Shown: positions 1-64,000 of the stretch, one piece after another
Layout of the letters: the number at the start of each line of letters is the position of its first letter
Numbering within the stretch: the first letter of the stretch is position 1
Sequence record: MT939492.1
Reading direction: 5' to 3' (one strand)
DNA: 64,000 nt
Made by a program: the position numbers and the translations under genes
Notes under the pieces: model-generated
Seen by the model: the letters and a program-made list of their open reading frames with translations, nothing else
Databases searched by the model: none
What the model was told of the DNA's origin: nothing

Positions 1-1481
1 TAGTTCGGCTCGGGAGCCTTGGCTTCGCGCTCTGCGTTGTACAGCGGCTGGGTGTTGTAGAACACCGCATCCAGCCAGCGCTGCAGGTTGGGCAGGCCAC
101 AGTCGATCTTCAGCTTCCACTGGTTCACGTTGACGAAGGTCATCTTCGCCTCCAGGCCCAGACCGTACGGCGGATCCTGACCCGGGCTGAAGCCGATGGA
201 CCAGTTGTTCGTGTTCTGCGTACCCGGTGCCAGCAGTGCGACCTCGAAGGTCTGCGGGTGACGATACGCAGCGAACTTGCCGTCGACCTTGTTCAGATCA
301 ACCACGTACTTCAGCTTCTGCACCACACCGTAGGCGGTGCCGTCGAACGGCGCCGAACCTTCGGCCAACTCCACCAGCGAGGTGACGTTGTAGACCTCCT
401 CGCGATCGAGGTTGTACAGGTAGAACTGCATGCGGTAGCCGACCAGAGCAGACACCCAGGTCGGGTAGGCAAACAGCTTGACACTGTAGGCACCGTCCAA
501 CATGCGCGTACGAGCCCAGTAGCGCTCGCTGATGTGCTTGTTGATCGAGGGGCTGGCGTTGTAGCTGTACTCCTCTGCGCCGAGCTTGTAGGCCAGCGTG
601 AGAGGGATCTTCTGGTCTTCGATGGACGCCACGTAGTTGTCGATGCCGTACAGGCTGAACTTCGTGCCGTCGATCGGCATGCGGCGCTTGGAGCCGTCGC
701 TGTAGTTGACCACACCCATCAGCTGCAGGCCCGGCACCGGCAGGTTGATCGGGAAGTCCAGGTACTTCGGATCGGCGTTGGAGATGAACGGCGAATCGAT
801 GGCGATGGAGGAGATGTACTTCTTGCCTTCCTCGCTCGCACGAATGAAGCCGGTGTTGTAGATGATGAACTTCTGGATCGAGAGCGGACCGCCCTCGTCA
901 TCGTACACCACCAGCGTCACCACTTCACCGTCTTCCAGCTTCTGCATGGTGTAGCCACGCATGCAGGCCTTGACCGAAACGTTCTGGCTTTCCTTGTGTT
1001 CCATGGCGACCAGTTCCAGCGGGATGAAATCGCCGAGGAACGAACCGTTCATGTAGTACGCAGAAATGACTTCACCGGTCTGGCCGATGTTGGTGCCCTT
1101 GAATACCTTGTAACGCGTGGCGTCCTTGCCGTACAGGCGCGTGCGACGATCCGGCTGCAGGCCGTGCGGGATGACCGAGGTATCCAGCAGCATGCGGAAG
1201 GATTCGGAGCGGTAGCCCGGACCCATACCCAGCAGGATGTCGAACTCATCGGTGATGCCGCCCTGGCTCGGGCCAACGTGGGCCTTCAGCTTGGAGATGG
1301 ACGTGGTGTAATCCACCTCGATGACGCGGAACAGCCCTTCCACCCAGGACCACACCGCATCGCCGACATTGGGAACGTAGCGACCTGCGGTGCTGTGACC
1401 GTAGATCTCTTCGATGCTCCAGAGTCGGAACGAGCGGTCCGGATCCTGAATGGGGACCAACGGCTCTTTGATCTCGGCCAT
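1..1481 (-). CDS. Virion structural protein, probable baseplate component (phiKZ gp26-like), truncated by window edge
   Basis: Not in the ORF track because no stop lies in the window. ATG at 1481-1479 overlaps the upstream gene's TAA (TAATG). Reads MAEIKEPLVPIQDPDRSFRLWSIEEIY... and stays open to base 1. Position matches the phiKZ gp26-28 block next to the sheath. Confidence 0.7.
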   Translation of the reverse strand, partial: MAEIKEPLVPIQDPDRSFRLWSIEEIYGHSTAGRYVPNVGDAVWSWVEGLFRVIEVDYTTSISKLKAHVGPSQGGITDEFDILLGMGPGYRSESFRMLLDTSVIPHGLQPDRRTRLYGKDATRYKVFKGTNIGQTGEVISAYYMNGSFLGDFIPLELVAMEHKESQNVSVKACMRGYTMQKLEDGEVVTLVVYDDEGGPLSIQKFIIYNTGFIRASEEGKKYISSIAIDSPFISNADPKYLDFPINLPVPGLQLMGVVNYSDGSKRRMPIDGTKFSLYGIDNYVASIEDQKIPLTLAYKLGAEEYSYNASPSINKHISERYWARTRMLDGAYSVKLFAYPTWVSALVGYRMQFYLYNLDREEVYNVTSLVELAEGSAPFDGTAYGVVQKLKYVVDLNKVDGKFAAYRHPQTFEVALLAPGTQNTNNWSIGFSPGQDPPYGLGLEAKMTFVNVNQWKLKIDCGLPNLQRWLDAVFYNTQPLYNAEREAKAPEPN

Positions 1482-4054
1482 TAGACGTACCCTTCTTTGA
1501 GTCGGACGAAACGATTGATGTCAACCTTGTCATCAAGGAAGATCTTGATGGCACGCTGGAGGAAGCTGTACTGATAGATGTTCAGCACCGTCTCAACGTA
1601 CAGGTTGTGCGGATGGATGCTCACGTAGTCGCTGTTCACACCCTGACGGACGGGATCGTAGTCGAGCAGGTAGACGTAGTCCGCCAGCGCGTCACGAACT
1701 TCCTTGTCCGAGTAGTAGTAACCAGCGCCGCTGAACTTGCTGATATCCAGCAGCCCGTTGAGCATGTCGTACATCACCTTCGAGGAGAAGGGGCTGTAGA
1801 CCTGATACAGGCGCGGAATCGGCGAGGTCGGCGGCTTGGTCGGCTCGGGGAGTTTCATCGTCAGGTAGTCTTCGACGTACGCATCGTTCGCCTTGGACTT
1901 GGCCCGCATCGAGTAGGTGTCCTCGGTGGTCAGACCACGCAGAGGGATAACCGGCTCGGTGATCAGGTACGGTGCACCATTGCGGATGTTCTGCATCTGG
2001 ATACCCTGATCGTTCTCGGAGAAGATCAGCTCGTCACGGTGACGGAGCGTGCCTTCCACGATGATGCGTACGACCTTGTCGTCGCGGACGTTGTAACGGC
2101 GGTTGCGGCTGAGCAGGCCATGTTCGACGAACCCGAACTCTGCCGGTTCCTCGCGGGACATGTCGGACTTGCAGAAGCCCGTGGCACGAACCGTGATCGA
2201 CTGACGCGAGTTGGCCTGATCGATGTACTCCTTGTTCGTGATGATCACCTGCGGCCACTTCACGAAGTAGTCCAGGTTCTCGATCAGAGGAGCGCCATTG
2301 AGCCACAGGTCCAACTGACCCGGGGCGATGTAGAGCGGACCAGTGAAGGTCTGTCCAACCTGCGTCTGTTCGGCGATGATGCTGAACTTCAACAGACCAT
2401 CGATCGGAGCCATCGTGAACTGGTAGGCCAGGAAGCGATCGTCGCAACCCACTGCGGTGAAGGTATCGGTGCCGGTAGCCCAGGTCACCTTCCCGTTGGA
2501 GATGGTGTACTTGGACAGATCGCCCGTGACGTCCTTCCACTCTGCATGGCGAATCTCGCCACGCCACACCGGTGCGGTGTAGAAGCGGTAGTTGTACGTC
2601 CCATCGATCGGCGATTCCTTCTGACCCTGCGTGAGAGCTGCCACCGTACCGCCCACGCCCACGATGCCTTCCACCAACACACACGCTGCATTGCGCGGCA
2701 CGTAGTTGATGTTGTCGCTGTGGGAATAGAAGCCCAGCAGCCGGCCGCTGCTGTTGTACTCGTAGATGGTCGAACGGTTGCGCAGTTCCACCGGCAGGTC
2801 CACGTAACGGCGCACGCTGTCCTGCTTGACCTTCAACGGCGAGTCGCCGATCAGCTTGGCAGTTGCGTTGTAGCCGTAGGCATCCTGCACCATCGGCACG
2901 GTGATCTCCGAACCCTTGGATCGCATGATCTTCGGATACATCGACAGCTCCAGCTGGGGAGCGTGCCAGAACGGGACAACCGAGTCGATACCCAGCAGCG
3001 CCTTGCGCAGGTCCAGCGCAGGCAGGCGATACAGTTCCTTGATGCGGTGGTGCTCATCCACCAGCGGGCGCTGGTAGCCGCTGTTGCGGATGAACATGCG
3101 CACGGTCAACTGGTCGGTGTTCTTCCACAGACCCATCGCCTCGCGCTTCGAGGTGACGTAGGAGACCGGAATACCGTAATCCTTGTGGGTCACCATGCGC
3201 ACCGCATCTTCTTGATTGCGATGATACAGGCTACCCTTCCACTTGGTGCCCTGCAGGTTGAGCAGGTAGATCTCCAGGTCGTCACGATAGTCAATCGTCG
3301 AGTCGATCTGGTTCTTGTAGTTCAGCAGGTACTTGCGCTTGTTGTCCAGGGTGGAGACGTAGTTGTCCAGATCGGAGATCTTGAAGTCCACCACGTTCTT
3401 GACGGTGGTATCGTGGACATACTCCACCAATGCGCCCTTGGGCAGGGTCATCGGAACGAAGTCTTCGACATAGATGCCGTCGACAAATGCCAGCGCCATT
3501 CCGCCGGTAGCCTTGCGGTCACGGTAGCGGCGCTGCATCAGCAGCATCGAGTTGACATCGTCCATCACGCGGCCTTCGGTGAAGACCACGTTCTCCTTGC
3601 CCTTGGAGCGCTCGGACTGGAAGTAGGCGTTGCTGTACAGACGCACGAAGATCGGCGTGTTGTCCAACTCCACCAGGCGCGGTTGATCCTGCACGGCCAG
3701 CAGGACGTTGCCGTCCTCGTTGACCAGGAACCAGCACTGGAAGCGGGGCAGCTGCAACCCGCTCTCGGTGTAGATGTCACTGTACAGGTACTTGCGACGC
3801 ATGTTCTCGCTCACCGTCTGCCAGACCATCTTGTCGGGCATCAGGCCGATCAGCGGCGCGTGCAGCTGACCGATCTGGTAGACGTGGTAGCGTTCTTTCG
3901 GCGTCGGCAAGGGGATCGTGTCCCACAAGACGTTCGTGGTAGCGATGTCCCCTCGCGGCCGGGTCAGTTTGGCAGGCTTGAAGATTACCTGCTTGTCCTG
4001 ATCCGGCGTGCACCACACATTCTGCAATGCGTGGCTTACGAGGAAATCAGTCAT
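1481..4054 (-). CDS. Large virion structural/baseplate protein (phiKZ gp27-like)
   Basis: 857 aa ORF, N-terminus MTDFLVSHALQNVWCTPDQDKQ, strong coding bias, translationally coupled to neighbours; synteny divergent from tail sheath. Confidence 0.75.
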   Translation of the reverse strand: MTDFLVSHALQNVWCTPDQDKQVIFKPAKLTRPRGDIATTNVLWDTIPLPTPKERYHVYQIGQLHAPLIGLMPDKMVWQTVSENMRRKYLYSDIYTESGLQLPRFQCWFLVNEDGNVLLAVQDQPRLVELDNTPIFVRLYSNAYFQSERSKGKENVVFTEGRVMDDVNSMLLMQRRYRDRKATGGMALAFVDGIYVEDFVPMTLPKGALVEYVHDTTVKNVVDFKISDLDNYVSTLDNKRKYLLNYKNQIDSTIDYRDDLEIYLLNLQGTKWKGSLYHRNQEDAVRMVTHKDYGIPVSYVTSKREAMGLWKNTDQLTVRMFIRNSGYQRPLVDEHHRIKELYRLPALDLRKALLGIDSVVPFWHAPQLELSMYPKIMRSKGSEITVPMVQDAYGYNATAKLIGDSPLKVKQDSVRRYVDLPVELRNRSTIYEYNSSGRLLGFYSHSDNINYVPRNAACVLVEGIVGVGGTVAALTQGQKESPIDGTYNYRFYTAPVWRGEIRHAEWKDVTGDLSKYTISNGKVTWATGTDTFTAVGCDDRFLAYQFTMAPIDGLLKFSIIAEQTQVGQTFTGPLYIAPGQLDLWLNGAPLIENLDYFVKWPQVIITNKEYIDQANSRQSITVRATGFCKSDMSREEPAEFGFVEHGLLSRNRRYNVRDDKVVRIIVEGTLRHRDELIFSENDQGIQMQNIRNGAPYLITEPVIPLRGLTTEDTYSMRAKSKANDAYVEDYLTMKLPEPTKPPTSPIPRLYQVYSPFSSKVMYDMLNGLLDISKFSGAGYYYSDKEVRDALADYVYLLDYDPVRQGVNSDYVSIHPHNLYVETVLNIYQYSFLQRAIKIFLDDKVDINRFVRLKEGYV

Positions 4055-4964
4055 TGCGGGCTCCGATCATGTTCAGCAGGTTGTAGGTGAACGTCTTGCT
4101 CACCTGACCCTTGTCCAGCTTCTGGAGAAGCTTGGTCAGGAACGTGCGGTGGTACAGTCGGTCGTTGAAGGCCGAGTACACCATCGTGATCCAGGTGGGC
4201 GGGTGTTCCAGCGAGACGTTGACCATTTCCTGGTCGTTGGTGGAGAACCACGAACTACGCAGGACCGAGTACAGGAAGCCGACGCTCAGCTGCGCCAGGC
4301 GCGGGGAGAAGGTGCCGGTCTTCAGCAGCTCCACGAACTCGGAGATGTTGTGCGGCGTACGGTGCTCGCCCATCAGCTCCAGCACGGTGTTCGGATTGCT
4401 GCGAGTCAGGTTGGCGATGACCGTGGAGAGACGGCGACGGGTGATTTCGTCTTCCATCTCACTGGCGTCTTCGAACAGACCCATGTAGTACCAGGCCGAC
4501 GCGATGGCGACGTTCTGCTGTTCCTGAGGGTTCAGATTCAGGGCGCGCGTGAGGTTGTCGGAGATCCACGTTGCGAACGCCTTGGGCGCAATGTCGCCCA
4601 ATGTAATGAACAGTCCCTGTTCCCCTTCTGCCCATATCCGGGAGAGCACGCCCCGCATGACCATGAAATCATGCTGGCTGTGATCGCGGACTTGGAACAC
4701 ACCCAGTCGATCGATGCTGGTATACGGCCGCGTATCGATCACCCAGTAAGTTTCACCCGTGCCGCGGGTGATTGCAATCGGATGTCCGAACTGTGGGATG
4801 ACTTTGTTACTCGGCGGGATTTCCTTCACCTTGTCATACACGGCGTTCGACTTTGTCGTCGCGTCACGCAGCTCGCCCTCAATGAGCGCCACGTTGATTT
4901 CCTTCTCGATCCTGCTGAGATTGTAGGCGCCCAGAGGCGTGGTCTGATAAGGTTGGAGGATCAT
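4047..4964 (-). CDS. Virion structural protein (phiKZ gp28-like)
   Basis: 305 aa ORF, 8-nt overlap with next gene, divergent from sheath as in phiKZ-like phages. Confidence 0.65.
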   Translation of the reverse strand: MILQPYQTTPLGAYNLSRIEKEINVALIEGELRDATTKSNAVYDKVKEIPPSNKVIPQFGHPIAITRGTGETYWVIDTRPYTSIDRLGVFQVRDHSQHDFMVMRGVLSRIWAEGEQGLFITLGDIAPKAFATWISDNLTRALNLNPQEQQNVAIASAWYYMGLFEDASEMEDEITRRRLSTVIANLTRSNPNTVLELMGEHRTPHNISEFVELLKTGTFSPRLAQLSVGFLYSVLRSSWFSTNDQEMVNVSLEHPPTWITMVYSAFNDRLYHRTFLTKLLQKLDKGQVSKTFTYNLLNMIGARND

Positions 4965-5079
4965 GTCGCCGGCCTTTGCTCTGAAGTTGTAAAAAGATAC
5001 TCGTTACGCCTAAAGTATTTCCGTATTACTATGATGTACGAGCATCGCTAGTCGCTATAACATTCGCCCACAGGAGCCC

Positions 5080-7164
5080 ATGATGACTGCAATTCGCACC
5101 GCCGCTCCGTTCGCCAATCTGCGTGGTACGTTGGACCGTTCGCGGACTGCCCCGGTCTATGACCCGGAACAGATCCCGTCGCACTGCCCGATGTTCTACA
5201 TCTTCGCAGAGAAGGGCCCGACCCTGCCGCAACTCGTGAGTGGCGCGGGCTTCGAACAGATGTACGGCACCAAATCGCTGGATGCGCGCGGCAAGTTCGC
5301 CACGCACCAGCTCCCGTTCGTCAAGCTGATGAACGCCAACGCCAACGCCATGTTCGTCCAGCGTGTGATCGACCCCGAAGCAGCCGACGCTGCAACCTGG
5401 GCGCTCTACGTGGACATGGTCAAGGATCAGATCAAGCAGTACGAGCGCGGCACCGATGGCCGCTTCAAGCTCGATACCAACCAGCAGAAGATCCCCACCG
5501 GCGAGACCGTCGAGGGCTGGATCGTCCGCCTGGCCTGGGGTGAGCACGTCAAGGGTGACCTGGGCGAAGCTGCCCAGACCGTCGGCAAGATCGTGTCCAG
5601 CACCGGTGAGCAGTCGGAGATGTTCCCGATCTGGGAAATCAGCGTGTCCGATCCGGGTGCTTACGGCACCAACCTCGGCCTGCGCCTGTCGGCTCCGAAC
5701 GTGAACTCCCAGCCGGCCGGCCTGGACGAAACCACCATGGTTTCCAACAGCGCCTACCTGTACCGCCTGGCCGCCGTCGAGCGTCCCAACGCCGCCAGCT
5801 CTGCTGTCGTGCAGGAAGGCGTCAAGGGTCAGCGTTACCTGGACTTCTCGTTCAAGGACGGCGTGATCTCGGCCGAAGACCAGGCCTTCTTCATCGGCGA
5901 CTCGCTGGTGGAAACCTGGCGTGAAGTCGAAGACAGCGGCGTGCTGCGCAAGCAGGGTCCGTTCGGCGCTCAGTTCATCTACGAGGACAACCTCAAGGAA
6001 GTGCTGACCCGCCTGTTCGAAGCCGAGCAGCCGTACGGCCTGCTGGGCGAGAGCGACGATGCCGACGAGCACTACCACCTGGTCAACTTCCTGACCGCGA
6101 CCGACCAGTACCTCACCCCGTACTTCGCGGTGGAACTGCGCGGCCCGCTGCAGGATGGCCTGCTGTTCGATGCTTCCTCCACGCACTACGCCGTGGGCGG
6201 TGTCGACGGCAAGACCGACAACAAGACCTTCAACGCGCTGGTGCGTGAGCAGGCCGCCAACTTCGGCGAGATGGAAGCGGATCTGTACGATACCGCCATC
6301 TACGACATGTCCGTGTTCTACGACTCCGGCTTCGACATGGAGACCAAGAACGCGCTGCTGTCGATCATCGGCAAGCGTTACGACGTGGCCGTGATCGTGG
6401 CGACGCAGGACGTGGAGCGTCCGATCAACGCCGCCGAAGCCGACTCCTCGGCTGCGATGGCGCTGTCGACCCGTGCGTCGAACTACCCCGAGTCGGTTCT
6501 GTTCGGTACGCCTGCCTGCCGCGCTGCGGTGGTTGCTGGCGCCGGCAAGCTGAAGAACCAGTCGGTGTATCGCGGCCTGCTGCCGTTCACCTACGAAATC
6601 GCCAACATGTGCTCGAAGTTCATGGGCGCTGGCAACGGTTTCTGGGCGGACGAGTACTCGATGGACGAGTGGCCGAACAACGTGATGTCGTCCTTCAAGG
6701 ACACCAACATCGTGTTCCGTCGTGCGAACGCTCGCGACGAAGACTGGCGCAACAACATGATCTACGCCCAGAACTTCGATCGCCGCTCGGCGCACTTCCC
6801 GGCGTTCCAGACCGTGTACCAGGACGACTCCTCGGTCCTCAACTCGCTGGTGACCATGTTCGCCATCGTCGAGGTCGAGAAGATCTGCCAGCGCGTCTGG
6901 CGTCGCCTGACGGGCATCTCCAAGCTGACCGGTGAGCAGTTCGCCGAGCGCTCGGACCGCCTGATCAACGCCGCGCTGAAGGATCGCTTCGGCACCCGCT
7001 TCATCTTCACCGCTGTCACCAGCTTCACCCCGGACGACACCCAGCGTGGTTACAGCTGGTCGACCCAGGTGGACGTCGGTGCCAATGGCCAGATGACCGT
7101 GGGCACCTACACGATCGTCGCCCGTCGTCGTGCCGACATGGAAGCGAGCCAGACGGGGGCGTAA
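5080..7164 (+). CDS. Contractile tail sheath protein (phiKZ gp29-like)
   Basis: 694 aa, size and sequence style of phiKZ-type sheath (HCPMFYIFAEKGP near N-terminus; C-terminal FPAFQTVYQDDSSVLNS); very strong codon bias; directly upstream of tube gene. Confidence 0.9.
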   Translation: MMTAIRTAAPFANLRGTLDRSRTAPVYDPEQIPSHCPMFYIFAEKGPTLPQLVSGAGFEQMYGTKSLDARGKFATHQLPFVKLMNANANAMFVQRVIDPEAADAATWALYVDMVKDQIKQYERGTDGRFKLDTNQQKIPTGETVEGWIVRLAWGEHVKGDLGEAAQTVGKIVSSTGEQSEMFPIWEISVSDPGAYGTNLGLRLSAPNVNSQPAGLDETTMVSNSAYLYRLAAVERPNAASSAVVQEGVKGQRYLDFSFKDGVISAEDQAFFIGDSLVETWREVEDSGVLRKQGPFGAQFIYEDNLKEVLTRLFEAEQPYGLLGESDDADEHYHLVNFLTATDQYLTPYFAVELRGPLQDGLLFDASSTHYAVGGVDGKTDNKTFNALVREQAANFGEMEADLYDTAIYDMSVFYDSGFDMETKNALLSIIGKRYDVAVIVATQDVERPINAAEADSSAAMALSTRASNYPESVLFGTPACRAAVVAGAGKLKNQSVYRGLLPFTYEIANMCSKFMGAGNGFWADEYSMDEWPNNVMSSFKDTNIVFRRANARDEDWRNNMIYAQNFDRRSAHFPAFQTVYQDDSSVLNSLVTMFAIVEVEKICQRVWRRLTGISKLTGEQFAERSDRLINAALKDRFGTRFIFTAVTSFTPDDTQRGYSWSTQVDVGANGQMTVGTYTIVARRRADMEASQTGA

Positions 7165-7217
7165 GCCCCCTGCTGGTCACGCCCTGAACCCGTTCATCAC
7201 AACTCAGGAGATACTCC

Positions 7218-8087
7218 ATGCGTTTGAAAGACGCACTCGCGGGTCAGAAGGGTCCGAATCGCTTCGGCCATGCTCCGACCCTGGACACCCGTTACGGCGC
7301 ATCGATGGGCTTCACCCCGGACTACAAGGCGTACGTTTCCAACGCGCCCTTCGTCCGCCGGAACCTGTTCGCGCTGCTGCTGGAAGCCCCCGCCGGCTTC
7401 CAGAACCTGCCCAACCCGGAATACTGGGTCGGTGCACTGAAGGCCCTGATCGAAGAGCAGTCGCTCGTGATCGAAGGCCTGACCGGTACGCTGACTGCGT
7501 CCTTCGAAGACACCCCGTTCGGTGGTGCCGGCGAAATGATGCAGGCGGTCTCGGACATGAAGCGCGAGCGCTCCCAGCCCTCGCACACCCTGAACGAGAA
7601 GTACGGCCGCTCCTGGAACAAGTTCCTGGAAGGCTGGATGACCGGTCTGCTGATGGACCCGGAAAGCAAGGTTCCCACCGTGATGGCCAACAGCGTTGCT
7701 GCCAACCGTCCGACGGACCTGCTGCCGGACGTGGTCGGCGCCACCGTGCTCTACATCGAGCCGGACCCGACGCACACCCATCCGCTGAAGGCCTACCTCA
7801 CCACCAACATGATGCCGGAAACCGGCGGCGAAGTACAGAGCCGTCGCGACCTGACGCAGGCTGGTGAAAAGCTGGACATCCCGGTTCGTTTCTCGGGCGT
7901 GACCCAGCAGGGTGAGGGCGTGCTGCGTTTCGCCGAGCAGATGATGCGTCGCATCAACATGACCGGCGTCAATCCGAACCTGCGGCCTGCCTTCATGGAC
8001 CGCATCAGCGCCGACGTCAGCGCGCTGTCGGATACCGGCTACGTCGAGGCGATCAACCGCCAGGCGAACACCGCGATCAGTCCGTAA
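7218..8087 (+). CDS. Tail tube protein (phiKZ gp30-like)
   Basis: 289 aa, RBS CAGGAG, follows sheath; YVSNAPFVRRNLFALLLEAPAGF segment typical of this family. Confidence 0.8.
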   Translation: MRLKDALAGQKGPNRFGHAPTLDTRYGASMGFTPDYKAYVSNAPFVRRNLFALLLEAPAGFQNLPNPEYWVGALKALIEEQSLVIEGLTGTLTASFEDTPFGGAGEMMQAVSDMKRERSQPSHTLNEKYGRSWNKFLEGWMTGLLMDPESKVPTVMANSVAANRPTDLLPDVVGATVLYIEPDPTHTHPLKAYLTTNMMPETGGEVQSRRDLTQAGEKLDIPVRFSGVTQQGEGVLRFAEQMMRRINMTGVNPNLRPAFMDRISADVSALSDTGYVEAINRQANTAISP

Positions 8088-8104
8088 CTTGGGCTGGACA
8101 TATC

Positions 8105-8135
8105 GGGAGGGGCTTCGGCCCCTCCCCTTATGCCG
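8105..8135 (+). terminator. Stem-loop after tail tube gene
   Basis: GGGAGGGGC-TTCG-GCCCCTCCC 9-bp stem with UUCG loop, followed by CTTATGCCG. Confidence 0.7.
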
Positions 8136-8206
8136 TGATTCCAATTTCTTTCAACCATACATCACCTTACTGCAATACCTTCCGCAAAACCACCCAACGG
8201 AGCATC

Positions 8207-8554
8207 ATGAACATCTTCACCATTATTCTTATCGCCTTCGCAGCTGTTGCGTTGGCTTTCAACGTATCTGCGCTGTACGCGTGGATGCAACACTTCAACG
8301 CTAGCCGAGGACATGACAACTATCATTTCGACTACACCGGGGGAGCTTACCGTTTGGGGGAACAAGAACTGGTACTGATGGAAATTGGCGCTTTCGTCAT
8401 TGCCGCAATAGCTACACTTTTGGCTGTACTTTCGATCTACATGCACTACATTCTCGTAGTCAACTTTGCAGTCGCTACGGTAACTGCTTTGGTCTACGCA
8501 AGGGGCATCCGTCACCAACGCCTCTACCCCATTACCCATCGTTTCCACTTGTAG
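8207..8554 (+). CDS. Hypothetical membrane protein
   Basis: ATG 8207 with GGAG RBS; three hydrophobic segments. Confidence 0.7.
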   Translation: MNIFTIILIAFAAVALAFNVSALYAWMQHFNASRGHDNYHFDYTGGAYRLGEQELVLMEIGAFVIAAIATLLAVLSIYMHYILVVNFAVATVTALVYARGIRHQRLYPITHRFHL

Positions 8555-8566
8555 GAGATAGCCGCT

Positions 8567-8809
8567 ATGGCTTCGCAAATCAATCCCAGCCAGCTGCGAC
8601 TGGTCCGCGTTCTGGATGCGCCTGCTGCACCGATCCATGTTCCCGCCCGCCGTACCACCCCGCGCAAGAACTTCGTTCAGCGCGCCTGGGAGGACGACCC
8701 GGCCGCAGTTGTCGCCGGCGGCATCGTGCTGCTCGGCGTTGGCATCATCGCCGGTGCTCTGATCCACGAGCACTTCTTCGATGAACCCGCCCCGTTCCAC
8801 TACCTGTAA
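8567..8809 (+). CDS. Small single-pass membrane protein
   Basis: 80 aa, AGGAG RBS, TM-like AAVVAGGIVLLGVGIIAGALI. Confidence 0.75.
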   Translation: MASQINPSQLRLVRVLDAPAAPIHVPARRTTPRKNFVQRAWEDDPAAVVAGGIVLLGVGIIAGALIHEHFFDEPAPFHYL

Positions 8810-8830
8810 ACCAATCGCAAAGGAACCGTG

Positions 8831-9196
8831 ATGTTCGTAATCAATCTGTTCGACGTGCTGTTCGCTTTCATCATGTCGGCTCCGCTGGTGTTCTGGGGCT
8901 GGGTCATGGGCCGCACGTGGAGCAAGAGTAAGGCCAGTCGGAGTATCGACACGTTCTGGACCAAGGCCACCTTGGCACTCCAGCATGGTGACAAGCGCTA
9001 CCGCGCTCACGCCTTAGTTTGGAATGGTGTCTTCTTCGGCTTGATCGCGTGGGGCATTCTGGTTCCTCTGCTCATCGCGATGTTCTGGAGCCGCTCGTGG
9101 ATCGTCCTGATCCCGAGCGGCATTTCTCTGTACCCCATCTTGAGCATGTCGGGGTATCTCACCTGGTGCTCGACCCGAGTTTCGACAAGCGCATAA
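8831..9196 (+). CDS. Hypothetical membrane protein
   Basis: AAGGA RBS, multiple hydrophobic segments. Confidence 0.7.
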   Translation: MFVINLFDVLFAFIMSAPLVFWGWVMGRTWSKSKASRSIDTFWTKATLALQHGDKRYRAHALVWNGVFFGLIAWGILVPLLIAMFWSRSWIVLIPSGISLYPILSMSGYLTWCSTRVSTSA

Positions 9197-9212
9197 ACGG
9201 AGCTTCACGCAA

Positions 9213-9557
9213 ATGGCAATTTTCCTCTTCAGCATCATCGGCGGTCTCTACCTCACCTTCGCCGCATTCCGCTTGTTCGGCGAACAGGCTCGTATCCTCG
9301 CAGCCGCTGGGATGATGCCCAGAACGTTCCTGGCCGAGGTGGAGGATGCGCAGACGTATCCGATCCGTTTCTGGTTCGGGGTACTGCTGAGCTGCTGGAC
9401 TTACATCGTGATCGGATCGATCGCTTTCTACCTGATCTACGATGACTGGAACTACGACTACGAGAAGATCCTGCTGTGGCCGTTCATCGCCGCATTGGTC
9501 TGTGTGATCGCCAAGGTTCGTGCCTACTCGGTCTACACCAACAGCGCTTTCAAGTGA
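9213..9557 (+). CDS. Hypothetical membrane protein
   Basis: 114 aa, GGAG RBS, three hydrophobic segments. Confidence 0.7.
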   Translation: MAIFLFSIIGGLYLTFAAFRLFGEQARILAAAGMMPRTFLAEVEDAQTYPIRFWFGVLLSCWTYIVIGSIAFYLIYDDWNYDYEKILLWPFIAALVCVIAKVRAYSVYTNSAFK

Positions 9558-9559
9558 TG

Positions 9560-9633
9560 AGTTCCCGTAGGGGTTCCCGTCCTGCTCACCGAAAGGTGGG
9601 TGGGGCGGGAGATTCTATGGGACTTATTTTTTT
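9560..9633 (+). terminator. Long G.U-rich hairpin with U-tract (probable intrinsic terminator)
   Basis: Inner stem 9575-9590/9595-9610 with GAAA loop, outer stem 9560-9571/9614-9624, then TATTTTTTT. Confidence 0.7.
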
Positions 9634-9644
9634 GGTGTCTGGCT

Positions 9645-11864
9645 ATGATCTTGTTCAAAGAGGATTGGGACAAGTACTACAATCCCATTCCCGACTACAA
9701 CACCACGAACGAAAGCTTCCTGAAAATGGCCTCCAAGTACAAGGCCATGGGGATCCAGAACTACCACTGGCATCTGGCGCTGATGCAGCCGGAGCTCTCT
9801 GGTGTGAACGCACACGATCCGGACCTTGATCCGGAAATCAAGCTGATGATCAGCCGCGAGTGCAAGTTCAACCCGATGTACTTCTTCCGAGAAGTCGTCC
9901 GCATTCCGCCTCAGGGTGAACCCGAGGCCGTTCCGTTGCGCGCCAACCGTGGCAACATGGCGCTGTACTGGAGCTTCTTCAACAACATCGACTGCTTCTT
10001 GATTCAGCCGCGACAGACCGGTAAGTCGGTTTCGACCGACGCCCTGTCCACTTGGATCATTTACGTCGGCGCTCGCAATACCCGCATGTACCTGATCACG
10101 AAGGATCATGCGCTGCGTAAGGCGAATATCGATCGACTCAAGACCTTCCGCGATGAGCTGCCGCCTTGGATGCTGGAACGCTCGGCTGCCGATGCCAACA
10201 ACAGCGAAGAGATCAGCTACATGGCGCTGGGCAACCGCTACAGCACCGGCGTGTCTCAGGGCGACCCCAAGGGCGCTGACAAGCTGGGCCGTGGTCTGAC
10301 CGTGCCGGTTCTGCACTTCGATGAGCCGCCGTATGTTGACTACATCGGCATCACTCTGCCCGTGGCGATTTCCTCGGGTAACGCGGCACGTGAGAATGCC
10401 CGTCGAAACGGCCAGCCCTCTGGTATCATCTACACAACAACTGCGGGCCGTAAGGATGACCGCGATGGTGGCTTCATCTACGACGTGCTGATGGGTGGCA
10501 CTGTCTGGAACGAAACCTACTTCGACTGTAAGGACAACGCCGAGCTGATTGAGACGGTGAAGGCCAACGGTCGCGATAAGGTCTCCCCGCTGCTGAACAT
10601 CACCATGTCCCATCGTCAGCTGGGTCTGACCGACGAATGGTTGCACGTGGCAATGGCCAAGGCCAAGATCTCTGGTGAGGCGGCTGACCGCGATTACCTG
10701 AACATCTGGACCTCGGGTACGCAGAGTTCCCCGCTGACTCCCGCACAGAACGAGGCCATCCGTCTGAGCGAAATGGAGATCGTCGAGAACGAGATCCATC
10801 GTGAAGGTCGCTATGCACTGCGTAAGTACTTCGACTCCGAAGACTTCATGTACGTGCATGACAACAGCCACTTCCTGGGCGGTATGGATACCTCCGACGC
10901 CATCGGTCGCGACGGCATTGGTCTGGTGGTCTCCAATGCGTACAACATGGCCACTGCGGCCGCCGGTACGTACAACAAGACCAATCTGCTGCAGTACGCC
11001 ACCTACGTTGCGCATCTGCTGAAGAAGTACCCGAACATGACGTTGATCATCGAACGCAAGGGTTCGGGTCAGTCGGTGCTGGACATGCTGCTGATGCTCC
11101 TGCCGAAGATGGGGATGGATCCCTTCAAGCGCCTGTTCAATCGTGTCGTCGATGAAGCCTCTGAGAAGCGTGATCGCTTCGAGGAAGTCTGGCGTACTCC
11201 GGAGACGCATCGTAGCGTGGAGTTCTACTCCAAGTACAAGGAGCTGTTCGGCTTCGTCACGACCAAGGAAACCCGTGACCTGCTGTACGGGGACGTGTTG
11301 CAGGAAGCTGCACGTAACTGCTGCGACGGTGTCATCGACAAGATCCTGTCCAATGAAATCCGTGGCCTGGTCATCAAGAACGGTCGACTGGATCACAAGG
11401 CCGGTGGTCACGACGACATGGTCATCTCCTGGCTGCTCAACCACTGGCTCGCCCAGTATGGCCGCAACCTGGAACACTATGGCATCCCGACCAAGTTGCT
11501 GCGTCGTGCGGTCTCCAACACGGGCCGTCAGATGCGTCATGAGGAAGTTCGTCAGCAGGAACAGCAGCTCAGCATTCAGGAGGAGATCGATGAGGTCTCT
11601 GCGCGCCTGAAGGGTATTCGTGACCCGATGCTGCAGGCTAAGTTGGAACACCGCCTGAAGGTTCTTCAGAGCCGAGTGGTGGTCAGTGATGTGGAAGCGA
11701 CCAGCGTGGATGAGCTGCTGCGAAGCAGTGAAGACTCGCGAGAAGTTAGCATGAAGTCTGATGCTATCTCTCGCCGTCGTCCGATCGATTCTGATTCTCT
11801 GCGCAATGGTCTTCGTGGTCGTCGTGCTGATCCGCTGCGTGACTTGGCGGTATGGCGAAGCTGA
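9645..11864 (+). CDS. terL: Terminase large subunit (phiKZ gp25-like)
   Basis: Walker A PRQTGKS, Walker B LHFDEPP, coupling motif YTTTAG, nuclease-type GMDTSDAIGRD and HDDMVISW; MILFKEDW start typical of the family. Confidence 0.9.
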   Translation: MILFKEDWDKYYNPIPDYNTTNESFLKMASKYKAMGIQNYHWHLALMQPELSGVNAHDPDLDPEIKLMISRECKFNPMYFFREVVRIPPQGEPEAVPLRANRGNMALYWSFFNNIDCFLIQPRQTGKSVSTDALSTWIIYVGARNTRMYLITKDHALRKANIDRLKTFRDELPPWMLERSAADANNSEEISYMALGNRYSTGVSQGDPKGADKLGRGLTVPVLHFDEPPYVDYIGITLPVAISSGNAARENARRNGQPSGIIYTTTAGRKDDRDGGFIYDVLMGGTVWNETYFDCKDNAELIETVKANGRDKVSPLLNITMSHRQLGLTDEWLHVAMAKAKISGEAADRDYLNIWTSGTQSSPLTPAQNEAIRLSEMEIVENEIHREGRYALRKYFDSEDFMYVHDNSHFLGGMDTSDAIGRDGIGLVVSNAYNMATAAAGTYNKTNLLQYATYVAHLLKKYPNMTLIIERKGSGQSVLDMLLMLLPKMGMDPFKRLFNRVVDEASEKRDRFEEVWRTPETHRSVEFYSKYKELFGFVTTKETRDLLYGDVLQEAARNCCDGVIDKILSNEIRGLVIKNGRLDHKAGGHDDMVISWLLNHWLAQYGRNLEHYGIPTKLLRRAVSNTGRQMRHEEVRQQEQQLSIQEEIDEVSARLKGIRDPMLQAKLEHRLKVLQSRVVVSDVEATSVDELLRSSEDSREVSMKSDAISRRRPIDSDSLRNGLRGRRADPLRDLAVWRS

Positions 11865-11910
11865 TCTGTATGAACCCTTTGCAGTGCACTTAGAAACAGG
11901 AGAGTTGGTA

Positions 11911-12735
11911 ATGGATCGCTGGGCGCAAGTACTGAAGAAGCCGACGTCGTTATTGTCATTGATTTTCTGGCCACTGTTGACCGTGGCTCGATTGTTCGTG
12001 GCAGTGCTGCGCGGCTTCGGCTGGGGCTTTGCTCGGGAGAAGGGTCACGTGTGGGTCGGCTTTGGTCGACTCGTACCTGGTCATCTGGAGGAGTTCTCGA
12101 TGTTCTGGAACTTCTTCAAGGTGGGGAACCGGCTGGGCATCAACCTGACCATACGTCGGGAGTCGGATGACGCGTACTCACTGCACGTTTCCATTCCCTA
12201 CCTCTTCTCTCTGCAGATATCGCTGGACGCTGGAATGTCGAGGTTCCGCGAAGTCTTCTTGCAAGGCGCAGCTGACTACTGCTGGAAGATCGTTTACTAC
12301 ACTTCTGGCTTCTTCGAGGTGAAGGCGTTCTTCCGCCGTTTCGACGGTGAGCGAAAAGGCACTGGCTTCAATTTCCAGATCGAAGACGAGGGGCGGCACG
12401 AGTATCACGTTGAGAAAGTGCAGCTGGTACGCGGCTATGGTCAGATTCCCCCTACCGACCACATGCCTCCCGAGAAAGTGAACGTGGAGATTGCCGTTGA
12501 GGACGTCTTCCCGATCAATCATCTCGGTCTGGTTAAGCTCCACGATCGCACGCGTCGCTACACCTGCCGGTTGGTTACTCCGATCGGTGTGGTTGAGCAC
12601 GATCCAACTGGCATCAAGTTCCCGCGCACCATTACGCTGGCTGTTGAAGATTCCACCTTCCAGACCACGGCTGTCTCCAGCGTTGGACAGGCAGTGGCGC
12701 AGTATGGTCACTACCTCGCCCAGCTGAGGGCATAG
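11911..12735 (+). CDS. Hypothetical protein with N-terminal hydrophobic segment
   Basis: ATG 11911 after AGGAGAG; open frame to 12735. Confidence 0.65.
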   Translation: MDRWAQVLKKPTSLLSLIFWPLLTVARLFVAVLRGFGWGFAREKGHVWVGFGRLVPGHLEEFSMFWNFFKVGNRLGINLTIRRESDDAYSLHVSIPYLFSLQISLDAGMSRFREVFLQGAADYCWKIVYYTSGFFEVKAFFRRFDGERKGTGFNFQIEDEGRHEYHVEKVQLVRGYGQIPPTDHMPPEKVNVEIAVEDVFPINHLGLVKLHDRTRRYTCRLVTPIGVVEHDPTGIKFPRTITLAVEDSTFQTTAVSSVGQAVAQYGHYLAQLRA

Positions 12736-12738
12736 AAA

Positions 12739-12772
12739 CATAGAGGCAGGGCGCGAGCCCTGCCTCTATGCC
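12739..12772. terminator. Bidirectional stem-loop between convergent genes
   Basis: Perfect 14-bp stem CATAGAGGCAGGGC-GCGA-GCCCTGCCTCTATG. Confidence 0.75.
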
Positions 12773-12774
12773 GT

Positions 12775-13197
12775 TTACATCGCCACTATCTCTCGAATCT
12801 CACCGTCGAGATGGTCCCGGCGCAATCGCAGGATCACACGGTCGAGGTAGGCGTTGATCGCCAGGTAGTGCGGATACTCGCTCCATTTCAGGAACCAGTT
12901 GCTCATCATTGGGTAGGTGACGGGCTCCAAACACTGTGGGTCGACGCGGTCAGCCTGTGAGCCGGAAACCGCGCCAGTTACCACGAACACACTCTTGCGA
13001 CACGCTGGAATCCACCAGCGGTCGTAGGTAGTGCGATAGACGATACGCTTGCACACGACCGTCAGCTCCAAGACTCCCTCGGTGCCGATCGAGAACTTCT
13101 TTGTGGAAGCCTCATTGGATCGTTGATACGTTTGCGTATGGGATCTGCCTGTTACGTGGTGGCACAACACACCCAAGTAGAAGAGGAAAAACTTCAT
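12775..13197 (-). CDS. Hypothetical protein
   Basis: 140 aa ORF filling the gap between hairpin and upstream gene. Confidence 0.55.
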   Translation of the reverse strand: MKFFLFYLGVLCHHVTGRSHTQTYQRSNEASTKKFSIGTEGVLELTVVCKRIVYRTTYDRWWIPACRKSVFVVTGAVSGSQADRVDPQCLEPVTYPMMSNWFLKWSEYPHYLAINAYLDRVILRLRRDHLDGEIREIVAM

Positions 13198-13227
13198 CGG
13201 AACCTGCCTTGGGGTTGGTACTGCCTA

Positions 13228-14448
13228 CTACGAGTAATGTTCCTTGGCAAATGCTCGCAGGACGAGGTACAGCATGACCGACGTCCTTACCGAAGAGATG
13301 ACGCTCTCGTTTCGCGTCTTCACAGCCTGGCGGACGACCTTGTCCGAAAGGGCCTTCATTTTCAGAAGGGATGGATCAACCATCCTGGACGCCATGTAGA
13401 GCGCTCTCAGCCGAGCGATAAGTGGAACAAGAATCGAGCCGCTGTTGGCAAGGGACTTGTCGTTCAGCACGACGCTGTACGCGTGAACGAGAGTTTCGTC
13501 AACCAGTTGCTCGACTTCGGGCACACCCGGAACACGGTGGTTATCCGAGATCCAGGTGAGCGCCTCTTCAAGCAGCTTCTGCGGTGTCGTGTGCATCGAC
13601 GAGATGATCACCTGCACCAACTCCGAACGGATGAAGGTGGGGCGGTCACCGATTACGTCGTGGAGGTAACGGGTGTAGGTCGTGTAGGTGCGCTGCTTGT
13701 CCTTCACGATAACCTGACCGTTCAACTCAACCGTGGAGGAGGTTGCTCGCAGAGTGTTGCCCGAGGCACGCACTTCGTAGAACAGCTCCGTCAGGTTCTT
13801 CACGTATTCACGCAGACGCTGCTGGATGTCGGTGATCATGTAACCCACGGCGGCGTCAGGGCCGTGCTTTACGATGGTGTCATGATGCACCGACGTTTTG
13901 GACAGAATGTCGTCCGTCCGGAAATCGATCAGAGCACCCCAGCTGCCGACGATCTTCAGCAGGAACTTGCGAGTCATGGCTGCGGCAGTTGCCTGCGCCA
14001 CGGCAAGGTCAGAGGGGAACTTGAAGTTGTGTGCCATGATCGAGCTGAGGAACTTGTACTGCAGGATCGTCAGCACATCCTTCATGCCTACCTCTTTCTG
14101 GGAGGTCGACAACTTGGAGTGGTAGATCGCACTGACCAACCAGCAGCAGCTCTGGTTCATCGCGTCAGTGATGCGGACGAAGTCTTCGTTGATCGTGGGC
14201 AGCGAAACGATGCGGCTGCGCAGTTCTTCTTCGTCGATGTTCAGGATATCGTCGAACCACTCCGCACGCTGCTCGTCACGGAAGCGGAACGGGTAATGAC
14301 CCAGCAGGTTCGAGCCGAGGAACTTGACGTGGTCAGGGTTCTTGGTGGCGAACTCAATGCGGAATCGGTGAATGCGCTTCATCAGCGCCAGATCGATCTT
14401 GACGTCTTTGCAGACTTCTGCAAAGACTGTCTTCAGGGACTCGGCCAT
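13228..14448 (-). CDS. Conserved phiKZ-like virion structural protein (putative)
   Basis: 406 aa, strong coding bias; FLGSNLLG and QYKFLSSIMAHNFKFP segments recalled as typical of a conserved Chimalliviridae virion protein. Confidence 0.6.
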   Translation of the reverse strand: MAESLKTVFAEVCKDVKIDLALMKRIHRFRIEFATKNPDHVKFLGSNLLGHYPFRFRDEQRAEWFDDILNIDEEELRSRIVSLPTINEDFVRITDAMNQSCCWLVSAIYHSKLSTSQKEVGMKDVLTILQYKFLSSIMAHNFKFPSDLAVAQATAAAMTRKFLLKIVGSWGALIDFRTDDILSKTSVHHDTIVKHGPDAAVGYMITDIQQRLREYVKNLTELFYEVRASGNTLRATSSTVELNGQVIVKDKQRTYTTYTRYLHDVIGDRPTFIRSELVQVIISSMHTTPQKLLEEALTWISDNHRVPGVPEVEQLVDETLVHAYSVVLNDKSLANSGSILVPLIARLRALYMASRMVDPSLLKMKALSDKVVRQAVKTRNESVISSVRTSVMLYLVLRAFAKEHYS

Positions 14449-14498
14449 GCTCGCCTACCGTGGTTTCTTAAAGGGGGTGCATAAAATGGGATCGGAAA

Positions 14499-14528
14499 AC
14501 TTTTGAACTCTATATTACCCTAGTGAGC
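14499..14528 (+). promoter_or_regulatory. Early-type phage promoter
   Basis: Exact TATATTAC (14511-14518), the reported phiKZ early consensus, in an AT-rich intergenic gap. Confidence 0.65.
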
Positions 14529-14594
14529 GCATGCCTCAATAACAGGCTCCCGCTCGACACCTTCTTCGCAATTTCACTTATCGAGTAATCCACA

Positions 14595-14756
14595 ATGTTG
14601 AAAACCCTCCTGGCTGTTGCCGGCGTCGTTGCTGTTGGCGCTGTCGCTTACACCCTGATCAATGATGGTCAGGGGAGCGCCGACCATCCGGTCGTCGACG
14701 GGGAGTTGCCGGCTCCGGATACGGGTGGCGAACAGTCCACCGCTCCGGCCATCTGA
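14595..14756 (+). CDS. Small single-pass membrane protein (53 aa)
   Basis: Below ORF-track cutoff; MLKTLLAVAGVVAVGAVAYTLINDGQGSADHPVVDGELPAPDTGGEQSTAPAI; downstream of early-type promoter. Confidence 0.6.
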   Translation: MLKTLLAVAGVVAVGAVAYTLINDGQGSADHPVVDGELPAPDTGGEQSTAPAI

Positions 14757-14963
14757 GCAAGAAGCAGTAAAGCCTTACACCCATAAGCTATCATCTGGGT
14801 GTAAATACTTAGATACCCTCTGGCGTCCTGTAGCGTCTCCTAAGAGACTTGGACATTACGATTGATGGACGTTCCTACGCCTATCCCCGTAGCTCATACG
14901 GGACGTTCCAGAGCGTTCTAACCCGCAGTACCATGTCCCATCAACAAGAGCACAAAAAGCACA

Positions 14964-16214
14964 ATGAACACCGAAACCCCGAACAACGAAAAGCTGCTCG
15001 AACTGGCCAAGGCCTTCCTGTCCAACCCGAGCAAGGAAACCCACGACGCCTTCCTCGCTGAAGACCTGAAGGGCACCGCTGGTGGCGGCGATGTGATCAC
15101 CTACTCCGAAGGCTTCTTCGGCGACGGCCTGGTCAAGGACATCTCCGCACGCTTCCCGGAAGCTGCTGCCTTCGCCGGCATCCCGGGCTACGCCGTGAGC
15201 ACCGAAGCCGCTCCGGTCGCCGATGCTGCTGATGCCGAGTTCGCTGCCGATGCCGACGGCACCACTGCCCAGGCTGGTTCGATCGAGCCGGCTGTGCGTG
15301 AAGCCGTCCTGTCGTTCCTGGCCCACCCGAACGAAGAAACCTACAACGGCTACTTCGTGGCACTGGCCCAGACCGGCGGCGCCGGCACCCCGGACGAGTA
15401 CTCGCTGGAAGCCCAGGAAAAGCTGGCCGCCCACCTGGCCGAGTTCTACCCGAGCCTGGCCGAAGAAGCCGACGAGTCGCTGGTGAGCGCCGACCAGGAA
15501 TCCACCCTGGAAAAGATCGACGCCATCATCATCGATACCTCGGTGGAAACCGAAACCCGCCTGGGTCAGCTGAACTCCGAGCTGTTCGCAACCGATGAAC
15601 TGGTGCGTGGCGCCTACTGCCAGGCCCTGGGCATCAGCCCGAACAACTACGAGTCCGAGCAGCAGCTGGTCGATGCCCTGGCCGAAGCCCTGATCGCCCT
15701 GGAAGGTCCGACCATCGGCGAAGTCCGCCTGGCCACGACCCAGTCCCTGCAGAACAACGTTCGCATCAAGCGCGAGCTGGAAATCAAGCAGGCCCAGGCC
15801 GACCACGTGGAAGGCCGTCTGGATCGTCGCGTGCGTGGCAAGATCTCGGCGATCATGACCAACCGCTACAACTTCCAGCACCGCTTCGGCACCCTGCACA
15901 CCCCGGGCGCCTGGGCTGCATCGGACCTGCTGGCCACGGCGATCTCCGAGCACTTCGAGCTGCTGCAGGGCAACGAAGAAGTGACCGAAGAAATCATCGA
16001 AGCCATGCTGGCCCAGCTGGAAACCGGTGGCGCTGCCCTGACCGCCGAGTTCGAAGCTGCCACCCGTGGTGAAGCTGCCATCGGCTACCTGGACCGCTTC
16101 GCCTCCTTCCGTGCCCGGCCGTCGCGCTCGGCACCGGCCGCTGCTGAAGCTACCCCGGTGGCTGAAGTGGCTGAAGGTGTGGCCGCTGTGGCTGACGAAG
16201 GCCCGGCTGCGTAA
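14964..16214 (+). CDS. Acidic Ala/Glu-rich hypothetical protein, probably highly expressed
   Basis: 416 aa, very strong codon bias, internal repeat (LAKAFLSNPSKETHDAFL / AVLSFLAHPNEETYNGYF). Confidence 0.8.
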   Translation: MNTETPNNEKLLELAKAFLSNPSKETHDAFLAEDLKGTAGGGDVITYSEGFFGDGLVKDISARFPEAAAFAGIPGYAVSTEAAPVADAADAEFAADADGTTAQAGSIEPAVREAVLSFLAHPNEETYNGYFVALAQTGGAGTPDEYSLEAQEKLAAHLAEFYPSLAEEADESLVSADQESTLEKIDAIIIDTSVETETRLGQLNSELFATDELVRGAYCQALGISPNNYESEQQLVDALAEALIALEGPTIGEVRLATTQSLQNNVRIKRELEIKQAQADHVEGRLDRRVRGKISAIMTNRYNFQHRFGTLHTPGAWAASDLLATAISEHFELLQGNEEVTEEIIEAMLAQLETGGAALTAEFEAATRGEAAIGYLDRFASFRARPSRSAPAAAEATPVAEVAEGVAAVADEGPAA

Positions 16215-16505
16215 CTGTACTACCGCGTGCTTCCACTGGGGAGGAGGGGACTTCGGTCCTCTCCTTCCTGGTGGTTTTATGTCTGTAGTAAAAAATTACT
16301 CCACACCCCTTTTATCTGAATGGAACTTTCCTCTCGGGGGAAACCATTTAAAGGAAGGGGGTATGTGCAGAAACTTTAGGGAGGGGGTAGAGGAGGCGTA
16401 GCGTAGCTACTAGCCTCCGGGAATGTCTTCTATGCCCTGTACAAGCCTTAGGCGCCCACCTTGGAGTATAAACTGACTTAGGAAGGGGATAGTACGATCC
16501 TATCA

Positions 16506-16856
16506 GTGGATGCTCATGAGTACCTAGTCGTGTCTAGTAAAGCAAACCAATTCAGTCAGTTGAAACCAGCTGCACTGAAGAAGAACCTCAAGTTACCCTA
16601 CTTCAACAATCAGCGTGGGGATGACGCTGACTACACCACCGGTATGAAAGCCTATCGACTGGCTGACCGCAAGCTATACCAACTTTTGAAACAATCACCT
16701 GAGCACAGTGACGTACGGCGATATTTGAACCATGCCTACGAACGACTGCTCGACTGTATGCCCCAGCCCAGTACAGCCCGCAGAGCTACCAGCCTGCAGG
16801 ACTACCTGACTCAGCTGGAGGCTTTGATTGAAGTCTGTGAGGCAGCTGCCAGCTAA
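16506..16856 (+). CDS. Hypothetical protein
   Basis: 116 aa ORF, GTG start, weaker codon bias. Confidence 0.5.
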   Translation: MDAHEYLVVSSKANQFSQLKPAALKKNLKLPYFNNQRGDDADYTTGMKAYRLADRKLYQLLKQSPEHSDVRRYLNHAYERLLDCMPQPSTARRATSLQDYLTQLEALIEVCEAAAS

Positions 16857-16896
16857 TCCTGTGTAGCTTACTCACTCACCTAGTTTGGAGTCTTCC

Positions 16897-17370
16897 ATGC
16901 GTGACCTTTCCTCCCTGCTCGACCCCAGCGCTGATGCCTCCAGCCGCGTGGACATCCATGCCGTCCAGAACGAGGACAGCCTCTGGCAGCAGTACCTGAC
17001 CCAGAACTTGCAGATGAGCAAGGTCTACGTCATGGACGCAGCTGTCTCTGCCGAGAGCATCTCGATGGAAACCCAGCAGCTGGAACAGGCTGCACTGGCA
17101 GAAGCGGCTGAAGAAAACCCGGTCTACCCGATCCAGCTGTACGTGCTGGAGAACGGGCAGGACTACACCGAGATCCATCGTGTGCTGACCAAGGCGCACT
17201 CTGATCCGGACCACACTGTGATCGTGCTGCTGGCTCCCCAGAGCACGGACACCGAAGTCAAGGGCGATGCGGCACAGCTGCTGTCGGTCCACGACCAGAT
17301 GGTGGGCAGTGGCGCCAAGGTCTATACCACGATCGAAGAAGCCACCGACTACCTGAACTCGCTGGTGTAA
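16897..17370 (+). CDS. Hypothetical protein, possibly nucleoside deoxyribosyltransferase-like/Rossmann-like fold
   Basis: ATG 16897 after TGGAG; alternating beta/alpha pattern and C-terminal VYTTIEEATDYL reminiscent of that family; function tentative. Confidence 0.6.
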   Translation: MRDLSSLLDPSADASSRVDIHAVQNEDSLWQQYLTQNLQMSKVYVMDAAVSAESISMETQQLEQAALAEAAEENPVYPIQLYVLENGQDYTEIHRVLTKAHSDPDHTVIVLLAPQSTDTEVKGDAAQLLSVHDQMVGSGAKVYTTIEEATDYLNSLV

Positions 17371-17471
17371 AAGCCAGAAGTGCTGGGCAGGCCTTCGGGT
17401 CTGCTCAGTATGCCGTAAAAAGTGAAGTAACCCCCTCTAGCTATGAACCAACCCAAAAGGAGTAGTACCCC

Positions 17472-18059
17472 ATGAAGCGCAGTCACTATCCGCTGAACCC
17501 GCTGTGCCACCTGGCCGCTATCGGCTACTGCTTCCCGGACGAGGCCTTCCTCACCCGTGAAGGTGCCCCGAACCTGTTCGATGGTTCGATGGCTCGCCCG
17601 ATGGCCACCCACCTGCTGCACTGGTTGGCTCAGGAGGAGAAGTTCCTCAAGCACCTGCCCGATGACCGCAAGGACTTGTTCTTCAAGGCCGTGGTGATCG
17701 ACCAGGAACTGCGGGTCAACGTCTACCACGCTTTCGGTCCGGAAGACGTCAACGAATGCCAGCTGGACACCAAGCCGATCTTCTCCTCGACCTGGGTCAG
17801 CGACGGCGAGTTCCGTTGGCTGGTCACCCCGATCCTGCACAACCACGTCGGCAAGCGCAGCTTCTTCAGCGGCAAGCCCAAGCGCACGATCGAAGCCCAG
17901 CTGATCAACATGCCCAGCACGGCCAAGCGCTATCGTCCGACCGAACCGTTCAGCTCGTTCAAGATGCGCCTGAACGACAACCAGCTGGCCATGGTGCGTG
18001 CTCGCATGTCGGCCACCCAGGTGATCAACGGCGACGTCTACGACACCGCTGCAGCATAA
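17472..18059 (+). CDS. Hypothetical protein
   Basis: 195 aa, AAGGAG RBS, strong codon bias. Confidence 0.75.
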   Translation: MKRSHYPLNPLCHLAAIGYCFPDEAFLTREGAPNLFDGSMARPMATHLLHWLAQEEKFLKHLPDDRKDLFFKAVVIDQELRVNVYHAFGPEDVNECQLDTKPIFSSTWVSDGEFRWLVTPILHNHVGKRSFFSGKPKRTIEAQLINMPSTAKRYRPTEPFSSFKMRLNDNQLAMVRARMSATQVINGDVYDTAAA

Positions 18060-18119
18060 TGACTATGGGGGAGCCTTCGGGCTCCCCCTAGCTCTATCCT
18101 CTTTTTTTTTGGGTCGCTT

Positions 18120-18473
18120 ATGCCTATCAACCACTACGACGTCGTGAGCGCACTTGACCTTCCCGTCGTCGATATCGGAATCGGTATCATCCAGCGCAAC
18201 ATCGCCAAGATCATCGAGGCCATGAGCCGCGAGTTCGAAGTGAAGGATCTGCGCATCACCATTCAGATCACCAAAGAAGACTTCGTGGATGTGGATATCC
18301 ACGAGATCGTCTGTGCTCTGCCGCCCAATGATTTCCAGGGGCGCCTGATGCGGGCGGTGCGCTGCGAATTGCCTCGCATCAAGAAGCAGAACGTCAACCT
18401 GATCACCATCCGCGGTCGGATCAATTATGCCGACAAGCGTGTGATCACTGTCCTCGCCCACACGGCGGCATAA
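18120..18473 (+). CDS. Hypothetical protein
   Basis: 117 aa ORF between two hairpins. Confidence 0.65.
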   Translation: MPINHYDVVSALDLPVVDIGIGIIQRNIAKIIEAMSREFEVKDLRITIQITKEDFVDVDIHEIVCALPPNDFQGRLMRAVRCELPRIKKQNVNLITIRGRINYADKRVITVLAHTAA

Positions 18474-18504
18474 GAGGAGGGGCAAGTGCCCCTCCTCTAT
18501 GTCC

Positions 18505-19308
18505 TTAACGACCCGAGGCCATCAAGTGCTTGAGACTGCGCTTCTTCTGTTCGTAGTCGCCCAGTACCGAGGTGACCTTCCATTCCTTCTGCAAGAACTC
18601 CTGGTACAGCTCTTCGGCATCTGCGTAGCGCTCAACGACGTTCTTGAACGCACCGATGCTGAAACCACCACGGATCTCACCTTCGTCGATGAGGATTTCC
18701 AGGTGGTTGAAGATGTAGGCCTTGGTGGCCAACTTGGCACCCTTGGTGAAACGATGCCAGCTGCGCGGGTTCAGTGAGGAGAACTCAGCGTCGTAGGCCA
18801 CGATTGCACGCAGGAAGATGTTGCGCGGCAGCGCCATGTTGTCTTCCACGCAGATCACATTCCGACCCACCAGTCGCACGTAGGCGGTGGAGACCAGCGG
18901 GATCGGCAGGTGTGACGACAGGATACCCGAGGCAGCATCGAGCATCGGCGAATGGCCACGCATGCCCATGTTGGTGGTGCCCATGATCGTGCCTTCACCG
19001 AAGGTCACGTTCAGAGGCTGGATGATGTCGCGGTTGTTGGTGAGTCGATCCGGGATCTCGTAGATCACACGGAACTCATCAGCGTACTGCGGTTGCAAAC
19101 CCACCAGAGGAATGGTCACCTCATGACCGCCGGTCAGGTTCAGGTCTTCGATCAGACGACCGTAAAAGACCTTCTCACGCAGACCAACTTCGTAGTTGAT
19201 CGGAGCGCGGTAGCCGTCGTAGCGCGAGGGCGGGTTGAACGTTTCTTCGAGAATCTGCTCCGGAATCGTCGCTGCGATTTCGCGCAATGCTTTGTTGATG
19301 ACGGACAT
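18505..19308 (-). CDS. Conserved phiKZ-like virion structural protein (putative)
   Basis: ATG 19308 with GGAGG RBS; MSVINKALREIAATIPEQIL N-terminus recalled as typical of a conserved Chimalliviridae virion protein. Confidence 0.65.
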   Translation of the reverse strand: MSVINKALREIAATIPEQILEETFNPPSRYDGYRAPINYEVGLREKVFYGRLIEDLNLTGGHEVTIPLVGLQPQYADEFRVIYEIPDRLTNNRDIIQPLNVTFGEGTIMGTTNMGMRGHSPMLDAASGILSSHLPIPLVSTAYVRLVGRNVICVEDNMALPRNIFLRAIVAYDAEFSSLNPRSWHRFTKGAKLATKAYIFNHLEILIDEGEIRGGFSIGAFKNVVERYADAEELYQEFLQKEWKVTSVLGDYEQKKRSLKHLMASGR

Positions 19309-19387
19309 GGCGCCTCCTGGTTTCAATTTCTACACCCCAGACGATGCTATGAACCGTAGGGTGAACTCATATGAAAGGGGCTGTTCA

Positions 19388-19786
19388 ATGAACTTGGAAG
19401 AGTATCTGTTCAACCGCATGGCCGAGGAGGCTGCGGAGATCACGCAGGCATGCACGAAGATCCAGTCCTTCGGTAAGGATCACCGTGTTCCTTCCAACCG
19501 CATGATCGCTACCGATGCCTTGGTGGCCGAGATCAACGACGTGCTGGGTGTGGCCGATTTCCTCAAGGAATGCGGTATCGAACTGTTCGGTATCGGCAAG
19601 CCGTCTGCCCGCAAGGCCAAGATCCAGAAGATCCTCGCCTACATGCAGGTGTCCATCGACGCCGGCAAGCTGACCCTCACTGACGCTCAGCTCGAACACC
19701 TCAACGCCATGAACGAAGGCCGTCCCCTGATGCACCGTCGTTCTGATCCGGTGGTGGCAACCTTCGAGCAAAAGGAAACCGCATGA
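19388..19786 (+). CDS. MazG-like nucleotide pyrophosphohydrolase
   Basis: EEAAEITQACTKIQSFG ... EINDVLG: the EExxE...ExxD acidic helical motif of all-alpha NTP pyrophosphatases. Confidence 0.7.
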   Translation: MNLEEYLFNRMAEEAAEITQACTKIQSFGKDHRVPSNRMIATDALVAEINDVLGVADFLKECGIELFGIGKPSARKAKIQKILAYMQVSIDAGKLTLTDAQLEHLNAMNEGRPLMHRRSDPVVATFEQKETA

Positions 19787-19983
19787 CCAGCTTGTTCGTC
19801 TGTGACAAGTGCAACACGGTGGACACGACCGTGGCAGCCTACCCCAGCGGCAACTTCAATCTGGCAGCCATGAAGTGCACCAAGTGCCAGACCGGCGTGT
19901 GGCATAACCACTTCCCGGCGTTGCCGTACAATCCGCAGAAGGACAACGTCTGTAACCGGGCTACCGGAGTTGGGCTGGGATGA
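19783..19983 (+). CDS. Small zinc-binding protein
   Basis: 66 aa, two CxxC pairs (CDKC, CTKC) then WH; ATGA overlap with MazG-like gene. Confidence 0.7.
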   Translation: MTSLFVCDKCNTVDTTVAAYPSGNFNLAAMKCTKCQTGVWHNHFPALPYNPQKDNVCNRATGVGLG

Positions 19984-20366
19984 CCTGCTTCATTGTCGAT
20001 TACGATACTCGGGCCAACACACCCGAGGCGATAAAAGACTTTGAACGCGCAGCCAATCGACAGCACAAGGGCCTGTATAGCCTTAACTACATGTGGACGT
20101 TGAAGTTCGCCGTGACGGTTCTGGGTAAGGTAGCACTTACCCGGGATCGTGATGACATTGCTATCATCATCGGTGAGCTGTTTGATGCGTTACATGCTCT
20201 GCAAGACTTCCCGGATATGGCCGAGCCCATGGCCGAGGAGATACTTGCCGAAGTCAATCGGTTGGCTACGTTCTTACCCGATGAGATTGTCCTTGACGAA
20301 ACCAAGCCTCGCCGCTGCGAGATACTGGACTATCGTCACGGGGCAATGCTGGTTGAGATCAAGTAA
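19980..20366 (+). CDS. Hypothetical protein
   Basis: 128 aa, ATGA overlap with previous gene. Confidence 0.65.
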   Translation: MTCFIVDYDTRANTPEAIKDFERAANRQHKGLYSLNYMWTLKFAVTVLGKVALTRDRDDIAIIIGELFDALHALQDFPDMAEPMAEEILAEVNRLATFLPDEIVLDETKPRRCEILDYRHGAMLVEIK

Positions 20367-20540
20367 GAGGTCGGGCTTCGGCCCGGCCTTTATGCCGCAA
20401 CGCTCTGTATGGCCCTGTGAGGAGCGTTCAGCGTAAATAAGTACTCCCATAGCCTTTTCTATGTAGAAGAGCCTCAGAGGCCATTCTAATGAGTTTCAGA
20501 CCTACACTATCTCAGTGTAGAGTACCAGTGGAGTTTCACC

Positions 20541-20921
20541 ATGCGTCGTGCAGTATTGATCTACGACATCGCCACAGAACATCGTGATGTCCGCCGGATC
20601 GTGCGCGATGCGTTGCATCGTCGCGAGAGGCTTCCGATCCTGGATAGCTTCAACGAAGGTCAGACAACAGCAGCGGTCAGGTTGTGGTTCAGCTACTTCC
20701 TGAACGAGTACTGCTTCGTCAATGTACCCCCCACCTTCGCTTTCCGACCAGACCCAAGACTCGAAGATTTCTTCGAGCGTAGAACTTCGCCTCAGTTGAT
20801 CACTCTCAGCTTCAAGCTCCGCGTACCACGGGAGCTAGCTGAAGAGACTCCCGTTATTGACGTGCGGGAGCGCGATCTAGTGCTGACCTATAACAACGTA
20901 GAAACATCGAGATGGAAGTGA
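20541..20921 (+). CDS. Hypothetical protein (paralog-array member)
   Basis: 126 aa, GGAG RBS, downstream of promoter-like motif at about 20494-20520. Confidence 0.65.
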   Translation: MRRAVLIYDIATEHRDVRRIVRDALHRRERLPILDSFNEGQTTAAVRLWFSYFLNEYCFVNVPPTFAFRPDPRLEDFFERRTSPQLITLSFKLRVPRELAEETPVIDVRERDLVLTYNNVETSRWK

Positions 20922-20922
20922 C

Positions 20923-21393
20923 ATGAGACACACCGCGCGGATTTACGACCTTGGTAATCTTGCCAAAAGGATGACTCGCAACATTGAGGACTTCCTGGAG
21001 CTGTACGGCGACAAGAAGACCCATCGTCCGAAGATTCACGAATGTGGCCAGATGTTGGTCGCTATCCTCACCAACGAAATCGACCGTCGTTCGAACTGGG
21101 CCAGTCCCCTCGGTCATGAGGAACTGTTCGCGCAGCTGCTGCCGTGGACCATCAACATCGAGAAGGGACCGGAGTACGAGGACTTCTACACCCAGGTCAT
21201 CGACCGTGCGGTGGTTGCCGTCAACCGCTGGCTGGAAGCGTTCATGGAACGCGATACCTGGATGATCTGGGAGGTTGAGCTGATCACCCCCCTGACGATC
21301 TCCATCGTACCCAAGCAGGACTATCGAATCGAAGAGTGGACCCGACTCAAAGAGAGCGGGCAGCTGGAGAAGCTTTCTCGCGGCGGCCACTGA
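20923..21393 (+). CDS. Hypothetical protein
   Basis: 156 aa, abuts previous stop. Confidence 0.75.
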   Translation: MRHTARIYDLGNLAKRMTRNIEDFLELYGDKKTHRPKIHECGQMLVAILTNEIDRRSNWASPLGHEELFAQLLPWTINIEKGPEYEDFYTQVIDRAVVAVNRWLEAFMERDTWMIWEVELITPLTISIVPKQDYRIEEWTRLKESGQLEKLSRGGH

Positions 21394-21411
21394 ACACCAG
21401 AGAGCAATACC

Positions 21412-21861
21412 ATGTCAAGCACGGTGCTAGGCGACATTCAGGGTCTTTTGAGATCCTTTGTTCAAGACCTCCTGTACGCAAGCGACTACGACGAAGCCAA
21501 GCATCTGCACATTGATGCCCTGTCGATCGCTGAGGTCATACTCGATGAATACTTCACTGACAACGAGTTGATACAACGCGAACCGATCGATTACTTGCGC
21601 CGCTACGACATTTCGCGGGATCGCAAGAAAGAGATCATTGCTACATTCAAGAACGCGCTCGAAGATTACATCCACCGCATCTGCCGTATCCATCCGCGCT
21701 ATCACTACAGCTATCGGCTGGGCGGCAGCGGTACTCTGGAGATCACACAAATGGACCTTGACCCTCAAAGTCCTCCTCTGAAGTTCCATTGCGAAAGCGA
21801 TGACGAAGAGGGACATGAGGGCATGGGGGCATTCGTGCCCGAACGACTGAGAAGAAGATAA
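21412..21861 (+). CDS. Hypothetical protein
   Basis: 149 aa in co-directional cluster. Confidence 0.7.
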   Translation: MSSTVLGDIQGLLRSFVQDLLYASDYDEAKHLHIDALSIAEVILDEYFTDNELIQREPIDYLRRYDISRDRKKEIIATFKNALEDYIHRICRIHPRYHYSYRLGGSGTLEITQMDLDPQSPPLKFHCESDDEEGHEGMGAFVPERLRRR

Positions 21862-22427
21862 TGGAACAGACGCTTGTCATCATCGATGCAAGCAGACTGC
21901 TCAAGGAAATGACTCCCTATCTCGAACACCTCCGGGTGTTCGGGGTAGACGAGTCTTCTATGCTCGCACATCTGTTTGCAATCATGCGCTCACCTAACCA
22001 AACGGACTATGTTCGAAGGATGGCGCGCGATCTTATACTGGAGTTGGACGAGAACTTCTACTCCGACAAGTTCCCACCTAATAGTAGCGGCGATGTAAAA
22101 TACGATCGCGTTGCACATGCAATGATTGACGCGCTCGGTGACGGCCTACAAGTCCTGATCCCAACGCTCGAAACGATCCTAGGAGACTATCGGCACTCCG
22201 CAACGCTGCATGGTTTTGTGGGCCGAGACATTGTGGTGGCCGTTGAGGTCACTGAGAAGACCGCCGATGAAAATGAAGAGAATGCTGTTGCTGCTTCCGA
22301 TGAGGGAGGCGGAGAAACGACTGAAGGAAGTGGAACAGGATCTGGACCAGCTCCCGCTGGCGTATCCGTTCAGCCAGCTCGTCGCGCTCACGTTCCGTCT
22401 TTGGATGATGATCGCGACCCTGGATGA
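21861..22427 (+). CDS. Hypothetical protein (paralog-array member)
   Basis: 188 aa, TAATG coupling; motif HGFVGRDIVVAVE. Confidence 0.7.
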   Translation: MEQTLVIIDASRLLKEMTPYLEHLRVFGVDESSMLAHLFAIMRSPNQTDYVRRMARDLILELDENFYSDKFPPNSSGDVKYDRVAHAMIDALGDGLQVLIPTLETILGDYRHSATLHGFVGRDIVVAVEVTEKTADENEENAVAASDEGGGETTEGSGTGSGPAPAGVSVQPARRAHVPSLDDDRDPG

Positions 22428-22734
22428 TGGTCAGGACAAGACCGGAGCTGATCTGGTCTACGAGGAAGACGCCTTCCGACAAGTGCTGGAGAAGCTTGTC
22501 GCCGAAGACGTCGACTTGTCTGAGTTTGAGTACAGCGAGTTCGTCAAGGCACTAGCCACGTTCGAGAAGGGCGTAGGCAGGCTCCATGCAGAACTGGCTC
22601 CGTATCTCAAGCCGTTCGAGAAGTACATCAACCGTCACAACGACAACGCTATCAACTTCCAAGGCTGGCTTGCCAGCGATTTGGTGGTGGAGCTGGAAAC
22701 CGAAGAATCATGCCCAAGCCATCCGGCGCCATAA
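22267..22734 (+). CDS. Hypothetical protein (paralog-array member)
   Basis: Open frame; motif FQGWLASDLVVELE; start uncertain, overlaps the previous ORF's low-complexity tail. Confidence 0.65.
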   Translation: MKMKRMLLLLPMREAEKRLKEVEQDLDQLPLAYPFSQLVALTFRLWMMIATLDDGQDKTGADLVYEEDAFRQVLEKLVAEDVDLSEFEYSEFVKALATFEKGVGRLHAELAPYLKPFEKYINRHNDNAINFQGWLASDLVVELETEESCPSHPAP

Positions 22735-23129
22735 GCCTGATCCTTCCAACTCGTGACATCGTCCACAACCATCGGTTCAATGAGCGGATCTTCCGTCTCG
22801 TCGGGCAGAATGCGAAAACGCTGGGGCAGTTCACGCTCCAGCAGTGGGTGCAGAACCAGTTGGACATGCGCAGGTACTACACGCGCTTTGTCAGCCAGAC
22901 AGAACTTCTGGAAGATGCTCTACTGACGTACATCGTAGAGCCCAGGGTGGATTTGACAGAGGACGTGTTGCGGAAGGTCAGCAACCGCATGATGCAGATC
23001 GTGTTGGAATACCACGAGACTATCAATCCCCTGCTCAGAAGCTTCTGTGATCACGCAGCTGATGAGGAACACATTCGTTTCGATGACTGGCTCGGTGCTG
23101 ACATGATCGTCAGTATCGACCGGCTCTAA
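22710..23129 (+). CDS. Hypothetical protein (paralog-array member)
   Basis: 139 aa; motif FDDWLGADMIVSID. Confidence 0.7.
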   Translation: MPKPSGAISLILPTRDIVHNHRFNERIFRLVGQNAKTLGQFTLQQWVQNQLDMRRYYTRFVSQTELLEDALLTYIVEPRVDLTEDVLRKVSNRMMQIVLEYHETINPLLRSFCDHAADEEHIRFDDWLGADMIVSIDRL

Positions 23130-23141
23130 AGGAGAAGTTAG

Positions 23142-23633
23142 ATGGAAAAGCACATACACGAATTGATCGTCGATGACATCAGTCTACGGTTCCGCCACGC
23201 GCTGCCGTTCGAGTCAAGTCCCTACAATACCACCAAGCCGGAGATCCCTTACTACAAGGCCTCCGAAGAACCGTCCAAGTTCGGACAGGACGTGATCCAC
23301 AAGGGGACGGTCATCCTCTCGACCAAGCGAGCGTTCGAGGACTTCGAGCAGACCGCCGGGATGATGGAAAACATCAACTACGACGAAGATGAGATCGGCG
23401 CAGCCATCATCAACTCCCTGCGTACCGGAGAGCCGGTGATCGCCAAGGGCGCTATGGAAGATGAGGACACCCAGATCCTCCTGCGCGCCACGGAACGACT
23501 GCGCCAGGGGGTGGTCAACGCAGTCAATCTTGCTCGCCTCGATCACAACGAGATGGACAAGACCCTGGTCTTCGATGGCTGGTGCTGCGGCGACATGGTC
23601 CTCGAACACATCGAGATCCGCGAAGATCGCTGA
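23142..23633 (+). CDS. Hypothetical protein (paralog-array member)
   Basis: 163 aa, AAGGAG RBS; motif FDGWCCGDMVLEHIE. Confidence 0.75.
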   Translation: MEKHIHELIVDDISLRFRHALPFESSPYNTTKPEIPYYKASEEPSKFGQDVIHKGTVILSTKRAFEDFEQTAGMMENINYDEDEIGAAIINSLRTGEPVIAKGAMEDEDTQILLRATERLRQGVVNAVNLARLDHNEMDKTLVFDGWCCGDMVLEHIEIREDR

Positions 23634-23664
23634 TCTTATGACACCCAGTTGACATAGGCTCACC

Positions 23665-24075
23665 ATGACCCCGCTTTCGAAGCTGCCCCTGAACTCCACC
23701 GTGTCTTTCGAGCTGTATCCGTCGTACATCATCGGCACCGGGTACAACTTCGCCAAAGTCCTCGCACACCTGGATGCTGACACGGCCCGGGCGCTCGGCG
23801 TGGACACGGCCTCCAAGCACGCCAACGTTTACCCGACCCTGCCCTCGGACGTCCCCAATCGTCCCAATGCTTACCCGTGGGTCAAGCTGCGCCTGCAGAG
23901 CGGCGAGACCGTCATCATCGGCGCAGCCTGGGTCAAGGAAAACACGATCAAGATCCTCAACGCCAAGCGCGTGCGCTGGGAGACCGACGTCAGCAGTGAC
24001 GACGATGCTGCACTGATCGTCAAGGTACTGGCTGGTGCCGGCTTCCAGGCGTTGAACATGGAAGTGATCGAATAA
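23665..24075 (+). CDS. Conserved hypothetical protein upstream of DNA polymerase (beta-rich, possibly SH3-like)
   Basis: 136 aa, strong coding bias, position typical of phiKZ-like genomes. Confidence 0.7.
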   Translation: MTPLSKLPLNSTVSFELYPSYIIGTGYNFAKVLAHLDADTARALGVDTASKHANVYPTLPSDVPNRPNAYPWVKLRLQSGETVIIGAAWVKENTIKILNAKRVRWETDVSSDDDAALIVKVLAGAGFQALNMEVIE

Positions 24076-24240
24076 AGACCATCGGGTAGGCTATTGTATG
24101 CAGAAGCCTGGGTCGTTTCTGTGGAGCTTGCACTGGCTTACCCGCACTCTTTAGCCAGGCCTTCGGGCCTGGCCTTTTTATGCCCTATTTTCTTTTTCTA
24201 CATTCCGGGGCTATCTAGTGTACCTTAGGCGGAGCAGTAC

Positions 24241-26586
24241 ATGCAACACTTCATCATGGCGAAGGATGACTACAAACGAGACGTGAATCTCGTCCCTGCG
24301 TACATCCGAGATTGCGCTACCTATCTTCAGCTCGACACCGGCATCGACTTTGACGAATGCGTTGACTACGTCCGCACGCAGGTCGGTCCTGGCGGCCCTC
24401 TGGAAATCAAGTCGCCGGAGATCATGTGTCTGAGTAAGGACACCCCTGGCAATCGCGTTCAACGTACCATGCCGTGGGATCAATACGTTGGCGAGGCAGT
24501 TCAAGCGGGCGATATCATCAGTCCCACCCTGGCGGTCTACGCCAATCCCCTGCGTCACGAATCCATCCTGGGTAAGTACGTCGGCGGTAATCTGACCAAG
24601 CGCCAAGTAGCGAAGCACGAGATGTTCACGGCTCAGTCTGAAGCCGACATCTACAAGCTCAACGGCGACATGGAGAAGTACAAGCAGTTCTCCGCACTGG
24701 CCGGTCAGAAGGACGCTGAGCAGTCCTCGACGAAGGTCAAGAACAACTCGCTGTCTGGCGCTCACGCCGCACAGCACACCCCGCTGTATAACAAGTCTTC
24801 CCACAGCACGCTGACCAGTTCCTGCCGGTCGGCTACCTCGTACGGCAATGCCAGTAACGAGAAGTTCCTCTACGGTAACCGCCACTACTGGTCGGCGGAG
24901 TTGGTCAAGGCCAACATCATTTCCATCATCAACACTGCAGACCTCGGGAAGATCGCCAGCGCTCTGAGCAAGTACGGCATCGTCTATCCGACCATGGAAC
25001 AGACCATGGCCTGCATTACTCGTTCCAGTGATCTCTACTGGCGCGACATGGTTGAAGGTGAATCCATTCGTGCGCTGGTCAGTCGACTGAGTCCGGTACA
25101 GCGCGCAGCGGTTGTCTACGTCGGTGACTTCTACCATCTGGCCGAATACAACCGCGACTTCTGCCACCACTTCCTGAACCAGCTTTCGAGCAAGGCAACG
25201 GTTCCGCTGTCGGTGGAAGAAGCTTCGCAATACATCGGTGCAATGGACGATGACCTCAAGGCCTTCGTCTCGATGCTGTGCGAGAAGGAACTCTACGGCA
25301 CCAACCTGAAGAAGCTGAAGGCGGAGAACCCGGAAGGCTACGGCATCATGGGCGCTACGGCTAAGGCGATTCCGGAAGTGCTGGACCAGTACGCAGAGAT
25401 GATCCAGGCACTGTGGGTCACCAACTGCATGCCGGCATCCATTGCTGCACTGCCGACCATCATCCGTCGCTGTGCTATTGCCTCGGATACTGACTCGACG
25501 ATCTTCACCACCCAGCACTGGACCAAGTGGTTCGTGGGTACGCTGGACTTCTCCCCGAAGTCGCGCGCTATCTCTAGCACGATGGTCTATCTGGCATCGC
25601 AGGCCATTCGTCACGTTCTGGCAAAGCTGTCGGTCAACATGGGTGTCACCCGTGAGAACCTGCACAAGCTGGCCATGAAGAACGAGTACGCTTTCCCGGT
25701 GTTCGCTCTGACGGGTCGTGCCAAGCACTACTACGCCAACATGTCGGCCCGAGAGGGTAACGTGTATGTGGAGTTCAAGAAGGAGATCAAGGGCGTTGCC
25801 CTGCGAAACTCCAACGTGCCCAAGCATGTGAACGACAAGGCGCACGGTCTGATCGATGAGATCATGGATACGATCTACAAGGGCAACAAGCTCTCGTTGA
25901 CCAAGATCCAGAAGACTATCGGCAACATGGAAGACAGCATCCGCAACTCGATCATGAATGGTAAGTACGACTACATGACCCGGATGCAGATCCGCGACGT
26001 GAGTTCGTACACCAAGCCGGAATCCTCCGTGTTCGTGTATTACGACATGTGGGAGAAGGTCTTCGCACCGAAGTACGGTCATGCGGAAGCTCCGCCGTAT
26101 GGTGCGATCAAGATCGCGATGAATACCGAGAAGCCTGCCAAGCTGAAGGCGTGGCTGGCAAACATCGAAGATCGTGCACTGGCTGAACGCATGATCAAGT
26201 GGCTGGAGGCGAACAACAAGAAGCACTTCACGGCGTTGTACCTGCCGGAGTCGATTCTCTCCACCATCGGTATCCCCAAGGAAGTCATCATCGGCGTCAA
26301 CATCCGCAAGCTGATCTTTGCGACGATGGAACCGTTCTACCTGATCCTGGAATCGTTGAACATCCACATGAAGAACAAGTGGCTGACTCGACTGGTCTCG
26401 GACAAGGTGGAGCTGATCATGAGCACTCCCAACGAGGACACCACGGAACTGGTGATCGAACCGGAGGAGACTCAGGAAGATCCATTTGCAGGCGCGTACG
26501 CGAACCTGGATGTGGATGGTTCCAGTGAACTGGATTGGTTCGACGAGGACGCTGAGGAAGACGAGGAAGAGGAAGAAGAAGCGTAA
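24241..26586 (+). CDS. Family-B DNA polymerase, polymerase-domain subunit (phiKZ gp50-like)
   Basis: 781 aa; KVKNNSLSG (motif B-like KxxxNSxxG) and IASDTDSTIF (motif C DTDS); no exonuclease motifs seen, consistent with the split polymerase of this group; acidic C-terminal tail. Confidence 0.85.
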   Translation: MQHFIMAKDDYKRDVNLVPAYIRDCATYLQLDTGIDFDECVDYVRTQVGPGGPLEIKSPEIMCLSKDTPGNRVQRTMPWDQYVGEAVQAGDIISPTLAVYANPLRHESILGKYVGGNLTKRQVAKHEMFTAQSEADIYKLNGDMEKYKQFSALAGQKDAEQSSTKVKNNSLSGAHAAQHTPLYNKSSHSTLTSSCRSATSYGNASNEKFLYGNRHYWSAELVKANIISIINTADLGKIASALSKYGIVYPTMEQTMACITRSSDLYWRDMVEGESIRALVSRLSPVQRAAVVYVGDFYHLAEYNRDFCHHFLNQLSSKATVPLSVEEASQYIGAMDDDLKAFVSMLCEKELYGTNLKKLKAENPEGYGIMGATAKAIPEVLDQYAEMIQALWVTNCMPASIAALPTIIRRCAIASDTDSTIFTTQHWTKWFVGTLDFSPKSRAISSTMVYLASQAIRHVLAKLSVNMGVTRENLHKLAMKNEYAFPVFALTGRAKHYYANMSAREGNVYVEFKKEIKGVALRNSNVPKHVNDKAHGLIDEIMDTIYKGNKLSLTKIQKTIGNMEDSIRNSIMNGKYDYMTRMQIRDVSSYTKPESSVFVYYDMWEKVFAPKYGHAEAPPYGAIKIAMNTEKPAKLKAWLANIEDRALAERMIKWLEANNKKHFTALYLPESILSTIGIPKEVIIGVNIRKLIFATMEPFYLILESLNIHMKNKWLTRLVSDKVELIMSTPNEDTTELVIEPEETQEDPFAGAYANLDVDGSSELDWFDEDAEEDEEEEEEA

Positions 26587-26587
26587 G

Positions 26588-26630
26588 GGCATAGAGGCAG
26601 GGGCGCGAGCCCCTGCCTCTGCTTTATGCC
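26588..26630. terminator. Bidirectional stem-loop between convergent genes
   Basis: AGAGGCAGGGGC-GCGA-GCCCCTGCCTCT flanked by GGCATA and TATGCC; near-identical to the hairpin at 12739. Confidence 0.75.
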
Positions 26631-27718
26631 CCTGGTACGTTGAGGAACCGGGAGATGTTGTTGTTGATCTCGTCCATCGACTTGTCGAAGTTCGCGTCGT
26701 CCATGCCACCCTTGAGTGAGCGATCGCTCTCCATGATCTTCAGTCCGATGGCGATCTCATTCAAGTAGCGCTGGTTGACCTCACCATACAGACCACTGTT
26801 GGCCTGCACCAGATAGGAGATCACCGGGATGTGCGCCAGGGTAGTGGCCCAGTTCACATAACGGTTACGCAGCGGCAGCTTGAACTCCATGACCTCACGG
26901 ACGTTGTTCTTGGTAATCGCAGGCAGAGCTGCAATCATCGCAGGGAAGTCAGCGCGGCGCGTCTTGGAAACATGCACGTACTGCTCAAGAACATCGTTCA
27001 CAACGTCGTGGTAGTCGTTCAGAGCGAAGCTGTTGGTATTGCGCGTCTTGGGGATGTCGATCTCCATCAGCAGATAGAGCATCCGGTTGAACAGCGCAAT
27101 GTCCAGCTGAGAGCGCATCATGTTCGCCAACGGAACCTGCGTCAGGAACTGGACGATGGCCATCTGGCGGTCAGGGAACGCAGCCTGAGCATCGGACCAC
27201 ATCTTGAACTGAACCCCCAGCATCGGCAGGTTGACCAGAATCACGCTGATCCCCGAGAAGTCATTACGACCATTGGGGAAAGGCATGTTCAGATCCGTGG
27301 AAGGGTGACGCAGCACGCGCACCGATTCCAAGTCCTGCCAAGTCTCTTCGATGTTGGTCAGATCGAAGTCGGTGATGTCGGCAATCACCACCTCGTTACT
27401 ACCCTTGCCGTAGAACGAACCGTTGCGAGTCATCTCACCCTTGGCCAGGATGGAAGTCATCTGCATGGACATTGACCGGTTCAGCGCCATGTCGGCAAAC
27501 CGATCTTTGTAAGTTCTTACGTCCAAGGACAATGGTACGGAGGTGGATGCCAAGAAGCGTGAAAGAATGTGCGTTGTGGCTACGGACTGCGGATTATGGC
27601 GATGCCAGTTGATCGCCGTGGACAGGTTCTGCTGGAGCTGCCGACGGACGTATTCGAACCGACCTATCACAACCTGACCGCGACTCCAAGTCGCCGATGG
27701 GTTGAAGATGTCGAGCAT
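26624..27718 (-). CDS. Conserved Chimalliviridae protein divergent from chimallin (phiKZ gp52-like)
   Basis: 364 aa, syntenic position between DNA polymerase and chmA on the opposite strand. Confidence 0.7.
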   Translation of the reverse strand: MLDIFNPSATWSRGQVVIGRFEYVRRQLQQNLSTAINWHRHNPQSVATTHILSRFLASTSVPLSLDVRTYKDRFADMALNRSMSMQMTSILAKGEMTRNGSFYGKGSNEVVIADITDFDLTNIEETWQDLESVRVLRHPSTDLNMPFPNGRNDFSGISVILVNLPMLGVQFKMWSDAQAAFPDRQMAIVQFLTQVPLANMMRSQLDIALFNRMLYLLMEIDIPKTRNTNSFALNDYHDVVNDVLEQYVHVSKTRRADFPAMIAALPAITKNNVREVMEFKLPLRNRYVNWATTLAHIPVISYLVQANSGLYGEVNQRYLNEIAIGLKIMESDRSLKGGMDDANFDKSMDEINNNISRFLNVPGA

Positions 27719-27781
27719 TGAGTGCTCCAGAATAAGTGGTAAGCTACACAGTATTTGCAGGACTAGCTGCAGGGAGTGCGT

Positions 27782-27793
27782 GTAAAAAATTAC
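27782..27793 (+). promoter_or_regulatory. Middle-type promoter element upstream of chimallin
   Basis: GTAAAAAATTAC fits phiKZ middle consensus AAanntTAC; identical 12-mer at 16288-16299. Confidence 0.5.
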
Positions 27794-27972
27794 GCATTCT
27801 TACCCTATTGTATAGGGAAACAACCCCTCGGCAGCTTCGGCTGCTGAGATATGCGGGGAGCGTACGTTCTACGTAATTTGATTTAAACGCTTTTTAAGCA
27901 TATATCATCCAATTGACGTATCCCAAAGATGCGTTGCGCGCAAACCATCAAAACCAGAAAGAAGGTAGAACA

Positions 27973-29946
27973 ATGAGTGTGAACACCGAAGAGAACGGCA
28001 CCCAGGCCTCCTCCCGTGACCGTGCACGTGAATCCGTGCCGTCGGGCAACGATCGCCGCGATGACCGTGGTGACCGCAACGAAAGCCGCAGCCGTGAGCA
28101 GCGCGCCAACCGTCGCGCCAGCGTTTCCAGCATCGAAGCCGATCTGGCTCGTCCGATGTCCATCGAGGGCAACGGCGAACTGCTGACCGTCGTCAAGAAC
28201 AAGATCCAGGACATCCTGAAGGACAACCTGAAGTCGACCTACGACGGCAGCTTCGGCGTGCTGGCCCTGGATCGCAACCAGATCAAGACCGGCTTCTCGG
28301 TCCTGGTGATCTACTTCAACGAGCGTTCGGGCAACAGCCAGTACACCGGCGCCTTCAAGCTGATCCTGGAAGGCACCGGCAGCAGCGCCCGCCTGACCCG
28401 TCCGGTCAACATCGGCTCCAGCAGCTACACCCGTCAGCTGGTCGCCGGCGACCTGGAAGGCCCGGCCCTGACCGACAAGATCAGCCGCGCCCTGTCCGAG
28501 CTGAGCGGCGCCAGCGTCGAGCTGTACGACGCCGGCACGATGGTGATCCACAACACCGTGGACCCGGAGAAGCACGAAGGCAAGCTGAAGCAGTGCGTGC
28601 AGATCGCCACCCAGGCCTGCTTCACCGTCCTGGACCGCGCCACCGGCCAGCAGGAAACCCCCTTCTCGCCGCAGATGCTGGGCAAGAAGACCGTCCTGTC
28701 CGTGAACATCGACAGCAACCCGACGCCGCTGACCTCGGCCGGCGGCCTGCCGATCCGTACCGACTTCTCCATCGAACTGTCCGCCAGCGAGAACCGCAGC
28801 CGCGATGATCGTGACCGTGACGATGCCACCGACGAAGAAGTGCTGCACAGCACCGACGTGGCGCTGACCCGCCTCGACGGCTACATGGACCTGGTCTACA
28901 TCCCGCAGGGCCGTGACAGCGATCGCCGCCGCGATCGTCGCAACCGTCGCGACTTCGTCGATCCGCTGTACCAGCCGGCGCTGGTCATCACCCGTGCGGC
29001 CAACCGCATCTCGGCGCTGACCATGGAGCTGTTCCTGCTCTCCATCGCGACCTCCACCATCATGGACCGTCGCCAGGAGTGGGTGAACCAGTTCCTGCGT
29101 CACGATGATGCCCGTGCTCACCTGCGTGACATCGGCGCCATCGGCTACGAGCTGGCCCCGCACCTGGATCCGGGCGCCAAGGGCGAGCTGATCGACACCC
29201 AGCGTGCCGACTTCGACCGCCGTGCTCTGAACGAGCTGATCGAAGATGCCATGTCCCCGGACCTCGTCGTGCGCATGCACATCGAAGAATCCGGCGACCA
29301 GTCCTGGCTGTCGCTGGCTCTGCTGGCAGCGGCGGAAGGCGGCAAGGGCAGTGCGGAAGTGGCCGACATGATCTACAAGGCCGCCGACAACCTGACCGAC
29401 GGCAACTTCGGTGATCGCTTCAAGGAACTGGGCGGCACCAAGATCGCGATCGATCTGCAGGACCGCATCATCCTGGGCGTGTACAAGGACAAGTTCGGCG
29501 AAGCGCGCGACCCGCGTGAAGTCGACGATTACCTGGCCTCGCTGAACCTGTTCGGCAAGAACGACATGGACATCGTCGAAGACCTGTCGAACACCCACGA
29601 TGACGTCGACGCTCCGCTGGCGGTCCGCCTGCACAAGCGTACCGAGATCCTCCGTCACGCCACCAACGAGACGCTGGAAATCAAGGCCTACGCTCGCGCC
29701 ATCGAGTTCACCTCGGAGTTCATCGAGGCGCTGGTGCTCGGCCTGCAGGACGCCGACATGGACATGCGTTCCAACGGCCTGAACCTGGACTACCGCCAGG
29801 GCACCAGCCGTGGTCGCAACGACGCCACCCGCAACGCCATCCGCAGCGATCGCGTGTCGAACCTGTACCGCGACGGCGGCCGGGATCGCGACACCGGTGG
29901 CCGTGGCTCGGCCTTCGGTCGCGGTCGTTACGCCAACCGCTGGTAA
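27973..29946 (+). CDS. chmA: Chimallin, phage nuclear shell protein (phiKZ gp54-like)
   Basis: 657 aa, very strong codon bias, between the gp52-like gene and the Zn/DFDGD nvRNAP subunit; disordered termini; RQLVAGDL and LYQPALVIT segments match recalled ChmA core. Confidence 0.85.
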   Translation: MSVNTEENGTQASSRDRARESVPSGNDRRDDRGDRNESRSREQRANRRASVSSIEADLARPMSIEGNGELLTVVKNKIQDILKDNLKSTYDGSFGVLALDRNQIKTGFSVLVIYFNERSGNSQYTGAFKLILEGTGSSARLTRPVNIGSSSYTRQLVAGDLEGPALTDKISRALSELSGASVELYDAGTMVIHNTVDPEKHEGKLKQCVQIATQACFTVLDRATGQQETPFSPQMLGKKTVLSVNIDSNPTPLTSAGGLPIRTDFSIELSASENRSRDDRDRDDATDEEVLHSTDVALTRLDGYMDLVYIPQGRDSDRRRDRRNRRDFVDPLYQPALVITRAANRISALTMELFLLSIATSTIMDRRQEWVNQFLRHDDARAHLRDIGAIGYELAPHLDPGAKGELIDTQRADFDRRALNELIEDAMSPDLVVRMHIEESGDQSWLSLALLAAAEGGKGSAEVADMIYKAADNLTDGNFGDRFKELGGTKIAIDLQDRIILGVYKDKFGEARDPREVDDYLASLNLFGKNDMDIVEDLSNTHDDVDAPLAVRLHKRTEILRHATNETLEIKAYARAIEFTSEFIEALVLGLQDADMDMRSNGLNLDYRQGTSRGRNDATRNAIRSDRVSNLYRDGGRDRDTGGRGSAFGRGRYANRW

Positions 29947-29988
29947 GCAACAAGCGCGTCACGCAAGTGGCGCGTTGATGTAGTGAGA

Positions 29989-30022
29989 GGCCGGGGGGTA
30001 AAACCCCCGGTCTTTCTTTTTT
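29989..30022 (+). terminator. Intrinsic terminator after chmA
   Basis: CCGGGGG/CCCCCGG stem followed by TCTTTCTTTTTT. Confidence 0.8.
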
Positions 30023-30050
30023 GTCTCTATGCCCGAGCGGAGATGTTCCT

Positions 30051-31469
30051 TTGTCCATCATGTTCGAGATCGTCGACCACAACAAGCTGTTCCAAAGCTT
30101 GTCGGTGGATCCGATGTTTATCAACGAATTCGACCTGAAGACGGAAGAAGACCGTAAGCGGCTCGACTCACGACTGTTCACACGTTACGAGGGCGACTCG
30201 CCTTTGGACGTGTTGCCGCGATGCCAGTGCGGGCACTTGACAGGCGGACGCTTCACCGGGATGATCTGTCCCGAGTGCGGCTACCAATGTCTGGTGGTCA
30301 GTGAGCGCAACATCGAATCGGATATGTGGATGGCGCCGCCTCCCGGCGTGCGTGCTTTCATCAATCCACTGATCTGGGTCATCTTCAGCAAGTACATGAC
30401 CCACTCCGGTTTCAACGTTCTGGAATACCTGGTCAATCCGTACTACAAGGCGAACCGATACCCCGAGCAAATCATGGAGCGCCTGCGCCGTGCAGACATT
30501 CCAAGGGGCCTCAACTTCTTCCATGACAATTTCGACAAGATCTTCGAGATTCTCCTGAAGGAGCGCCTGCTGAACATCCGCAAGGATGAGAAAGCGGACC
30601 TGATCCAGTTCGTCAACGAGAACCGCCCAGCAATCTTCTCCAAGTACCTGCCGATTCCCAACAAGATGTCTTTCGTGGCAGAAGACACCAGCGTTGGGTT
30701 CTTCATGGACACGCAGATGGCCACTCCGGCATTTGCGGCATTCCGGACAATCTCCGGAGCTGTGAACTCGGTAAGGCCGCTCACACTGGATGTCCTCCAG
30801 TCCCGAGCAGTGAAAGCCAATGTGCTGATGACTCAGTACTACATGGCCTTCCACGGTAAGCCCTTCGGCGCACGTGAAGGGTGGTCGCGAAAACACATCT
30901 TCGGCTCGCGTCTGTTCTTCAGCGCACGAGCGGTGATCTCCTCGCTGAGCGAGAACCACCACTACGAGGAAGTGCATCTGCCGTGGTCCCTGGCTGTGGT
31001 TGGCTACAAGCTCCACATTCAGAACAAGCTCAAGCGGCTGGGCATGACGCCCAAGGAGGCCGCGCGTTACATCAACGATTGTACCATGCGGTACGACCCG
31101 CTGATTGACAGCATCTTCAAGGAACTGATCGAAGAGTCCGCCAATGGCGGCTTGCCGATTATCCTGCAGCGCAACCCCACGTTGGATCGACTCAGTGCTC
31201 AGCGCCTGCTGGCCACCAAGATCAAGACCAACGTGCGAGACGTTACCATCTCGATGTCGACGCTGGTCCTGGTTGGGCCTAACGCTGACTTCGATGGCGA
31301 CGCCCTCAATGTCATCCTGATTCTTGACAAGGATATGTATGACAAGCTTCAACGCCTGGCACCCCATCTCGGGGTTCTGGACTTGATGGCCCCGCGAACC
31401 ATCTCCAATAACGTGAAGCTGCCGGGTCCGGTAGTCTCGACGATTGCAGATTGGCTCTCACGAGCATAG
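30051..31469 (+). CDS. Non-virion RNA polymerase beta'-like subunit, N-terminal part with catalytic motif (phiKZ gp55-like)
   Basis: Zn finger CQCGHL...CPECG, RAVISS, QRNPTL, catalytic NADFDGD; start uncertain (TTG 30051 or ATG 30060). Confidence 0.92.
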   Translation: MSIMFEIVDHNKLFQSLSVDPMFINEFDLKTEEDRKRLDSRLFTRYEGDSPLDVLPRCQCGHLTGGRFTGMICPECGYQCLVVSERNIESDMWMAPPPGVRAFINPLIWVIFSKYMTHSGFNVLEYLVNPYYKANRYPEQIMERLRRADIPRGLNFFHDNFDKIFEILLKERLLNIRKDEKADLIQFVNENRPAIFSKYLPIPNKMSFVAEDTSVGFFMDTQMATPAFAAFRTISGAVNSVRPLTLDVLQSRAVKANVLMTQYYMAFHGKPFGAREGWSRKHIFGSRLFFSARAVISSLSENHHYEEVHLPWSLAVVGYKLHIQNKLKRLGMTPKEAARYINDCTMRYDPLIDSIFKELIEESANGGLPIILQRNPTLDRLSAQRLLATKIKTNVRDVTISMSTLVLVGPNADFDGDALNVILILDKDMYDKLQRLAPHLGVLDLMAPRTISNNVKLPGPVVSTIADWLSRA

Positions 31470-31543
31470 CGGGGATTCGCGCGGCATACGGGGAGGCCTT
31501 CGGGCCTCCCCGCTATGTTGTCCCTCAAACTGGATGATCCCCC

Positions 31544-32077
31544 ATGGACACCCTAAATACACAAGGTGATGGAAACCGTCATGAGCTGAATACCTTACTC
31601 CACCAAACACTTCGGTCATTCTCCAAGCGTCACTACCGAACTCCTGCCCACTTCGGTGGTAAGCAGTTCCTGTGCGATGAAGAGAACGACTTCAAGGTAT
31701 GCTTGAACAAGCGAAGCGTAGAGATCGTAGGATTCTCTCACGACGGCGAAAAGAAGCGTAACCTGCGGGTCTCGGAAGTACACGAGACGGTGAACAACCA
31801 AGCCCGTATGGACTACGTGGAACGATTGCTGGAGTTGTACAAGAGGACGATCGACAAGGACCGTAGCGGGATCTACTACGTATTGGAACACCCTTACCGC
31901 GAAGGAGCTATCAGGAACCGCCTGCTCTCGTTTGCCTCCACGGTACTCAACGACAAGTTGAATCTGGGAGTCGAATACAGCTGTGCTTCAGGCCTGATGC
32001 TTGTAACGATCAACAGTCACAAGGGCGACCGCCGTCTCATGATGATGCCGGTTACGCCTGTACCACGAATACTCTGA
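31544..32077 (+). CDS. Hypothetical protein
   Basis: 177 aa ORF, lower GC than core genes. Confidence 0.6.
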   Translation: MDTLNTQGDGNRHELNTLLHQTLRSFSKRHYRTPAHFGGKQFLCDEENDFKVCLNKRSVEIVGFSHDGEKKRNLRVSEVHETVNNQARMDYVERLLELYKRTIDKDRSGIYYVLEHPYREGAIRNRLLSFASTVLNDKLNLGVEYSCASGLMLVTINSHKGDRRLMMMPVTPVPRIL

Positions 32078-32263
32078 TCCAGTCCCCGTTAAGGGATCGC
32101 TGGGATTACCGAACTTTGTTGGCCTGTTATAGTTGGAAGAAGAAAAGAGTTCCCCCGCTCTTTTCTTTTGTCGTCAAAACAGTTTCAGACCTACACTATC
32201 TAAAAGAATACGGATGAAGGGATATGGTGTGATGTATCCCTAATCCACCTAACGAGTCCAGAA

Positions 32264-32794
32264 ATGAAACAGGGGACAATTGCCAAGGTGGCAATGGCGC
32301 TTTTTGAGGCCCTCGCGCCTGACCATTCAGAGGAAGATAAGGTCAGATACGCGAGTCATTGCCAGCTGGTGACCGAGCACACCAATCCACGAAGGATTCG
32401 GTATCGGGCAGGAGAAGTGTCGCTGTCGGGACGTGCCAAGAGCGTTGAGCTGATGGCCACGTACCACGGAAAGACTACCTACGCGTTTCATCCGCCGCTT
32501 CAGAGCCTTGAAGCGGAGATCATCTTTGCCATCCTCGATTGCTACAAGACCGGTAGCGGTGTCAGCCACATCCTGTTGGAAGACATCACGAAGGAAGGCA
32601 CGCAGCTCGCGATTCGTGAGGTGTCGATCAAGGAACTGATGCGCTACATCGTACCCGACGCTATTTTGCTGAAAGACAGCAATGCGCGAGTCACGATCGA
32701 GTTCGAAGACAAATATCTACAAGTGTGCGGGTTGGCTGCACGTTACGGCTTTGACGGTGTCGAAGTGGTGCGTCGCGTCTACTTCCGCGAATAA
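32264..32794 (+). CDS. Hypothetical protein
   Basis: 176 aa ORF downstream of promoter-like motif TTTCAGACCTACACTATCT (32184-32202). Confidence 0.65.
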   Translation: MKQGTIAKVAMALFEALAPDHSEEDKVRYASHCQLVTEHTNPRRIRYRAGEVSLSGRAKSVELMATYHGKTTYAFHPPLQSLEAEIIFAILDCYKTGSGVSHILLEDITKEGTQLAIREVSIKELMRYIVPDAILLKDSNARVTIEFEDKYLQVCGLAARYGFDGVEVVRRVYFRE

Positions 32795-32906
32795 ACCAGA
32801 GGAGGGCTCAGGCCCTCCTCTATGCCGCAATCCCATAGATTCTATTGAAAATGGACTAAAAAACTACATAGAGAACCTACCATATGCAATCATTAGAGGA
32901 GCAGTA

Positions 32907-33527
32907 ATGGCCAGATTTATCGAAGGCGACGACGAGTCGTTTGACTACATGTTCTACGGGGAGCAAGACCGTGGACTGCAGTCTTACTTCTCCGAGCGCC
33001 TTGAGCGCGCATCATCAGGTCTCCAGCGAGCAGGCTCGGAGTTCCTGGAGCGGGCCAGGAACATGCACGAGCGGTTCTACAACTCCGACGCAGTTCGTTA
33101 CGCCCGAGCCGCCGCACGCATCGTGGAGAGCGTGTGGACCAGCGACGAGGTTCGACGTATCGTAGACCTGAAGGGTCTGCAGACCGCCAAGCCGCGCATG
33201 CAGCGCTGGCTGATGGCAGAGCCGACCTATCGCAAGTTGTACAACGAAGGCCGCGCCGCAGGTTACGGCGAGAGCTACGAGGACATCGATCCGGGCAAGC
33301 TCGGCGAAGAGCATTACGACTATCGTCGTGTCATGTCTGGCATGGTGGTGGAGCTGGAAGGCGATTGCGATTGGGAGTCGACCACCTATGACGAAGACCT
33401 GCATGACGAGAATGATCGTCTGATGGTCGACGAACAGGTGGACATCACCGAGTCGTGGCACCTGATGGCGCACTACGCCAAGCTGGGCAAGAATGACCCC
33501 GGCAGTCGTTTCGACGACGAGCTGTAA
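32907..33527 (+). CDS. Conserved Chimalliviridae core protein (phiKZ gp59-like)
   Basis: ATG 32907 with GAGGAG RBS; RWLMAEP...GY...Y.D.DPG...EEHYDYRRVMSG segment recalled from this core family. Confidence 0.7.
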   Translation: MARFIEGDDESFDYMFYGEQDRGLQSYFSERLERASSGLQRAGSEFLERARNMHERFYNSDAVRYARAAARIVESVWTSDEVRRIVDLKGLQTAKPRMQRWLMAEPTYRKLYNEGRAAGYGESYEDIDPGKLGEEHYDYRRVMSGMVVELEGDCDWESTTYDEDLHDENDRLMVDEQVDITESWHLMAHYAKLGKNDPGSRFDDEL

Positions 33528-33581
33528 GAAATGGTATAGGCCGCCCCGCAATGGGGCGGCAGCATTTCAATGGAGCTCGCA

Positions 33582-33977
33582 ATGACCGGTATCTTCACGT
33601 TGTCTTCCAAGGGCCCTGCACGGAGCATTCAGGAAACTGCCGACATGGCGGTCTCTTATTTCCTGGTGGCCGAGTATTCCCAGAGCACCATGTTCTTTGA
33701 AGAGGTCCAGTCGTTCCCCTGGATCATTCAGGCGTACAGCAGTGATGAGACAGCACTGAAGCAGCAGATCGAAGCACGGCTGCAGCAGCACCTGTCTCAC
33801 TTCTTCGATGGCGCGCAGGTCGAAGTGGACACCAGCGAGAAAGTGGTAGGCGATGAGAACCGACTCCATGTGGTTATCACCGCAACTGTTACTCGCGGTG
33901 GCTATGCCTACTGCGTGGGGCACGAAATCAGTACCTATCAAGGCACAGTACTGCGCATCATGAAGCTCAGCAACTGA
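33582..33977 (+). CDS. Conserved protein, possibly gp25/GPW-like baseplate wedge fold
   Basis: GGAG RBS; helix-helix-beta layout ending AQVEVD...LHVVITATV; function inferred only. Confidence 0.6.
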   Translation: MTGIFTLSSKGPARSIQETADMAVSYFLVAEYSQSTMFFEEVQSFPWIIQAYSSDETALKQQIEARLQQHLSHFFDGAQVEVDTSEKVVGDENRLHVVITATVTRGGYAYCVGHEISTYQGTVLRIMKLSN

Positions 33978-34013
33978 CCTTATTTTTTTCTTTCAAAACA
34001 GGCACAATAAGAA

Positions 34014-35087
34014 ATGACCCAGAGTGCGATTCTTCCGAAGAATGACCCGCGCGTCGGCGCTGAGCTGGACAAGCTGATCCAGGCGATGGTTGCCTTCGAG
34101 CAGGACGAGTCCGGCGATCTCGGCAAAGCCACCAGCGAAATCATCACCATCCTGCAGAACCCCGAAGCAGCCGCCGCCGTCGGCGCATTCCGCGATGACC
34201 TGGTCCAGCTGCTCAACCTGTCCCAGCCGGCCAACGAATCGGCAATCGCCAACGAACTGGTGATGCATACCCCGGCGACCCTGCGTACGCTGGGCGACAT
34301 GACCGGCATCCCCTACGGCGATCGCGCCGGCCGTTTCGAGGGCGCTGAAGCCGCCATGGAGCTGGACACCCTGGAAGAGCTGCCGCCGCACGACCCCAAC
34401 GTCAACGTGGCCGACACCATCGCTGCCGAAGAAGCCACCCGCAACGACTTCGAAGATGCCGTCCAGGCCCTGGGCGACAGCGCCGTCGGCGATCTGATCA
34501 AGCGCCTGTACGACCAGATCCAGCAGACCAACCGCAAGGTCACCTACCTGGAACAGCAGAACCGCCAGCTGTCCAAGCGCCTGGCCGAACCGCTGCAGCA
34601 GATCATGGAAGGCAGCGTCCGCCAGATCGCCGAACTGCGTACCGCCATCGAAGACCTGCGTGTCGACGCCGGCTACCTGTCCTTCGGTGCCCTGGCCGAC
34701 CTGATGACCACCGCGTCCAAGAACGTGGAAAACACCATCAAGCGCCGCCACGACCACCGCGTCAACAAGGCCCGCACCACGGTGGAGTTCTCCGAGCAGA
34801 AGAAGGACGAACGCTCGGTCCTGGTCACCCTGTTCCCGGCCGATGACCCGGTCAGCCCGAACAAGTTCGAGGTCAAGAACCGCGTCGACGGCCAGTGGGT
34901 CGACGTCACCAAGGAGATCCCGAGCTTCGCGTTGGAAATGGTCTGCGAGCAGTTGCAGGTTCGCGGCCTGAACGACGGCAAGCGCCGCTGGGCGAACATC
35001 ACGATCAACTTGCCGGAAGAAGCGCCGGCCGTTGGCGAGGAAGCCGCCCAGGACCAGCACGACCACGACCACGATCACCAGCACTGA
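34014..35087 (+). CDS. Hypothetical protein with coiled-coil and His-rich C-terminus
   Basis: 357 aa, strong codon bias, ends QDQHDHDHDHQH. Confidence 0.8.
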   Translation: MTQSAILPKNDPRVGAELDKLIQAMVAFEQDESGDLGKATSEIITILQNPEAAAAVGAFRDDLVQLLNLSQPANESAIANELVMHTPATLRTLGDMTGIPYGDRAGRFEGAEAAMELDTLEELPPHDPNVNVADTIAAEEATRNDFEDAVQALGDSAVGDLIKRLYDQIQQTNRKVTYLEQQNRQLSKRLAEPLQQIMEGSVRQIAELRTAIEDLRVDAGYLSFGALADLMTTASKNVENTIKRRHDHRVNKARTTVEFSEQKKDERSVLVTLFPADDPVSPNKFEVKNRVDGQWVDVTKEIPSFALEMVCEQLQVRGLNDGKRRWANITINLPEEAPAVGEEAAQDQHDHDHDHQH

Positions 35088-35142
35088 TCGACGTCATCAT
35101 GACCCGGTGAATTAAGTAGCCGGGTCTCACAAGGCAGAGCAC

Positions 35143-35739
35143 ATGTCCAACAACCCCAATGAGTCGGTCGATCCGCGTTCGATTGACCAGATCCTGACCG
35201 AGCGTCAGGCAGCGCCGTACCTCAAGGCGCTGAAGAACATCATCGAGATGAACGAGGCTGATGTCCCGGTCGTCACCGAGCATGCCTTCAAGACGATCAT
35301 CCTTCCCCTGCTGGCCTCGACTGAACCCGAGATCAACATGGAACCGTGGGTGGACTTGGCGGGCAACCCCAATCGTCCGATCAACGTGGTCGATCATGCG
35401 GGCAAGCTGCTGTTCCAGCTGCCGGCACTGATGTCCATGCGAGCCACGCGCTTTGCTGTCGTCAACGACGCCTCGTTCCTGGAGATCTTCCGTCGTACGG
35501 AAGCCATCCGCATCAAGAGCCCCTACGCTGCCCGTCAGGCGTCGGAGAAGATGCTGGAAGGACGCGTCTACGATCCGGGCGTGAACTACGACACCGCCGT
35601 GGTCATGGATGGCATCTTCCGTCGCTACGGTCTGCCGCCGCTGTTCGAAGACGACGGCCCCGACTCCGATACCGCGACCACTGCTGAAGGTGGGCGCAAG
35701 TCCAACATCAGGCCTCCCGATGCGTTCGAAGAGTTCTAA
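35143..35739 (+). CDS. Conserved hypothetical protein
   Basis: 198 aa in core block directly upstream of SbcD-like nuclease. Confidence 0.75.
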   Translation: MSNNPNESVDPRSIDQILTERQAAPYLKALKNIIEMNEADVPVVTEHAFKTIILPLLASTEPEINMEPWVDLAGNPNRPINVVDHAGKLLFQLPALMSMRATRFAVVNDASFLEIFRRTEAIRIKSPYAARQASEKMLEGRVYDPGVNYDTAVVMDGIFRRYGLPPLFEDDGPDSDTATTAEGGRKSNIRPPDAFEEF

Positions 35740-36868
35740 GGGACTGAAGACGATGCAGGTCGGTGATATCCACACCGGCCATGCTCGTACTCCCACTACC
35801 CACATCCTGGCCAATCTGCGTGCAAGCTTCAACCACGAGACCCTGGCCGACGTGGACCTGCTGTGTATCAACGGTGATCTGTTTGACAAGATCCTGTACT
35901 TCCCTAACCCGGCGGTGACAGAGATCCAGTTGTGGGCTGACTATCTACTGCGCGTATGTGCCGACTGTAACGTCGTGCTGCGCGTACTGGAAGGAACCGA
36001 TTCCCACGACGCCAAGCAGAACACCATGTTCACTACGCTGCTGGAAACCAGCCAGCTGAAGATCGACTTCAAGTACCAGAACACGGTGTGCATCGAGTAC
36101 ATCGAAGCTCTGGACATCAACGTGCTGTTTATCCCGGACAACTGGCCGGCAGGTATCGACGGTACGTGGCTTGAGGTGCAGGGTCTTCTGCGTGAGCACG
36201 GCTTGGAGAAGGTGGACTTTGCCTGCATGCACGGCGCGTTCACTCACCAGCTGCCGGAAGTGGTAGCGATCCACGGCGAAGGTGGGATGCACAACCCTGA
36301 TCGTTACTCTGAGATCGTGGAGAAGTACATCTTCATCAACCATGTCCACAAGTCCTCTCGCTACAAGAACATCATCGCCCCAGGCTCCTTCGATCGTCTG
36401 GCGCATGGTGAGGAAGAGGACAAGGGCTTTGTCATGGCCGAGATTGGATACGACGGAAATGACAAGATCACCTTTGTTGTCAACCACCGGGCAATGATAT
36501 ACAAGACGGTGGACTGCTCCGGCCTGATGGCTTCGGAAGTGTTCGAGAAGATCCAAGCATTGGTTGATCTGGGAATGCTGCCCAACAGCTCCTACGTCCG
36601 CCTGCAAGGTAATCGGCACGACCCTGCGATCATTGGCCTGAAAGAGATCCGCCGCGAGTTCCCACTGCTCATCTTCGATGACCCCAAGGTCAACAAAGAG
36701 AAAGTCGTTGAAAGCACGCTATTCACTGACGCACGAAATCGATTCGAAGAAATCACTGTCACACCTGACAACCTAAAACAACTACTCATGCCTCGCATTG
36801 AGGCTCGGCTGGGCGAAGGTGCCCAGTTAACAGGTGTATGCAGTTCACTCATTGATGAGCTACTCTGA
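35720..36868 (+). CDS. SbcD/Mre11-like metallophosphoesterase nuclease
   Basis: Motifs GDIH, NGDLFD, GTDSHD, MHG, NHVH, PGSFDRLAHGEE. Confidence 0.85.
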   Translation: MRSKSSKGLKTMQVGDIHTGHARTPTTHILANLRASFNHETLADVDLLCINGDLFDKILYFPNPAVTEIQLWADYLLRVCADCNVVLRVLEGTDSHDAKQNTMFTTLLETSQLKIDFKYQNTVCIEYIEALDINVLFIPDNWPAGIDGTWLEVQGLLREHGLEKVDFACMHGAFTHQLPEVVAIHGEGGMHNPDRYSEIVEKYIFINHVHKSSRYKNIIAPGSFDRLAHGEEEDKGFVMAEIGYDGNDKITFVVNHRAMIYKTVDCSGLMASEVFEKIQALVDLGMLPNSSYVRLQGNRHDPAIIGLKEIRREFPLLIFDDPKVNKEKVVESTLFTDARNRFEEITVTPDNLKQLLMPRIEARLGEGAQLTGVCSSLIDELL

Positions 36869-36881
36869 AAGGAGTTTTTTC

Positions 36882-38009
36882 GTGAACAAATTTGAGAGCG
36901 AAGTAGCCAAGTTCCTGTCCATGCTGGGGGCTCAGGTAGAGTCCCTTGCCTCCTCAGTACGATCGGCATTGCCCCATTCCCCGATCCACAGCGTGCACCT
37001 CGGCTTCCCGCATGCCGCCTTGGACAACATGAAGCTGTCCGGCGAATGTGCCATCGCCGATACGCTGAAGATGTTGGAGGCCAACGGCGTCACGCACCCG
37101 AACATGCCCAAGGTCGTGAACTACCTGGTCGACCATAAGTTCGCTTGGTCCGGCAGACTGCCGTTCGAAATCCATCGCTACATCGGCGCCGCCGTGGACA
37201 TGGACTCGCTCTATATCACCCAGGGTAAAGAGCCGATCATCCTGACCGACCCGAAGGGCGAGTGGCGGTTCGTCATCAAGCCGAAGAACGACAATACCGG
37301 CTTCTACCGGTCCCAGGAAGCGTCGACGGAAATGGTGCTGGAGTTCCGTGACCAGTTCAGCGAAGGTCAGCTGGAGCTGTCGGCTCTGGGTAACCCGAGG
37401 GCGTTGAAGGTCGAGACGAACGTACGTCATCGAGGCGACATCGTCACGCACCACAATCCGGAGGTATTCCACGAAGACTGGATGAAGGAAACCGTCTTCG
37501 ACCCGCTGACTGCCGCTCTGGAAAAGCTGGCCCTGGAACGCTTGGACGAAACGCTGACTGTCGCCGAGCTGGGCAAATGGGTCACCGAACACGTCGGCCT
37601 GATGATGGAAAACGAGACTCCCGCTCAGTTCACCGAAAAGAGCGTGATGTCCGATAAGCGCATGCTGAACGGCACGTACTTCACCGCGTCGCAGCGCCTG
37701 CATCCCACGCTGGACAGTGAGATCAATCATCGCATCATCCGGCTCGACCACGTCGACAACCACTGCACCTACTCGGCGTGCTTCTCGGTCATCGATCGCG
37801 GCGAGGGCGTGTTCGAGTTTGGCACTGCCCAGGTGGTCTATCAGATTGCATCGGGCATGTCCTCGGGCTACCGCGTGTGGAAGAACAGCCTGGCTGGCCC
37901 GGCCGAGCTGGTAAGGCTGAAGCGGATCTACGCCCCGGTGTTTGCTGGACTCCGGATGAAGAAAGAAGAGCAGGAGGCAGCACCACCCGCTGACACTCCC
38001 GCCGAATAG
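36882..38009 (+). CDS. Hypothetical protein
   Basis: GTG 36882 after GAAAGGAG; 375 aa. Confidence 0.7.
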   Translation: MNKFESEVAKFLSMLGAQVESLASSVRSALPHSPIHSVHLGFPHAALDNMKLSGECAIADTLKMLEANGVTHPNMPKVVNYLVDHKFAWSGRLPFEIHRYIGAAVDMDSLYITQGKEPIILTDPKGEWRFVIKPKNDNTGFYRSQEASTEMVLEFRDQFSEGQLELSALGNPRALKVETNVRHRGDIVTHHNPEVFHEDWMKETVFDPLTAALEKLALERLDETLTVAELGKWVTEHVGLMMENETPAQFTEKSVMSDKRMLNGTYFTASQRLHPTLDSEINHRIIRLDHVDNHCTYSACFSVIDRGEGVFEFGTAQVVYQIASGMSSGYRVWKNSLAGPAELVRLKRIYAPVFAGLRMKKEEQEAAPPADTPAE

Positions 38010-38019
38010 GCCCAGGTGA

Positions 38020-38862
38020 ATGAACATCATCCAACGTAAGCTGGAAGCTCGTGATGTGGGACAGATCCCGGTTTCGATCGGGACGTCCTTGGCGCTGGAG
38101 GGAGCGTTCGGAATCTACCCCGACCGCCCCGTCAGTCCGCCGCCCATCCATTCGGTCAAGCGTGTGTACATCAACGTGCGCACGCTCATCCGCAACCTGA
38201 TCAATGGACTGGATGCAGACGGCAAAGACATGGTTACTGCGGAGCCTGTCTTTGAGGCAGTCGCTGAGGAGATGGAGATCATCTCGGCAGCTATCTCGCG
38301 TCAGGGCAATGCTGGCAACAGCGTCGTCTTCTACGCGCCAAGCTACGTCAGCTTGAACAAGAAGTTCCGGTTTGCCAAGCTCTGGAAACCGAGTACCCCC
38401 CGACAGATTGCGCTGGCAGCAATCGAAGAGACGGTCACCCGACAGATTGCCAAAGAAGTTCGGACCGTGGCTATTTTGCACATGGACACCGATTTCCCCA
38501 GCAACCTGCCGGAGAGCTTCCTGCTCACCCATTATCCGGTGGATCTGCTCTCCCGGTACAGCTTCAAACGAGTGGATCTGCTGGAGTCTCACTCCGGTGT
38601 GATCAAGCCGTTCTCGCAGTGGTACACCAAACTCGGTAGTAGCAAGGAGCTGACCAACGTTCCTTTCAACCGACTGACCCTGCAAGTCTTCGGTGATGGC
38701 GGTAATCACTTTTTCGCGGGATCCAACCCGTGGAAGAAGGCGGTCCTGGAGCTGGCGGAGGAGCGTAATTGGACGCCCGTCACCAGCAACGAACTGGTGG
38801 TCGATTCCATCAGACGGTATAAGGATCCGCTCATCAAAGGTCAGCTGCTGTCCCTGCTGTAA
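38020..38862 (+). CDS. Conserved Chimalliviridae core protein (possibly PIN/5'-3' nuclease-like fold)
   Basis: 280 aa; PVSIGTSLALEG, YINVRTLIRN, LLTHYPVDLL, LESHSG motifs recalled from this core family; fold is inference. Confidence 0.7.
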   Translation: MNIIQRKLEARDVGQIPVSIGTSLALEGAFGIYPDRPVSPPPIHSVKRVYINVRTLIRNLINGLDADGKDMVTAEPVFEAVAEEMEIISAAISRQGNAGNSVVFYAPSYVSLNKKFRFAKLWKPSTPRQIALAAIEETVTRQIAKEVRTVAILHMDTDFPSNLPESFLLTHYPVDLLSRYSFKRVDLLESHSGVIKPFSQWYTKLGSSKELTNVPFNRLTLQVFGDGGNHFFAGSNPWKKAVLELAEERNWTPVTSNELVVDSIRRYKDPLIKGQLLSLL

Positions 38863-38920
38863 TAACTGACGGGGGTAGCAGATAAAATGTACAACGCACC
38901 GCACGGGAAATACAACCAAA

Positions 38921-39688
38921 ATGGCTTACGGAAACAACAACCAGAGCAACCAGCCGAAGGTCGCGCCGAACATCCTGAACGACTGGGATCTGCGCATGAT
39001 CGGCGAACCGCAGCAGGGCGCCAAGAAGCCGCCGGCACTGAACTGGCGTCTGAGCAACACCAAGAGCGGCACCAAGGCCGTGCTCCAGGTCCGCACCAAC
39101 GTGCCGGGTGCCAAGGACGACGGCCTGATCTCGGCGCAGTTCAATACCCGTGACTTCTTCGGCGGCTTCCTGGGCATGTTCAAGCGCCTGCAGAAGCTGG
39201 AGCCCGGCAAGCAGTTCGTCATGGGCAACAACCGCTTCTTCAACGGCAAGCAGAACACCGTCTCCAAGACCATCCTGGGCAAGGAAGCGGACGGCTCCTG
39301 CTACATCGGCCTGGTGGCCCGTGATCAGGCCAACGTGAAGTTCTACTTCGGCCCGAGCGAGAACCACTTCCTGACCTACATGGACGGCACGCCGCTGTCC
39401 AAGGAAGAAGTCAGCCTGATGTACGCTGACCAGTACGCCGAAATGCTGCTGCACTTCCTGGGCAACCTGCTGACCTCGGCCTACGTTCCGCCGCCGCCGC
39501 GTGAAGGCGGCTTCAATGGTGGCGGTGGTGGTGGCGGTTACAACGGCGGCAACCGCGGTGGTGGTGGCGGTGGTGGTGGCAACTACGGCGGTGGTGGTGG
39601 CGGTGGCTACCAGTCCAGCGGTGGTTCCGGTGGTGGCGGTGGCTTCGATGCCGGCTTCGGCGGCGACGACCTGCCCGATAGCTTCTAA
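38921..39688 (+). CDS. chmC: ChmC-like nucleus-associated nucleic-acid-binding protein
   Basis: 255 aa, beta-rich core plus Gly/Tyr/Asn-rich tail ending FGGDDLPDSF; immediately upstream of the sigma-like nvRNAP subunit, the recalled position of chmC. Confidence 0.65.
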   Translation: MAYGNNNQSNQPKVAPNILNDWDLRMIGEPQQGAKKPPALNWRLSNTKSGTKAVLQVRTNVPGAKDDGLISAQFNTRDFFGGFLGMFKRLQKLEPGKQFVMGNNRFFNGKQNTVSKTILGKEADGSCYIGLVARDQANVKFYFGPSENHFLTYMDGTPLSKEEVSLMYADQYAEMLLHFLGNLLTSAYVPPPPREGGFNGGGGGGGYNGGNRGGGGGGGGNYGGGGGGGYQSSGGSGGGGGFDAGFGGDDLPDSF

Positions 39689-39828
39689 GCGGCCGGATGC
39701 CGTAGACATACCGACATATGGACAGGGGAGCGTGTGCTCCCCTGTCCAGTCTTCCCCTGTCAACTGAAAAAAAGTTCAGCCATACATTACCCATATGGCG
39801 CCCTACAAATAAAGACAGGAACGCAGCA

Positions 39829-41370
39829 ATGAAAATCGAAATCTCCAGGGAATCGGGCAGTGGCGGCGTGATTGAGGTTACCCTCAGCCACGGCGATCAT
39901 GAATCGACAACTTGGAACACGAGCATGCACGATCGGACCAAGATCAAGGACCGGCCGGCACTGTTCAAACATCTCAATGCCTACTGGGCACACCTGCCCG
40001 AAGAAAAGCAGGAGCGGATCTGGGAGATCTATCAGGCGATGGCAAAGACGTTCGCCACCGTCTTTGACGACAACCTGATCACGCTGCTGCTGAAGAACAT
40101 CCGCGAGCTGTTCGACGTGATGACCCCTGAGGACATTTCCAAGTGGATGAGTCTGCGTGGCAATGCTGGTATCCCCAGCGCCATCCAGGACAACTACACC
40201 GAAGAAGGTCGCTACGGGAGCATCAAGCGATTCCACGACCGGACCTGCCTGCGTGCAGACTACCGCAACTTCATCTACACCGCACTGGCGCTTCGTGCAC
40301 TGATGCCGGTGTTCGGTGAATACATCTCCCGCACCGAGAAGATCAATGGCGCGGTCTTCAAGGAGATGATGGCACTGCCGTTGATCAGCGGTAGTCAGTT
40401 GTGGGACATGCCGGGCGTACAGTGGCTGATCAAGTACGTCGATGCAACTCTGGAGCAAGAGAAAGCATCGGACTCGGCAATCATCGGCGGCATCGGTCCA
40501 TCCGAACGTCCCGACTGGCTGCTGGCCAAGATCCTGATTCGTCGTCTCACCACCGAAGAGTTCCCGGTCAATGGTGACGACAACAACATCATGATCAACA
40601 TCTACCACGTCGTCCGCAACTCGTTGAAGAACGAGCACAAGAGCTTGATGGGTCCGATCACCAGCAAGTTCCGCAACGACGCCGACATGGGTGACGATCA
40701 GGAGCGCATCTCCCGGTACGAGCAATACAAGGAGCGCACCAATCTCTCCCAGGGTGACATGGCACCCAATCGGATCTGGATCGAAGATTACGTCGCAGCT
40801 GCACAGAGGCTGGACCCGACGATCGAACCGGCAATGGTGGAATCCTGCGTGAACTACGCACGTAAGCAGGACAACTCTGCAATCCACGAGCACTCGCTGG
40901 CGCTGATCAAGTACGTGGTGGATCCTGCGGTTTCGGCCAAGGGTATTGATCCGCTGCTGCTGCCGACCACGCTGGTATCGGCAGGCGTTACCCAGGCTCT
41001 GCTCTGGCATTGGGGATTCTTCGATCTGGCAGCGCTGGTTACGGCTCGTCGTTTCGAGGTTCCTGCTGATGCAATGGCAGCTGGTCCGGAACAACGCAAC
41101 CGCGTACCGAAGGATCTGGCCGAGGAGCTCACCCGGCTGTACCCGCACTTCGTGACACCCCGGGGCGGTCGTCCCCAGACTGAGCGCAAGAAGAACATGG
41201 CATACATCGCCATCGACATCATGGCTGAGTTGATCTTCGGGTTCGAGTGGACCTTGACCTGCCCTCCGGCATTGGCCAAGCTCTCCAACCGAATCACCAA
41301 CGACAGAATGGTCGCGCCCGCCGACCTGAGAGCACAGCTGGCAAAGCTTATCATCGAACGTATTGCGTAA
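39829..41370 (+). CDS. Non-virion RNA polymerase sigma-like/promoter-specificity subunit (phiKZ gp68-like)
   Basis: 513 aa; TCLRADY...ALALRALMPVFGEYI segment; synteny before picA. Confidence 0.75.
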   Translation: MKIEISRESGSGGVIEVTLSHGDHESTTWNTSMHDRTKIKDRPALFKHLNAYWAHLPEEKQERIWEIYQAMAKTFATVFDDNLITLLLKNIRELFDVMTPEDISKWMSLRGNAGIPSAIQDNYTEEGRYGSIKRFHDRTCLRADYRNFIYTALALRALMPVFGEYISRTEKINGAVFKEMMALPLISGSQLWDMPGVQWLIKYVDATLEQEKASDSAIIGGIGPSERPDWLLAKILIRRLTTEEFPVNGDDNNIMINIYHVVRNSLKNEHKSLMGPITSKFRNDADMGDDQERISRYEQYKERTNLSQGDMAPNRIWIEDYVAAAQRLDPTIEPAMVESCVNYARKQDNSAIHEHSLALIKYVVDPAVSAKGIDPLLLPTTLVSAGVTQALLWHWGFFDLAALVTARRFEVPADAMAAGPEQRNRVPKDLAEELTRLYPHFVTPRGGRPQTERKKNMAYIAIDIMAELIFGFEWTLTCPPALAKLSNRITNDRMVAPADLRAQLAKLIIERIA

Positions 41371-41388
41371 CGGAGTAAAGACAAGAGC

Positions 41389-42954
41389 ATGGCCAAGAAA
41401 ACACGTATCGTTCAGTTGTTGTTCCGTGAAACCGGAACGTATCAGCAAATGCAGGCGCGACCCTACGTCGCCGAGATTGACGGGCACGACCTGATCAGTT
41501 TCGCAGAGCGTACCGACGATGGCACCAACTTCAGTCGCGAAGCTCTGGCCGGTTTGGCAGGCAGCATCCTCAGCCCGCAGGGTCACAGTGCCGGTGTGGT
41601 TGACATCGCTGGCGGTTACCGCAACAAGCGCTACCGCTTCGTCATGGAAGTGAGCCACGAAGATCGCTTCGGCGGTGGACATCGTCAGGTGTTCTCCGGC
41701 TACACCGACTTCATGGGCGGTGACGCACGCAGTGGTTCCATCGATCCGCATATGAAGCTGTACCTCAACAGCGTCATGACCATCCGTGATGTTGTCGATC
41801 ACAGCAGCCCGCGTCGTGATTCCATGTCGACGGTGTTCGAGAACTCCCACATTCTGTCGGGCCTTTACAAGCCGAGCCTGCGGCAGAACGAAGGTTCCAC
41901 GGATGTGCGCATGCGTCCTGAAGACGTGTTCGCATCGATGACCTTCGGTGCGTTCAAGTCCAATCGTCGCGGCGGCCCCAGTGAAGTCGTGGTTGACACC
42001 CGCACTTCCTTCGCCGACGGCATCTGCAAGTCGCGTCGTTCCAACTCGACGGCGGCCAGCTTCCTGAGTGACCTGTTGACCACCTACAGTCGCACGACGG
42101 AGAACATGCAGTTCGAGAACACCGATCGTTACAAGAAGTTGGAATCGGCACGCGGAAGCATCGCCGAGAACTACATCACCGACGATCTGTTCCTGGGCCC
42201 GCTGTATCGCGAGACCAGCCTGAAGACCGGCAACTGGATTTCCTTCCAGGAACTGATCGACATCGATCCGGACGTGGAGCGCGACGACGTTACGCAGGTT
42301 CACCACAACAAGGTGATCCATCGTGACAGCGCCCGTCTCAACGACTACAACGATGACCAGGACGAGTGGAGCGACGTCACGAACGAGTCGGTGGCAGCGA
42401 CCATGCTGGCACATGCCGTTCCGGCGATCATGATGGACCTGACGATGACCCAGATCGAGTTCATCGCCACCAACCGTACCCGCGACAACCGGCCGGAAGT
42501 TCACCCGACCCGTGGTCGCATGTTCAGCAAGCACGTCAAGACGATGCCGAAAGAAATCGTCTCGGTGTTCCTGAACCGGCTGGAAGATGAAATCCTGCGT
42601 GACGTCTCCAACCGCAACCGCATCGACTACGACATCGAGATGAAGGTGAACGTGTTCGGTGACTCGGAGATCCTGATCTCCATGCTGGGTGGGCGCCGCC
42701 ACAGGTTCGTGGTTCCGTCCTTCAGCGACGCCGGGTTCGTACCGGTGCTGGCCAAGGATACCGGCGCACTCGCCTCCCTGGCTCAGGAACTGACCGAGCT
42801 GACCTCCACCGTCGATGCCAATGCGGCTGCCCGCAATAGCTTCAGGTCGAACTTCACGAGCGATCGTGACGACCGTGACGACGACCGACCCACCAATAGC
42901 GGCCGTGGCCGCTGGACTGAGAATGACCGCGATGATGCTGATTCCGTTCTATAA
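41389..42954 (+). CDS. picA: PicA/Imp1-like phage-nucleus protein import factor (phiKZ gp69-like)
   Basis: 521 aa; LLFRETGTYQQMQARPY N-terminus and IDPHMKLYLNS segment; syntenic after gp68-like. Confidence 0.75.
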   Translation: MAKKTRIVQLLFRETGTYQQMQARPYVAEIDGHDLISFAERTDDGTNFSREALAGLAGSILSPQGHSAGVVDIAGGYRNKRYRFVMEVSHEDRFGGGHRQVFSGYTDFMGGDARSGSIDPHMKLYLNSVMTIRDVVDHSSPRRDSMSTVFENSHILSGLYKPSLRQNEGSTDVRMRPEDVFASMTFGAFKSNRRGGPSEVVVDTRTSFADGICKSRRSNSTAASFLSDLLTTYSRTTENMQFENTDRYKKLESARGSIAENYITDDLFLGPLYRETSLKTGNWISFQELIDIDPDVERDDVTQVHHNKVIHRDSARLNDYNDDQDEWSDVTNESVAATMLAHAVPAIMMDLTMTQIEFIATNRTRDNRPEVHPTRGRMFSKHVKTMPKEIVSVFLNRLEDEILRDVSNRNRIDYDIEMKVNVFGDSEILISMLGGRRHRFVVPSFSDAGFVPVLAKDTGALASLAQELTELTSTVDANAAARNSFRSNFTSDRDDRDDDRPTNSGRGRWTENDRDDADSVL

Positions 42955-44335
42955 TTCCCTGCTCGATTCGCTCAACGTTGTACAGAGCGAAGACGGCAAG
43001 CTGTCACTGGTAGTGGGCAACGAAGAACGCCCGCTGCTGATTGGCGGCAAGCGTGCCGCGATGCCCATCGAAGAAGTCCTGCGCGGTGGCATCGATGACG
43101 GCATCGTGGTCTTCCACCCGCTGTCGGAAAAGATCTTCCGTGGCGAATCGGAAGTGCTGAAGAAGCTGAAGGAGCTGGTGACCCTGCGACTGGGCACCGC
43201 TCTGACGCTGACCATGGCCCACGTGCTGGACATCGCTGCCAATCCGGAAAGCCACAAGAAGCTGCCGCCGGAAGCGATCAAGAAGCTGCGTCTGCTGCCC
43301 GATGCCGACGACAAGCTGGTCAAGACCTTCGAGAAGATCACCGAGACCTTCGCCGAGCACAAGGAACATCGGCCGTTCAAGCTGTTCCTGCGCAAGAGCG
43401 GCGTGATCGGCGATACCACCTACAGCCGCGTGGCCAAGGTGGACTTCCCGTACATCGAACAGATCGATCTGGAAAAGACCGAGCAGTTCGGTATCAAGGT
43501 CCGCAAGCGTGATCCGGTGGCGCTGTTCAACCTGATGAACCTGGTGGTGCCGGGCTGTGCCGAGCCGAACACCTACAGCTACGGCAGCAACGCCCTGACC
43601 GCTCCCAACTTCGATGCGCTGATGCGTGCCTACCACAAGGTGGCCAAGCAGATCAACGAAGTCAGCGAGCTGTTCCGCGACAAGAACGATGACGTCAACG
43701 ATCTGTACATCGACCTCAGCTGGTTCGAGGGCATGGACGATCTGGACAACATGGCCGTCCACGTTCCCTCGATGGCCGGCAATGAAGGCAACGTCGCCGT
43801 CGAAGAGCGTGCCCCGGGTGATGACAAGGAACGCGAGAAGAAGGCCGACCCGGAGCGCGAACCGGAAAGCCGTCGCAACGAAGAGCGCCGTGACCCGCTG
43901 CGTGATGAACGCCGTGATGATCGTGAGTTCTCCGACTCCCGTGACCGCTACCGCCGTGAACGTGAAGAAAGCCGCACCCGTGACCGCGACCGTCGTGACG
44001 ACGAACGCGAGCCGGAACGCAGCAGCCTGACCGATCGCTACACCGGCAAGGCGGACCGCGCCCCTTTCCGCGACTCGTCGTCGTCCAGGGATCGCGACGA
44101 TTCGAGGTCCGGAAGCCGGCGCGATGGCTACTCCGATCGCGGTGGATATCATCAGAGGCCTCGGAATGGCTGGCGTTCTGAAGATCGTGACGACCGTGGC
44201 CGTGGCCGCGATCGTGACTACCACTACCGTGATGAACGCGATGATCGCGATGACCGCCGTAGCAGCAGGCGTGACCGTGACGACCGCTACGACCGCGATG
44301 ACCGTGGCCGTGGGCGTCGTGACCGTCGCTACTGA
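42932..44335 (+). CDS. Conserved core protein (phiKZ gp70-like) with long Arg/Asp-rich C-terminal tail
   Basis: GKRAAMP...VFHPLSEKIFRGESEV motif; last ~170 aa are low-complexity RDDR repeats. Confidence 0.75.
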   Translation: MMLIPFYNSLLDSLNVVQSEDGKLSLVVGNEERPLLIGGKRAAMPIEEVLRGGIDDGIVVFHPLSEKIFRGESEVLKKLKELVTLRLGTALTLTMAHVLDIAANPESHKKLPPEAIKKLRLLPDADDKLVKTFEKITETFAEHKEHRPFKLFLRKSGVIGDTTYSRVAKVDFPYIEQIDLEKTEQFGIKVRKRDPVALFNLMNLVVPGCAEPNTYSYGSNALTAPNFDALMRAYHKVAKQINEVSELFRDKNDDVNDLYIDLSWFEGMDDLDNMAVHVPSMAGNEGNVAVEERAPGDDKEREKKADPEREPESRRNEERRDPLRDERRDDREFSDSRDRYRREREESRTRDRDRRDDEREPERSSLTDRYTGKADRAPFRDSSSSRDRDDSRSGSRRDGYSDRGGYHQRPRNGWRSEDRDDRGRGRDRDYHYRDERDDRDDRRSSRRDRDDRYDRDDRGRGRRDRRY

Positions 44336-44343
44336 TTGACGGC

Positions 44344-44380
44344 ATAAGCGGGGGGATCAAACCCCCCGCTTATTTTTTTG
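44344..44380. terminator. Bidirectional terminator
   Basis: ATAAGCGGGGGG/CCCCCCGCTTAT 12-bp stem then TTTTTT; preceded by GGCATA. Confidence 0.8.
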
Positions 44381-44388
44381 CCTTCGGT

Positions 44389-44748
44389 TCACTGGCCGGA
44401 GGTCATCAGGGTGCGCTTCTCGGTGATATAGCGAGAGCGCAACTTCTCGATAACCTGGGACGAAGGAACGCGCAGCGTCTGCTCCGTTCCAAGGAAGTCC
44501 TCGTTACTGCGCATGTTGTTTACGCGCATGACGATGTGGTGCATGAAGCGAGGTATGTCCATGACGGTGAGCAGACCAGCCAGATCGCCCTCGTTCCTCC
44601 AACCATGACGCTCGGGAACCACCATCACCGTGGTCGACGGATCCCGGCGAAGCATGACCAGATGGGATTCAATCATCCGGAGAAAGTCAGGATCGTAATA
44701 GATGTCGAGCCCGTCGTCTCGTTTCGTCCTGCGTAGACTCGCTTGCAT
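44389..44748 (-). CDS. Small conserved protein, LysM/baseplate gp53-like (tentative)
   Basis: 119 aa; EGDLAGLL...HHIVMRVNNMRSNEDF...LRVP resembles a LysM-type pattern. Confidence 0.55.
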   Translation of the reverse strand: MQASLRRTKRDDGLDIYYDPDFLRMIESHLVMLRRDPSTTVMVVPERHGWRNEGDLAGLLTVMDIPRFMHHIVMRVNNMRSNEDFLGTEQTLRVPSSQVIEKLRSRYITEKRTLMTSGQ

Positions 44749-44840
44749 GACCGCTCCAAAAGAAAAAAGTACAAACCTATATCATTCATTAGCAGAAGAG
44801 ATTTGAAGTCTGCTTTTCGTAAGCCAATGGAGCATCAAGA

Positions 44841-46952
44841 ATGTCCGAGCATTCGCCCAACTTCAACAACCCCCAGGGTCGTGAACAGTTGGTCCCACAG
44901 TTGCTGGGGTTGAGTTCGCTCAACAGCTTCCCAGCAGAAACCTCATCCTCACGTGCGCAGATGTGGACATCGCACATGGGGCAGACCCAGGTAGTATCCG
45001 GTTCTTGTCCACCTGTCATCGCCACCGGCACGGAGTGGGATTACGGGCAGTACACCTTCAACATCAAGATGCCGTGCAACGCGATCATTCGCAAAGTCAT
45101 TCCCAAGTACAACACGCGTACGGTCGGTTACGAGTCCATCCGCGAGAACCCATCCACCCTGGTGATCTTCGAGGATGCTGACAGCCGAGCTGGTCGTCTT
45201 GACTGCATCGAGATCCCGCGACACTGCATCCACCACCAGCACTTCGGCTTCGTCTATGTCCCCACCTCTGCTGAGAAGCAGTTGTACGAAGGGGCCAAGA
45301 TCGCCAAGGGCACGATCATCGCCGACTCGCCGAACGTGGACAAGGACGGCGAATACAACTTCGGCATCGAGGCGCAGGTTGCCCTGATGTCGCTCCCCGG
45401 GGTCATCGAGGACGGTATCATCGTCTCCGAAGATTTCCTGGAGAAGATCACCTCCGTCGGTATCGAGACCCGTACCTTCAGCTTCGGCAAGAAGCGCTTC
45501 CCGCTCAACATGTATGGCCGTGACTCGGGGGACTATCGTCCTTTCCCGGAGATCGGTCAGTCGGTTGGGGAGGACGGCATCGTGTGCGCCATGCGCGAGT
45601 ACGATCCGATCCTGGCTCCGATCCACATGTCGCCTCAAGCCCTGCGTACTCCGGATGCACCGCATGACGACGTGATCTACGCCCCTCCTGGCGCAGTCGT
45701 TCGCGATATCCAGGTGTGGCACGACAACCGTCGCACGTCGGCACCGCCCACTCCAGTGGGCATGGAAGTACAACCGGCACGCTATCACTCGGCCGCCTCG
45801 CGCTATTACAAGGCGATCGTGGATACGGTTGAAGGCATCGAGCGTGAGCGCAAGCGTTCGGGTATCCCGTTCGCTCTGGGCGATCGACTGGAAGAAGTGA
45901 TGGTCAAGGCCATTGCTGACGACCCAGGCAACGGTGGTGACCAGAAGATCACCTACACCTACCGCAACGAACCGCTGGATGACTGGCGTGTTGAGATCAC
46001 CCTGGAATACAAGGTGGTCCCGGACATCGGCTCCAAGGCAACCGGGCAGGATGGTGACAAGGGCGTCTTCGTGGAAGTGCGCAAGCGTGAAGAAATGCCG
46101 GTTGACATGCACGGCAATCGCGCCGACATCATCATGGACGGTGAGTCGGGCATCAAGCGCATGAACATGGGGCGTCTGTATCGCCAGTACTTCGCATCGT
46201 CGTGTCTGTATCACACCGGCGTGGTGCGGGACATGTACGACAAGAAGGTGCCGATCCAGGAGATCTGGGATTTCGTGATGGGCTACTACGCCATCTGTTC
46301 CCCGGTCAAGCATCGCCTGTTGTCCAGCGCCAGCTACGAAGGTAGCCCGGAGGAGCACATCGAGTCCATCGTGCGGGATCAGATTCGTCTGACCATCCCC
46401 TGCGACAACCCGGTACGTTCCATCGACATGGTGCGTCAGCTGGAAAAGGAATACCCCACTCCGTACGGACCGGTGACCTTCATCGGCAAGCGCGGCACCA
46501 AGATCACCACCAAGAACAAGGTGCGCATCGGTGGGTTGTACATCCTGATCCTGGAGAAGACTGGTAATGACTGGGCGGCAGTATCGTCCGGCAAGACCAG
46601 CCACTTCGGCTTCCCGGCCAAGCGTACTCAGCGCGATCGTTACAGTGAACCGGGTCGTACTGGCTCCACTCGTGTGGCGGGTGAGGCCGAGAGTCGTCTC
46701 GTTGAGGCGATCACGCAGGGTACGTTTGCAGAGCTGATCGAGCAGTCCAACAGTCCGGTGACCCACGGCAACATCGTGTACAACCTGCTGACCCACCCAA
46801 CCCCGAGCAACATGGACTCGGTGGTGGACCGCAACATCGCCCCGCGTGGCCAGGGACGCAATCTGCGCTTCCCGAAGCACATCTTCGGATGCTTCGGCTT
46901 CAGGATGATTCAGGTTGATCCGGAATCCGGTGAAACCCTCCAGCGTCTGTGA
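44841..46952 (+). CDS. Non-virion RNA polymerase beta-like subunit, C-terminal part (phiKZ gp71/73-like)
   Basis: SSRAQM, IEDGIIVS, GSKATGQDGDKG (beta region H/I lysines), RVAGEAE; uninterrupted 703 aa. Confidence 0.9.
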   Translation: MSEHSPNFNNPQGREQLVPQLLGLSSLNSFPAETSSSRAQMWTSHMGQTQVVSGSCPPVIATGTEWDYGQYTFNIKMPCNAIIRKVIPKYNTRTVGYESIRENPSTLVIFEDADSRAGRLDCIEIPRHCIHHQHFGFVYVPTSAEKQLYEGAKIAKGTIIADSPNVDKDGEYNFGIEAQVALMSLPGVIEDGIIVSEDFLEKITSVGIETRTFSFGKKRFPLNMYGRDSGDYRPFPEIGQSVGEDGIVCAMREYDPILAPIHMSPQALRTPDAPHDDVIYAPPGAVVRDIQVWHDNRRTSAPPTPVGMEVQPARYHSAASRYYKAIVDTVEGIERERKRSGIPFALGDRLEEVMVKAIADDPGNGGDQKITYTYRNEPLDDWRVEITLEYKVVPDIGSKATGQDGDKGVFVEVRKREEMPVDMHGNRADIIMDGESGIKRMNMGRLYRQYFASSCLYHTGVVRDMYDKKVPIQEIWDFVMGYYAICSPVKHRLLSSASYEGSPEEHIESIVRDQIRLTIPCDNPVRSIDMVRQLEKEYPTPYGPVTFIGKRGTKITTKNKVRIGGLYILILEKTGNDWAAVSSGKTSHFGFPAKRTQRDRYSEPGRTGSTRVAGEAESRLVEAITQGTFAELIEQSNSPVTHGNIVYNLLTHPTPSNMDSVVDRNIAPRGQGRNLRFPKHIFGCFGFRMIQVDPESGETLQRL

Positions 46953-46957
46953 GGACT

Positions 46958-48910
46958 ATGAGCAAGTATTACAAGGCAAGGGACATCGCTGCGATGTCCC
47001 ACGACGAACTCTGGGAAATCCCCGATGGCCTGCACGAGGTCGAGTTCGACGACGGTGTTACCGAGGTCAAGGGTCGATACCTGATCCTGTCTTCCTATGT
47101 CTGGCGATTCGTGAACGAGTGGCCTGAGACGCCGCTGCTGAAAGCGCACCTGTATACGGCCAAGGAGTTCTCCAACAAGGACTTCCTCAAGCTGTTGGGT
47201 ACGATGTTGTTCAACGTGTTCGACACGTACGACATGAAGCGCGAGCCGGCTGATATCGAGGATCTGTGCAAGTTCCTGTACGAGATCGTCAACACGGTCT
47301 ACAACAACTTCACGCTGAACTGTGAAGAGAACGCGACCTCGCTCGATATCCTGGACCTGATCGAGGTGGTTGACTACCCCGAGATCGCAGCGGCCAAGGC
47401 AGCAGCACTACCCACCCAGCGCGGTATCAAGAAGGCCCACGCGGCTATCAAGGACTCGCTGATGGATGCCGAAGGGCTGTCCCACAACGCCACTGCGAAG
47501 ATCGCGCGGCGTCTGGTGGCACCCATCGATCAGATCATCCAGTGTATCGGTCCTCGTGGCTTCATTACCGATATCGCATCGGTGACGTTCCGCGAACCGG
47601 TGATGTCCGGCTACATCGAAGGTCTGAACACGCTGTACGAGTTCATGATCGAGGCGCAGTCGGCATCCAAGTCGCTGTTGTTCAACAAGGATCCGTTGGC
47701 CGACTCGGAGTACCACAACCGTAAGCAGCAGCTGTCTGCGAACGTGGTGCGCCGTGTGGAGCGTGGTGACTGCGGTACGCCGTACTACACCAACTTCAAC
47801 ATCAAGGCCAGTGACCTTCGCGCGTTCGCCGGCAAGTACTACTACGACAACGACGGCAAGCTGCAGATCCTGAAGGAAACCGATCGCCATCTGCATGGCG
47901 CCAAGATCAAGATGCGCTCGGTGCCTCACTGCCAGCACAAGGATCACGGTACGGTCTGTTCGACGTGCTTTGGCGAGCTGTGGATCTCCATCCCGCGTGA
48001 CACCAATCTGGGCCACGTGGCGGCGACGGTCTTCTGTAAGCTGATCTCCCAGCTGATCCTGTCCACCAAGCATCTGGATAGCAATGCTTCGGTGGATGAG
48101 ATCCACATCAGCGACATGGACAAGCTGTATATCCAGGTGGCCGATGACCCCAACCAGATTCAGTTCACCGAGCTGATGGGGCGACAGAAGTTCAAGATGG
48201 TGATCCATGCATCGGAAGCCAAGTACCTGTCCGACGTCAACTTCGTGTCGGAAGTGGATCAGTTGCCGATCTCTCGTATGAGTGAGATGACCGCTGTAAA
48301 ATTGGTTATCGGCGAAGGATCCAATGTACAGGTCATGGTCGTGCCGGTCGAGATGAATGGCCGAAAGGCCTACTTGACCTACGACATCTTGGACTACATC
48401 AAGCGCAAGAGCTGGACGATCAACCACGAAGGCAACATCGTGATTGACATGTCCGAGTTCGATGTGGAGAAGCCAGCTTTCGAGCTGCCGCAGCGCCACA
48501 TCAACATGGTCGACTACATGCGCTGGATGGAAGCGTTCCTGCGATCCTCTGGTCGCTCCGAGCGCAAGAAGCTGGGCATCGAGAAGCGTCGCGTGCTGAG
48601 TGACTTCAACAGCATCGATGCGGCTCTGGCTGAACTGTACGAGATGGCCAGCTCCAAGCTGACCGTCCCGATCGCCTACCTGGAGGTTCTGATGTACTCC
48701 ACCATGGTGCGTGATCCGGAGAACCGGGACCATCGTCTGCCCAAGGGCGGTGACCCGATTCACTTCGGTACGTTCGGCGACAACATGACCCGCCGATCCC
48801 TGACCGGCATCCTTGCCTATCAGGATCAGATCGGTTCCATCACCAACATCGAGTCCTACATCCTGCGGCATCGCCCGCCGCACGTTCTGGACGAAATGGT
48901 AATTGGCTGA
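46958..48910 (+). CDS. Non-virion RNA polymerase beta'-like subunit, C-terminal part (phiKZ gp74-like)
   Basis: QIIQCIGPRGFITDI, GDCGT, Zn site RSVPHC...VCSTCFG, LISQLILSTKH. Confidence 0.88.
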   Translation: MSKYYKARDIAAMSHDELWEIPDGLHEVEFDDGVTEVKGRYLILSSYVWRFVNEWPETPLLKAHLYTAKEFSNKDFLKLLGTMLFNVFDTYDMKREPADIEDLCKFLYEIVNTVYNNFTLNCEENATSLDILDLIEVVDYPEIAAAKAAALPTQRGIKKAHAAIKDSLMDAEGLSHNATAKIARRLVAPIDQIIQCIGPRGFITDIASVTFREPVMSGYIEGLNTLYEFMIEAQSASKSLLFNKDPLADSEYHNRKQQLSANVVRRVERGDCGTPYYTNFNIKASDLRAFAGKYYYDNDGKLQILKETDRHLHGAKIKMRSVPHCQHKDHGTVCSTCFGELWISIPRDTNLGHVAATVFCKLISQLILSTKHLDSNASVDEIHISDMDKLYIQVADDPNQIQFTELMGRQKFKMVIHASEAKYLSDVNFVSEVDQLPISRMSEMTAVKLVIGEGSNVQVMVVPVEMNGRKAYLTYDILDYIKRKSWTINHEGNIVIDMSEFDVEKPAFELPQRHINMVDYMRWMEAFLRSSGRSERKKLGIEKRRVLSDFNSIDAALAELYEMASSKLTVPIAYLEVLMYSTMVRDPENRDHRLPKGGDPIHFGTFGDNMTRRSLTGILAYQDQIGSITNIESYILRHRPPHVLDEMVIG

Positions 48911-49217
48911 CTGTAAGGGGGCTGGGTCGCCCAGCCCCCTCAACGAGAGCAACCCTGGAGTTATTGCAATGAATGGCAAGAAAAACTGCTGCGACATTAT
49001 CGAGGCCTGTTCCGACGTTGTCAGGAACCCCACTCTTGAGGGTGTCCGACAGGTTCGGGAAATGATGGAAGAACAGGGGATTCGTTCGGAGGAGGTGTTG
49101 AGCGATCAGCAGATCCTCGACAGGCTCAAGGTTTCCCCCTTCGCTGAACGCGAAAGCAAGCCCGCGCGTCCGGCAGAAATTGAGGCACCGCCCTTGGTGC
49201 CCGTGCATAGTTTCTAA
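48903..49217 (+). CDS. Small hypothetical protein
   Basis: Open frame overlapping RNAP stop; alternative ATG at 48969 after GGAG. Confidence 0.45.
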   Translation: MADCKGAGSPSPLNESNPGVIAMNGKKNCCDIIEACSDVVRNPTLEGVRQVREMMEEQGIRSEEVLSDQQILDRLKVSPFAERESKPARPAEIEAPPLVPVHSF

Positions 49218-49272
49218 AACCTCTGGAAAGGGGGACTTCGGTCCCCCATGACCACGGGGTAAGTTTTTTCTT

Positions 49273-50817
49273 TTGGAGATATCCGTGGATCAGTCCGGTT
49301 ACGCGATGCGCATCGACGTCTACACGCATTACGTGAAGGCGACTAAGTTCGACACCATGGGCAAGACGGCGCTCTTTGAGTTCGCCATTGCGCAAGGTAT
49401 CCGTGGGTGGAAGCCCATCGGACGCGGCAAGTCAATCCAGTGCATCACTTCGATCTTCGCTGCGGCGACCAAAGATAGATCGGAGTTCCGGTTCCACATC
49501 AATCACTACGAAGCGCTGAAGCGCCACTTGGTAGCCTACGACCTCGGTCCGAACAAGATCGAAGAAGTGCACCATGGTGAGTATATCCCGGCGATCGCGA
49601 ACTTCGTCAAGATTTCAGATAAGAGCCTGTTTGACTATCAGGTTCCGCTTCACGAGTATTTCATTGCCGATGGCAAGACCAAGGTCGTCACCCTCCAGAC
49701 CGGTAAGGGTAAGACCATGTTGTTCTTGGAGTCGGTCTACAAGCTCAAGAAACGTGTCTTGCTGATCATCCGCCCCAAGTTCATCGACAAGTGGATTCTC
49801 GACTTCCGTGAGATGTTCAAGGAAACCGACACGTCGTTGGCGGTCATCCGTGGCGGCGCAGCTTTGTCCAATATGCTGCAGGCCTGCGTGGACGGCACCT
49901 TCGATGTCGACTTCACGATCATCTCCAACAAGACCTACCAGCTGTGGATCAAAGACTGGGAGCACACACGCGGCTCCTCTGGCGACTATCCGCTGTCACC
50001 GGACATGCTGTGCGAGGCGACGAAGGCTGGCGTCATTGCAGTCGATGAGGTGCACCTGGACTTCCATCTGAACTTCAAGATGGACCTGTACACCCACGGC
50101 GCCAAGTCGATGAACATGTCGGCAACGTTGGTCAGCGGTAACCCGAAGATCACCGAGATGTATCAGGTCAAGTTCCCCAAGTTGGAACGTTCGCCTGAAA
50201 TCGAATACGACAAGTACATTGCAGTGACAGCGTTGTCCTACACGATGCTGTCGCAGAAGGGCATGCGCTTCAAGCGAAGCATGGGTTACTCCCATACTGC
50301 GTTTGAAGAGTCGATCATGAAGGACAAGGAGCGCCTGAGGCATTACCTGACCATGATCGCAGGCATCACCAAGACCACCTACATCAATCGCATGGTGCCG
50401 GGCAAGAAGATGTTGATCTTCGCCTCCACCGTTGAGATGTGCACTCTGATCACCAAGTTCATCGATCCGATGTTCCCCGATCAGAAGGTCAACCGCTACG
50501 TTGGTGAGGACGACTACGCCGATCTGCACACCGCTGACATTGTGGTGAGTACGATCCAGTCGGCTGGTACGGCCGTCGACGTTGATGGCCTGTGGGTGGT
50601 TCTGATGACCGACTCCATTGACTCGATCCAATCCAACTTGCAGGTACTTGGTCGCCTGCGCAAGATGAAGGGTCAGTTCCTCGGTGTGACGCCGGAGTTC
50701 TACTACATCTTCTGCAATCAGATTGAAAAGCAAGTCCAGTATCACATGAACAAGTTGGAGCATTTCTCCGGCCGTGTGATCGGACATCGAACCTTGCTTA
50801 CCTCCTACAAGGTGTAA
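49273..50817 (+). CDS. Superfamily 2 (DExH) helicase (phiKZ gp75-like)
   Basis: Walker A LQTGKGKT, Walker B DEVH, SAT motif III, STIQSAGTAVD, QVLGRLR motif VI. Confidence 0.9.
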   Translation: MEISVDQSGYAMRIDVYTHYVKATKFDTMGKTALFEFAIAQGIRGWKPIGRGKSIQCITSIFAAATKDRSEFRFHINHYEALKRHLVAYDLGPNKIEEVHHGEYIPAIANFVKISDKSLFDYQVPLHEYFIADGKTKVVTLQTGKGKTMLFLESVYKLKKRVLLIIRPKFIDKWILDFREMFKETDTSLAVIRGGAALSNMLQACVDGTFDVDFTIISNKTYQLWIKDWEHTRGSSGDYPLSPDMLCEATKAGVIAVDEVHLDFHLNFKMDLYTHGAKSMNMSATLVSGNPKITEMYQVKFPKLERSPEIEYDKYIAVTALSYTMLSQKGMRFKRSMGYSHTAFEESIMKDKERLRHYLTMIAGITKTTYINRMVPGKKMLIFASTVEMCTLITKFIDPMFPDQKVNRYVGEDDYADLHTADIVVSTIQSAGTAVDVDGLWVVLMTDSIDSIQSNLQVLGRLRKMKGQFLGVTPEFYYIFCNQIEKQVQYHMNKLEHFSGRVIGHRTLLTSYKV

Positions 50818-50818
50818 C

Positions 50819-51448
50819 ATGGAAACGAAAGAATCGACCGTGTTGGTTTACGGCGAGCAGATCCGGGGTGGCGCAAGTCCCCCGGTCACCCATACTCCCA
50901 CTGAGAAAGACTGGCGGGAGTACATGGACGAATGCCGGGACACGGCCAAGGCGCCTCTGTCCATGCATCCTGAGCACTACAAGCCGCGCTGGATGGCGAT
51001 GCTGATCCACAAGCCTCGCCTGATCTCGATCGCGGCAGCATTGGCTGATGATGACTTCGTGAAAGAAGACTGGCGTCAGTACAACAAGCTTGGCGATCTG
51101 CACACCGGTATCAAGCGTGCGCTGACGGGCATGGCCTACATGCTCGGTCCGGACACCACGATGAAGATGATGCAGCTCAATGGGCGTGCTTTCATCTCGG
51201 CTGCACTGACCACGCTGGATATGGAGACCTCGCCCGGCGAGAACCCCGCACTGAACATGCTCGGGTTCATCATGAGCGAAGCCTCCGTGGAGCTGTACCC
51301 GACTGATCCTCGCTGTGGTTTCATCCACCTCTGCGGGCAGGTTGGTATCCCCTTCCGCTTCATCTCGGTCATCAAGCCCATCGTGGATGATTACCTCGAT
51401 GCGCACGATGATGTTACCGACGAATGCGGTAGCCTGATTTCCTCGTAA
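50819..51448 (+). CDS. Hypothetical protein
   Basis: 209 aa, abuts helicase stop. Confidence 0.65.
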   Translation: METKESTVLVYGEQIRGGASPPVTHTPTEKDWREYMDECRDTAKAPLSMHPEHYKPRWMAMLIHKPRLISIAAALADDDFVKEDWRQYNKLGDLHTGIKRALTGMAYMLGPDTTMKMMQLNGRAFISAALTTLDMETSPGENPALNMLGFIMSEASVELYPTDPRCGFIHLCGQVGIPFRFISVIKPIVDDYLDAHDDVTDECGSLISS

Positions 51449-51514
51449 GAACATAAGCCCCTCCCGGATGGGAGGGGCGCTATGCTGTAACTTAACCAAG
51501 GAGCAATACGAAAG

Positions 51515-53083
51515 ATGTCGATGTCACATGAAGCACTGACCCTGCGCGCAAGCCTGATCCGTCTGCAAACCGTGATTGGCCTGATGCTCGAAACTGGCGC
51601 TACGGTCACCGAAGAGCACATGCAGGAACTTACCAAGTACATGGGCGAAGTTGGCTTCGTCAATGAAACCTGCCTGTGGGAGCGCGCGATTGCTCTGCTC
51701 AATACCGGGGTGTACGTCGGTAATACGCGTCCTGCCCCAGGCACTGAACTGGGCGACAAACTACATGCCGCAGCTGTGCGTGCCGGAGATGCTAACATTA
51801 AAGCCGTGTTTAGTATCTCCGACTCTCTCAAGAAGATTACCGGCGGTAAGGAGTACTCGCATGGCGATTTCCATCAGCACCTGCGCAGCAATGTCGAATA
51901 CCAGGCCGATCGTTTCCTGAGTGGTCATCCGGTGGAGATCCAGATTCCGCCAACGCCGGAGTGCTACAATAAGGTGACCCTGCGCAATCAGGCACTCGTC
52001 CAGTATCTGTTCGATACCATCCCCACGATCAGGAAGATCGTTGCCTACAACGACCAGATCGGTGTCTCTACCTGGTACGAGTTCCCGAGGTCGATTGTAC
52101 AGGTGCGTATCGAAAACATTGATGGCGCCAAGTTGACGTTCACGAAGACGGTTGATGAGAAGCTGGTGCCGGGAACCAGGATCAGTCTTCCGTTCGAAGA
52201 CAACTTCGAGAGCGACGAAATCCCGTACAAGAAGCTCGGGATGGAGCTGGTCCGCGATCTCCCCCTGCCACCGATCCAGGTTTTGGAGCGCGCCACTGAG
52301 CTGCTGGAATACTACCGTGACGATGCCGACAAGTACCACCCTACCAATGCAAACCTCGCCATGTGCCACGGGTTCTGGCTGACGCAGAATGAACTCGAAA
52401 CTGACTTCCGTGGCAAGTACTTCATCGAGCTCAGCCTGGATCCGGTTAGCGACGAAGTTACGCTCGTTGTCAAGGATATGGACAATGTCGAGCGCCTGAC
52501 GGCAAAAGTTCCGCATCAGTACCGTAGTGATTCCATGCACTACACCTTCAATGATCCGAAGGCGGCAGTTGAGAAGGTCAAGGATCTGCTCTCCAAGGGC
52601 TTCATCCAAGGGAGCATTCAGTGGCCCACTGCCCGTAAGCTGGCAGCTGCAATGGCTACCAACGGCGTCAGGTTGATCATCAACGCCAAGGGCGACCCGA
52701 AGTATATCTACACCCTTGACCTGAACGAAGACACCGGCTTTGTTCTGCTGAAGATCGAAGACTTGGCAGGCAACGTGCTGCACGCCGCTCCCGTCATGGA
52801 TCTGATGCACTTGGGCTCCCGTAACTGGGAAACGCCAGTGAAGGAGATGGCACTGGAACTCATCAACAGTGCTGGACAATGTTCCTTTGCTGACTGCCAG
52901 GCGGTGGAGAATGAACTGGCGAAGAAGTTCACCACCGAATACCTTGACCACAAGCTCAAGGGCTTCAAGATGGTGGGAGTACAGGCGTTCAAGTACGCCA
53001 ACACCGGTAGGCCGTTCTTCATGGTCACCGTGACCGCAGACGCTTTGGAACAGCCCACCCTGTTCCCGGTCTACATGGACTAA
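51515..53083 (+). CDS. Hypothetical protein with internal repeat
   Basis: 522 aa, AAGGAG RBS; KYFIELSLDPVSDEVTLVVKD and KYIYTLDLNEDTGFVLLKIED repeats. Confidence 0.75.
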   Translation: MSMSHEALTLRASLIRLQTVIGLMLETGATVTEEHMQELTKYMGEVGFVNETCLWERAIALLNTGVYVGNTRPAPGTELGDKLHAAAVRAGDANIKAVFSISDSLKKITGGKEYSHGDFHQHLRSNVEYQADRFLSGHPVEIQIPPTPECYNKVTLRNQALVQYLFDTIPTIRKIVAYNDQIGVSTWYEFPRSIVQVRIENIDGAKLTFTKTVDEKLVPGTRISLPFEDNFESDEIPYKKLGMELVRDLPLPPIQVLERATELLEYYRDDADKYHPTNANLAMCHGFWLTQNELETDFRGKYFIELSLDPVSDEVTLVVKDMDNVERLTAKVPHQYRSDSMHYTFNDPKAAVEKVKDLLSKGFIQGSIQWPTARKLAAAMATNGVRLIINAKGDPKYIYTLDLNEDTGFVLLKIEDLAGNVLHAAPVMDLMHLGSRNWETPVKEMALELINSAGQCSFADCQAVENELAKKFTTEYLDHKLKGFKMVGVQAFKYANTGRPFFMVTVTADALEQPTLFPVYMD

Positions 53084-53141
53084 GCGGACATACTCCCCCT
53101 CCCGGTTGGGAGGGGGAGCTATGCCTGATGCTTTTTTTTTT

Positions 53142-53672
53142 CTACTTGCCGCCTTTTCCGCCGGAGGCTTCGCGTGCTGCGGCTTCGGCTGCCGCCTGCA
53201 ACTTACTCTGCCGCTCCAACCAATCAGCATTGCTCTTGAACATAATCTCCGTCTCGCGACGAGTGAGCAGCAAGAACTCGCTCCACGACACCCCGTATCG
53301 ATCCTTGATACCGTTGATCATGTAACGATACATCTTGTGTTCCAACGGTCCATACGACCCGTACTGCTCTTTCGGATGCATGGCAACAGCAGCCATCGGG
53401 CGCATGTCGCGCCCTTCACCTTGCTCGTCAAAACGAGAGTCGTGATGGAAGATGCCATAGAAGTCGTCGTACTCTTCCATGCACATCAACTGGACCGACA
53501 TTGAATCAACTTCACTCCTGACCGTAGCCAGGAGATGGTTGTGTGGTCCGTACTCATCAGTCTTGTCCAACCCGAAACGATCAAAGACTACATGACCGTT
53601 CGGGTCGGCTTGTTCAAGGTCTACATCACAGAGGCGGAAATCGCCTTCGCTGTGCGCTGGCCGAGGAGCGTG
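53142..53672 (-). CDS. Conserved small ORF, probable -1 frameshift extension of upstream chaperone-like gene
   Basis: Frame is open from 53735; only candidate start is an RBS-less TTG at 53570; C-terminal YGVSWSEFLLLTRRE resembles gpT/gp51-type tail chaperone tails. Confidence 0.6.
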   Translation of the reverse strand, partial: HAPRPAHSEGDFRLCDVDLEQADPNGHVVFDRFGLDKTDEYGPHNHLLATVRSEVDSMSVQLMCMEEYDDFYGIFHHDSRFDEQGEGRDMRPMAAVAMHPKEQYGSYGPLEHKMYRYMINGIKDRYGVSWSEFLLLTRRETEIMFKSNADWLERQSKLQAAAEAAAREASGGKGGK

Positions 53673-55354
53673 AAAAAAAGTCGTGTCACGTCGAGCGGCA
53701 GCAGGCGCGGATGCTTGGAGCCAGCCACGGTCTGCTCAGCGCCGCAGACACGGCACTCGTAACGCGGAATGGCGACCATCGCAACGGTCACCGAGTCGAT
53801 GAACTTCTGCACGCCTTCGACGAAGCTTTCCACCACGTCCTGACGGCTGGAGATTTCACCCAGCAGCTCCACGAACGATTCACGCACGTCATCGACGTCG
53901 TCCACTTCCGGATCGTAGGTCAGCACACCCGGCACCGCTTCTTCGGTGTTCTTGAAGATGATGCGCTTGACCCAGTGGCTGTACTGGCGAGCAGTGGCCA
54001 TGCGGGACTGAGCGAGGATGTACTGGTCACGCTCCTGGCCGTCCAGGGACGTACCGAAGGCCGCGTCCACGCGCTCTTCGATGGAGTTGATCCAGTCGAA
54101 GGACGACTTCTCGTACAGCTCCACCGTCGGAACGGCGAACTCCACGTACACGTCGTCGGTGATGGCGCACAGCACCGTGCTGGCGTAGGCATGGCCGTTG
54201 ACGTACTCGGCCAGCTCGGCGTCGTTGGTCTTCTGGGTACGGCGAGCCATCAGGCGGCGCTGGTTCTGGCTCAGGGCGCGTCGGTTGACGAACATCAGAC
54301 GCGAGAGGTTCAGCACTTCTTCTTCGATGTGCTGGCACTCGTTGGCGTGGTTGGTGCACGGACGCGCCAGCGGGTAGCCGTTCGGGTTGTTGATCAGACC
54401 CAGCTGCAGCATCAGCAGCGGGATATCGGTGATCAGCATCTTCTGCTTGACCACGGCCGGGCTGATGTCCTTCAGCGTGCTGTCGTACATCTTGCTGATG
54501 GCGAAGTTCACCACCGTCAGCTGATGGTAGACGTTGTTGGCCGAGAAGGCCAAGCCGCCGGAGACGCGGCCCAGGGTGATCTTGCTGTTGCCCAGCTGCT
54601 GTTCCAGTTCCAGCATCTCGCCTTCACCGGGCGCCTGCAGGGACACCCAGAAGCCGGAGTGCCACATCGGAGCCTGCGCCAGCGAACCCACGCCCAGGCG
54701 CGCCTTCAGGCGGCTCTTGGCTTCTTCACCGGAGACACGGCCGTTGGTGCTGGAGTTGCCGCCGGTAGCCACCGGGCGGCCGATCATCATTTCTTCGCCG
54801 TTGTAGTCGACCGTCTGCTGCCAGTCGGAACCTTCGACACCCAGAGCACGCTGACCGTAGTTGCCAGTGGGCATCAGGCGCGAACCACGCGCAGCACCTT
54901 CCAGCCAGCGGATGACTTCCGGAGTGGCGGTGAGGTTGAGGTTGTTCAGGCTTTCGCCGACCGGCGCGAACTCTTCAGCGGTCTGGTTCAGGGTCCACAG
55001 ATGGAAACCCTTCGTCACGTCCTGCTTCTCGGCTTCGGTGGTCAGCGGCCGGGTCAGCGGCCGGGTCAGGGTGACGGTCTTGCTCGGTTCGGTCGGCTCG
55101 GAGCGCTTGAGGTGCACACGACGCGAGGCGTCGGCGGCCAGCGTACGTTCACGCTTGGCGATGGGGCTTTCACCACCAACCTCGGCAGCCACCTGCTCGA
55201 TATCGGTGTACGGATCCTGAACCAGCGTTTCGACCGGCGTACCGTTGGTGTTGACGAACTCACGCGGATCATCGGCTACCTGAACCGGCGTCGCTTCGAC
55301 CGGGGTTTCAGCCGGCGGGGTTTCCTGGATGTTCTCGTTGGGATCCTGCGTCAC
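53621..55354 (-). CDS. Conserved tail/baseplate assembly chaperone-like protein (T4 gp26-like, tentative)
   Basis: 577 aa; Cys pairs (PCTN...ECQH; YECRVCG), acidic disordered N-terminus, GGAG RBS. Confidence 0.6.
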   Translation of the reverse strand: MTQDPNENIQETPPAETPVEATPVQVADDPREFVNTNGTPVETLVQDPYTDIEQVAAEVGGESPIAKRERTLAADASRRVHLKRSEPTEPSKTVTLTRPLTRPLTTEAEKQDVTKGFHLWTLNQTAEEFAPVGESLNNLNLTATPEVIRWLEGAARGSRLMPTGNYGQRALGVEGSDWQQTVDYNGEEMMIGRPVATGGNSSTNGRVSGEEAKSRLKARLGVGSLAQAPMWHSGFWVSLQAPGEGEMLELEQQLGNSKITLGRVSGGLAFSANNVYHQLTVVNFAISKMYDSTLKDISPAVVKQKMLITDIPLLMLQLGLINNPNGYPLARPCTNHANECQHIEEEVLNLSRLMFVNRRALSQNQRRLMARRTQKTNDAELAEYVNGHAYASTVLCAITDDVYVEFAVPTVELYEKSSFDWINSIEERVDAAFGTSLDGQERDQYILAQSRMATARQYSHWVKRIIFKNTEEAVPGVLTYDPEVDDVDDVRESFVELLGEISSRQDVVESFVEGVQKFIDSVTVAMVAIPRYECRVCGAEQTVAGSKHPRLLPLDVTRLFFTLLGQRTAKAISASVM

Positions 55355-55905
55355 TGCTCGTTCTCCTGATGCGAGGTTTCTTCGATCGGAGCTGCGACGG
55401 CCTCTTCGGCAGCCTTGTCGGCCTTCAGCTCTTCACGGGTTTCCTGGTCGTAGTAGCCCAGCGTCTGCACGATGTTGGGCATCACGATGCGGGTATGGCG
55501 ACCCTGCCAGTCGGCGTACTTCTCGGCGATATCGATGACCTGCATGGTCTCATCGCCAGTCATGCGCGGCTTGCTGGTCTTGCGCACGCGCGCGGTGACG
55601 GTGTTGGAGAACTCGACGTGGCCCTTGCGGATGCCATCGAGTTCGGTACGGAAGGTGCGGCTGTCCTGGCTGACGACCTGCGCCACCTTGACCAGCTCGG
55701 TCCGGTCTTCGACAGGAACCTGTTCCAGAGCTTCCTTGCTGCGCAGGATGTTCGAAACCGGCAGCACCTGCGCCAGCTGCTGTGCGCAGCCGGAGTAGAC
55801 GTCTTCCAGTTCACGCAGCGACTGCGCAGTCAGGTCACGGTCCCTGCCCGCCTTGTAGGGCTTGCGTGCGTTGGTGTTCTTGCGATTCTTGTTGCTAACG
55901 GGCAT
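55351..55905 (-). CDS. Conserved hypothetical protein
   Basis: ATG 55905 with GGAG upstream; helical; 4-nt overlap with next gene. Confidence 0.7.
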   Translation of the reverse strand: MPVSNKNRKNTNARKPYKAGRDRDLTAQSLRELEDVYSGCAQQLAQVLPVSNILRSKEALEQVPVEDRTELVKVAQVVSQDSRTFRTELDGIRKGHVEFSNTVTARVRKTSKPRMTGDETMQVIDIAEKYADWQGRHTRIVMPNIVQTLGYYDQETREELKADKAAEEAVAAPIEETSHQENEQ

Positions 55906-56002
55906 GTGTGCATCCACTCCGGGGATAGGTATGTCAAAAACGAATTGCAGCCTTTTCATATAAAGGCTGGTGTGTGTACTATTTTAACGAAAGGAGATTT
56001 GC

Positions 56003-56830
56003 ATGTCTGGTCTACTGACTGGCATTGCTCAGCTGGGTTGCTCCCCTGAGCGAGTTGCTCTGCTGGAACGCGTCCAAGACGTGCTTGCGGCCGTGGGCTT
56101 CACCGATATCGAGACTGAGGTGGAGAACGTCTACTTCAGCGGACAGGAAGTGGAGACCCACGTACTGATCGAAATGGTGGACAATCTCTTCCATGGTTAT
56201 CTGGACAGCTCGCTGAAACAGCAGGGCGTGTTCACTCGCGACGATGCGAGCATGGAACAGAAGATGGTACTGCTGGAAGACCTGCAGCGCTTCGCCAACT
56301 TCGATTCTCCGCAGTTCTTCATCGAACAGCTGGACCTGGACGCGTCGGACACCGAGCGCCTGTGCGCTGCGCTGGAGATCGTCGGTCAGTGGGTCGCAGA
56401 CCAGTACCTGGAGTTCATCATCCACGTCAACAAGGGCCTGCTCGATCGCATCCGTTCCTTCACCTCCGAAGTGGTTTCTGTCGAATCCTCGGACAGTGTC
56501 GAACTGACTCGCGGTCGCCTGCGCATCCGTAGCTTCACGCACGCCTTCGGTAGCAACTTGGTTGCTGAGCTGATTCGTGAGGGCTACGCCTGCGGCAACG
56601 AGTACACGCTCTACCTGCAGCAGCTGCGCGAACTGCTTCCCCAGCAGACCGATCAGGATCTGGCCAAGAACATGGTCGCGATCATGATGGTCAGTGGTCT
56701 GCCGAAGGAAGCTCTGCTCGCCACGGCCGTCGAGGAAATCGAACACATGGATCTGCCTCTGATGCGCGTGAGTGCAATCAACGGGCTGATCAGCAAGACC
56801 TACGGGGACTTCATCAATGCTCAAGCGTGA
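56003..56830 (+). CDS. Conserved hypothetical/virion protein preceding virion RNAP subunit
   Basis: 275 aa, AAGGAG RBS, overlaps next gene. Confidence 0.7.
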   Translation: MSGLLTGIAQLGCSPERVALLERVQDVLAAVGFTDIETEVENVYFSGQEVETHVLIEMVDNLFHGYLDSSLKQQGVFTRDDASMEQKMVLLEDLQRFANFDSPQFFIEQLDLDASDTERLCAALEIVGQWVADQYLEFIIHVNKGLLDRIRSFTSEVVSVESSDSVELTRGRLRIRSFTHAFGSNLVAELIREGYACGNEYTLYLQQLRELLPQQTDQDLAKNMVAIMMVSGLPKEALLATAVEEIEHMDLPLMRVSAINGLISKTYGDFINAQA

Positions 56831-58151
56831 TTACTTCATCCTCGCCATGAACAGCGAGGCATATCGCTGGAAGGCGTGGACCATCGAAGCGTTCGCCCTC
56901 ACCAACCTCGCAGGGAAGGATCGCACCGCCAAGGTTGACCCGTGGACTGATCCTGTCGGCGCCAAGCATCAGGGTGGTTATCCGTGCGCCCTGTTTGCTG
57001 ATGACCAGACGGTCTGGTTCCATCACCCGGAGAGCGGTGAGCGCATTGTCATCGAAGACCTCAAGCCGATGACCAAGCCGTTCGACTTCATGGACGAGTT
57101 GGAAGTCACCACCGAACAAGTACCGAACCTGCAGGAAGACGTCGTCACCACGTACGGCAACCTGCTGTTCAACTTCAACGTGCTGATCTACGCGTTCGGG
57201 GCAGTGATGCCCTACATCAACGCACCGGTGAATGTTCGCAAGATCGAAGCCGAACTGGAGCGCCGTCTCTACGAAGAGGGCGAAACCCCTCCGGCCGGCG
57301 GCGTCACCGTCGAGCAGTACAAGCGCTTCGCTGAAGCCATGCTCTACATGGCAGGCTTGACGCAGCTGTGCGTGCCAGCCGCCACGCCCAAGGCACTGAC
57401 GATCAATCCCGCGATCATCAAGCGCCGTGACGAATTGCTGGAAGAGCACAAGGACCGTCTCCACGATCCTGCAGTGATCTCCGAGATCGAGAACGAGCTG
57501 ATCGCCATGGACCGCGCGGACATGGCTGACGATGAGAGCATGGGCTTCCTCATCGACAACAAGTCCTTTGACATCGTCCGTAAGAAGACGCTGATCATGC
57601 ACGGCGCCGAGTCGGCATTCCAGGACGGCAACAATGTCCAGATGATCCCGACCTCGCTGGACGAAGGTCTTGACCCTGACTTCATGCCCGAGTACGCCAA
57701 CTCGTTGCGTGAGGGCTCCTACGCTCGCGGGACGCTGACAGCATTGGGCGGCTCGAAGGTGAAGGAAACCTACCGCGTCGCACAGAACGTCAGTGTTCAG
57801 AACGAAGACTGCGGCGTGAAGTTCGGCATTCCTACCTTGATCCCCAAGGGTAAGGAGAAGTACTACATCGGCAACTACTACTTCGAGAACGGCAAGCAAG
57901 GTCAGGTTACCGAAGAGAATGTTGCTGATCTGCAGACCCGCGCGATCGAAATCAGGTCGCCCATCTATTGCCATGCGGAAGGCTCGAACTACTGCCGCTT
58001 CTGCGTAGGCGATGCGCTGACGGCCGCCCCCGAGGCAATCCCCACCCTGCTGGCCGACGTTGGCTCGGCAATGATGGGGCGCTTCATGGCGCTGATGCAC
58101 GGCAAGAAACTCTCCACGGCCAAGTACGACTTCAAAACGGCCATCTCGTAG
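56817..58151 (+). CDS. Virion RNA polymerase beta'-like subunit, C-terminal fragment (phiKZ gp80-like)
   Basis: REGSYARG bridge-helix-like segment, EDCG, Zn site RSPIYC...YCRFCVG, GSAMMGRFMALMHG trigger-loop-like segment. Confidence 0.85.
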   Translation: MLKRDYFILAMNSEAYRWKAWTIEAFALTNLAGKDRTAKVDPWTDPVGAKHQGGYPCALFADDQTVWFHHPESGERIVIEDLKPMTKPFDFMDELEVTTEQVPNLQEDVVTTYGNLLFNFNVLIYAFGAVMPYINAPVNVRKIEAELERRLYEEGETPPAGGVTVEQYKRFAEAMLYMAGLTQLCVPAATPKALTINPAIIKRRDELLEEHKDRLHDPAVISEIENELIAMDRADMADDESMGFLIDNKSFDIVRKKTLIMHGAESAFQDGNNVQMIPTSLDEGLDPDFMPEYANSLREGSYARGTLTALGGSKVKETYRVAQNVSVQNEDCGVKFGIPTLIPKGKEKYYIGNYYFENGKQGQVTEENVADLQTRAIEIRSPIYCHAEGSNYCRFCVGDALTAAPEAIPTLLADVGSAMMGRFMALMHGKKLSTAKYDFKTAIS

Positions 58152-58202
58152 CATGGTATGCATAATGCCAATGCAGCCCAACAACTTCATTGACCCCGAG
58201 GT

Positions 58203-59096
58203 ATGAACATGTCGTATCAGCAGAAGAAGCTCAAGGATTTCACCGACGCCGACTACAAGGCCTGGGCACAGGACGGCACGCCGAACGTCAACGGCACCAA
58301 GAACACCGTCATCTTCAACCGCGCTCGTGGCCGCTTCGAAGGCGCCGCCGATCTGGATGATGCCGATCTGACCGCCCTGCTGCTGGCCCTGCCGCTGGAA
58401 GGCGAAGCACCGGCCGCCGCCGCCGCCGAAACCGCCGAAGCTCCGGCCGCCGCCCAGGACACCGCTGAAGCGCAGGTCGTGGAAGGCGTCGTCGATGCAC
58501 CGGCTGCCGCCGAAGAAGCCACCGAAGTCGAACGCGTGGAAAGCGCCGTCGAAACCCCGGTCAACACCCGCGCCGAAGTGGACGCCGTTCCCGACGACAT
58601 CGCCGGCCCGAACACCAACACCCCGCGCGTGGCCTCGGTGAAGGAAAACACCTTCGTGCCGATGGGCAAGCTGGACGTGGAAACCCTGGTCCGCTCGGAG
58701 ATGGAAACCTACCTGAAGGAGATGGCTCCGGGTAAGGCCGTCTCCGCCGAACGCGTGGTCGAACTGCAGCTTCGCCTGTGGCGCGTCATCAAGCGCGTGC
58801 TGGGTTCCACCGGCGGTGAGTTCAGCGCCAGCTTCAGCTACATGCTGCAGCTGTTCGCCGAGAACGACACCAAGCACTTCCACGTCGACCGCATCATGCG
58901 TGGCTTCACCAAGATCGGCTCCCGCATGCCGGCACGTGAGTTCAACGCGTTCCGCAACATGCTGGACACGATGAAGCTGCTGGCCAACCCGACCACCCGC
59001 AAGCTCACCCTGACGCAGACCGATCTGCCGTACGCTCTGCGCCATCTGAGCGACGAAGACCGGGGCAAGGTGCGCGCGTACTTCGAAGGCCTGTAA
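58203..59096 (+). CDS. Conserved hypothetical protein with Ala/Glu-rich linker
   Basis: 297 aa, strong codon bias, GAGG RBS. Confidence 0.75.
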   Translation: MNMSYQQKKLKDFTDADYKAWAQDGTPNVNGTKNTVIFNRARGRFEGAADLDDADLTALLLALPLEGEAPAAAAAETAEAPAAAQDTAEAQVVEGVVDAPAAAEEATEVERVESAVETPVNTRAEVDAVPDDIAGPNTNTPRVASVKENTFVPMGKLDVETLVRSEMETYLKEMAPGKAVSAERVVELQLRLWRVIKRVLGSTGGEFSASFSYMLQLFAENDTKHFHVDRIMRGFTKIGSRMPAREFNAFRNMLDTMKLLANPTTRKLTLTQTDLPYALRHLSDEDRGKVRAYFEGL

Positions 59097-59299
59097 GGGG
59101 CCTTATAGACTGCCTAGGAGGACTTCGGTTCTCCTAGGCAGCTATGCCCCTTATGCCCTATTCAAAAACCTTTCAACCCTATAACACCTAGCTGAGGTCT
59201 CAACTAAGACAAAGACCTTACTTCGCGGCATAAAGCCCGGGGCGCTCGCAACGCCCCGGGCTGTACTGCCTTTTCTACCATTCGACACAAGGAGACTTT

Positions 59300-59428
59300 A
59301 TGTCGAACAAACGCTCTCGATCCCCTAAGATCGAGTACATCAAACCAACCAAGCATCCGCTGGGACATCTCCCAGGAAGGATGATAAAGCGGATCGTCAG
59401 TGCGGAAGGAGGTGGGCCTAGGAGCTGA
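59300..59428 (+). CDS. Small basic protein (42 aa)
   Basis: AAGGAG RBS; MSNKRSRSPKIEYIKPTKHPLGHLPGRMIKRIVSAEGGGPRS. Confidence 0.45.
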   Translation: MSNKRSRSPKIEYIKPTKHPLGHLPGRMIKRIVSAEGGGPRS

Positions 59429-59500
59429 CTCCTTCCATAATATCGTCTAGGGGGTATTTATTTGCCCCCTATTCTAACCCCTGAAAAGTCGATTCCAATA

Positions 59501-59530
59501 ACTTTCAGTTCTATATAACTCAGGTGAAGT
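59501..59530 (+). promoter_or_regulatory. Early-type promoter
   Basis: AGTTCTATATAACTCAGGTGAAGT, repeated exactly at 62290-62313; core TATATAAC is one base off phiKZ early TATATTAC. Confidence 0.75.
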
Positions 59531-59582
59531 GCAACATCAATCTAATCAATCCTTCCTGTAATACCCTCAAAGGAGTTCTACC

Positions 59583-59789
59583 ATGAGCAACAACCTGAAG
59601 CTGGCTGGCGAAATCGCTCTCGTTACCCTGGCCATTGGTGCCGGCGCCTACTGCCTGCACCTGGAAAACAAGCGCCGCAAGATGCGCATCAACAGCACTG
59701 AGTTCCAGGCTCTCAAGAGCGTGGCCATGCTGAACGCCAATGCTCGCGCCAACGCCAAGACCACGGCCAAGAAGAAGAAGGTCGCTTAA
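59583..59789 (+). CDS. Membrane microprotein with Lys-rich tail
   Basis: 68 aa, AAAGGAG RBS. Confidence 0.8.
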   Translation: MSNNLKLAGEIALVTLAIGAGAYCLHLENKRRKMRINSTEFQALKSVAMLNANARANAKTTAKKKKVA

Positions 59790-59816
59790 TCCCCTCCATC
59801 GTCAAGGAATAGAATC

Positions 59817-59993
59817 ATGGAAATCAGTGACAACGTGGTGAAGCTGATCGTTGCAGGAACTGTCGTTGCTGCAGCTGGCGTCGGCTATGTCGCCTACAAG
59901 AAGGGTCGCAAGGATGGCGTGTTCCTCGGAGCCATCATCGACCTGGGCTTGTGCGACGACAAGCTGAAGAAGAAATCCACCAAGGCAAAGTAA
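59817..59993 (+). CDS. Membrane microprotein with Lys-rich tail (58 aa)
   Basis: Below ORF-track cutoff; AAGGA RBS; MEISDNVVKLIVAGTVVAAAGVGYVAYKKGRKDG...KLKKKSTKAK. Confidence 0.75.
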   Translation: MEISDNVVKLIVAGTVVAAAGVGYVAYKKGRKDGVFLGAIIDLGLCDDKLKKKSTKAK

Positions 59994-60003
59994 GGACACG
60001 ACC

Positions 60004-60198
60004 ATGTACATCGAAAAAGAAGATGCAATCATCGGCGGTATCGCCCTGGCAATTGTGGTAGGTTCCGTTGGAGCTGCCATGTACTTCGAGGGCAAGGCTC
60101 GTGGTCTGAGCGCCCATGGTCCCGTTAAGGCAATGGCTGCTGACATGCGCAAGGTCATCGCCACCGACAAGAAGAAGGTCAAACAGGCCAAGCGTTAA
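60004..60198 (+). CDS. Membrane microprotein with Lys-rich tail
   Basis: 64 aa, AAGGA RBS. Confidence 0.8.
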   Translation: MYIEKEDAIIGGIALAIVVGSVGAAMYFEGKARGLSAHGPVKAMAADMRKVIATDKKKVKQAKR

Positions 60199-60284
60199 AA
60201 GTTTCACTCAGCCCCTTCCACAGAGCTGTCCCCTGTAGTACAATTACCCCACACCTTCCGCAACAACCTCAAAGGAGCTTCACC

Positions 60285-60509
60285 ATGTTCAAGAACATCA
60301 TCTTCTTCGCCTTCCTCGGTCTGATCCTGGGCGGCACCGCTTTCACCATCGCCGATCAGGCCCTGGCTCACGAGACCAGCACCTGCGGCAAGAACATCAC
60401 CCTGGCGTCCAAGCTGACCCGCGACAACACCCTGCACTGCAGCGTCAAGTCGGTCGGCTATTTCACCGGTAGCGTCAAGTACCGCATCGAGTTCCCCGAG
60501 CAGCAGTAA
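60285..60509 (+). CDS. Small secreted/membrane-anchored protein
   Basis: 74 aa, signal-peptide-like N-terminus, two Cys, AAAGGAG RBS. Confidence 0.75.
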   Translation: MFKNIIFFAFLGLILGGTAFTIADQALAHETSTCGKNITLASKLTRDNTLHCSVKSVGYFTGSVKYRIEFPEQQ

Positions 60510-60600
60510 TACCGATAGCCTACCGAGAGCCTCCTAACGGGGGTTCTCGGTAGTATGCCTTCGGTGACTTGTTCTTTTAGCCAACGAAGAGGTAACAACG

Positions 60601-61002
60601 ATGAGTCTCGTACCAACGATCGAACAAGTGCACATGGAACAGGTCGCCAAGTGTGGCCGCGTGTTCCACCACGCAGCAAGTAAGATCGGCTGTGACGTGA
60701 TGCGTCGTATTGCTGATCTGTTGTCTGACCCGGACAGGCTGCCCAACTACTACAAGAAGCCCAACTACACCAACCAAGGTGAAGACTACAAGCCGGAGAT
60801 TGAAATCAAGCTCCCGCTGTTCCTGGGCTATGACCTGCTTGAAACCATCGACCACTCCCACCAGCTCATGATCCAAAGTGAACTGGAGCGGGCGCTGGTT
60901 GATGTAGCTTCTTCCATCCGCCTGCAAATGGAGCGCTTCACCTACGTGGGTGCTGATCGCTCCGACAAGCTCACCATCGTCCTCCGCGGCGAACTGATTT
61001 AA
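60601..61002 (+). CDS. Hypothetical protein
   Basis: 133 aa, GAGG RBS. Confidence 0.7.
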   Translation: MSLVPTIEQVHMEQVAKCGRVFHHAASKIGCDVMRRIADLLSDPDRLPNYYKKPNYTNQGEDYKPEIEIKLPLFLGYDLLETIDHSHQLMIQSELERALVDVASSIRLQMERFTYVGADRSDKLTIVLRGELI

Positions 61003-61030
61003 ATCCCTCAACTACCCAAAGGTAACTGCA

Positions 61031-61402
61031 ATGATCACTGTCAACACCTCCAAGCTCGCCACCGCCATGACCGACAACCAGAAGGCAGTCGCCAACACGG
61101 TCGTCTCCTCCATCGCCACCGCGCTGAACGACGCTGAACTGATCGAACGTTTCAGCCGCACAACCAAGACGAACATCCGCGTGGATATCCCGCTGTCGGA
61201 AATGCTCAGCTACGAGCTGTACCACTCGCTGGACTACCGCACCAAGTACGAGGTCGAGCGTCAGCTGAGCGAGAAGATCCAGAACGCCTCCAACGTGGTG
61301 TTCAACTACAAGATCGGCGAGAAGTTCGAAAGCGCTGCTCAGTACGAGGCTGACTGCCTGGACTGCCTCACCTTCACCCTCGATCTGAACACCCTGGGCT
61401 AA
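61031..61402 (+). CDS. Hypothetical protein
   Basis: 123 aa, strong codon bias. Confidence 0.75.
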   Translation: MITVNTSKLATAMTDNQKAVANTVVSSIATALNDAELIERFSRTTKTNIRVDIPLSEMLSYELYHSLDYRTKYEVERQLSEKIQNASNVVFNYKIGEKFESAAQYEADCLDCLTFTLDLNTLG

Positions 61403-61465
61403 TCCCCAGGGCTTCACCCCCCCCCCACTCATCAACCTTCCGTATCCAAGTAAAGGAGCAACACC

Positions 61466-61843
61466 ATGAGCAAAGCACTCGACAGCCTGACCGCCTTCAC
61501 CACCGCAAACCTCGCAGCCTGCCATGACCCCAAGCTGCCCGGGAAGGCCATCCCCCAGCTCCGCGCTGAGGCCATGCGTGACATGACCAACGCCATCGAA
61601 GACGTCATGTCCGATCCCCAGCGCATCCACCAGAGCTACGACCCCAACATCGGCTGCCTGCAGGTCACCCAGGCGCTGGACTACTGGGACGCCCACATCG
61701 CCCAGATCATCTCGGCAATGCTGATCAGCGAAGGCGTCGGCGGCACCACGTTCGACGTCATCCCCCGCGACGGCCGCGCCTGCATGGTCACCGCCGTGAT
61801 CCCGATGTTCGACCCGGAGGTCATGGAAGCCGCCGCACGGTAA
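61466..61843 (+). CDS. Hypothetical protein
   Basis: 125 aa, AAAGGAG RBS. Confidence 0.75.
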   Translation: MSKALDSLTAFTTANLAACHDPKLPGKAIPQLRAEAMRDMTNAIEDVMSDPQRIHQSYDPNIGCLQVTQALDYWDAHIAQIISAMLISEGVGGTTFDVIPRDGRACMVTAVIPMFDPEVMEAAAR

Positions 61844-61907
61844 TACCGCATCACCCTCCCCCACTTCGCAACAAACCCTTTTCCACGTTCCGTAGGAGGA
61901 ACACGTC

Positions 61908-62027
61908 ATGATCAAGAATGTCCTCGCTGTCATCGGTGCAGCCGTCGTCCTCAAGCACGCTGTGAAGGTCGGCATCAAGCTCTCCAAGGACTACGCGGAG
62001 CTGGAAGGCTACCGCCGCGTCAAGTAA
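61908..62027 (+). CDS. Hydrophobic microprotein (39 aa)
   Basis: AGGAGG RBS; MIKNVLAVIGAAVVLKHAVKVGIKLSKDYAELEGYRRVK. Confidence 0.65.
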   Translation: MIKNVLAVIGAAVVLKHAVKVGIKLSKDYAELEGYRRVK

Positions 62028-62067
62028 TCCCGCACCACAACTCCCTCAACTACCAAAGGTAATCGAA

Positions 62068-62268
62068 ATGGCTCTGCTCGAAAAGAATGACTACATCGCC
62101 CTGGGCGCCGTCGCTGTTGTGGCTGTCGGTCTGACCTACGTCAACCACCGCATCTCCAAGAGCGTCATCGCTGCACTGAAGTCCCCGGAAGTGCAGGTGA
62201 AGATCGCTGGTGCCAAGCGCAAGCCGGCTGCCAAGAAGCCGCTGAAGAAGGTCGCTACCAAGCGCTGA
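62068..62268 (+). CDS. Membrane microprotein with Lys-rich tail
   Basis: 66 aa, AAAGG RBS. Confidence 0.8.
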   Translation: MALLEKNDYIALGAVAVVAVGLTYVNHRISKSVIAALKSPEVQVKIAGAKRKPAAKKPLKKVATKR

Positions 62269-62284
62269 AAGTCGATCCAAACAA

Positions 62285-62313
62285 ACTTGAGTTCTATATA
62301 ACTCAGGTGAAGT
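62285..62313 (+). promoter_or_regulatory. Early-type promoter (second copy)
   Basis: AGTTCTATATAACTCAGGTGAAGT identical to the copy near 59507. Confidence 0.75.
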
Positions 62314-62373
62314 AGTACCCGCAATACCCCGCAACACTTACCCTTACCCCGCAACTTGCAAAGGAGCTACACC

Positions 62374-62829
62374 ATGAACGCAGTCCTGAACAACACCCAG
62401 AACACCGCCCTGACCACCGCCATGCTGCGCCACATCGCCGCGAAGCTGCCGGTGATCAACTTCAACCCGGAATGGAAAAACGGCACCGGCTACTTCAACG
62501 GCGCCGTCAACGCCGATGTCCAGCACACCGCCGCCTTCGTCGATGACCTCGGCCGAACCGGCATCATCATCCCGCTGGAAGTAGGGGGCAACCTGGTCAT
62601 CTTCGAACGCTTCCCCGATGGCGACCGCATCTGCGCCAACGCCCCGCTGGGCTACAACAAGAAGCTCTTCGACGGTCAGGTCGGCAAGTACCCGACCAAG
62701 AACGAAGACCGCAACAAGGAAGTCGCCACCGACGGCTTCACCCTCGCCACCAATGGCCGCTGGTATGAGCAGGAGGACTTCTCCGACGCTCTGATCTTCG
62801 ACCTCGACACCCTGCTCGCCCTGAGCTAA
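62374..62829 (+). CDS. Hypothetical protein
   Basis: ATG 62374 with AAAGGAG RBS, 151 aa, strong codon bias. Confidence 0.8.
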   Translation: MNAVLNNTQNTALTTAMLRHIAAKLPVINFNPEWKNGTGYFNGAVNADVQHTAAFVDDLGRTGIIIPLEVGGNLVIFERFPDGDRICANAPLGYNKKLFDGQVGKYPTKNEDRNKEVATDGFTLATNGRWYEQEDFSDALIFDLDTLLALS

Positions 62830-62860
62830 CAACCTCTCTCACGTAAAAGGAATCCCGCCC

Positions 62861-63043
62861 ATGTCCCTGGACGAACGCATCGAACGTAACCGTCGTGAAC
62901 TCCTGGCCCACATTGGCGGGAAGTCCGATTACCAGATCCGCGACGAAGCACGCCGCTTCAACGCAGCTCACCAGTACCAGAACGCAACCACTCGCGCACA
63001 GGTCCAGAACCTGTGCAACTCCTCGTACAAGTTCAAGGCCTAA
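62861..63043 (+). CDS. Small hypothetical protein
   Basis: 60 aa, AAAGGA RBS. Confidence 0.7.
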   Translation: MSLDERIERNRRELLAHIGGKSDYQIRDEARRFNAAHQYQNATTRAQVQNLCNSSYKFKA

Positions 63044-63057
63044 AGGAAAGAAGCATC

Positions 63058-63342
63058 ATGGACATGAATCCCACCGATCGCAACGCTCTGATCATCACCG
63101 CTGTCATCGGCGCCGGCCTGGTTGGTCTGGCCTACATGCGCAAGCGCAAGCAGGACAAGGCGATGGCTGCCTTCCACGAAGAAATCCAGAACATCGGCAA
63201 GGTCAAGCTGTCCCCGGCTGCCCAGTTCGCTGCCACCGGCGGCGTCACCAGCCTGGCCAAGTTCCGCGCAGAAAAGCTCAAGGGCAAGAAGACGGCCACC
63301 AAGAAAGCCGTCAAGAAAGCCCCGACCCGCGCGGCGCGCTGA
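63058..63342 (+). CDS. Membrane microprotein with histone-like Lys/Ala tail
   Basis: ATG 63058 with AAAGGA RBS; ends KGKKTATKKAVKKAPTRAAR. Confidence 0.8.
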   Translation: MDMNPTDRNALIITAVIGAGLVGLAYMRKRKQDKAMAAFHEEIQNIGKVKLSPAAQFAATGGVTSLAKFRAEKLKGKKTATKKAVKKAPTRAAR

Positions 63343-63343
63343 C

Positions 63344-63439
63344 ATGTGCGACCTGATCTGGCGCGTCTCTTCCCGCGCCGTCGTGGTCGCGGGTGTCATC
63401 TACCTCCTCAACTTCCACCAGATGAACAAGTACGAATAA
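63344..63439 (+). CDS. Possible hydrophobic microprotein (31 aa)
   Basis: MCDLIWRVSSRAVVVAGVIYLLNFHQMNKYE, starts 1 nt after previous stop. Confidence 0.4.
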   Translation: MCDLIWRVSSRAVVVAGVIYLLNFHQMNKYE

Positions 63440-63490
63440 TCGTACCTCATCAATCCCCTTCTCGCAATACCCATCCAAGGAGCAATACCC

Positions 63491-63943
63491 ATGTTCACCA
63501 ATATCGTCTTCGCTGTCCTGTTCATCTCCTGCGCCTTCAGCACCTTCTTCCTGTGGCAGCTGAAGAACAACAAGCCGCTCAAGAACGACCGCATCAGCCA
63601 GTACATGCGCAGCAACATCACCAAGCTGGCTCACTCGCTGCTGCTGATGGGTCGCGATACCCCGGCCGATCGCAAGGAGTGGGTCGGTCAGTTCAACTTC
63701 GTCTTCGGCATCGCCACGTTCCTGGCCTGCCTGGTCGCAGTGTACTTCGGCAAGATCCACGTCTGCATCCCGCTGGTTGGCCTGTTCGCCCTGACCCGTG
63801 AGTTCAACGCCGAGATGCTGCAGCACGTCGAGTTCGAGATCAAAGTCATGGCCGTCGCTCAGCGCCGCATGAACCGCGACATCATGGACGGCTGCCGCAA
63901 CCTGAACCTGAGCGGCATCACCGACGTCACCGACAAGCTGTAA
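63491..63943 (+). CDS. Hypothetical membrane protein
   Basis: 150 aa, AAGGAG RBS, several hydrophobic segments. Confidence 0.8.
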   Translation: MFTNIVFAVLFISCAFSTFFLWQLKNNKPLKNDRISQYMRSNITKLAHSLLLMGRDTPADRKEWVGQFNFVFGIATFLACLVAVYFGKIHVCIPLVGLFALTREFNAEMLQHVEFEIKVMAVAQRRMNRDIMDGCRNLNLSGITDVTDKL

Positions 63944-63944
63944 G

Positions 63945-64000
63945 CGGCATAGCTGGGCTCCCCGCGAGGGGAGCCCAGTATCCGATCCTCTTTTTTTTTT
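63945..64000 (+). terminator. Intrinsic terminator
   Basis: CTGGGCTCCCC-GCGA-GGGGAGCCCAG stem preceded by GGCATA, T-run at window end. Confidence 0.75.

What the first reader, a model, noticed from the sequence alone, without database searches (positions are those of the whole stretch)
53142..53735. Candidate -1 programmed frameshift fusing two tail/baseplate chaperone-like ORFs (G/GT-type)
Seen: on the minus strand the 577-aa ORF reads CGA CTT TTT TTC ACG near its end. That is a run of seven T (plus-strand A7 at 53673-53679) forming a T_TTT_TTC slippery heptamer, using CTT/TTT codons that look rare in this GC-rich gene. The -1 frame is open from 53735 to 53142. The downstream ORF's only start is an RBS-less TTG, and the frame upstream of it still reads protein-like (DLEQADPNGHVVFDRFG). 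A hairpin (53627-53654) lies 17 nt 3' of the site, farther than the usual 5-9 nt. Established: lambda G/GT and P2 E/E' tail chaperones use this design, P2 on a T-run. Inference: the phage makes a 577-aa protein and a ~737-aa fusion. I do not recall this being described for nucleus-forming jumbo phages.
Basis: partly seen in the sequence, partly recalled or inferred. Interest (0 to 1): 0.75.

Follow-up and report, generated by a model that had tools for sequence, protein, structure and literature searches.

The report
Conserved frameshift in jumbo-phage core gene
A run of T's near the end of a 577-residue gene of Xanthomonas phage Xoo-sp14 is very probably a programmed -1 frameshift site that adds about 176 residues of the "next gene" to a minority of the protein, and the same unannotated arrangement is present in every phiKZ-like (nucleus-forming) jumbo phage examined, including phiKZ.

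Summary
The window is Xanthomonas phage Xoo-sp14 (100% identity). The T7 run, the T_TTT_TTC heptamer in the frame of gene A (53621-55354, minus) and the open -1 frame (53735-53142) are all there.

Comparative evidence is strong. I examined 19 isolate phages from distinct genera, 8 metagenomic representatives, 2 close relatives, phiKZ and Churi. In every one the downstream ORF (B) lies in the -1 frame of A. That frame is open across a T5-T8 run sitting on an almost invariant Phe-Phe of A. 23 of 27 lineages have a canonical T_TTT_TTN heptamer.

B homology runs upstream of every plausible start, and in some phages into A itself. Annotated B starts disagree between records (ATG, GTG, TTG, CTG). 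None of 150 family representatives is an in-frame A-B fusion.

Published phiKZ Grad-seq data detect the B region at about 2% of A. It sediments in heavy fractions, not as a free small protein.

A is Chimalliviridae core gene cg18 (phiKZ gp077). It is non-virion, with a confident predicted fold that matches no PDB entry and is only remotely like T4 gp26-type baseplate-hub assembly proteins. It works like lambda G/GT but is not a member of that family. I found no prior description. The fusion protein itself has not been shown directly.

The parts
53621..55354 (-). Gene A (Xoosp14_234), 577 aa, zero frame. It corresponds to phiKZ gp077, PhiPA3 gp074, Goslar gp081 and Chimalliviridae core gene cg18.
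   Evidence: ORF and translation. Annotation. phrog_4585 at E 7e-98, matched to the family's C-terminus. Core-gene table of PMC10299810. 1,295 representative clusters.
53672..53678 (-). Slippery heptamer T_TTT_TTC in A's frame, part of the T7 run 53673-53679. It covers the two Phe codons F560 and F561.
   Evidence: Sequence. F560 is invariant and F561 near-invariant in 95 homologues. The homologous position is xxT TTT TTN in 23 of 27 lineages. TTT is a rare codon here.
53142..53678 (-). -1 frame reading from the heptamer to its stop (178 codons). The first ~64 residues are predicted disordered, followed by a ~110-residue helical domain. This is the proposed C-terminal extension of the fusion.
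   Evidence: Open frame. The PHROG 12109 profile matches from profile position 4 at a residue encoded near 53615, upstream of every start codon. tblastn homology starts from the first residues after A's stop. Length from the site is 151-178 aa in 19 phages. AF2 model.
53621..53678 (-). Dual-coding overlap: A's last 17 codons plus stop in frame 0, and a Pro/Ser/Gly-rich linker in frame -1.
   Evidence: It lies within the longest perfectly conserved run of the A-B locus among three related genomes (53704-53631, 74 nt).
53142..53501 (-). Gene B as annotated in GenBank (Xoosp14_233, 119 aa). It is most likely only the 3' two-thirds of the -1-frame coding region.
   Evidence: Annotation. Homology extends 59 codons upstream of this ATG. 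The AGGAG upstream is not conserved in L015/L016.
53627..53654 (-). Its role is doubtful.
   Evidence: MFE structure. z = -0.7. One pair is broken in L015. Not conserved in other phages.
53566..53608 (-). Predicted long imperfect hairpin HP2, downstream of A's stop, in the part read only in the -1 frame. It includes the TTG at 53570. Role unknown.
   Evidence: MFE and centroid structure. The 112-nt segment folds at -41.7 kcal/mol with z = -2.7.
55351..55905 (-). Upstream gene of the same operon (Xoosp14_235, the phiKZ gp078 position). Its stop overlaps A's start. The trio small gene-A-B is syntenic in all phages examined.

Best explanation
Gene A and 'gene B' are one recoded gene. Most ribosomes read A to its stop and make the 577-aa protein. 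A minority slip back one base while the two Phe codons of T_TTT_TTC occupy the P and A sites. Both Phe-tRNAs can re-pair with TTT. These ribosomes continue in the -1 frame for 176 more codons. The product is about 737 aa and consists of A residues 1-561, a ~60-residue disordered linker and a ~110-residue helical domain. In this product A's own C-terminal helix is replaced.

B is probably never made on its own, or only marginally. The arrangement sets a fixed low ratio of long to short form, a few per cent if the phiKZ data are representative.

Shown: the sequence anatomy, its conservation, the homology of the -1 frame upstream of any start, and translation and heavy sedimentation of the B region in phiKZ.

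Inferred: the slip itself, its ribosomal nature, its efficiency, and the function. For function, my best guess is a non-virion assembly factor, possibly for the baseplate hub, whose long form tethers a second partner, as in lambda G/GT.
For: (1) In 19 isolate phages of different genera, 8 metagenomic representatives, 2 close relatives, phiKZ and Churi, B is always in the -1 frame of A and that frame is open across the T-run. The distance from the site to A's stop varies from 36 to 114 nt, and the locus GC content from 36 to 59%.
(2) Codons at the site are xxT TTT TTN in 23 of 27 lineages. The first Phe codon is always TTT. The preceding codon ends in T whatever amino acid it encodes: Leu, Ile, Thr, Val, Tyr or Gly.
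(3) In at least 7 genomes a -1-frame stop lies 2-4 codons before the run, so the shift window is bounded to the run and the following 36-114 nt.
(4) B homology starts upstream of every ATG/GTG/TTG. The PHROG profile matches from position 4 and tblastn from query residue 1. In FBKp24, MJ359, SPN3US, Machina and JM-2012 the N-terminal part of B lies inside A. Annotated starts differ in codon and position: 20-87 codons after the site, as ATG, GTG, TTG or CTG.
(5) None of the top 150 of 1,295 representative clusters carries a C-terminal extension, so in-frame fusions are avoided.
(6) TTT is 10% of Phe codons in this 58% GC window. This is the only T|TTT|TTC among 35 Phe-Phe pairs. It is also the only homopolymer heptamer whose -1 frame outruns the 0-frame stop.
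(7) phiKZ Grad-seq (PMC10914614, Suppl. Table 1): PHIKZ076.4, the annotated 80-aa tail of B, is detected at log10 iBAQ 9.08 against 10.7 for PHIKZ077, about 2.4%. It peaks in fractions 4-6 with 0 and 0.05 in fractions 1-2, where the authors place monomers and small complexes. PHIKZ077 peaks in fractions 3 and 5. The mRNA levels of the two are alike.
(8) The longest perfectly conserved stretch of the locus among Xoo-sp14 and two relatives (74 nt) covers the site.
Against: No peptide, footprint or protein band shows the fusion directly. The Grad-seq result would also fit a small B bound to a large complex.

No conserved stimulatory structure or upstream SD-like element was found. HP1 is 17 nt away and no better than shuffles.

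Four lineages lack a canonical heptamer. Noxifer, PS119XW and PhiPA3 have G or A at the first position. In L025 the T6 run is displaced by one base relative to A's frame.

The Phe-Phe motif is conserved as protein too, so part of the T-run conservation may reflect protein constraint.

Xoo-sp14 has an in-frame ATG (53501) with an AGGAG 13 nt upstream, so some independent B cannot be excluded.

The lineages share ancestry, so the count of 'all in -1' is not a set of independent trials.
Confidence: 0.8

Rival explanations
1. Same fusion protein, but made by transcriptional slippage. The RNA polymerase (phage nvRNAP or host) adds one extra U on the T-run in a fraction of transcripts. That puts the downstream sequence into the frame of A's upstream part.
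For: The common denominator across lineages is a T-run (T5-T8) rather than a strictly phased heptamer. In L025 the run is shifted by one base relative to A's frame, which matters less for polymerase slippage. T is also preferred at the last heptamer position in 11 of 19 isolates, which lengthens the run.
Against: Several lineages have only T5-T6: Noxifer, PS119XW, PhiPA3, YongXC32 and L025. From general knowledge of bacterial RNAPs, that is short for appreciable slippage. The run is phase-locked as xxT TTT TTN in 23 of 27 lineages. There are no data on slippage by the jumbo-phage polymerases.
Confidence: 0.12
2. No recoding. B is an independent small protein started at ATG 53501, at TTG 53570, or at a non-canonical codon after A's stop (coupling or re-initiation). 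On this view the open -1 overlap is incidental.
For: GenBank annotates a separate 119-aa gene. There is an AGGAG 13 nt before ATG 53501. The B region could reach heavy gradient fractions by binding A or another complex.
Against: The conserved N-terminal part of B lies upstream of these starts, and in five phages inside A. No start codon is shared between phages. The AGGAG is lost in the closest relatives while the reading frame is kept. The frame relation and the open overlap are kept in all lineages, including 36-40% GC genomes where 87 stop-free codons upstream of the annotated start (PA7/phiKZ) are unlikely by chance.
Confidence: 0.06
3. Artefact: a homopolymer sequencing error or a recently broken gene in this one genome.
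For: Homopolymer runs are error-prone in sequencing.
Against: A's zero-frame C-terminus after the run matches the family profile to its end. The same layout is seen in all other genomes, which come from many laboratories and platforms. The T7 is identical in phiKZ, PA7 and Churi, while a 1-nt length difference between them lies in the intergenic A-run.
Confidence: 0.01

Closest known systems
Lambda G/GT tail assembly chaperone frameshift (and the conserved tail-chaperone frameshifts of long-tailed phages)
   Same: It is a -1 slip near the 3' end of the upstream ORF. The downstream ORF has no start of its own and is expressed only as a C-terminal extension. Short and long forms occur in a fixed low ratio. 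Neither product is in the virion. No strong downstream RNA structure is needed. The points about lambda are from established knowledge, not tested here.
   Different: It is not located between tail tube and tape measure genes. A is 577 aa, not about 140. There is no sequence-family match and no fold match. The slip is on Phe codons in a T-run. The binding partners are unknown.
P2 E/E' (contractile-tail counterpart of G/GT)
   Same: It is a -1 shift on a T-run in a myovirus, giving an extended product, as the finding states. This is from memory and was not tested here.
   Different: Same differences as for G/GT: different gene context, size and family.
T7 gene 10A/10B capsid frameshift
   Same: It is a low-efficiency -1 slip on Phe codons close to the stop, adding a C-terminal extension to a minority of molecules. 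This is from established knowledge and was not tested here.
   Different: The T7 product is a virion capsid protein with a short extension. Here the protein is non-virion and the extension is a linker plus a folded domain of about 176 aa.
T4 gp26-type baseplate hub assembly proteins (Pfam T4_baseplate)
   Same: The predicted structure of A gives Foldseek hits with probability 0.93-1.0 and E from 1.5e-4 to 3e-2 to about eight BFVD proteins named baseplate hub assembly protein or chaperone. TM normalised to the target is 0.41-0.52. Three GenBank records label A or a neighbour 'baseplate hub'. Like a chaperone, A is absent from the virion inventories.
   Different: There is no sequence-level match in Pfam, PHROGs or NCBIfam. 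A is 2-3 times larger and carries four invariant Cys. The names in BFVD are automatic. T4 gp26 is reported (from memory) to give a second product by internal initiation, not by frameshifting.

Membership tests
Programmed -1 ribosomal frameshift cassette | X_XXY_YYZ heptamer in the zero frame allowing both tRNAs to re-pair | tested here: met
   T_TTT_TTC at 53678-53672 in A's frame. The homologous site is canonical in 23 of 27 lineages.
Programmed -1 ribosomal frameshift cassette | -1 frame open across the site and extending beyond the zero-frame stop into a conserved coding region | tested here: met
   Open from 53735 to 53142. There are 178 codons from the site. The same holds in all relatives.
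Programmed -1 ribosomal frameshift cassette | Site and frame relation conserved among orthologues beyond what protein coding requires | tested here: met
   The wobble T of the preceding codon is kept across six different amino acids. The rare TTT codon is used in a 58% GC genome.
Programmed -1 ribosomal frameshift cassette | Stimulatory element (hairpin or pseudoknot 5-9 nt downstream, or upstream SD-like sequence) | tested here: not met
   HP1 is 17 nt away with z = -0.7. There is no shared hairpin in 15 phages folded, no SD-like motif upstream, and no Rfam hit. This feature is not obligatory for phage chaperone-type sites.
Programmed -1 ribosomal frameshift cassette | Trans-frame protein detected | not testable with these tools
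   Only indirect evidence: in phiKZ the B region is detected at about 2.4% of A and sediments in fractions 4-6.
G/GT-type tail assembly chaperone | Gene pair lies between the tail tube/major tail gene and the tape measure gene | tested here: not met
   The neighbours are a gp078-like small gene, gp079-like, nvRNAP beta and a RAD2/SF2 helicase.
G/GT-type tail assembly chaperone | Sequence or fold membership in a tail assembly chaperone family | tested here: not met
   No Pfam, PHROG-named or NCBIfam hit. No PDB match by sequence or fold. Only noise-level BFVD hits to chaperones, E > 2.
G/GT-type tail assembly chaperone | Two products sharing an N-terminus, the longer made by a -1 shift near the 3' end | tested here: inconclusive
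   The sequence design is met (see the rows above). The products were not observed.
T4 gp26-like baseplate hub assembly protein | Match to the family profile (Pfam T4_baseplate) | tested here: not met
   No hit at E <= 1 in 13 orthologues.
T4 gp26-like baseplate hub assembly protein | Shared fold | tested here: inconclusive
   Foldseek against BFVD gives E from 1.5e-4 to 3e-2 and TM (target) 0.41-0.52 for several proteins so named. No solved structure is available to compare with.
Chimalliviridae core gene cg18 (phiKZ gp077 family, phrog_4585/8054) | Profile match over the full length and conserved synteny | tested here: met
   phrog_4585 at E 7e-98. 218 phage records. Core-gene table. Synteny.

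The most novel reading that the evidence does not exclude
The long form is the only way the B domain is ever made, in every nucleus-forming jumbo phage. The A : A-B ratio set by the slip is then an essential, family-wide control of an assembly or other core step. Alternatively, the extra base is put in by the phages' own multisubunit RNA polymerase, which would be the first programmed recoding assigned to such an enzyme.
Probability: 0.15. Interest if true: 0.75.

Novelty: new member of a known kind. Interest (0 to 1): 0.62.

Why it matters
If real, one of the 72 conserved core genes of the nucleus-forming jumbo phages (cg18) has an unrecognised second product, and about 200 deposited genomes, phiKZ included, annotate its 3' part wrongly. 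They record it as an orphan small ORF with arbitrary starts: 80 aa in phiKZ, 119 aa here, and CTG starts in RSL2 and Ea35-70. This explains why B is missing from core-gene lists. It also adds a conserved helical domain to a protein of unknown function and gives a handle on that function: two forms in a fixed ratio, non-virion, possibly hub assembly. Finally, it extends the G/GT design principle to a different gene and a different phage family. It is a new instance of a known mechanism, not a new mechanism.

Tried and rejected
- Downstream stimulatory hairpin: folded in Xoo-sp14 and 14 other phages. There is no consistent structure or z-score. Rfam gives nothing.
- Function by sequence: Pfam, PHROGs and NCBIfam give no named family at E up to 1, on 13 orthologues. 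A PDB profile search finds nothing.
- Function by fold: no PDB match for A. B matches only its own orthologues.
- The search for related loci with the 13-sequence alignment failed because no stretch was conserved enough. I used annotated phage records and the look-up of encoding contigs instead.
- I suspected that a 1-nt length difference between PA7 and phiKZ lay in the slip run. It lies in the intergenic A-run after B.
- Literature: seven searches and six papers read for 'frameshift' together with phiKZ, SPN3US, 201phi2-1, Chimalliviridae, gp077 or PRFect. No prior description was found. The library is open-access only, so older subscription papers on 201phi2-1 and phiKZ were not checked.
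- The sequencing-error and chance explanations were rejected on the comparative data.
Full report
IDENTITY AND ANATOMY

The window matches Xanthomonas phage Xoo-sp14 (MT939492.1, 232 kb, host X. oryzae pv. oryzae) at 100% identity. On the minus strand three genes form a unit that ends at a GC-rich hairpin:
- a small gene, Xoosp14_235 (55351-55905);
- gene A, Xoosp14_234 (53621-55354, 577 aa);
- an annotated 119-aa gene B, Xoosp14_233 (53142-53501).

Near A's end the sequence reads CGA CTT TTT TTC ACG. The T7 run is at 53679-53673, and the heptamer T_TTT_TTC (53678-53672) is in A's frame. A stops 51 nt later (53623-53621). The -1 frame is open from 53735 to 53142. The minor errors are these:
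- The first -1-frame start is TTG 53570, but in-frame ATGs follow at 53501, 53486 and 53480.
- CTT is not a rare codon; only TTT is (69 TTT against 597 TTC).

IS IT MORE THAN CHANCE IN THIS GENOME?

The window is 57.8% GC. Of 35 Phe-Phe dipeptides in its long ORFs, 29 are TTC TTC and only this one is T|TTT|TTC. Among all in-frame A- or T-homopolymer heptamers in long ORFs of the window, only this one has a -1 frame that continues past the zero-frame stop, by 479 nt.

THE DOWNSTREAM FRAME IS CODING UPSTREAM OF ANY START

The -1 frame translated from 53735 matches PHROG 12109 from profile position 4. The match begins at a residue encoded near 53615, just after A's stop, well upstream of TTG 53570 and ATG 53501. 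The annotated 119-aa protein matches only from profile position 41. tblastn of this frame finds phage homologues aligned from the first query residues. A's own zero-frame C-terminus matches PHROG 4585 to within a few positions of the profile end. A therefore really ends where it does, and a homopolymer sequencing error is excluded.

I fetched the locus from:
- 18 further isolate phages of different genera: Noxifer, PS119XW, LucasX, Eowyn, pEa_SNUABM_54, DT01, PhiPA3, PA7, RSL2, Goslar, SPN3US, Ea35-70, JM-2012, Yong XC32, Proteus phage 10, FBKp24, MJ359 and Machina;
- phiKZ and Churi;
- three close IMG/VR relatives;
- eight divergent metagenomic representatives.

The results:
- In every locus B is in the -1 frame of A, and that frame is open into A, past a T-run on the Phe-Phe motif.
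- The A-frame codons there are xxT TTT TTN in 23 of 27 distinct lineages.
- The first Phe codon is always TTT.
- The preceding codon ends in T although it encodes Leu, Ile, Thr, Val, Tyr or Gly.
- The exceptions are Noxifer, PS119XW and PhiPA3 (G or A at the first heptamer position, T5-T6) and metagenomic L025, where a T6 run is displaced by one base.
- In at least seven genomes a -1-frame stop lies 2-4 codons before the run. The shift window is therefore bounded by that stop and A's stop, which is 36-114 nt downstream.
- The -1 frame from the site to its stop is 151-178 codons in all 19 isolates.
- The annotated B starts lie 20-87 codons after the site and use ATG, GTG, TTG or CTG, with no shared position.
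- In FBKp24, MJ359, SPN3US, Machina and JM-2012 the N-terminal part of B lies inside the overlap with A, so re-initiation after A's stop cannot reach it.
- These genomes span 36-59% GC. In AT-rich phiKZ/PA7, 87 stop-free codons precede the annotated ATG.

In a 95-sequence alignment of A, the first Phe is one of nine invariant columns and the second is nearly invariant. An exhaustive search found 1,295 representative clusters of A. None of the best 150 has a C-terminal extension, so natural in-frame A-B fusions appear to be avoided. That is what one expects if both forms are needed.

CLOSE RELATIVES

Among Xoo-sp14 and two IMG/VR genomes (83-88% protein identity), the longest perfectly conserved stretch of the whole A-B locus is 53704-53631 (74 nt). 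It covers the site and the 41 nt after it. Other parts of A are also highly conserved, so this is modest support. The AGGAG that precedes ATG 53501 in Xoo-sp14 is replaced in both relatives by in-frame coding changes. That argues against a conserved ribosome-binding site for an independent B.

RNA STRUCTURE

However, the 72-nt segment folds no better than shuffles (z = -0.7), and a substitution in L015 breaks one of its pairs. A stronger hairpin (53608-53566) lies after A's stop; the 112-nt segment has z = -2.7. Folding the 70 nt after the site in 15 phages shows no shared structure or spacing. Rfam gives no hit. I conclude that the site works, if it works, mainly through the slippery run.

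INDEPENDENT PUBLISHED DATA

In phiKZ, A is PHIKZ077 and the last 80 codons of the -1 frame are annotated as PHIKZ076.4. In the Grad-seq data set of Gerovac et al. 2024 (PMC10914614, Suppl. Table 1):
- PHIKZ076.4 is detected by mass spectrometry at log10 iBAQ 9.08, against 10.7 for PHIKZ077. That is about 2.4% on a molar scale.
- Its normalised profile is 0, 0.05, 0.25, 1, 0.9, 0.95, 0.55 in fractions 1-7. This is where the phage RNA polymerases run.
- The authors state that most phage proteins, monomers or complexes under 100 kDa, are in fractions 1-3.
- PHIKZ077 peaks in fractions 3 and 5.
- The two genes have equally low mRNA levels in the first 10 min.

A 9-kDa free protein would not sediment in fractions 4-6. 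A B region that is part of a fusion of about 79 kDa inside a complex, made at a few per cent of A, fits the data. A small B bound to a complex would fit as well, so this is supportive and not decisive.

WHAT THE PROTEINS ARE

A corresponds to phiKZ gp077, PhiPA3 gp074, 201phi2-1 gp136, Goslar gp081 and RAY gp267. It is core gene cg18 of the Chimalliviridae and is listed as hypothetical.

It is not among the 40 proteins of the phiKZ virion atlas or the 28 of the Goslar structure. Its Churi homologue is listed among non-structural proteins present 15 min after infection.

There is no Pfam, named PHROG or NCBIfam family and no PDB sequence match.

AlphaFold2 with 95 sequences gives a confident model (pLDDT 85, pTM 0.81). 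Four invariant Cys (C333, C340, C534, C537) suggest a metal site. The last helix (556-576) starts at the Phe-Phe, so the fusion would lose it.

Foldseek finds no PDB fold (best E 1.3). Against predicted viral structures it finds the orthologues and, more remotely, about eight proteins named T4-like baseplate hub assembly protein or chaperone. These have E from 1.5e-4 to 3e-2 and TM normalised to the target of 0.41-0.52. This is a lead, not a membership.

The -1-frame product is predicted to be disordered for about 64 residues and then helical (pLDDT 70-90). It matches only its own orthologues.

MECHANISM AND RIVALS

The best-supported explanation is a -1 ribosomal slip with Phe-tRNAs on T_TTT_TTC, giving A (577 aa) and a minority A-plus-extension product of about 737 aa.

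Transcriptional slippage on the T-run would give the same protein. It is favoured only by the out-of-phase run of L025. It is disfavoured by the T5-T6 runs of several lineages and by the phase-locking elsewhere.

Independent initiation of B and artefact are poorly compatible with the data.

By design the system works like lambda G/GT, P2 E/E' and T7 10A/10B (established knowledge). It fails the membership tests for G/GT on gene context, family and fold.

NOVELTY

None of the GenBank records examined annotates a joined CDS. Literature searches found no description. The search covers open-access papers only. I rate this a new member of a known kind: a family-wide, unannotated recoding event in a core gene of nucleus-forming jumbo phages.

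Noticed in passing
window 53093-53118 (hairpin) and 53132-53141 (A10 on minus / T10 on plus): A perfect 11-bp GC-rich hairpin with a 4-nt loop lies between the convergent genes B (minus) and 51515-53083 (plus), next to a 10-base homopolymer. It is probably a terminator shared by both directions. phiKZ has an analogous hairpin after B.
   Followed up: partly
window 9627, 33983, 44373 (plus strand): Three T7 runs are each preceded by the same CTTA, giving CTTATTTTTTT. This could be a recurring terminator tail or a regulatory motif of this phage.
   Followed up: no
window 53566-53608 (minus): A strong predicted hairpin lies in the part read only in the -1 frame. It overlaps the conserved N-terminal motif of B and the TTG at 53570, and it is nearly invariant in two relatives. 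Its role is unknown.
   Followed up: partly
L027 (phiKZ NC_004629.1 71442-71684), L011 (RSL2), L014 (Ea35-70), L006, L010: B is annotated very differently between records. It is 80 aa in phiKZ and PA7, 75 aa in pEa_SNUABM_54 and 45 aa in Churi, and it has CTG starts in RSL2 and Ea35-70. In Churi the small ORF on the opposite strand next to B is labelled 'baseplate hub protein'.
   Followed up: partly
gene A, residues C333, C340, C534, C537 (window 53621-55354, minus): Four Cys are invariant in 95 homologues, in two pairs 200 residues apart. This suggests a structural metal site in a fold that has no PDB match.
   Followed up: no
protein P0033: A 4,564-residue database protein matches A in 42 separate stretches. 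It may be a mis-assembly or an odd repeat protein.
   Followed up: no
L012 (Goslar), L024, L032, L033: A Macro-domain gene follows B directly in Goslar and in several metagenomic relatives, but not in Xoo-sp14.
   Followed up: no
window 61417 (C10), 18102 (T9), 63991 (T10): Further long homopolymer runs occur in a 58% GC genome. None of them lies in a layout like the one studied.
   Followed up: partly

Follow-up and report, generated by a model that had tools for sequence, protein, structure and literature searches.

What do five small and similarly built proteins, crowded into one end of a jumbo phage genome, contribute to infection, and are they related to one another? The question is raised by the window analysed here, the final 64 kb of Xanthomonas phage Xoo-sp14 (MT939492.1; genome 232 kb), a deep-branching, chimallin-encoding (nucleus-forming) jumbo phage. 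A first-pass annotation had described the five as a family of early membrane microproteins with histone-like tails, possibly acting on the injected genome or the early phage infection (EPI) vesicle. All five are located in an accessory cluster of 13-14 genes between a late virion gene and a convergent DNA polymerase gene, and in the relatives L006 and L012, too, the convergent DNA polymerase gene comes immediately after the cluster.

Architecture of the five microproteins

59583-59789, plus strand: gp239, 68 aa, N-terminal transmembrane (TM) segment and Lys-rich tail
59817-59993, plus strand: gp240, 58 aa, N-terminal TM segment and Lys-rich tail
60004-60198, plus strand: gp241, 64 aa, N-terminal TM segment and Lys-rich tail
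62068-62268, plus strand: gp247, 66 aa, N-terminal TM segment and Lys/Ala/Pro-rich tail
63058-63342, plus strand: gp250, 94 aa, N-terminal TM segment, conserved middle helices and disordered Lys-rich tail

The coordinates and lengths reported earlier are correct, all quoted helix and tail strings occur in the five frames, and good ribosome-binding sites were confirmed for 5/5. The remark about several of them lying under the usual gene-calling cutoffs is mistaken: the five are annotated in MT939492.1 as hypothetical proteins, the frames at 61908 (gp246) and 14595 (gp193) are annotated coding sequences as well, and independent calls of these genes exist in metagenome assemblies.

Each of the five begins with an N-terminus of 6-10 aa (net charge 0 to -2), followed by a Gly/Ala/Val-rich hydrophobic segment of 15-21 aa (17-residue Kyte-Doolittle mean 1.9-2.3), which ends in Tyr and passes into a basic flank (+2 to +3). 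The terminal Tyr, presented earlier as a shared feature, is present in all five Xoo-sp14 proteins but is not conserved across gp250 orthologues. Gly/Ala-rich hydrophobic segments of 15-18 residues are short and weak as TM helices go. The final 20 residues carry a net charge of +3 to +9; the tails of gp239-gp241 are short Lys clusters with only 4-6 Lys, and those of gp247 and gp250 are Lys/Ala/Pro/Thr-rich and predicted to be disordered. For gp250, AlphaFold2 gives a single long N-terminal helix at residues 5-46 (pLDDT about 80-89 for residues 1-30) and a disordered tail at 77-94 (pLDDT < 50). From these hallmarks we infer that the five are small bitopic (single-pass) membrane proteins. Their charge distribution predicts an N-out/C-in topology, so that the tails would face the cytoplasm.

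Scanned in all six frames under criteria set after the five had been seen, the 232-kb genome yielded exactly these five frames with an N-terminal TM segment and a Lys-rich tail, all within 3.8 kb. Further, when a gene set filtered by codon composition is restricted to proteins of <=120 aa, Lys-rich tails and N-terminal TM segments go together (6/14 vs 1/38, Fisher p = 9e-4). Other proteins resemble the design in part:

61908-62027, plus strand: gp246, 39 aa, short hydrophobic N-terminus, remainder basic
14479-14756, plus strand: early-type promoter found by motif scan (core 14511-14518) with gp193 (14595-14756)
8567-8809, plus strand: gp186, 80 aa, preceded by a weak promoter-motif copy

The hydrophobic stretch of gp246 spans only 11-15 aa, and its C-terminal half is basic (net +3 to +5), which corrects its earlier description as lacking a basic tail. 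No other gene of the cluster is as well conserved as gp246, which shows 90-100% identity in all relatives and dN/dS of 0-0.11. The 53-aa gp193 combines an N-terminal TM segment with an acidic C-terminus, the opposite charge pattern to the five, and gp186 has a mirror design, with an Arg/Lys-containing N-terminal part and a TM segment at residues 46-62.

Conservation, kinship and lineage restriction

The five are genuine coding genes, and purifying selection acts on them. Four metagenomic relatives retain them as open reading frames, individual genes being missing in some; dN/dS across relatives is 0.1-0.58, as against ~1 for the neighbours gp244 and gp245, and GC3 (0.62-0.84) is of the coding type. 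Orthologues of gp239 occur in L011 and L006 (dN/dS 0.20-0.40), the gene being absent from L005/L019 and L012, while gp240 and gp241 have orthologues in L011, L012 and L005 (dN/dS 0.11-0.19 and 0.11-0.34, respectively) and are absent from L006. The charge pattern is preserved in the orthologues, with a neutral or negative N-terminus and a positive post-TM flank and tail. Invariant positions make up 44-87% of the TM and juxtamembrane parts and 30-70% of the tails, where gp239 and gp241 have the lowest values; the net charge of the tails stays at +3 to +9 while their sequence drifts.

The remaining genes of the region are as follows:

59300-59428, plus strand: unannotated reading frame, 42 aa, very basic, without TM segment
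60285-60509, plus strand: gp242, 74 aa, signal-peptide-like N-terminus, without basic tail, in one operon with gp239-gp241
60601-61843, plus strand: gp243-gp245, three soluble, fast-evolving proteins of 122-133 aa
62374-63043, plus strand: gp248 and gp249, 151 aa and 60 aa, both soluble
63491-63943, plus strand: gp251, 150 aa, multi-pass membrane protein, final gene of the cluster

No family matches were obtained for gp243-gp245, gp248 or gp249, and these soluble neighbours give no hint of functional context. The 42-aa frame is ungapped and of equal length in 5 relatives, with 17/12/26 variable columns per codon position and dN/dS of 0.37-0.57 in frame vs 0.6-2.6 in shifted frames.

The claim that the five form a family is borne out for a single pair. 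In profile-profile comparisons against a null of architecture-preserving shuffles, gp247 and gp250 can be aligned over their full lengths (hhalign probability 91%, E = 1e-6, z = 6.1) and are demonstrably paralogous, the only such pair; gp239-gp241 is marginal (z = 3.7), and the other 8/10 pairs are not significant. Pairwise Smith-Waterman scores likewise fall to background once architecture is preserved, and the conserved juxtamembrane motif differs between the five orthogroups. Beyond gp247 and gp250, the proteins thus have a design in common, without homology detectable in their sequences. These results would also suit five unrelated proteins, made alike by the positive-inside rule and a Lys-rich composition and brought together because early accessory genes cluster. 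Such a reading is rather unlikely: besides the gp247-gp250 alignment and the marginal gp239-gp241 score, it has to accommodate the confinement of all Lys-tailed, N-terminal-TM frames of the genome to one 3.8-kb stretch and the conservation of tail charge despite sequence drift.

Outside the Xoo-sp14 clade, no homologue of the five was found among 1.84 billion representative proteins, nor in the other Chimalliviridae searched; Pfam, PHROG and PADLOC gave no significant match, and phiKZ has one reading frame that fits the design and no equivalent cluster. The earlier proposal of a role in the EPI vesicle known for the family is weakened by this distribution. As gp239 or gp240 and gp241 are missing even within the clade, the five are best read as lineage-specific accessory genes and not as core EPI-vesicle machinery.

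Promoters, terminators and expected timing

59110-59148, plus strand: terminator after the late virion gene gp238, 14-bp GC hairpin, TTCG loop, tail CTATGCC
59148-59201, plus strand: weaker copy of the early-promoter motif, core 59180-59187, predicted start G 59194, PWM 39.3
59227-59261, minus strand: hairpin (59235-59261) with terminator-type tail, from the genome-wide terminator scan
59448-59471, plus strand: conserved hairpin between the 42-aa frame and the gp239 promoter
59480-59533, plus strand: early-type promoter of gp239, core 59512-59519, predicted start G 59526, PWM 46.3
62263-62316, plus strand: second early-type promoter, of gp248, core 62295-62302, predicted start G 62309, PWM 43.2
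63944-64000, no strand assigned: bidirectional terminator common to the cluster and, across the record ends, to the convergent DNA polymerase gene gp1

A PWM scan found 17 sites of the promoter motif in the genome, all on the plus strand. The motif is ~50 bp long and consists of an AT core followed by six bases and a G, with a T-rich element upstream, a layout that agrees with published early promoters of the virion RNA polymerase (vRNAP) (PMC5312081, PMC8244752). An extended core rich in AT, a T-rich element before it and a start six bases after it are features of the phiKZ promoters as well; the Xoo-sp14 motif differs in being about 50 bp long and specific in sequence to its own GC-rich lineage, and its temporal class is assigned by analogy. 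Two of the four top-scoring copies precede gp239 and gp248. The gp239 copy is the best of the 17, and ~60 bp around it are invariant in 5 relatives; the weaker copy at 59148-59201 is also conserved in relatives. The motif further precedes the chimallin gene gp210 (PHROG 4795, E = 2e-79) and operons with homologues of all five subunits of the phiKZ non-virion RNA polymerase (nvRNAP). As chimallin and nvRNAP genes are early in phiKZ (PMC8244752, PMC10914365, PMC12908238), the motif almost certainly represents the early (vRNAP) promoter class of this phage and the cluster is probably expressed early; the early-type promoters claimed previously are borne out to the extent that this analogy holds. 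The first genes after the motif show no significant excess of TM proteins (6/17 vs 40/227, p = 0.10).

The gp238 terminator is invariant in 5 relatives and belongs to a genome-wide class of about 60 hairpin and YTWTGCC sites, whose GC hairpin and tail resemble the phiKZ hairpin-TTAT terminators (PMC5312081, PMC8244752, PMC10914365). No internal terminator of this class was found in 59262-63944. The hairpin at 59235-59261, on the minus strand of an all-plus-strand region, shows compensatory stem changes in L012 and L005.

Candidate modes of action

With a little better than an even chance, the five are bitopic inner-membrane proteins that serve as lineage-specific early factors in host takeover, exclusion or membrane conditioning. 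The injected vRNAP would transcribe the cluster from the two strong early promoters, and the mRNAs would be translated in the cytoplasm. The peptides would then insert into the host inner membrane, or a membrane derived from it; following the positive-inside rule, the short acidic or neutral N-terminus would be translocated, leaving the basic flank and the Lys-rich tail in the cytoplasm. The TM/juxtamembrane motif, particular to each orthogroup, most likely docks a specific membrane-proximal partner of host or phage. The tail, conserved in charge and not in sequence, is most likely both a topology determinant and a generic electrostatic contact for anionic lipid head groups, or for RNA or ribosomes. 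Membrane remodelling by the five is possible.

Small inner-membrane proteins of the YohP/AcrZ/MgtS type offer a close parallel (review PMC12648545; insertion study PMC7549839). Like the five, they have <100 aa, one TM segment, no enzymatic domain and flanking positive charges that set orientation; where their action is known, they bind larger membrane proteins or alter membrane energetics. However, there is no sequence relationship, the disordered Lys-rich tails of Xoo-sp14 are longer, and its proteins come from a gene cluster within an early operon, in a jumbo phage that forms a nucleus.

The five could instead act solely in superinfection exclusion, stopping DNA delivery by a second phage. 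Small inner-membrane proteins that are made early and bring about exclusion are well established for T-even and other phages, and the early promoter, membrane architecture, variable accessory gene content and lineage restriction would all fit. The T-even proteins are likewise small and accessory, as well as early and inner-membrane, features predicted for the five. Nevertheless, TM segment numbers differ, no similarity to known exclusion proteins was found in PHROG, Pfam or PADLOC, no sequence feature is specific for the role, and five different proteins exceed the number in known systems. Exclusion as the sole function is unlikely.

Tethering of the injected genome to the EPI vesicle, or organisation of the vesicle, by histone-like nucleic-acid-binding tails had been the first-pass proposal, and it is very doubtful. 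The association with the early promoter does hold, the gp247 and gp250 tails are Lys/Ala/Pro-rich and disordered, and gp50, gp115 and gp186 are further early-promoter-driven proteins that join a membrane anchor to Lys-rich cytoplasmic segments. EPI vesicles are, moreover, probably derived from the inner membrane, with polysomes on their surface (10.1101/2023.09.20.558163). However, the DNA of chimalliviruses stays enclosed, at first by the vesicle, in its lumen, and afterwards in the nucleus, within the chimallin shell (PMC12908238), so tails facing the cytoplasm, as predicted, would not meet it. The absence of the genes from all other Chimalliviridae searched, phiKZ with its single matching frame included, and the dispensability of gp239 or gp240/241 in close relatives also argue against tethering. 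The term histone-like applies to composition only. The gp247 and gp250 tails and the gp115 N-terminus share the Lys/Ala/Pro/Thr-rich disordered composition of histone H1-like/AlgP-like tails, but the tails are 13-20 residues long and without repeats, those of gp239-gp241 are no more than short Lys clusters, and no linker-histone, DNA-binding or other Pfam domain was matched.

The clearest phage precedent for a membrane-anchored, DNA-contacting Lys tail is found in the major coat proteins of the Inoviridae, whose acidic N-terminus lies outside and whose basic C-terminus, beyond a single TM helix, is cytoplasmic and contacts DNA. The five have the same three-part design. They match no coat-protein family in Pfam or PHROG at E <= 1, and they belong to a tailed phage, Xoo-sp14, in which DNA is at no time free at the inner membrane. 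Their expression is predicted to be early and not structural.

A lysis function, as holin, antiholin/pinholin, spanin component or single-gene-lysis-type inhibitor (N-terminal TM segment, basic C-terminus), is highly improbable: small size, a single TM segment, a charged C-terminus and a non-significant PHROG match (E = 0.068) between gp239 and an Rz-like spanin family speak for it, but the genes lie behind early-type promoters, their charge pattern predicts the orientation opposite to that of an inner-membrane spanin, and the annotated lysozyme and cell-wall hydrolase genes are far off, at 57-61 kb of the record.

The five predicted membrane proteins and their locus

The window corresponds exactly to positions 168105-232104 in the record of Xanthomonas phage Xoo-sp14 (MT939492.1; 232,104 bp, 58% G+C), whose publication is a genome announcement (PMC7686423). 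Because the phage encodes a chimallin, or nuclear-shell protein (gp210; PHROG 4795, E = 2e-79), together with homologues of the virion and non-virion RNA polymerase (vRNAP and nvRNAP) subunits of phiKZ, it is assigned to the nucleus-forming jumbo phages. Among 50,697 phage records, no other chimallin exceeds 28.5% identity to that of Xoo-sp14, which therefore represents a deep, poorly sampled branch. The genes of interest belong to a block of 13 annotated plus-strand genes, gp239-gp251, flanked by gp238 on one side and by gp1, the convergent DNA polymerase gene, on the other. The left neighbour of gp238, gp237, is a homologue of the phiKZ gp80 virion-RNAP subunit; synteny 3' of the gp238 homologue is not kept in the nearest database phages, RP12 and Moabite. 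The cut that makes the deposited record linear falls between gp251 and the polymerase gene (window 63944-64000; record start at 14-1759 of L007, a part of the record outside the window), which leaves the gp1 terminator at the record's right end, at window 63944-63977. Cluster and polymerase gene are contiguous in two relatives. The record ends are an arbitrary linearisation, so the terminal position of the cluster says nothing on order of entry.

The first-pass annotation had described five ORFs of 58-94 aa in this block as one family of membrane microproteins with histone-like, lysine-rich tails. All five ORFs occur in the window with the lengths, helix strings and tail strings that had been quoted:

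59583, plus strand: gp239
59817, plus strand: gp240
60004, plus strand: gp241
62068, plus strand: gp247
63058, plus strand: gp250

Each begins with 6-10 residues of net charge 0 to -2, followed by an uncharged, Gly/Ala/Val-rich predicted transmembrane (TM) segment of 15-21 residues (Kyte-Doolittle(17) 1.9-2.3) that is kept in all orthologues. The 15 residues after it carry a net charge of +1 to +4 in every orthologue; the tails of the five carry +3 to +9, and the whole protein +5 to +14 in every orthologue. The hydrophobic segment and the positive-inside charge asymmetry both predict single-pass N-out/C-in proteins, and from the asymmetry the short N-terminus is predicted to be translocated and the tail cytoplasmic. 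An AlphaFold2 model of gp250, built on a shallow gp250/gp247 alignment, contains a long helix at residues 5-46, with good confidence over residues 1-30, and a disordered tail at residues 77-94 (mean pLDDT 60). A six-frame census of the whole genome sought ORFs between 40 and 120 aa that combine a single N-terminal hydrophobic segment with Lys-rich last 20 residues. Its criteria were set after seeing the five, and it returned exactly these five and zero spurious ORFs. Longer antisense ORFs overlie gp240, gp241 and gp250, and the gene set was filtered by codon composition instead of length; among the small proteins of the resulting 244 genes, Lys-rich tails and N-terminal TM segments are associated (p = 9e-4). 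The suggestion that several of the ORFs fall below gene-calling cutoffs was mistaken: all are annotated, and they were independently called in metagenome assemblies too.

Pairwise local alignments of the five fall to background once the N-terminus, TM segment and remainder are shuffled separately. Profile-profile comparison of the orthogroups (hhalign), calibrated by segment-wise column shuffles, gave the following.

Profile-profile comparison of the five orthogroups
gp247-gp250: probability 91%, E about 1e-6, z = 6.1 (repeat: 90.5%, E = 1.4e-6)
gp239-gp241: z = 3.7, probability 11%; marginal
other eight pairs: z <= 2.0

The gp247-gp250 alignment is collinear from N-terminus to tail, with two insertions in gp250. 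By these comparisons the set resolves into one paralogue pair, gp247 and gp250, and three proteins that share the design; the family claim thus holds for the pair and is not supported for the five as a whole. The common design may reflect either eroded common ancestry or convergence. An uncorrected tblastn signal for paralogy among the soluble neighbours gp243, gp244, gp245 and gp248 disappeared with composition-based statistics.

Coding status was examined in four related phage genomes, all metagenomic: L006 and L005 from IMG/VR, and L011 and L012 from Logan assemblies. A JGI metagenome contains the L005 phage a second time, as L019.

Occurrence of cluster genes in the relatives
gp247, gp250, gp246, gp242: all relatives
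gp239: L011 and L006 only
gp240 and gp241: L011, L012 and L005 only

Compared pairwise with the window copy, the five ORFs have dN/dS values of 0.11-0.58 and the soluble neighbours gp244 and gp245 values of about 1; GC3 of the five is coding-like. By these measures they are real genes under purifying selection. Conservation of the TM and juxtamembrane region exceeds that of the tail in gp239, gp240, gp241 and gp247, most clearly in gp239 and gp241, and is about equal over the three parts of gp250; tail charge is retained in all five orthogroups, each of which has its own invariant juxtamembrane motif. The combination gp239+gp240+gp241 occurs in Xoo-sp14 and L011, gp239 alone in L006, and gp240+gp241 alone in L005/L019 and L012; judged by this distribution, the three genes are dispensable modules. 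The gene-content polymorphism lies at 59583-60198, directly behind a conserved promoter. The 39-aa gp246 (61908-62027), always 40 nt 5' of gp247, is 90-100% identical in all relatives with dN/dS of 0-0.11, far above its neighbours in conservation. GenBank starts gp243 at 60634, for a product of 122 aa; an upstream ATG at 60601 gives 133 aa and is the start used in the relatives' calls (60601-61002, plus strand).

Conservation across the Chimalliviridae, which the first-pass annotation proposed to check by profile searches, was not found: the searches that follow returned no homologues from other nucleus-forming phages. Word-seeded searches of 5.8 billion proteins with gp247, gp250 and gp240 returned close orthologues only. 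A gp247+gp250 HMMER profile run against 1.84 billion representatives recovered its own two clusters and three spurious proteins, which are long, multi-stretch and evidently compositional matches. For gp239 and gp241, tblastn against the 50,697 phage records found only the window itself. Scans of all small proteins and neighbours against Pfam, PHROG and PADLOC gave nothing significant, a PDB sequence search with the gp247/gp250 profile gave zero relatives at E <= 10, and an Rfam scan of 58.9-64 kb gave no match. The same design census on phiKZ found one annotated ORF (PHIKZ230.1) and no cluster; phiKZ is AT-rich, so that Lys-rich tails arise more easily there. As far as these searches reach, the five proteins are specific to the Xoo-sp14 lineage. 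The label "histone-like" is not supported: the Pfam scan, which would cover histone and nucleoid-protein domains, gave only noise at E <= 1, and the lack of Pfam and PDB sequence relatives speaks against a histone H1/linker-histone-like DNA-binding protein. An inovirus major coat protein was also considered; no coat-protein family matched in Pfam or PHROGs, and the three-part architecture is the only likeness.

Transcription signals and timing

Identity across the relatives is 87% in the 486-bp spacer that follows gp238, higher than for most coding sequence. Its elements, and related signals elsewhere in the window, are:

59110-59148: hairpin terminator, first element of the spacer
59148-59201: weak promoter-motif copy, second element
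59227-59261, minus strand: hairpin with a minus-strand terminator tail and compensatory stem changes among relatives
59300-59428, plus strand: unannotated 42-aa basic ORF, fourth element
between the 42-aa ORF and the 54-bp motif: another hairpin, fifth element
59480-59533, plus strand: 54-bp promoter motif before gp239, invariant in all relatives and the best copy in the genome
62263-62316, plus strand: promoter motif right after the gp247 stop, before gp248
14479-14532: further motif copy
near 8130-8200, 27889, 39771 and 44766: weaker motif copies, with further sites outside the window in the other record parts (L007-L010)
8128, 12735/12766, 18473, 20390, 26594/26624, 32820, 44347/44376, 53119, 59142, 63952: examples of phage-class terminators

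The promoter motif spans about 50 bp and has about 17 copies genome-wide, always intergenic and on the plus strand; two of the four best-scoring copies are those before gp239 and gp248. It also stands 5' of the chimallin gene and of operons with all five phiKZ nvRNAP subunit homologues (gp211, gp223, gp227, gp228 and gp123), genes whose transcription must fall to the injected virion polymerase. The phiKZ nvRNAP genes and chimallin belong to the early class, and the early motif is present at chimallin (PMC8244752, PMC10914365, PMC12908238). Further, the layout of the motif, with an AT-rich core, six bases, a G start and a T-rich upstream element, is that of published vRNAP promoter descriptions (PMC5312081, PMC8244752). 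On these grounds, the motif is probably the early (virion RNAP) promoter class of this lineage. The proposal that the five genes are expressed first stands in so far as motifs of this class lie upstream, at 59480-59533 and 62263-62316; their early timing we infer by analogy with phiKZ.

Generic sigma-70 promoter and U-tract terminator scans remained at shuffle level, and the phage uses its own transcription signals. Its terminator class, a GC-rich tetraloop hairpin followed by YTWTGCC, has about 60 copies, often in back-to-back bidirectional pairs, and resembles the conserved phiKZ terminator motif (PMC10914365). No terminator of this class lies between 59262 and 63944, and the cluster therefore probably consists of two early transcription units that overlap and share the bidirectional terminator as their end. 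The hairpin at 59227-59261 lies about 35 nt 3' of the start predicted for the weak promoter copy, and the genes around it are all on the plus strand; it may serve as an attenuator or insulator, or mark where a short RNA ends.

The only microprotein here truly missed by annotation is the 42-aa ORF of the spacer. It is very basic, lacks a TM segment and has a good ribosome-binding site behind the weak early-promoter copy. Its length is equal, with zero gaps, in five related phages, variation falls mainly at third codon positions, and the in-frame dN/dS is 0.37-0.57, against 0.6-2.6 out of frame.

Candidate roles at the membrane

The reading that we favour is that the five proteins are lineage-specific early accessory membrane proteins. 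It is based on the orthogroup-specific juxtamembrane motifs, the conservation of the tails in charge only, the variable gene content and the absence of the genes from other nucleus-forming phages. Each protein would dock on a membrane-proximal partner, and the tail would serve as a topogenic and electrostatic element. Lineage restriction and partial dispensability also make host-specific accessories more likely than a general mechanism.

A more interesting but less likely reading, to which we give very little credence, places the peptides in the membrane of the early phage infection (EPI) vesicle, where they would create a polycationic cytoplasmic face. The vesicle surface is a site of polysome formation; the proteins would be translated there and then inserted into the vesicle membrane, N-termini lumenal and Lys-rich tails cytoplasmic. 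Such a face could keep ribosomes or exported early mRNA in place, or act as the receiving surface for the genome and the nascent chimallin shell at hand-over. If true, the peptides would be the first phage-encoded membrane components of that organelle. To our knowledge, none of the membrane proteins encoded by a phage has so far been linked to the early, membrane-bound stage of infection by nucleus-forming phages. Vesicle formation, molecular exchange and genome hand-over are themselves open questions in the field (PMC12908238). For that stage the cluster offers a concrete, sequence-defined candidate set in one lineage: strongly promoted, membrane-anchored and probably early peptides with predicted cytoplasmic polybasic tails.

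Among the rivals to accessory membrane proteins, the five could instead act in exclusion, as the first-pass annotation also suggested. A lysis-related role would make them holin- or spanin-like; the best such match is an Rz-like spanin PHROG at E = 0.068 (gp239), and the distance to the lysozyme and hydrolase genes, about 170 kb along the record, also argues against a lysis-cassette position. A further rival is the tethering of the injected genome: chimallivirus DNA is in the EPI vesicle lumen and then inside the protein nucleus (PMC12908238; 10.1101/2023.09.20.558163), and tails predicted to be cytoplasmic would face away from this enclosed DNA, with lipid head groups, RNA, ribosomes or host DNA as their likely contacts instead.

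Probable early genes with a mirrored layout

The probable early-promoter and terminator signatures of this deep-branching chimallivirus can be used to annotate its temporal programme. The following genes lie behind the early motif:

L007:39074-39280: gp50, 68 aa, basic N-terminal half and C-terminal TM segment
L008:31749-33212: gp115, 487 aa, Lys/Ala/Pro-rich N-terminus and C-terminal TM segment
window 8567-8809, plus strand: gp186, 80 aa, Lys/Arg-rich N-terminal part and C-terminal membrane anchor
L007:14823-15209: gp12, C-terminal Gly/Ala-rich hydrophobic segment

A PHROG scan of the four gave no match. Since gp50, gp115 and gp186 mirror the design of the five ORFs, the theme of a membrane anchor with a polybasic cytoplasmic end behind an early promoter extends beyond them; at the EPI vesicle, the three would add to the proposed polycationic face. 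Enrichment of TM proteins among the first genes after the early motif was not significant. A 91-aa ORF with an N-terminal TM segment at L008:4212-4487 (record 54212-54487), overlapping the start of gp73 by a few bases, is absent from the record's annotation.
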